In this document: in pieces, positions 1 through 15,135 of the stretch
How the letters are laid out: each line of letters starts with the position of its first letter
Position numbering within the stretch: the first letter of the stretch is position 1
Assembly: GCA_014729595.1 (NCBI GenBank)
Contig: WJJU01000318.1
Coordinates: forward strand, 1-15,135
Reading direction: 5' to 3'
DNA from: Chitinivibrionales bacterium
GTDB lineage: Bacteria; Fibrobacterota; Chitinivibrionia; Chitinivibrionales; WJMI01
Length of the DNA stretch: 15,135 nucleotides
The notes under the pieces: generated by a model
Seen by the model: the letters and a program-made list of their open reading frames with translations, nothing else
Told to the model about the DNA's origin: nothing
Database searches by the model: none
Translations under genes and position numbers: made by a program

Positions 1-366
1 CGTGAACTGCGTCTCCGCATTCGCTGGGTTGCGCTACTTTATGGTCGGACGAAAGCACAAATGGCCGTCACCGGAGGCGTTCATACCCCCGAAGATATGG
101 TGAAAGCCGTTGCGGCCGGTGCAACTATAGCCATGACAACCTCATCATTGTTAATCAACGGCGTTGATCATATCGGCACGCTCTTAGGGGGTTTCCAGGG
201 ATGGATGAACCGAAATGGGTATGATTCAGTTCAAAGCCTACGCGGTGTGCTAAGCCATGAATCAGTTGCGGAGCCGGGGGCTTTCGTACGAGCCAATTAC
301 ATGCACGTGCTTTCTTCGTACGTCCCGCGGGGGCAAGAGGGGTTAAGCGTGCGGAGTCATCGGTAA
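1..366 (+). CDS. Dihydroorotate dehydrogenase family protein (PyrD/PreA-like), C-terminal fragment. The 5' end lies upstream of the window.
   Basis: Frame 1 is open from nt 1 with no stop before the TAA at 364-366; the ORF track only reports it from the internal ATG at 61. The translation 'VTGGVHTPEDMVKAVAAGATIAMTTSSLL...GTLLGGFQGWMNRNGYDSVQSLRG' matches the C-terminal FMN-binding barrel end of class-1 DHOD-like enzymes (GG[IV]xxxxD, AGA, W[ML]xxxG). Confidence 0.55.
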   Translation, partial: RELRLRIRWVALLYGRTKAQMAVTGGVHTPEDMVKAVAAGATIAMTTSSLLINGVDHIGTLLGGFQGWMNRNGYDSVQSLRGVLSHESVAEPGAFVRANYMHVLSSYVPRGQEGLSVRSHR

Positions 367-971
367 AAGCCGTCCTATAAATGCTGATCCCGCCGGCGGG
401 GTAGCGGAGCGCGACGGGGCCGGATGTGAGGGGCGGGTGCACGAGAGACATGATGGTTTGATCCCGAAGGGATCATAGTAGTTAAGCTCCGGAACGGCTG
501 TGACACTGAGGCGCAACCGACTATATACACATCGTTCGAGCAGCAACTCGGGCCACATGGATGGGTGGAGATGCCGCTTGCGGGACGAAGGCTGCCCGCG
601 CCCCCCCAATGAGGGCGGGCGCGAACAGGATGGTCTCATCCCGCCCTACGGCCGATGTGAGTATGCCTAAGACGGCTTCGGGTAACGATGGTTAATGCGG
701 AGAGCCGGATAATTGTAATGCTTGTTTTTCTTATTAAATGGCCCAACCCGGCTCACCGCCGAAGCAATAGATGAAGCGAACGTCGCCCGTAGTGACCGAC
801 CAATGTCAATGCGTTCGGCCAAGCCTCTTCTCACTTCCGAGCAGCCTGTTTTCGAAAATGACAATGGTGTGCGTCATTTTGCCATTTCGTAATCGGCTCC
901 GGCCGTGGCACATCCTTTGCGTGATCCACCACTCTTTCGTATCGCCCGACATATTGATTCAGGAGGTATCC

Positions 972-1160
972 GTGAAAGCTGTCGTAGATCAAGACACCTG
1001 TATTGGCTGTGGTTTGTGTCCCGACGTATGTCCGGAAGTGTTTGCTATGGACGACAACGAGAAGGCATACACCAAGATTGAGGAAGTGCCGACTAATGTG
1101 GAGAGCAAGTGCCGCGAGGCCGCCCAAAGCTGTCCCGTCGAGGCGATAACCATCGAATAA
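972..1160 (+). CDS. Small single-cluster [4Fe-4S]/[3Fe-4S] ferredoxin, 62 aa.
   Basis: GTG start at 972-974 lies 5 nt after a perfect AGGAGG (961-966). The track ORF 771..1160 is this gene with a spurious 5' extension. The product 'MKAVVDQDTCIGCGLCPDVCPEVFAMDDNEKAYTKIEEVPTNVESKCREAAQSCPVEAITIE' has the CxxCxxC...CP cluster motif and strongly resembles the 60-aa ferredoxins of Thermotoga and Pyrococcus. Confidence 0.85.
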   Translation: MKAVVDQDTCIGCGLCPDVCPEVFAMDDNEKAYTKIEEVPTNVESKCREAAQSCPVEAITIE

Positions 1161-1334
1161 ACAGACGTGCAACCGGGTATTGAACCTCGCCGGTCCGCCG
1201 CCGCGGAATCGCACCGTGTTTTAATACCCTGAGCAAGGTTTATGACAACTCTTGCTTCCCGCCCCGATCACCGCAATGCGCAACTGCGTCACATCGGAAT
1301 AAGCGGATATCATAAACCAGCTCTGAGTATTGAT

Positions 1335-1355
1335 TGTTTGCATCTTCGGTAAACA
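1335..1355. promoter_or_regulatory. Imperfect inverted repeat tGTTTGC-N7-GTAAACa lying 50-70 bp upstream of the EncFtn start. It is a candidate operator overlapping a weak -35/-10 (TTGCAT ... GGTAAT).
   Basis: Seen directly in the sequence: the arms are 1335-1341 and 1349-1355 with one mismatch. The call is positional only. Confidence 0.25.
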
Positions 1356-1403
1356 TCCCGGTAATGCGGTTACGAACCGGTTTAATGAAAGGAAGGAGAC
1401 TAC

Positions 1404-1799
1404 ATGGCGGAGTTTGTTAATCCATTTGTGGGCATGGTCCCAGACCGTAAACTAAGCAACCGGGAATTGCTGCGAGGGTTACGGCAATCGCTGGCCGCCG
1501 AGCAAGAGGCGGCTCATCTCTACTTGGCTCTCGCGGACGCCACCGACAATCCCTTGGCTCGTCGCGTTCTCGAAGACGTGGCCGATGAAGAACGGGTGCA
1601 TGCGGGAGAATTCCTGCGCCTTATAGAGATTCTCGCTAAAGATGAACAAAGCCTGCTTGCCCAGGGGACGCGCGAAGTGGAAGAAATGCGGGAGGAACTT
1701 CGGGGAAAAGGAGCAGCGGCCGCGAAAGAGGAAGATATGAGCGAAGAAGAGCCGCGGCAAGACATCCCTTCAATAGGTAATTTGCGCGGTGAACGTTAA
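1404..1799 (+). CDS. Encapsulated ferritin-like protein (EncFtn / Flp cargo) with a C-terminal encapsulin targeting peptide.
   Basis: An RBS AAGGAAGGAGA precedes the ATG. The core 'ELLRGLRQSLAAEQEAAHLYLALADATDNPLARRVLEDVADEERVHAGEFLRLIEIL' follows the EncFtn pattern (E..A..Y ... EE..HA..L with ExxH metal ligands). An acidic linker and the tail '...DIPSIGNLRGER' resemble the GSL/IGxL-type cargo-loading peptide. The gene sits immediately upstream of the shell gene. Confidence 0.8.
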   Translation: MAEFVNPFVGMVPDRKLSNRELLRGLRQSLAAEQEAAHLYLALADATDNPLARRVLEDVADEERVHAGEFLRLIEILAKDEQSLLAQGTREVEEMREELRGKGAAAAKEEDMSEEEPRQDIPSIGNLRGER

Positions 1800-1848
1800 A
1801 CCGTCGCAGAGGAATACAAAGCAATTTGATTTGAGGAGGCTATGACCT

Positions 1849-2661
1849 ATGTCCGATAAATTGCTCCACAGATCCGATGCCCCTTTCAGCGAGAAGACAT
1901 GGCATCAGATTGATTTGGCGGTACGTGACGCCGCGATAAGCGAAGTGAGTGCACGAAGAATTCTTGAGACGAAAGGCCCCTACGGGATTGGCCTCAAGTC
2001 GCTTCCTCTCGCCGACCGGCCTCTGGAAAAGGAGTCCGACGACACGGTAGAGGTTGCGGTCGACGCCGCCGTTCCAATGCCGCTCATCTCAACTTCATTC
2101 AGCATAGCGGCGCGAGACATCGATAATTTTGAGCGTTACGGTCTACCCTTGGATACCGGCGCGGCCTCCGAAGCGGCCGTCGCATGTGCGCGCAAGGAAG
2201 AACAATTGCTCTATTACGGCGCTCCCGAAAGCGGTATCCCGGGTTTGTTGACCGGCGACGGCGTACAGGAGATAAGCCTTAAGAAATGGGACGACGTAGG
2301 GGAGGCGGCCGAAGACATTATTCGCATAATCGATAAGATGGACGGCGCGGGTTTTCACGGGCCTTTCGCCTTGGCGCTGGCGCCCGCCCGCTACAATGCA
2401 CTCTTCCGTCGCTACCCGCAAGGTCCAATGATCGAGATTTCACACATACGGGAGTTGGTTACCGGGGGAGTTATAAAAGCGCCCGCCATCCAAAAAGGTG
2501 GCGTGCTTATATGCACCGGCGAACGACTCGCCTCAATTATCCTTGGCCAGGACCTTCTTACCGCCTTTGAAGGACCGGAGGGAAGAAACTACACATTCGT
2601 GTTGTCCGAAAGCCTTGGACTTCGTCTTTCGACTCCCGCCGCCGTTTGCCGATTGAAATAA
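1849..2661 (+). CDS. Family-1 encapsulin nanocompartment shell protein (HK97 fold, linocin M18-like), 270 aa.
   Basis: 'MSDKLLHRSDAPFSEKTWHQIDLAVRDAA...TKGPYG...GAPESGIPGLL...HGPFALALAPARYNAL...LILGQDL...' aligns block-for-block with the Thermotoga maritima encapsulin (LKRSFAPLTEKQWQEID...EGPYGW...GCEKSGVKGLL...EGPYTLVINTDRW...LILGQDL). A GAGGAGG RBS is present. Confidence 0.9.
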   Translation: MSDKLLHRSDAPFSEKTWHQIDLAVRDAAISEVSARRILETKGPYGIGLKSLPLADRPLEKESDDTVEVAVDAAVPMPLISTSFSIAARDIDNFERYGLPLDTGAASEAAVACARKEEQLLYYGAPESGIPGLLTGDGVQEISLKKWDDVGEAAEDIIRIIDKMDGAGFHGPFALALAPARYNALFRRYPQGPMIEISHIRELVTGGVIKAPAIQKGGVLICTGERLASIILGQDLLTAFEGPEGRNYTFVLSESLGLRLSTPAAVCRLK

Positions 2662-2757
2662 TCGAAAATCCAATGACAAGACTAAATGAAACAACAATAA
2701 TCTTTATACTGCGGTGAGCAGTAAGTAGTCAATTAACTTTTTCGAAGGAGACGTCCC

Positions 2758-3153
2758 ATGCCGGCACTTGCCGATCTATACCAGACCGCCGACTGGAAAA
2801 CCGAAAAACATGTTCCCTCCATTGAGCTTCCCGATGTTGTACGGCGAGGTGAATTTTTTCCGATCACCGTAACGATAGGCAAAGAAGTAGCGCATCCCAA
2901 TAAGACTGAACATCATATCAGTTGGATCGGGGTCTACTTTCAGCCCCAGGGAAGCAAGTTTCCCTACGAAATCGGTAAAATGCATTTCACCGCCCACGGC
3001 GCGTCCACCGACGGCCCGGATACCAGCGGCGTCTACACGCATCATCAGGCGACCTTGAACTTTAAGACCGACAAACCAGGCACCGTCTTCGCCGGCAGCT
3101 ACTGCAATATCCACGGTCTCTGGGAAAACTCGCAAGAACTCAAAGTAGAGTAG
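2758..3153 (+). CDS. sor: Superoxide reductase, 1Fe class (neelaredoxin / desulfoferrodoxin C-domain family), 131 aa.
   Basis: A GAAGGAGA RBS lies 6 nt upstream. 'DWKTEKHVPSIE...GKEVAHPNKTEHHISWIGVYF...FTAHGASTDGPDTSGVYT...SYCNIHGLWEN' is near-identical in its motifs to the Pyrococcus furiosus SOR (DWKGEKHVPVIE...HPNTTEHHI...FTAHGESVNGPNTSDVYT...SYCNIHGLWEN), with the His4Cys iron ligands all present. Confidence 0.9.
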   Translation: MPALADLYQTADWKTEKHVPSIELPDVVRRGEFFPITVTIGKEVAHPNKTEHHISWIGVYFQPQGSKFPYEIGKMHFTAHGASTDGPDTSGVYTHHQATLNFKTDKPGTVFAGSYCNIHGLWENSQELKVE

Positions 3154-3184
3154 TACTTAAGCGAAGTAGAGTAGTACTTAAACG
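3143..3184. repeat. Tandem direct duplication, 2 x 21 bp (aagtagagtagtacttaaGCG / aagtagagtagtacttaaACG), spanning the SOR stop codon.
   Basis: Seen directly: the 18-nt core is identical in both copies at 3143-3160 and 3164-3181 and contains the palindrome AGTACT. The first copy supplies the codons ...K V E stop. Confidence 0.85.
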
Positions 3185-3221
3185 CCCGTCGGATAAAACG
3201 CGGCGCTTTTTGCTCAAGGTC

Positions 3222-3280
3222 GGGGGAATCCTTCAATAGGAAGGATTCCCCCGATTTTTTGTGCGCCCGGCAGGGCGCAC
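3222..3280 (+). terminator. Rho-independent terminator of the ferredoxin/encapsulin/SOR operon, followed by a second GC hairpin.
   Basis: A 13-bp perfect stem GGGGGAATCCTTC (3222-3234) and GAAGGATTCCCCC (3240-3252) with loop AATAG is followed by GATTTTTTG (T-run 3255-3260). A second hairpin GTGCGCCC-GGCA-GGGCGCAC lies at 3261-3280. Confidence 0.85.
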
Positions 3281-3519
3281 CTTCTTGGTGGTGCGGAGGT
3301 GATTGCCTCTTAGTCCACTATACGCCCGACAGAGGGAAGTGTTAGCCGGACGGCAAGGGTGCCGCGGCTTATCCGACGCTACCTGCAGGCGAATATCATG
3401 ATAGGCGGGTTGGAAAAGGCCCGCACGGAAGGCTCGCGGCGGTCCATCGAAGCATAGATCAGGGTTCCGATCGTGGTTCCGGCTCTGGATACTGAAATTC
3501 GAAATCCATGAATTTTATT

Positions 3520-3927
3520 TCAGCCGATTCCGACACTTTTAAGCTGAACAAGGACCAATCCAATCCCTATAATACATATTCCGGTCCACTGAATACCGCT
3601 AAGCGGTTGGCGGAAGACGATGCTTGAGGCAAATTGCAGGACAAAAAACGCTCCACCAATACAAAAAGCGTATATGAGATTAGGATTGGCATTTCTCAGC
3701 GCAAGCGTAAGACAGACCGGACTCGCAAAACCGATACTGGTTCCTAAAAGAAACATTCCATAAAGCTGAGCCCCGGTCCGCTGGGAGGCGAAGCGCAAAC
3801 AAAGGTATGCGCCGGTTTGAGAAATTACAAACCCGATAATACAAGCGAGGGTACGCAAAGAAAACATAGGCACTTTGTGAAATTGAATAGCGGTTGGAAA
3901 TACCGGCGGTGGGCCGTGGGCATACAC
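3520..3927 (-). CDS. Small polytopic membrane protein with about 4 TM helices (SMR/DMT-like). Function unknown and start codon uncertain; alternative ATG at 3867.
   Basis: The 135-aa ORF is almost entirely hydrophobic in four blocks (LACIIGFVISQTGAYLCL, LYGMFLLGTSIGFASPVCLTLAL, LIYAFCIGGAFFVLQFASSIVF, WTGICIIGIGLVLVQL). No convincing SD precedes either ATG, and the canonical EmrE Glu is not conserved, so the family assignment is weak. Confidence 0.4.
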   Translation of the reverse strand: MYAHGPPPVFPTAIQFHKVPMFSLRTLACIIGFVISQTGAYLCLRFASQRTGAQLYGMFLLGTSIGFASPVCLTLALRNANPNLIYAFCIGGAFFVLQFASSIVFRQPLSGIQWTGICIIGIGLVLVQLKSVGIG

Positions 3928-4352
3928 GGGACCGATCGAGCGGTTGGGCGGTAAGCAATAATCACCTGATTGGCGCCACTTGGTCCCTCCGCCTCAATAG
4001 GCGGTTGGAACACACGAAGCGTGAACCAAACCAACCCCATGGCGATACGCTCATACCTAAACCAGTCCGCCGGATAAGATAAAATAAAAACCAAGCATAA
4101 ACAGTTCCTTAAAAAATAGCTATCGCAGCCGTCGCTCGCCTAGTGTACCCCATCGATGCAAAAGTTCCTCGATATTCAAGCGAAAAGCGGGAAAGAGTCG
4201 CCAATGATGCAACGGGGCACCGGCCTTTCTTTCTTCGCGCAACGGCCTATTGACGAAGCCGTGCGCCGGGAGCGGTACACAATACTATAGGCCTCTCGCC
4301 GTGCAGGGGGGCTCACATAAAAATAAAAACGAAATCGAATCCCACCAAGCAT

Positions 4353-4907
4353 TCAAAAAGGAATGTCGTCATCGTCGAGGTCTTCAAACTCATCAATCAA
4401 CGGGCCTAAGTCCCACTCCTCGTCTTCGGCCCCGTCGGGGATCTCACCGTGAACGGCCATCGATATAAAAGCCTCGGAGGCTTCGGTTAGCTGTTGCTCC
4501 AACATGCCCCGCAGCATATTCCAGAAGGGAATAAATATCTCGTCCGCGGCATGCGGCACGATGATTAGGCTGAAACTGTACTTGCCTGAGCGCTTTTTTC
4601 TGCTGTAGTCGAGCCCCAGCCGTTCCGCGAGCGCCTCAAAAGCGGAGGCCGAATACGGATCGAACACATCGATGGTAACCGGTTCCTTCTTGCGTCCCCG
4701 TGACGCCTTCTTCAGCCCCCGCATGACCCCCTCGAGAAGTTCCTGGTGCAATTGGGCATACTGTTCAGCCATCGCACCAATACCTATCTCATCTCTCAAC
4801 GGCATTGCCTCAGGTTCTTTTCGGGTGCCGCCTTTGCCGCCGGTGCCTTTCACCAGTTTGAGTTGAGGACGACCTCGGCCGGACGAGCTTTTTCGCTTAC
4901 GACCCAT
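4353..4907 (-). CDS. Hypothetical protein, 184 aa, with an N-terminal basic AT-hook-like region (SGRGRPQ) and a C-terminus identical to the SSB acidic tip (…FEDLDDDDIPF).
   Basis: The RBS is GGGAG-N5-ATG on the minus strand (4908-4920). The N-terminus reads 'MGRKRKSSSGRGRPQLKLVKGTGGKGGTRK' (AT-hook core RGRP); the middle is a helical, acidic region; and the last residues are DDDDIPF, confirmed by reverse-complementing 4353-4400. The protein shows no OB-fold sequence, so it is not an SSB itself. Confidence 0.55.
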   Translation of the reverse strand: MGRKRKSSSGRGRPQLKLVKGTGGKGGTRKEPEAMPLRDEIGIGAMAEQYAQLHQELLEGVMRGLKKASRGRKKEPVTIDVFDPYSASAFEALAERLGLDYSRKKRSGKYSFSLIIVPHAADEIFIPFWNMLRGMLEQQLTEASEAFISMAVHGEIPDGAEDEEWDLGPLIDEFEDLDDDDIPF

Positions 4908-5100
4908 ACGCGCTCCCTTCTTCCATTGATTACAGATCTATCGGGCGCCCTGCCTCGAATATAGCCCATTCCATTCGTTTCGAACCACTCTTTGAGGTCC
5001 CGGTAGTTGCGTTATGGGCTTTACGTTGGTAATCCACTTGAAAAAAGAACATTCAATAAGCCAAGTGAGTAAAAAACCACTACACAAATCCGTAAGATAT

Positions 5101-5127
5101 TGTATAATTGTTTATAGCAAACATAAT
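5101..5127 (+). promoter_or_regulatory. AT-rich promoter-like region with TG-TATAAT (5101-5108) and a second CATAAT (5122-5127) upstream of the 64-aa ORF. It may also serve the divergent 184-aa gene.
   Basis: The only strongly AT-rich block (5040-5140) in the divergent intergenic region 4908-5175 contains 'tTGTATAATtg', a consensus -10 with an upstream TG. No good -35 is present. Confidence 0.3.
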
Positions 5128-5175
5128 TTTGAACTGCGCACATCTGTCGAGTCAATCCCCGACGGAGGAATCGCG

Positions 5176-5370
5176 ATGACTAAGGATAACGAAGGCCGGA
5201 AGAAAGAAGCGAAGCATGCGACCATTGCTCGGAGCATTCGCGATCGTACTATTGCATTTTTTGACGGGAGACCTGCACGGGAAGAGCCGATCGGCAACGA
5301 GGAAATCAATGATCTGTTGATTGCTCTAAATACATGCACTTCGCTCGAAGAATTTCTATGCTCCGTTTGA
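5176..5370 (+). CDS. Small hypothetical protein, 64 aa.
   Basis: An ATG at 5176 lies 7 nt after GGAGG (5164-5168), and the track ORF 5014..5370 contains it. The product 'MTKDNEGRKKEAKHATIARSIRDRTIAFFDGRPAREEPIGNEEINDLLIALNTCTSLEEFLCSV' shows no recognisable family. It is called on RBS plus promoter context only. Confidence 0.35.
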   Translation: MTKDNEGRKKEAKHATIARSIRDRTIAFFDGRPAREEPIGNEEINDLLIALNTCTSLEEFLCSV

Positions 5371-5450
5371 GCTATCGGGCACAAAGCCGAACGAAATGAT
5401 GAATGGATCGTTCGGAAAGAAGCGGATGTAGCCGAGGGGCCGAACGGCTC

Positions 5451-6437
5451 TCATCCGCCACCCTTGTCTGATTCTTTGCGTCCGCCCTCCGCAACCAAAG
5501 CCGTTTCGTGCAAAAAATCACGAACGGAGGATGCGACCTCCTGATGATGCCCGAGCAAGAGGTGTCCGCCTTCGTCGAAGAATATCGTTCTGGCGTGAGG
5601 GGCGTATTCCGAGAGATATTGCAGCATGGCAAAGGGCAAAATATTGTCGTCGCGAGCCTGAAAAGCCAGAATGGGCGCTCTGATACGATCGAGGGGGAAG
5701 CCGATTGACTGCCGTATCGTGCTCATCTCCATGTCTGCAACCAACCCCTCATGCCGCGTAGCGATCGGCAGAAACGCATTGAGGAAGTCATCGAGCCATG
5801 TTTGTTCATGTGCGGAAAGACGCATCCTCACATGCGGCGGAGCACCAACAATAGTTTTCACTCTTTTGCGTATCAGTTTTCCCAGCGCCCAAAAAACCAT
5901 GTCCCATCGAAAACCATATCTGACGAGGGCCTCTTGAAAAAGAGATCTTCGGGGGGCGCTACGCGTAAGGCCCGAGAACAAAACCACCGCACGGCACCGC
6001 GCGGGATGATTTGCGGCAAATGTTAACGCCGAAGGTGCGCCCGCCGATACCCCTACAACACCGGCGGCGGGTACGTGGAGCGCATCGAGCAACGCCGCAT
6101 GCGCATCGGCTTGCGCTTCCGGAGAGGCGTCTTTGCGCATGGGGGTACGAAGGTAGCCGAAGCGGGAGGGTGCAATCCACCTGAATTCTCCACCAATCAG
6201 TCGCGCCACCAGCATACCTTGATCATGCCCCCCGCCGGCTCCATGCACAACCAATATCGGCGGCCCCTCGCCGGTCTCCGCATACTCTATCGGGCCGGCG
6301 GTGGTCTCAATCAGTTTGGCGGTGCCGAGTACACGCCGCCGCGCCTTCATGAGATCAAGGCGGTACCGGCGAAAAAAATTCGCCGCCATAAAGGCCGCCG
6401 CCCCTCCCAACATTGCGGAGATATACCGCCGTTTCAT
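5451..6437 (-). CDS. Alpha/beta-fold hydrolase, a putative lipase/esterase with an N-terminal membrane anchor.
   Basis: The start is the ATG at 6437 (RBS GGGAG-N6), whereas the track begins at an upstream GTG at 6455. The protein has the HGAGGG oxyanion-type motif and the nucleophile elbow GVSAG (GxSxG), with catalytic Asp/His candidates (DDNILPF ... GGHLL). A hydrophobic N-terminus (ISAMLGGAAAFMAANFF) is present. Confidence 0.8.
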   Translation of the reverse strand: MKRRYISAMLGGAAAFMAANFFRRYRLDLMKARRRVLGTAKLIETTAGPIEYAETGEGPPILVVHGAGGGHDQGMLVARLIGGEFRWIAPSRFGYLRTPMRKDASPEAQADAHAALLDALHVPAAGVVGVSAGAPSALTFAANHPARCRAVVLFSGLTRSAPRRSLFQEALVRYGFRWDMVFWALGKLIRKRVKTIVGAPPHVRMRLSAHEQTWLDDFLNAFLPIATRHEGLVADMEMSTIRQSIGFPLDRIRAPILAFQARDDNILPFAMLQYLSEYAPHARTIFFDEGGHLLLGHHQEVASSVRDFLHETALVAEGGRKESDKGGG

Positions 6438-6500
6438 GCCTATCTCCCTTTGCACCGTTTTAGAAATGAACCCATCTTGTCCCCTTTTTGGAAATCTTCG

Positions 6501-6695
6501 CTATGCGGAATGTACCGGATGCAGGGCTTCGAGACGCAATGCGATTTTCTTGAGGATATCCTTGCGTTCCCGCAATCTATCTTTGAAATCCGGACTATCG
6601 GTCTGAGCAATCTCCGCACGTAAATCGGAAATCGCCGAGTGCAGCAGCTCGTCCAATACTTCTTCTTCCTCGTGCGACAATTCCAGAGAGTCCAT
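6501..6695 (-). CDS. Small acidic all-helical protein, 64 aa, of unknown function. It lies between the acyltransferase fusion and the hydrolase.
   Basis: An ATG at 6695 has a perfect GGGAGG-N5 RBS (6701-6706). The product is 'MDSLELSHEEEEVLDELLHSAISDLRAEIAQTDSPDFKDRLRERKDILKKIALRLEALHPVHSA'. Confidence 0.45.
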   Translation of the reverse strand: MDSLELSHEEEEVLDELLHSAISDLRAEIAQTDSPDFKDRLRERKDILKKIALRLEALHPVHSA

Positions 6696-6855
6696 AGCAA
6701 CCTCCCGTTCAAAACCAAGAGCCGTGAACAACCCGTATTACGTTTGCATGCGCTCTCGTGAAGCCCAGTCTCCCCCGATTCGGGGTGATAACTTCGATTC
6801 TGTTCCAACTCCATAAACGAGCAAGTGTCGTGCCTTGTGTTGTTCAACGTTTCAC

Positions 6856-15135: not shown

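Follow-up and report, generated by a model that had tools for sequence, protein, structure and literature searches.

A ferredoxin, an EncFtn-type cargo, an encapsulin shell and a superoxide reductase in a probable sigma-54 type operon of an anaerobic Chitinivibrionales bacterium

The DNA analysed here, referred to as the window, is a stretch of 15,135 nucleotides on contig WJJU01000318.1 from an anaerobic Chitinivibrionales bacterium. It contains a row of four plus-strand genes, coding for a ferredoxin, an EncFtn-type cargo protein, an encapsulin shell and a superoxide reductase (SOR), each of which belongs to a known family. The features of the locus are the following; the Shine-Dalgarno sequences were read from the DNA.

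855-880, no strand assigned: perfect 8-nt inverted repeat, AAAATGAC-N10-GTCATTTT, just 5' of the -24 element
907-920, plus strand: sigma-54 type -24/-12 element gTGGCACatcctTTGCg (TGGCAC-N5-TTGC), 52 nt 5' of the ferredoxin start
5 nt 5' of the ferredoxin GTG, plus strand: Shine-Dalgarno sequence AGGAGG
972-1160, plus strand: ferredoxin, GTG start, 62 aa
1161-1403, plus strand: ferredoxin-EncFtn spacer, 243 nt, moderately structured in its 5' half (hairpins at about 1175-1257)
4 nt 5' of the EncFtn ATG, plus strand: Shine-Dalgarno sequence AAGGAGA
1404-1799, plus strand: EncFtn / EncB-family cargo, 131 aa
1761-1796, plus strand: C-terminal targeting peptide DIPSIGNLRGER, a C-terminal motif conserved in EncFtn homologues
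9 nt 5' of the encapsulin ATG, plus strand: Shine-Dalgarno sequence GAGGAGG
1849-2661, plus strand: family 1 encapsulin shell, 270 aa
6 nt 5' of the SOR ATG, plus strand: Shine-Dalgarno sequence AAGGAGA
2758-3153, plus strand: 1Fe superoxide reductase, 131 aa
3183-3262, plus strand: tandem intrinsic terminators, a weaker hairpin with U5 (3183-3212) followed by the main one (3216-3262)

The open reading frame coordinates coincide with those of an earlier, sequence-only reading of the window, whose description of four co-directional genes, each with a Shine-Dalgarno sequence, with a strong terminator after the SOR gene and with gaps of 243, 49 and 96 bp (ferredoxin/EncFtn, EncFtn/encapsulin and encapsulin/SOR, respectively), is exact. 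The arrangement is not due to chance, since identical genes in identical order recur in relatives.

The gene identities proposed in that reading are borne out by family profile scores above curated cut-offs and by matches to homologues of solved structure. The ferredoxin (Fer4_15, 63.8 bits with a cut-off of 22.4; Fer4_13, 62 bits) is of the Pyrococcus/Thermotoga type, with a single [4Fe-4S] cluster and the ligand pattern CxxCxxC...CP; its inferred ligands C10, C13, C16 and C54 align with those of the Pyrococcus furiosus ferredoxin 2z8q (E = 1.8e-15), the Thermotoga maritima ferredoxin 1rof is a further structural homologue, and an additional Cys pair, C20/C47, is present. Neither end of the protein, nor of any of 12 related ferredoxins, carries a targeting-peptide-like motif. 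No match to a Bfd or 2Fe-2S family was found and the TVGSL-type N-terminal targeting motif is absent, which rules out a Bfd-like ferredoxin of the type associated with IMEF.

The cargo passes the NCBIfam EncB_fam model (98.5 bits, cut-off 90) and falls below the cut-offs of TIGR04535 (70.8 vs 125) and Pfam EncFtn-like (17.5 vs 27); it thus belongs to an EncB/EncC-like branch and not to the classical Rhodospirillum rubrum one. Its closest homologue of solved structure is Myxococcus xanthus EncC (7s8t, E = 1.9e-13), and P. furiosus EncFtn (5n5e) is also matched; the predicted ferroxidase-centre residues E33, Y40, E63 and H66 align with the equivalents in both structures, the centre of the R. rubrum protein being E32/Y39/E62/H65. 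An acidic linker follows this region. The motif [IP][TS][IV]G[NDS][LM][KR] ends all 85 EncFtn homologues adjoining related shells and reads PSIGNLR here, confirming the targeting peptide proposed for the cargo.

The gene for this peptide-bearing cargo ends 49 bp 5' of the shell gene. The shell scores 235.2 bits with NCBIfam encap_f1 (cut-off 100) and 234.1 with Pfam Linocin_M18 (cut-off 24.3), and it matches the solved shells 9i8e, 9fy6, 6nj8 and 4pt2 over their full length (E about 1e-40 to 1e-37), while the T. maritima shell 3dkt matches far worse (E = 1e-21). The asymmetric units deposited for these closest shells hold four or three chains; sequence alone does not give the T number. In a manual alignment, shell residue R89, invariant in the shell alignment, sits at the position of the flavin-stacking W90 of T. 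maritima.

The last gene codes for a 1Fe-SOR of the neelaredoxin class (Desulfoferrodox, 110.7 bits; TIGR00332, 108.7 with a cut-off of 61.9); the 2Fe-SOR model TIGR00320 fails (38 vs 146.9) and an N-terminal desulforedoxin domain is missing. Alignment to 4bff (E = 1.3e-45) predicts E16, K17, H18, H46, H52, C116 and H119 as active-site residues, H53 being the neighbouring His of the conserved HH pair; T. maritima 2amu and P. furiosus 1do6 are further structural homologues. As anticipated from the sequence, a motif search found no targeting-like peptide in this SOR, nor in any of 26 encapsulin-adjacent SORs.

The region 5' of the first gene contains a sigma-54 -24/-12 arrangement, with GG at -24 and GC at -12; the scan of the whole window gave three matches to this motif, while 0.34 were expected. 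The same motif precedes the first operon gene in 11 Fibrobacterota loci (L001/L002, L003, L004, L005, L006, L008, L013, L059, L062 and L068), whereas 16 upstream windows of 300 bp would be expected to yield about 0.36 matches. It lies before ferredoxin in the window, in L001/L002 and in L008, and before EncFtn in the loci without ferredoxin (L003-L006, L013, L059, L062 and L068); none was found between ferredoxin and EncFtn, either here or in the relatives checked. Transcription would start about 12 nt 3' of the -12 element, with an expected start at about 931-932 and an expected 5' UTR of about 40 nt containing the ferredoxin Shine-Dalgarno sequence. The inverted repeat at 855-880 is a candidate regulator-binding site, a role that is speculative; no equivalent palindrome or common upstream activator site was found in relatives, and a search extending 6 kb around all 85 encapsulin loci gave no gene for an enhancer-binding protein (bEBP).

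At the other end of the row, the main terminator consists of a 19-bp stem closed by a 5-nt loop and followed by U6; the region folds with -47.5 kcal/mol (z = -6.0) and none of 200 shuffles folds as well. A simple consensus terminator scan missed this stem and returned only a small hairpin at 3261-3280. By eye, hairpins with T runs are also visible 3' of the SOR gene in L001, L006 and L013, and a hairpin lacking the T run in L008. In the three internal gaps, conversely, neither the consensus scan nor folding revealed an intrinsic terminator. Folding z-scores in the ferredoxin-EncFtn spacer are -2.4 (1161-1290) and +1.0 (1280-1403); the spacer lacks any G+C hairpin with a U tract behind it, and the consensus scan gave only a weak 5-bp site at 1202-1218.

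The presence of a sigma-54 type promoter 5' of ferredoxin and of none before EncFtn, the lack of internal terminators, the strong terminator after SOR and the conserved promoter position make it likely that the four genes are a single transcription unit, as the sequence-only reading had claimed. That reading had also named promoters or terminators between the genes as the point at which its claim could fail: the gaps are free of terminators and the ferredoxin-EncFtn gap of sigma-54 motifs, but a sigma-70-like site (10/12 matches) lies at 2673-2701, 5' of SOR, in a window where such sites are no commoner than shuffling predicts (3 found vs 2.0).

An alternative is that the row consists of two or three independent units, with ferredoxin as a partner of upstream genes for pyruvate:ferredoxin oxidoreductase (PFOR) and a DHO_dh-like protein, and with SOR under its own promoter, for which the sigma-70-like site would be a candidate. 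Indeed, PFOR and a DHO_dh-like gene are found 5' of ferredoxin in L001, and positions 1-366 of the window encode a DHO_dh-like C-terminus; moreover, the partly structured gap after ferredoxin, wider than in any of the relatives (about 20-180 bp), could leave room for an unrecognised promoter. However, the sigma-54 element separates the DHO_dh-like gene from ferredoxin both here and in L001, PFOR and DHO_dh are missing from every other ferredoxin-bearing locus, and no terminator follows either the ferredoxin or the shell gene. In L008, furthermore, ferredoxin is the first gene of the plus-strand unit, with its upstream neighbours on the opposite strand, and lies only 21 bp from EncFtn, as judged from tblastn match boundaries. 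Independent units therefore appear improbable, and the single transcription unit is retained in what follows.

Comparison with 85 related loci revealed that SOR adjoins encapsulin in 26 of them, always on the same strand, and ferredoxin in 11. The SOR gene comes after the encapsulin gene in Fibrobacterota and before it in Verrucomicrobiota and Chloroflexota, while Planctomycetota encapsulin loci use a different SOR class; in one Fibrobacterota subclade every evaluable member has retained EncFtn, encapsulin and SOR together. No significant association was seen between ferredoxin and SOR as neighbours of the shell gene (Fisher p = 0.058, without correction for phylogeny). In the reverse test, only one of 36 evaluable loci for SOR of this type contains an encapsulin; thus, the SOR-encapsulin link is facultative, and a co-regulated operon, rather than an obligate complex, is the best reading of the row. 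Related shells are flanked by genes for SOR, ferredoxin, DJ-1/PfpI, peroxiredoxin, rubrerythrin and rubredoxin, the last four being enriched in these neighbourhoods, and the suggestion of an island for iron sequestration and superoxide detoxification fits this gene content. No discussion of a linkage between nanocompartments and SOR was found in the literature searched.

Taken together, we consider it probable that the locus is a sigma-54-dependent, four-gene operon for oxidative stress and iron sequestration in an anaerobe. A transcript starting downstream of the -12 element would read through ferredoxin, EncFtn, encapsulin and SOR and end at 3183-3262, possibly upon induction by oxidants. 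The C-terminal peptide would direct EncFtn into the family 1 shell, which would assemble by itself, and the di-iron centre of the enclosed cargo would oxidise Fe(II), the ferric product being laid down as mineral. SOR and ferredoxin, both without a targeting peptide, would remain cytosolic; SOR would turn superoxide into H2O2 with electrons from a small carrier, here most simply the co-transcribed ferredoxin. Fe-S clusters lose Fe(II) on exposure to superoxide, which can also mobilise ferritin-type cores by reduction, and H2O2 is the product of SOR itself; an Fe(II) sink co-expressed with SOR would therefore prevent Fenton chemistry, a synergy that we infer from this established chemistry.

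The canonical electron donor of SOR is rubredoxin (10.1101/2025.03.19.643997). Ferredoxin as the donor here is plausible but unproven; it is favoured by the adjacent SOR-ferredoxin pairs found without encapsulin (L092, L115, L153 and L157) and by the Anaerolineae loci, where a rubredoxin is present in or near the cluster in the place that ferredoxin takes in Fibrobacterota. Conversely, donation to SOR as its sole role is disfavoured by four Planctomycetota loci (L023, L037, L047 and L067), in which ferredoxin, EncFtn and encapsulin occur without an adjoining SOR. The same loci speak for a different and rather unlikely role, in which ferredoxin serves the nanocompartment instead of SOR, as a Bfd-like partner passing low-potential electrons to the shell or mineral for iron release. 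A Bfd-like ferredoxin is indeed encoded in IMEF encapsulin operons (PMC8346489), and for T. maritima a still missing auxiliary factor of ferredoxin type, transferring electrons to an EncFtn encapsulin of an anaerobe, has been proposed (PMC8610991, PMC11202242). However, the protein encoded here is a Pyrococcus-type [4Fe-4S] ferredoxin and not a 2Fe-2S Bfd, both of its ends lack a targeting peptide, the shell has R89 in place of the flavin-stacking tryptophan in the manual alignment, and the same ferredoxin type adjoins SOR where encapsulin is missing. A broader and still more doubtful view would make both ferredoxin and SOR working partners of the nanocompartment: the untargeted ferredoxin might be the long-sought external electron-transfer factor of EncFtn encapsulins in anaerobes, supplying low-potential electrons to SOR and also, across the shell, to the ferric core so that iron is set free, and a sigma-54 activator might switch the module on under oxidant or iron stress.

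That SOR is itself a physical part of the nanocompartment, as a non-canonical cargo or as a protein bound to the outside of the shell, clearing superoxide right at the compartment, is very improbable: its repeated recruitment beside the shell operon, in varied orders and from different SOR classes, could suggest such a role, but none of the 26 adjacent SORs has a targeting-like motif, the protein is not extended at its termini relative to the free-standing P. furiosus and Archaeoglobus fulgidus SORs, and the evaluable SOR loci nearly all do without an encapsulin. Lastly, a recent horizontal gain of the island from a Thermotoga- or Pyrococcus-like thermophile is hardly credible. A horizontal origin had been called possible from the protein motifs, and the best solved ferredoxin and SOR homologues are those of P. 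furiosus, T. maritima and A. fulgidus; however, all four proteins have their nearest relatives in syntenic loci of Fibrobacterota (shell 52-73% and SOR 62-83% identity, against 57% between SOR and A. fulgidus Nlr), while GC is indistinguishable from that of the rest of the contig and GC3 likewise (0.54-0.61 vs 0.53-0.62); the thermophile resemblance arises because the solved or characterised homologues happen to come from thermophiles.

How EncFtn encapsulins work in anaerobes, with regard both to what oxidises the iron for mineralisation and to what reduces it for release, is an open question in the field (PMC8610991, PMC11202242). The loci examined include anaerobes of at least four phyla in which the shell operon has repeatedly recruited SOR, and in many cases a small [4Fe-4S] ferredoxin as well; in Fibrobacterota the SOR, ferredoxin and shell genes stand behind a sigma-54 type promoter. 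These genes are definite candidates for partners of the encapsulins, the promoter points to a class of candidate regulators, and a single transcript would couple iron sequestration with superoxide removal. No new kind of machine is revealed, because each part is of a known family.

Descriptions of EncFtn encapsulins usually present them as iron stores encoded by two genes. As in the operons of R. rubrum and T. maritima (TM0786/TM0785), devoted to iron mineralisation, an EncFtn-type cargo with a C-terminal peptide precedes a family 1 shell here, but ferredoxin and 1Fe-SOR are added to the unit; differently from T. maritima, the shell is far nearer to 9i8e, 9fy6, 6nj8 and 4pt2 and has Arg at the flavin position (W90) in the manual alignment. 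SOR-rubredoxin-rubrerythrin clusters of anaerobes, such as PF1281-1283 of P. furiosus, similarly combine a 1Fe-SOR with a small electron-transfer protein and a ferritin-like di-iron protein, for O2 defence without O2 evolution; here, however, the carrier is a ferredoxin and not a rubredoxin, the di-iron protein is a predicted ferroxidase enclosed in a capsid-like shell instead of a soluble peroxidase, and the promoter is of the sigma-54 type. The M. xanthus system of EncA with EncB, EncC and EncD is also close, EncC being the nearest solved cargo, EncB_fam the family model passed and EncA (4pt2) a match at E = 6e-37; M. xanthus, however, is an aerobe with several cargos, including the flavin ferric reductase EncD (PMC11126975), and its operon lacks SOR and ferredoxin. 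The IMEF systems of Firmicutes (Quasibacillus thermotolerans) share an iron-mineralising encapsulin operon with a ferredoxin, and the shell 6nj8 is among the best matches, but the cargo is IMEF and the ferredoxin is a Bfd-like 2Fe-2S protein with an N-terminal targeting motif that co-purifies with shells (PMC8346489). The Lentisphaerae bacterium GWF2_45_14 locus of encapsulin A0A1G0XXJ5, tabulated in the supplement of the same study and not discussed in its main text (PMC8346489), likewise lists a neelaredoxin (PF01880), a ferredoxin (PF13370), a rubrerythrin-domain cargo and the encapsulin, followed by a superoxide dismutase and a PF00072-PF00158-PF02954 protein. It differs in that SOR is upstream and an Fe/Mn SOD comes after the shell; the last protein, two genes downstream of the shell, can be read from its domains as a putative sigma-54 activator, and the row would make Lentisphaerae the fifth phylum with a shell-SOR linkage.

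The window is a complete contig of 15,135 bp from a metagenome-assembled genome (Chitinivibrionales, Fibrobacterota), and it contains a row of four genes whose products all score above the curated cut-offs of their families:

972-1160, + strand: ferredoxin with a single 4Fe-4S cluster
1404-1799, + strand: EncB-family encapsulin ferritin-like cargo (EncFtn)
1849-2661, + strand: family 1 encapsulin shell
2758-3153, + strand: SOR, with the ferrous-iron domain of superoxide reductase

The row described in the sequence-only reading is thus real; the intergenic distances are, in order, 243, 49 and 96 bp, and reading of the sequence shows a Shine-Dalgarno site before all four genes. The nearest solved structures are the P. 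furiosus and T. maritima proteins for the ferredoxin, M. xanthus EncC and P. furiosus EncFtn for the cargo, which has E33, Y40, E63 and H66, and 4bff, T. maritima 2amu and P. furiosus 1do6 for the SOR, in which the full ligand set is present; since the latter has no desulforedoxin domain, it is a 1Fe-SOR. The nearest solved shells are 9i8e, 9fy6, 6nj8 and 4pt2 (E about 1e-40 to 1e-37, versus 1e-21 for T. maritima), whose deposited asymmetric units comprise 4 or 3 chains, and by homology with them the shell may have more than 60 subunits around its EncFtn cargo. An exact-sequence look-up of the shell protein returned no record, and the NCBI entry 100% identical to it carries only the label 'DUF2184 domain-containing protein'. 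Elsewhere in the window, 9748-11736 (- strand) encodes a 662-aa protein with an N-terminal FHA domain and a C-terminal SLT lytic transglycosylase domain, unrelated to the operon.

The contexts of the closest shells were compared together with 80 genome loci encoding shells 43-60% identical, 85 loci being counted; these were searched with the four window proteins, all nearby ORFs were clustered and cluster representatives were annotated. EncFtn lies 5' of the shell in 85/85 loci. The commonest extra neighbour is SOR, found in 26 of the 85 and on the same strand every time. When its distribution is mapped on a neighbour-joining tree of the shells, SOR is immediately 3' of the shell in all evaluable members of one Fibrobacterota subclade (the window and loci L001/L002, L003, L004, L006, L008 and L013), and immediately 5' of EncFtn in Verrucomicrobiota (3/3) and in several Chloroflexota subclades. 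The Planctomycetota loci L010, L060 and L083 carry another SOR class, only 31-34% identical, 30-33 bp upstream in the first two and downstream in the third. That shells of similar relatedness have SOR in varying positions, and in one case of another class, argues for repeated recruitment of SOR to shell operons, as read from these comparisons, rather than for one inherited accident. The proposal of a functional iron/superoxide island is backed by the comparative genomics of the neighbourhoods.

Other repeat neighbours are DJ-1/PfpI (12 loci), a ferritin-like/rubrerythrin-domain protein (12), peroxiredoxin (10), rubrerythrin (9) and a Pyr_redox_2/AIF_C flavoprotein (6). In the Anaerolineales loci L064 and L065 the shell gene overlaps at its 3' end with a SOR fragment (4601-4732 and 6061-6195, respectively) that corresponds only to the C-terminal third (residues 87-131, 47-48% identical); an intact SOR lies upstream in both loci, and the fragment seems to be left over from a second SOR copy downstream. 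The cultured Chitinispirillum alkaliphilum has a DJ-1/PfpI-EncFtn-encapsulin locus with no adjoining SOR or ferredoxin, so that it was discarded as a direct model and is a possible natural comparison strain.

The C-terminal targeting peptide recognised earlier on EncFtn is kept in the relatives compared: the motif [IP][TS][IV]G[NDS][LM][KR] closes the sequence of all 85 homologues encoded directly 5' of related shells, and the linker before it is acidic or of low complexity. Conversely, scanning of both ends found the motif in 0/26 shell-adjacent SORs, as had been noted for SOR, and in 0/12 related ferredoxins; a scan of SOR, ferredoxin and the other nearby ORFs of the 85 loci gave a single chance match, in an antisense ORF. 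Thus EncFtn is the cargo, and SOR and ferredoxin are not canonical cargo.

The linkage was also examined from the SOR side, in 80 metagenomic loci among the matches listed that encode SORs 53-76% identical to that of the window. The EncFtn-encapsulin pair is present in a single one of these 80, which belongs to the 36 loci flanked on each side by 1.5 kb or more (1/36); the notion that such SORs as a rule go with encapsulins was therefore rejected for the matches listed. The linkage is asymmetric, about 30% of shell operons having SOR while few SORs, among the matches listed, have a shell, and this is more in keeping with stress genes under common regulation than with an obligate complex.

Ferredoxin is directly 5' of EncFtn in 11 loci: in Fibrobacterota in the window, L001/L002 and L008, in Planctomycetota in L023, L037, L047, L067 and L083, and, with a weaker match, in the Anaerolineae L051 and L076. 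Its presence beside shells is not significantly correlated with that of SOR (p = 0.058). The ferredoxin may be the electron donor to SOR, a role that rubredoxin fills in P. furiosus (10.1101/2025.03.19.643997). Among the matches listed on the SOR side, SOR directly adjoins rubredoxin in six loci (L093, L129, L145, L148, L149 and L159) and a window-type ferredoxin in four (L092, L115, L153 and L157), where the two genes are on the same strand, 35-108 bp apart, the ferredoxin is 45-53% identical to that of the window and no encapsulin is nearby; window-type ferredoxin thus pairs with SOR also without encapsulin. Rubredoxin occurs in six Anaerolineae encapsulin loci (L030, where it lies at 2330-2488 directly 3' of the shell gene, L061, L065, L073, L076 and L082) and in none of the Fibrobacterota loci, where ferredoxin is found instead. 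Alternatively, the ferredoxin may be a reductant that releases iron in the manner of Bfd, a role proposed for the ferredoxins of IMEF systems (PMC8346489), and a ferredoxin-type reductant has been postulated for T. maritima (PMC8610991, PMC11202242). By manual alignment, the flavin-stacking W90 of the T. maritima shell is replaced in the window shell by R89, which is invariant in alignment A1, so that the T. maritima-type flavin route seems to be unavailable to this shell. In L003 and L004, both devoid of ferredoxin, a 401-aa Pyr_redox_2/AIF_C flavoprotein (7491-8696 in L004) is encoded 3' of SOR and may supply the SOR pathway as its NAD(P)H-linked reductase; genes for VIT1-family iron transporters lie near this region.

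The four genes are probably expressed as a single transcription unit, as proposed from the sequence-only reading, and a sigma-54 type promoter that had been overlooked adds support. The motif GGCAY-N5-TTGC was first spotted by reading upstream regions and then searched formally; in the window the element is gTGGCACatcctTTGCg, at 907-920, 52 nt 5' of the ferredoxin GTG. In 11 Fibrobacterota loci it stands on the coding strand ahead of the gene that opens the operon, against about 0.36 such upstream matches expected by chance from the local background rate; its frequency in Fibrobacterota loci is about 10 times that hand-calculated from base frequencies. It precedes ferredoxin where this gene is present (L001/L002, L008) and EncFtn where it is absent (L003, L004, L005, L006, L013, L059, L062 and L068), and in no locus does it occur between the two; this places ferredoxin within the putative unit. 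That it should instead be part of the upstream PFOR/DHO_dh-like genes (pyruvate:ferredoxin oxidoreductase and a DHO_dh-like gene) is argued against by the occurrence of these genes in the window/L001 lineage only, by L008, in which ferredoxin heads a divergent unit 21 bp from EncFtn, and by the placement of the sigma-54 element 5' of ferredoxin. No terminator was found in the three internal gaps, while SOR is followed by one with a 19-bp stem and a U6 run, with a weaker terminator ahead of it. A consensus scan for sigma-70 sites and terminators gave counts not exceeding those of shuffles and missed the real terminator after SOR; the sigma-70-like site at 2673-2701, 5' of SOR, is of a kind not more frequent than chance. 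This site and the 243-bp gap between ferredoxin and EncFtn, the longest in the family, count as caveats to the single unit; the gap is not explained by a riboswitch, since an Rfam scan of the whole window (E <= 1) gave no RNA family.

As for the activator, tblastn with an NtrC central domain query found no bEBP (enhancer-binding protein) gene within 6 kb of any of the 85 loci, and no palindromic site is common to the regions 5' of the 11 elements. The palindrome TTCTCG-N4-CGAGAA precedes the motif in L006 (ATTCTCGAATGCGAGAAT) and L013 (TTCTCGATATCGAGAA), a match not above shuffle level, and is absent from the window and the remaining loci. Two more exact copies of GGCAY-N5-TTGC lie on the - strand of the window, at 9688-9701, 160 nt 5' of a gene for an 890-aa AMP-binding/PP-binding/acyltransferase fusion (6856-9528, - strand), and at 6821-6834, 366 nt 5' of an alpha/beta-hydrolase gene (5451-6455, - strand). 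Between the stop of the DHO_dh-like gene and the promoter, about 540 bp (367-906) hold no convincing gene, the corresponding stretch in the closest relative, L001, being only about 100 bp; the stretch contains G+C-rich inverted repeats at 592-647 and has no Rfam match.

Superoxide frees Fe(II) from Fe-S clusters, and ferritin-type cores can be mobilised by it as well; the SOR reaction yields H2O2. In the best-supported reading, a sigma-54-controlled operon would couple superoxide removal to Fe(II) sequestration: cytosolic SOR would remove superoxide and EncFtn, inside the shell, would sequester Fe(II), whose simultaneous removal would prevent Fenton chemistry, a rationale drawn from established chemistry.

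A horizontal origin from a thermophile, which had been considered possible, is not supported: the nearest relatives belong to Fibrobacterota and share the synteny, the GC3 of the four genes (0.54-0.61) is in line with the rest of the contig, no compositional sign of transfer was found, and nothing points to a recent origin of this kind.

The main text of a large encapsulin survey never mentions superoxide and discusses ferredoxins for IMEF systems only; its supplement lists a Lentisphaerae row in the order neelaredoxin, ferredoxin, rubrerythrin-domain cargo, encapsulin, SOD and a PF00072-PF00158-PF02954 protein (PMC8346489). A 2016 encapsulin survey preprint does not mention superoxide, and a genomic link between encapsulin, also under its older name 'linocin', and superoxide reductase is not reported in the searchable literature, most subscription journals lying outside its scope. 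The PF00072-PF00158-PF02954 architecture of the Lentisphaerae locus is presumably that of a sigma-54 activator, an independent hint of sigma-54 control. All components of the operon belong to known families; the apparent novelty lies in the recurrent operon architecture, together with its putative sigma-54 promoter.

Follow-up and report, generated by a model that had tools for sequence, protein, structure and literature searches.

A small Chitinivibrionales protein carries an SSB-type C-terminal tip and a second candidate linear motif on a core without an OB fold

What does an SSB-type tail do on a protein that is not an SSB? Bacterial genome maintenance has its central docking handle in the C-terminal tip of SSB, which is also an antibiotic target, and the locus described here encodes a small protein that ends in this tip. 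The gene lies in a Chitinivibrionales MAG, on a contig of 15,135 bp that was analysed in its entirety and that we refer to as the window. It is preceded by a ribosome-binding site of its own:

4353 to 4907, minus strand: protein-coding gene of 184 amino acids, annotated as hypothetical protein GF344_07405
4913 to 4917, minus strand: Shine-Dalgarno sequence GGGAG, 5 nt 5' of the ATG, by direct reading of the sequence

The sequence places the start codon (ATG) at 4905-4907 and the stop codon at 4353-4355, and the ORF is genuine at these coordinates. An earlier note on this DNA had credited the gene with its own RBS, and the GGGAG element agrees with that claim. The product ends in FEDLDDDDIPF directly before the stop codon.

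The protein is the sole record of its own 90% cluster, and only two full-length homologues were found among 5.8 billion proteins, namely P0002 (65% identical) and P0003 (59% identical). No further member emerged when genome and metagenome contigs were scanned with back-translated sequences, and a search anchored on the neighbouring, 90%-conserved membrane protein led to the same two loci and no others. The family is small largely because its lineage is poorly sampled, as this membrane protein likewise has the same two homologues only. In an exhaustive HMMER search of 1.84 billion representatives, the only remote relatives were P0004 (E = 3e-5) and P0005 (E = 4e-4). Both match the core alone, without the acidic tail and without the basic N-terminal arm, and the features they have in common with it are a DPY motif, a basic hairpin (R-K/R-K/R-G), and an AVHG-like end. 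The 184-residue protein founds a new family with three full-length members and no curated model. P0004 adjoins a TetR gene and P0005 adjoins SbcCD-like genes; since these contexts are inconsistent, we draw no functional inference from them.

The last residues of the protein carry the main observation, and they are set off from the segment that precedes them:

4356 to 4385, minus strand: EDLDDDDIPF, residues 175-184, SSB-Ct-type acidic tip with a free C-terminus (alignment and codon comparison)
4386 to 4448, minus strand: variable acidic disordered linker, residues 154-174, with a conserved W-x-L...L short helix (alignment, AlphaFold2, and codon comparison)

The exact SSB tip announced by the earlier note, a DDDDIPF end, is borne out, with the final residues DLDDDDIPF in frame. 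From typical residue frequencies, we estimate the chance of a random protein ending in DDDDIPF at ~1e-9. The homologues end in DDDDLPF (P0002) and DDDDLPL (P0003), so that the last residue across the three members is F, F, and L; the Leu is known from a single contig, where the codon is TTG versus TTT. In a codon alignment of the three members, 5 of the 10 codons at positions 175-184 differ only synonymously in each pair and one or two carry replacements, whereas the adjacent linker (156-174) has replacements in 10-13 of 19 codons. This contrast between a mostly synonymous tail and a replacement-rich linker argues that the tail is translated and selected as protein, and judged from the codon pattern its last 10 residues are under purifying selection. 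Homologue termini and codon pattern thus dispel the two doubts that had been attached to the tip, namely that its terminus might not be conserved, or that the tail might be untranslated or the frame wrong.

The tip has the attributes of an SSB-Ct motif: it occupies the extreme C-terminus, offers a free carboxylate, is preceded by acidic residues, and is conserved separately from its linker. The SSB-type combination of a disordered linker and a D-D-D-(I/L)-P-F end is likewise present, with one of the three members ending in L. In the AlphaFold2 model, the tip (pLDDT 51-56) closes a low-confidence, presumably disordered acidic arm, which is the usual setting for such motifs. By alignment and codon comparison, it is a conserved island within a freely drifting disordered arm, as expected of a functional short linear motif. 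The final six residues, DDDIPF, are identical to the SSB-Ct hexapeptide described in PMC5872125. Two other readings of the terminus were considered and rejected. Mimicry of the FtsZ C-terminal peptide would involve a DIPxFL motif, which stands in a different register relative to the free end. Recognition as a C-terminal ClpX degron is disfavoured by acidic residues close to the terminus.

Upstream of the tail, the only part of the protein common to P0004 and P0005 is a folded core:

4449 to 4775, minus strand: folded alpha/beta core, residues 45-153, in the order alpha-beta-alpha-beta-beta-alpha (AlphaFold2 and alignment)

The AlphaFold2 model, built from the three-sequence alignment (mean pLDDT 69.7), shows a confident core (pLDDT 79-92 for residues ~50-140) between two low-confidence segments, residues 1-42 and 154-184. 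Helices span residues 43-69, 84-97, and 118-153, and strands span residues 75-81, 100-106, and 109-116. Two basic loops, SRGRKKE (69-75) and SRKKRxGKY (102-110), are conserved, as are the motifs DPY and AVHGE. The statement of the earlier note that the protein lacks an OB fold holds: the model contains none, there is no SSB Pfam match, and a search of the protein for the N-terminal OB-fold domain of SSBs (PF00436) did not find it. No significant family match came from searches with Pfam, NCBIfam, PHROGs, PADLOC, or a PDB sequence profile. Weak matches to RTP, L7Ae, and Lig_C were treated as noise, and Foldseek matches in PDB and BFVD (LAGLIDADG, an RNA-ligase C-terminal domain, and a DUF2786 protein; E ~0.01-0.1, TM ~0.2-0.35) are too weak to assign the core.

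How unusual is such a tip outside SSBs? We scanned viral and metagenome contigs for DNA encoding DDDDIPF followed by a stop codon; the scan requires four Asp and provides samples, not a census. E. coli-type SSBs were called by an OB-domain profile, which may miss divergent SSBs. Among the matches listed, 119 viral ORFs end in DDDDIPF, 51 matching the OB profile and 68 without it; 61 complete ORFs of this non-OB set fall into 36 families. The listed viral carriers include alternative SSBs (DUF669, gp32-like, and gp2.5-like), an SF2 helicase family with five members, a Toprim primase, an MCM-like primase-helicase, a 5'-3' exonuclease (FEN-type), Top1-type zinc-ribbon proteins, and many unknowns. 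The metagenome contigs contributed 114 ORFs among the matches listed, split into 58 with and 56 without an OB-profile match. Pfam identified two exonuclease VII small subunits (XseB), two DUF4062 proteins, and one HerA/DUF87 ATPase among the listed non-OB carriers, and inspection by eye added a DnaE-type polymerase fusion and another SF2 helicase.

Thus, of the 233 carriers among the matches listed, drawn from two independent samples, roughly half are not E. coli-type SSBs by this profile, and the helicases, primases, nucleases, and XseB among them are clearly non-SSB. The nameable non-OB carriers listed are overwhelmingly DNA-metabolism proteins. This distribution argues that the tip is a portable module, carried mostly by DNA-metabolism proteins and marking membership of their network. 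It makes the present finding less singular and at the same time raises the prior for a functional tip of the same network here. None of the other DDDDIPF carriers listed shares the core of the window protein, and our literature searches found no general account of SSB-tip borrowing.

The second conserved element lies in the N-terminal arm, in which the earlier note had seen an AT-hook:

4890 to 4907, minus strand: MGRKRK, residues 1-6, invariant basic N-terminal island (alignment and codon comparison)
4848 to 4880, minus strand: GRGRPQLKLVK, residues 10-20, XB-like motif that includes RGRP (alignment, SspB comparison, and background scan)
4833 to 4871, minus strand: RPQLKLVKGTGGK, residues 13-25, conserved island within the disordered N-terminal arm (alignment, AlphaFold2, and codon comparison)

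Conservation in the N-terminal arm concerns MGRKRK and RPxLKLV(K/R)GTGGK, with many synonymous changes in the codon comparison; the linker that follows (27-44) has replacements in 12-15 of 16-18 codons. Within residues 10-20, conservation is limited to RP, L, K, L, V, and K/R. The window copy does contain SGRGRPQ (residues 8-14), and thereby RGRP amid basic, Gly-rich residues, as in an AT-hook. However, this core is not conserved among the homologues, changing to GERP in P0002 and GGRP in P0003, and no AT-hook model matched, so that the AT-hook reading is not upheld.

The island instead resembles the XB (ClpX-binding) peptide of SspB, RGGRPALRVVK, which serves as a tether to the ClpX N-domain (PMC3983244). 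RGRPQLKLVK and the corresponding GGRPALRVVK of SspB are identical at six of ten positions, with two conservative differences; GGRPNLKLVR of P0003 likewise has six identities to XB, and the counterpart in P0002 is GERPQLKLVK. The XB consensus used, [RK]G[GA]RP[AST][LV]RV[VI]K, derives from 80 Enterobacterales genomes and ~120 protein clusters, that is, from one order; an SspB protein search and a genome scan returned Enterobacterales only, and the comparison covers this order and the literature. Across 772,948 residues translated from the ORFs of all retrieved loci, the pattern P.L[KR][VLI]V[KR] matched members of the family only, which puts its chance in a 184-residue protein below ~2e-4, before any correction for the motif having been chosen post hoc.

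At the level of sequence only, the arm has an XB-type peptide like that of an SspB-type adaptor, and it is disordered in the AlphaFold2 model. All true SspBs carry the substrate-binding domain PF04386, for which the window protein gave no match, and phmmer searches of both arms against the PDB returned no informative match. XB is reported to bind ClpX's zinc-binding domain irrespective of where the peptide stands in the chain, and the contact of SspB with ClpX functions also in bacteria without SspB (PMC12373786). The conserved island fits an XB peptide better than an AT-hook, and we regard the resemblance as a lead, not a demonstration, of candidate ClpX tethering.

In its observed layout, the protein consists of a folded core between two disordered arms, and both motifs are conserved and selected. 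Our preferred reading, to which we give a probability of roughly 40%, is a small protein of the cytoplasm that would serve the SSB partner network as adaptor or hub through tip mimicry and might be tethered to ClpX; here, we infer both the binding events and the direction of effect. The core (~45-153), with its two conserved basic loops, lies between two arms with one conserved linear motif each. The tip, DDDD(I/L)P(F/L)-COOH, would dock like the SSB tail into the SSB-Ct-binding pockets of genome-maintenance proteins, in which a hydrophobic site would accept the last residue and basic residues would receive the carboxylate and the aspartates. Partners might in this way be recruited to wherever the core and the basic N-terminal arm bind, or be competed away from SSB. 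Through its RPxLKLV(K/R)G arm, the protein may be anchored to the N-domain of ClpX; alternatively, this arm may bind nucleic acid. The protein could be a recruiter, a degradation adaptor, or a competitor that titrates partners from SSB.

The reading that still serves best is an adaptor or competitor within the network of SSB partners, and it is indirectly supported because the same tip occurs on many non-SSB replication and repair proteins. Several points weigh against it. With three members only, from a single poorly sampled lineage, the evidence from conservation is shallow. The neighbouring genes, which serve oxidative stress or encode a membrane protein and a hydrolase, provide no link to DNA metabolism, and the fold matches of the core are generic and define no binding target. 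The likeness to XB was a post hoc observation. Finally, the terminal Phe is regarded as critical in SSB-Ct binding, and one homologue ends in Leu in its place.

The strongest alternative is that the protein is itself an alternative SSB, whose basic arm and basic loops bind ssDNA or RNA and whose acidic tail self-inhibits when free and recruits when bound, as in SSB, T7 gp2.5, and T4 gp32. The order of its parts, a presumed binding module followed by an acidic disordered linker and then the tip, matches the layout of SSB, and charge is strongly segregated along the chain (+11 for residues 1-30 versus -15 for residues 154-184). The loops SRGRKKE and SRKKRxGKY are conserved, the latter persisting as RKRGQH or RRKGQH in the remote homologues. 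Several of the non-OB viral tip carriers among the matches listed, moreover, are DUF669, gp32-like, or gp2.5-like proteins, and the weak fold matches include the nucleic-acid-binding KH (with ssDNA), S6, S10, and LAGLIDADG. However, no fold or sequence match to known ssDNA-binding families is significant, the net charge of the core is 0, and P0004 and P0005 have the same core without tail or basic arm. We consider a nucleic-acid-binding protein of SSB-like logic rather unlikely. It overlaps with the adaptor or hub explanation and does not exclude it.

The main rival outside the network is a purely intramolecular, autoregulatory tail, which would mimic nucleic acid and pack against the basic arm and loops of the same protein, its likeness to SSB being convergent and an SSB partner absent. 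The extreme opposite charges at the two ends would suit such a tail, as would the tolerance of Leu as last residue in one homologue, and there is precedent for acidic C-terminal tips that autoregulate a nucleic-acid-binding core in Hfq (PMC5606850). Hfq resembles the present protein in being small, with a disordered acidic C-terminal tip and basic nucleic-acid-binding surfaces; it differs in fold and tip sequence, and its tip, which targets the core of Hfq itself, is not known to double as a shared docking peptide. Charge mimicry leaves unexplained why a strict (I/L)-P-(F/L) end is kept at the free C-terminus while the linker varies, and the recurrence of the exact heptapeptide in dozens of DNA-metabolism proteins that are unrelated speaks for an external receptor common to them. 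We judge a tail that acts only within its own chain to be unlikely.

A more specific version of the adaptor reading gives the protein two heads. The XB-like arm would engage the ClpX N-domain, the tip would serve as bait for proteins with an SSB-Ct pocket, and the protein would hand these over to ClpXP, which would then set their levels. We consider it distinctly unlikely that all of these steps apply together.

The N-terminal island could instead be a beta-clamp-binding motif (QLKLV against the consensus QL[SD]LF or QLxLxL), through which the protein would bridge the sliding clamp and SSB partners at the replisome. QLKLV does fit Q-L-x-L-hydrophobic in two of the three members and sits in a disordered N-terminal arm, its combination with an SSB tip would make functional sense, and the clamp-binding motif of Hda is located at the N-terminus. 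However, Gln, the most conserved position of clamp motifs, is Asn in P0003 (NLKLV), Val is unusual as the last position, and the invariant flanking R-P and (K/R)-G-T-G-G-K would stay unexplained, whereas 8-9 of 10 positions are accounted for in the comparison with XB. As its Gln varies among the aligned sequences, a clamp-binding motif is the weaker alternative to XB, and we hold it to be very unlikely.

The genomic context bears on the one remaining proposal, in which the earlier note had placed the gene in an accessory-looking neighbourhood and had suggested an anti-defence role. The nearest features are:

3520 to 3867, minus strand: SMR/EamA-like small membrane protein of ~115 amino acids (from MFSLRT), downstream of the gene; the matches are weak and any functional link is putative
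5123 to 5155, minus strand: sigma-70 promoter-like matches ~215 nt upstream of the gene, in a lower-GC divergent intergenic region (consensus matches only)
5176 to 5370, plus strand: divergent small ORF of 64 amino acids (from the MTKDNEG start), without a family, beside the gene in all related contigs

The membrane protein is 90-91% identical in the related contigs. The divergent ORF measures 60-64 amino acids across the window and the related contigs and may form one unit with the tip-bearing gene. The intergenic region upstream of the gene has a GC content of 0.47 versus ~0.55 and contains divergent promoter-like sites. The same genes flank it in three related contigs; L001, one of the two contigs with P0002, departs from the common arrangement downstream of the gene. 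The other neighbours in the window encode a ferredoxin, an EncFtn/rubrerythrin-like protein, an encapsulin, a desulfoferrodoxin, an alpha/beta hydrolase, an AMP-binding/carrier/acyltransferase fusion, an FHA-SLT protein, and a partial TssM. The neighbourhood described by the earlier note therefore stands as to the downstream membrane protein and the lower-GC, promoter-like upstream region, but the accessory island gives way to conserved chromosomal synteny.

Searches of the window for tRNA genes and Rfam families found none, and the protein matched no PADLOC or PHROG family. tblastn found no relatives in 50,697 phage records, and in 72,556 plasmid records two chance-level matches only and no relatives. 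Since synteny is conserved and phage and plasmid relatives are absent, an anti-defence or mobile origin is unsupported; the gene is chromosomal and lineage-specific, and no obvious accessory or anti-defence gene. An accessory or mobile AT-hook protein that binds DNA and titrates SSB partners as a decoy or anti-defence factor, as a genuine tip, the RGRP in a Lys/Arg/Gly-rich segment of the window protein, and a tiny, lineage-restricted family might suggest, is highly improbable given the unconserved RGRP, these negative searches, the retained synteny, and a family size that reflects poor sampling of the lineage.

If non-SSB proteins display the same handle as SSB, the SSB-binding pockets would be contested, and recruitment, competition, and perhaps targeted proteolysis could all run through one peptide. 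The gene offers a clean, minimal case of this situation, with a tiny core that contains no enzyme domain and with a pair of conserved linear motifs, and is well suited to biochemistry. The by-product of our survey, that about half of the listed DDDDIPF ORFs are not E. coli-type SSBs, may outweigh the gene itself.

Among known systems, bacterial SSB is the obvious reference for the tail, its terminus in E. coli being MDFDDDIPF. The window protein has the identical terminal DDDIPF (DDDLPF in one homologue), an acidic disordered segment before the free C-terminus, a hydrophobic L at -8, and a tip that is kept while the linker varies. In contrast to SSB, it has neither an OB fold nor an SSB Pfam domain, its body being an unrelated alpha/beta core; its linker is short (~20 residues) and acidic instead of Gly/Pro/Gln-rich, and one family member ends in Leu. 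With the other DDDDIPF carriers that lack an E. coli-type OB domain, it shares the same C-terminal heptapeptide; however, most of those have a recognisable enzymatic or ssDNA-binding domain, whereas here a small core is joined to a second motif. As the SSB-type tail is known, what is new is its apparent pairing, on a minimal non-enzymatic core, with a second candidate motif.

The closest characterised precedent is found in phage T7, where the acidic tails of the gp4 primase-helicase and the gp2.5 SSB compete for the same basic patches of the polymerase (bioRxiv 10.64898/2026.05.20.726333). Like the window protein, gp4 is a non-SSB protein with an SSB-like acidic C-terminal tail. The two differ in tail sequence, in partners (basic patches of the phage polymerase in T7), and in the replisome context of gp4; the present gene is chromosomal and its product has no enzymatic domain.

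For the N-terminal arm, the counterpart is the SspB XB peptide, in which L161 and V164 are important. Their counterparts are invariant in the present family, which has G-x-R-P-x-L-(K/R)-hydrophobic-V-(K/R) in a flexible arm on a folded domain. Here, however, the motif is N-terminal instead of C-terminal, PF04386 is absent, and the host is not a proteobacterium. Synthetic CLIPPER degraders have been built on the XB peptide (PMC12373786), and a protein with a ClpX-binding arm and an SSB-type tip as bait would follow the same logic of anchor, linker, and bait.

Many proteins without an E. coli-type SSB OB domain carry the DDDDIPF tip. Among the matches listed in scans for DNA encoding DDDDIPF followed by a stop codon, an E. 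coli-type SSB OB domain was absent from 68 of the 119 ORFs in the viral sample (IMG/VR viral contigs, L093-L212) and from 56 of the 114 in the metagenome sample (metagenome contigs, L213-L332). The viral carriers without an OB domain fall into at least 36 families; families among the viral carriers include SF2 helicases, primase, primase-helicase and 5'-3' exonuclease, as well as the alternative SSBs DUF669, gp32-like and gp2.5-like. Judged from these sequences, the SSB tip looks like a portable module that has been borrowed widely; a literature search found no general account of such borrowing. Individual carriers from the metagenome sample are as follows.

Selected metagenomic ORFs ending in DDDDIPF
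L223, 99 aa, ending 9137-9160, minus strand: XseB (Pfam Exonuc_VII_S)
L227, 116 aa, ending 2907-2930, plus strand: XseB (Pfam Exonuc_VII_S)
L213, 320 aa: DUF4062 protein (Pfam-confirmed)
L255, 324 aa: DUF4062 protein (Pfam-confirmed)
L231, 726 aa: HerA/DUF87-type ATPase (Pfam-confirmed)
L229 and L329: HerA/DUF87-type ATPase fragments (by eye)
L297, 1164 aa: putative DnaE-type polymerase III alpha-like protein (by eye)

Both exonuclease VII small subunits match Exonuc_VII_S with E-values of about 1e-18 to 1e-19. Their C-terminal extensions end in DDDDIPF, which suggests that in some bacteria the small subunit connects ExoVII to the SSB partner network. DUF4062 and HerA/DUF87 domains are frequent in defence-like systems, and on such proteins the tip could be a means of sensing or engaging SSB partners. 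By eye, the L297 ORF fuses its polymerase part to a uracil-DNA-glycosylase-like C-terminal region.

The remote homologues P0004 (L004-L009) and P0005 (L010, 7375-7791; L011, 3052-3468), which share only the alpha/beta core of the tip-bearing protein, possess an N-terminal helical hairpin. This hairpin resembles DUF2786-type motifs, although a Pfam search gave no match. The P0004 gene follows a TetR regulator gene, and that of P0005 adjoins divergently oriented SbcCD-like genes (Metallophos and SMC_N).

Divergent from the tip-bearing gene, a small ORF of 60-64 aa is present in all four contigs, and its conserved C-terminal half reads F(L/F)(D/E)GRP...PI...(E/D)DI..L.IALNT..SLE(E/Q)FL..V.

Small divergent ORF and intergenic blocks
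Window 5176-5370, plus strand: small ORF
L001 2732-2914, L002 590-772, L003 1884-2078: its counterparts in related contigs
Window about 5062-5085 and about 5100-5115: two short conserved blocks

A search for a family match to this ORF found none; it may be a functional partner of the tip-bearing gene. Both blocks lie in the divergent intergenic region and are kept across three lineages (the window and the upstream regions of L001 and L003). One is ACAATTATAC.ATAT; the other, which in the window reads GTGAGTAAAAAACCAC, is an imperfect palindrome similar to GTGA-N-TCAC. A role as promoter or operator elements is possible.

The window also carries a four-gene oxidative-stress or iron cluster (957-3153, plus strand). 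In L003, ferredoxin, rubrerythrin and desulfoferrodoxin genes likewise lie close to the tip-bearing gene, and encapsulin is not present beside it.

Other genes of the window
957-1160, plus: ferredoxin
1404-1799, plus: rubrerythrin/EncFtn-like protein
1849-2661, plus: encapsulin shell protein (Linocin_M18)
2758-3153, plus: desulfoferrodoxin
6856-9528, minus: 890-aa protein in which AMP-binding enzyme, phosphopantetheine carrier and acyltransferase domains are fused
9748-11736, minus: FHA-domain protein
12079-15135, running past the contig end, plus: partial TssM/IcmF, a membrane component of type VI secretion

The middle of the FHA protein is long and disordered; the protein also has a transmembrane segment and, at its C-terminus, an SLT lytic transglycosylase domain. 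Its gene adjoins the partial TssM/IcmF gene. The 890-aa fusion has a type of architecture similar to that of acyl-ACP synthetase/2-acyl-GPE acyltransferase.
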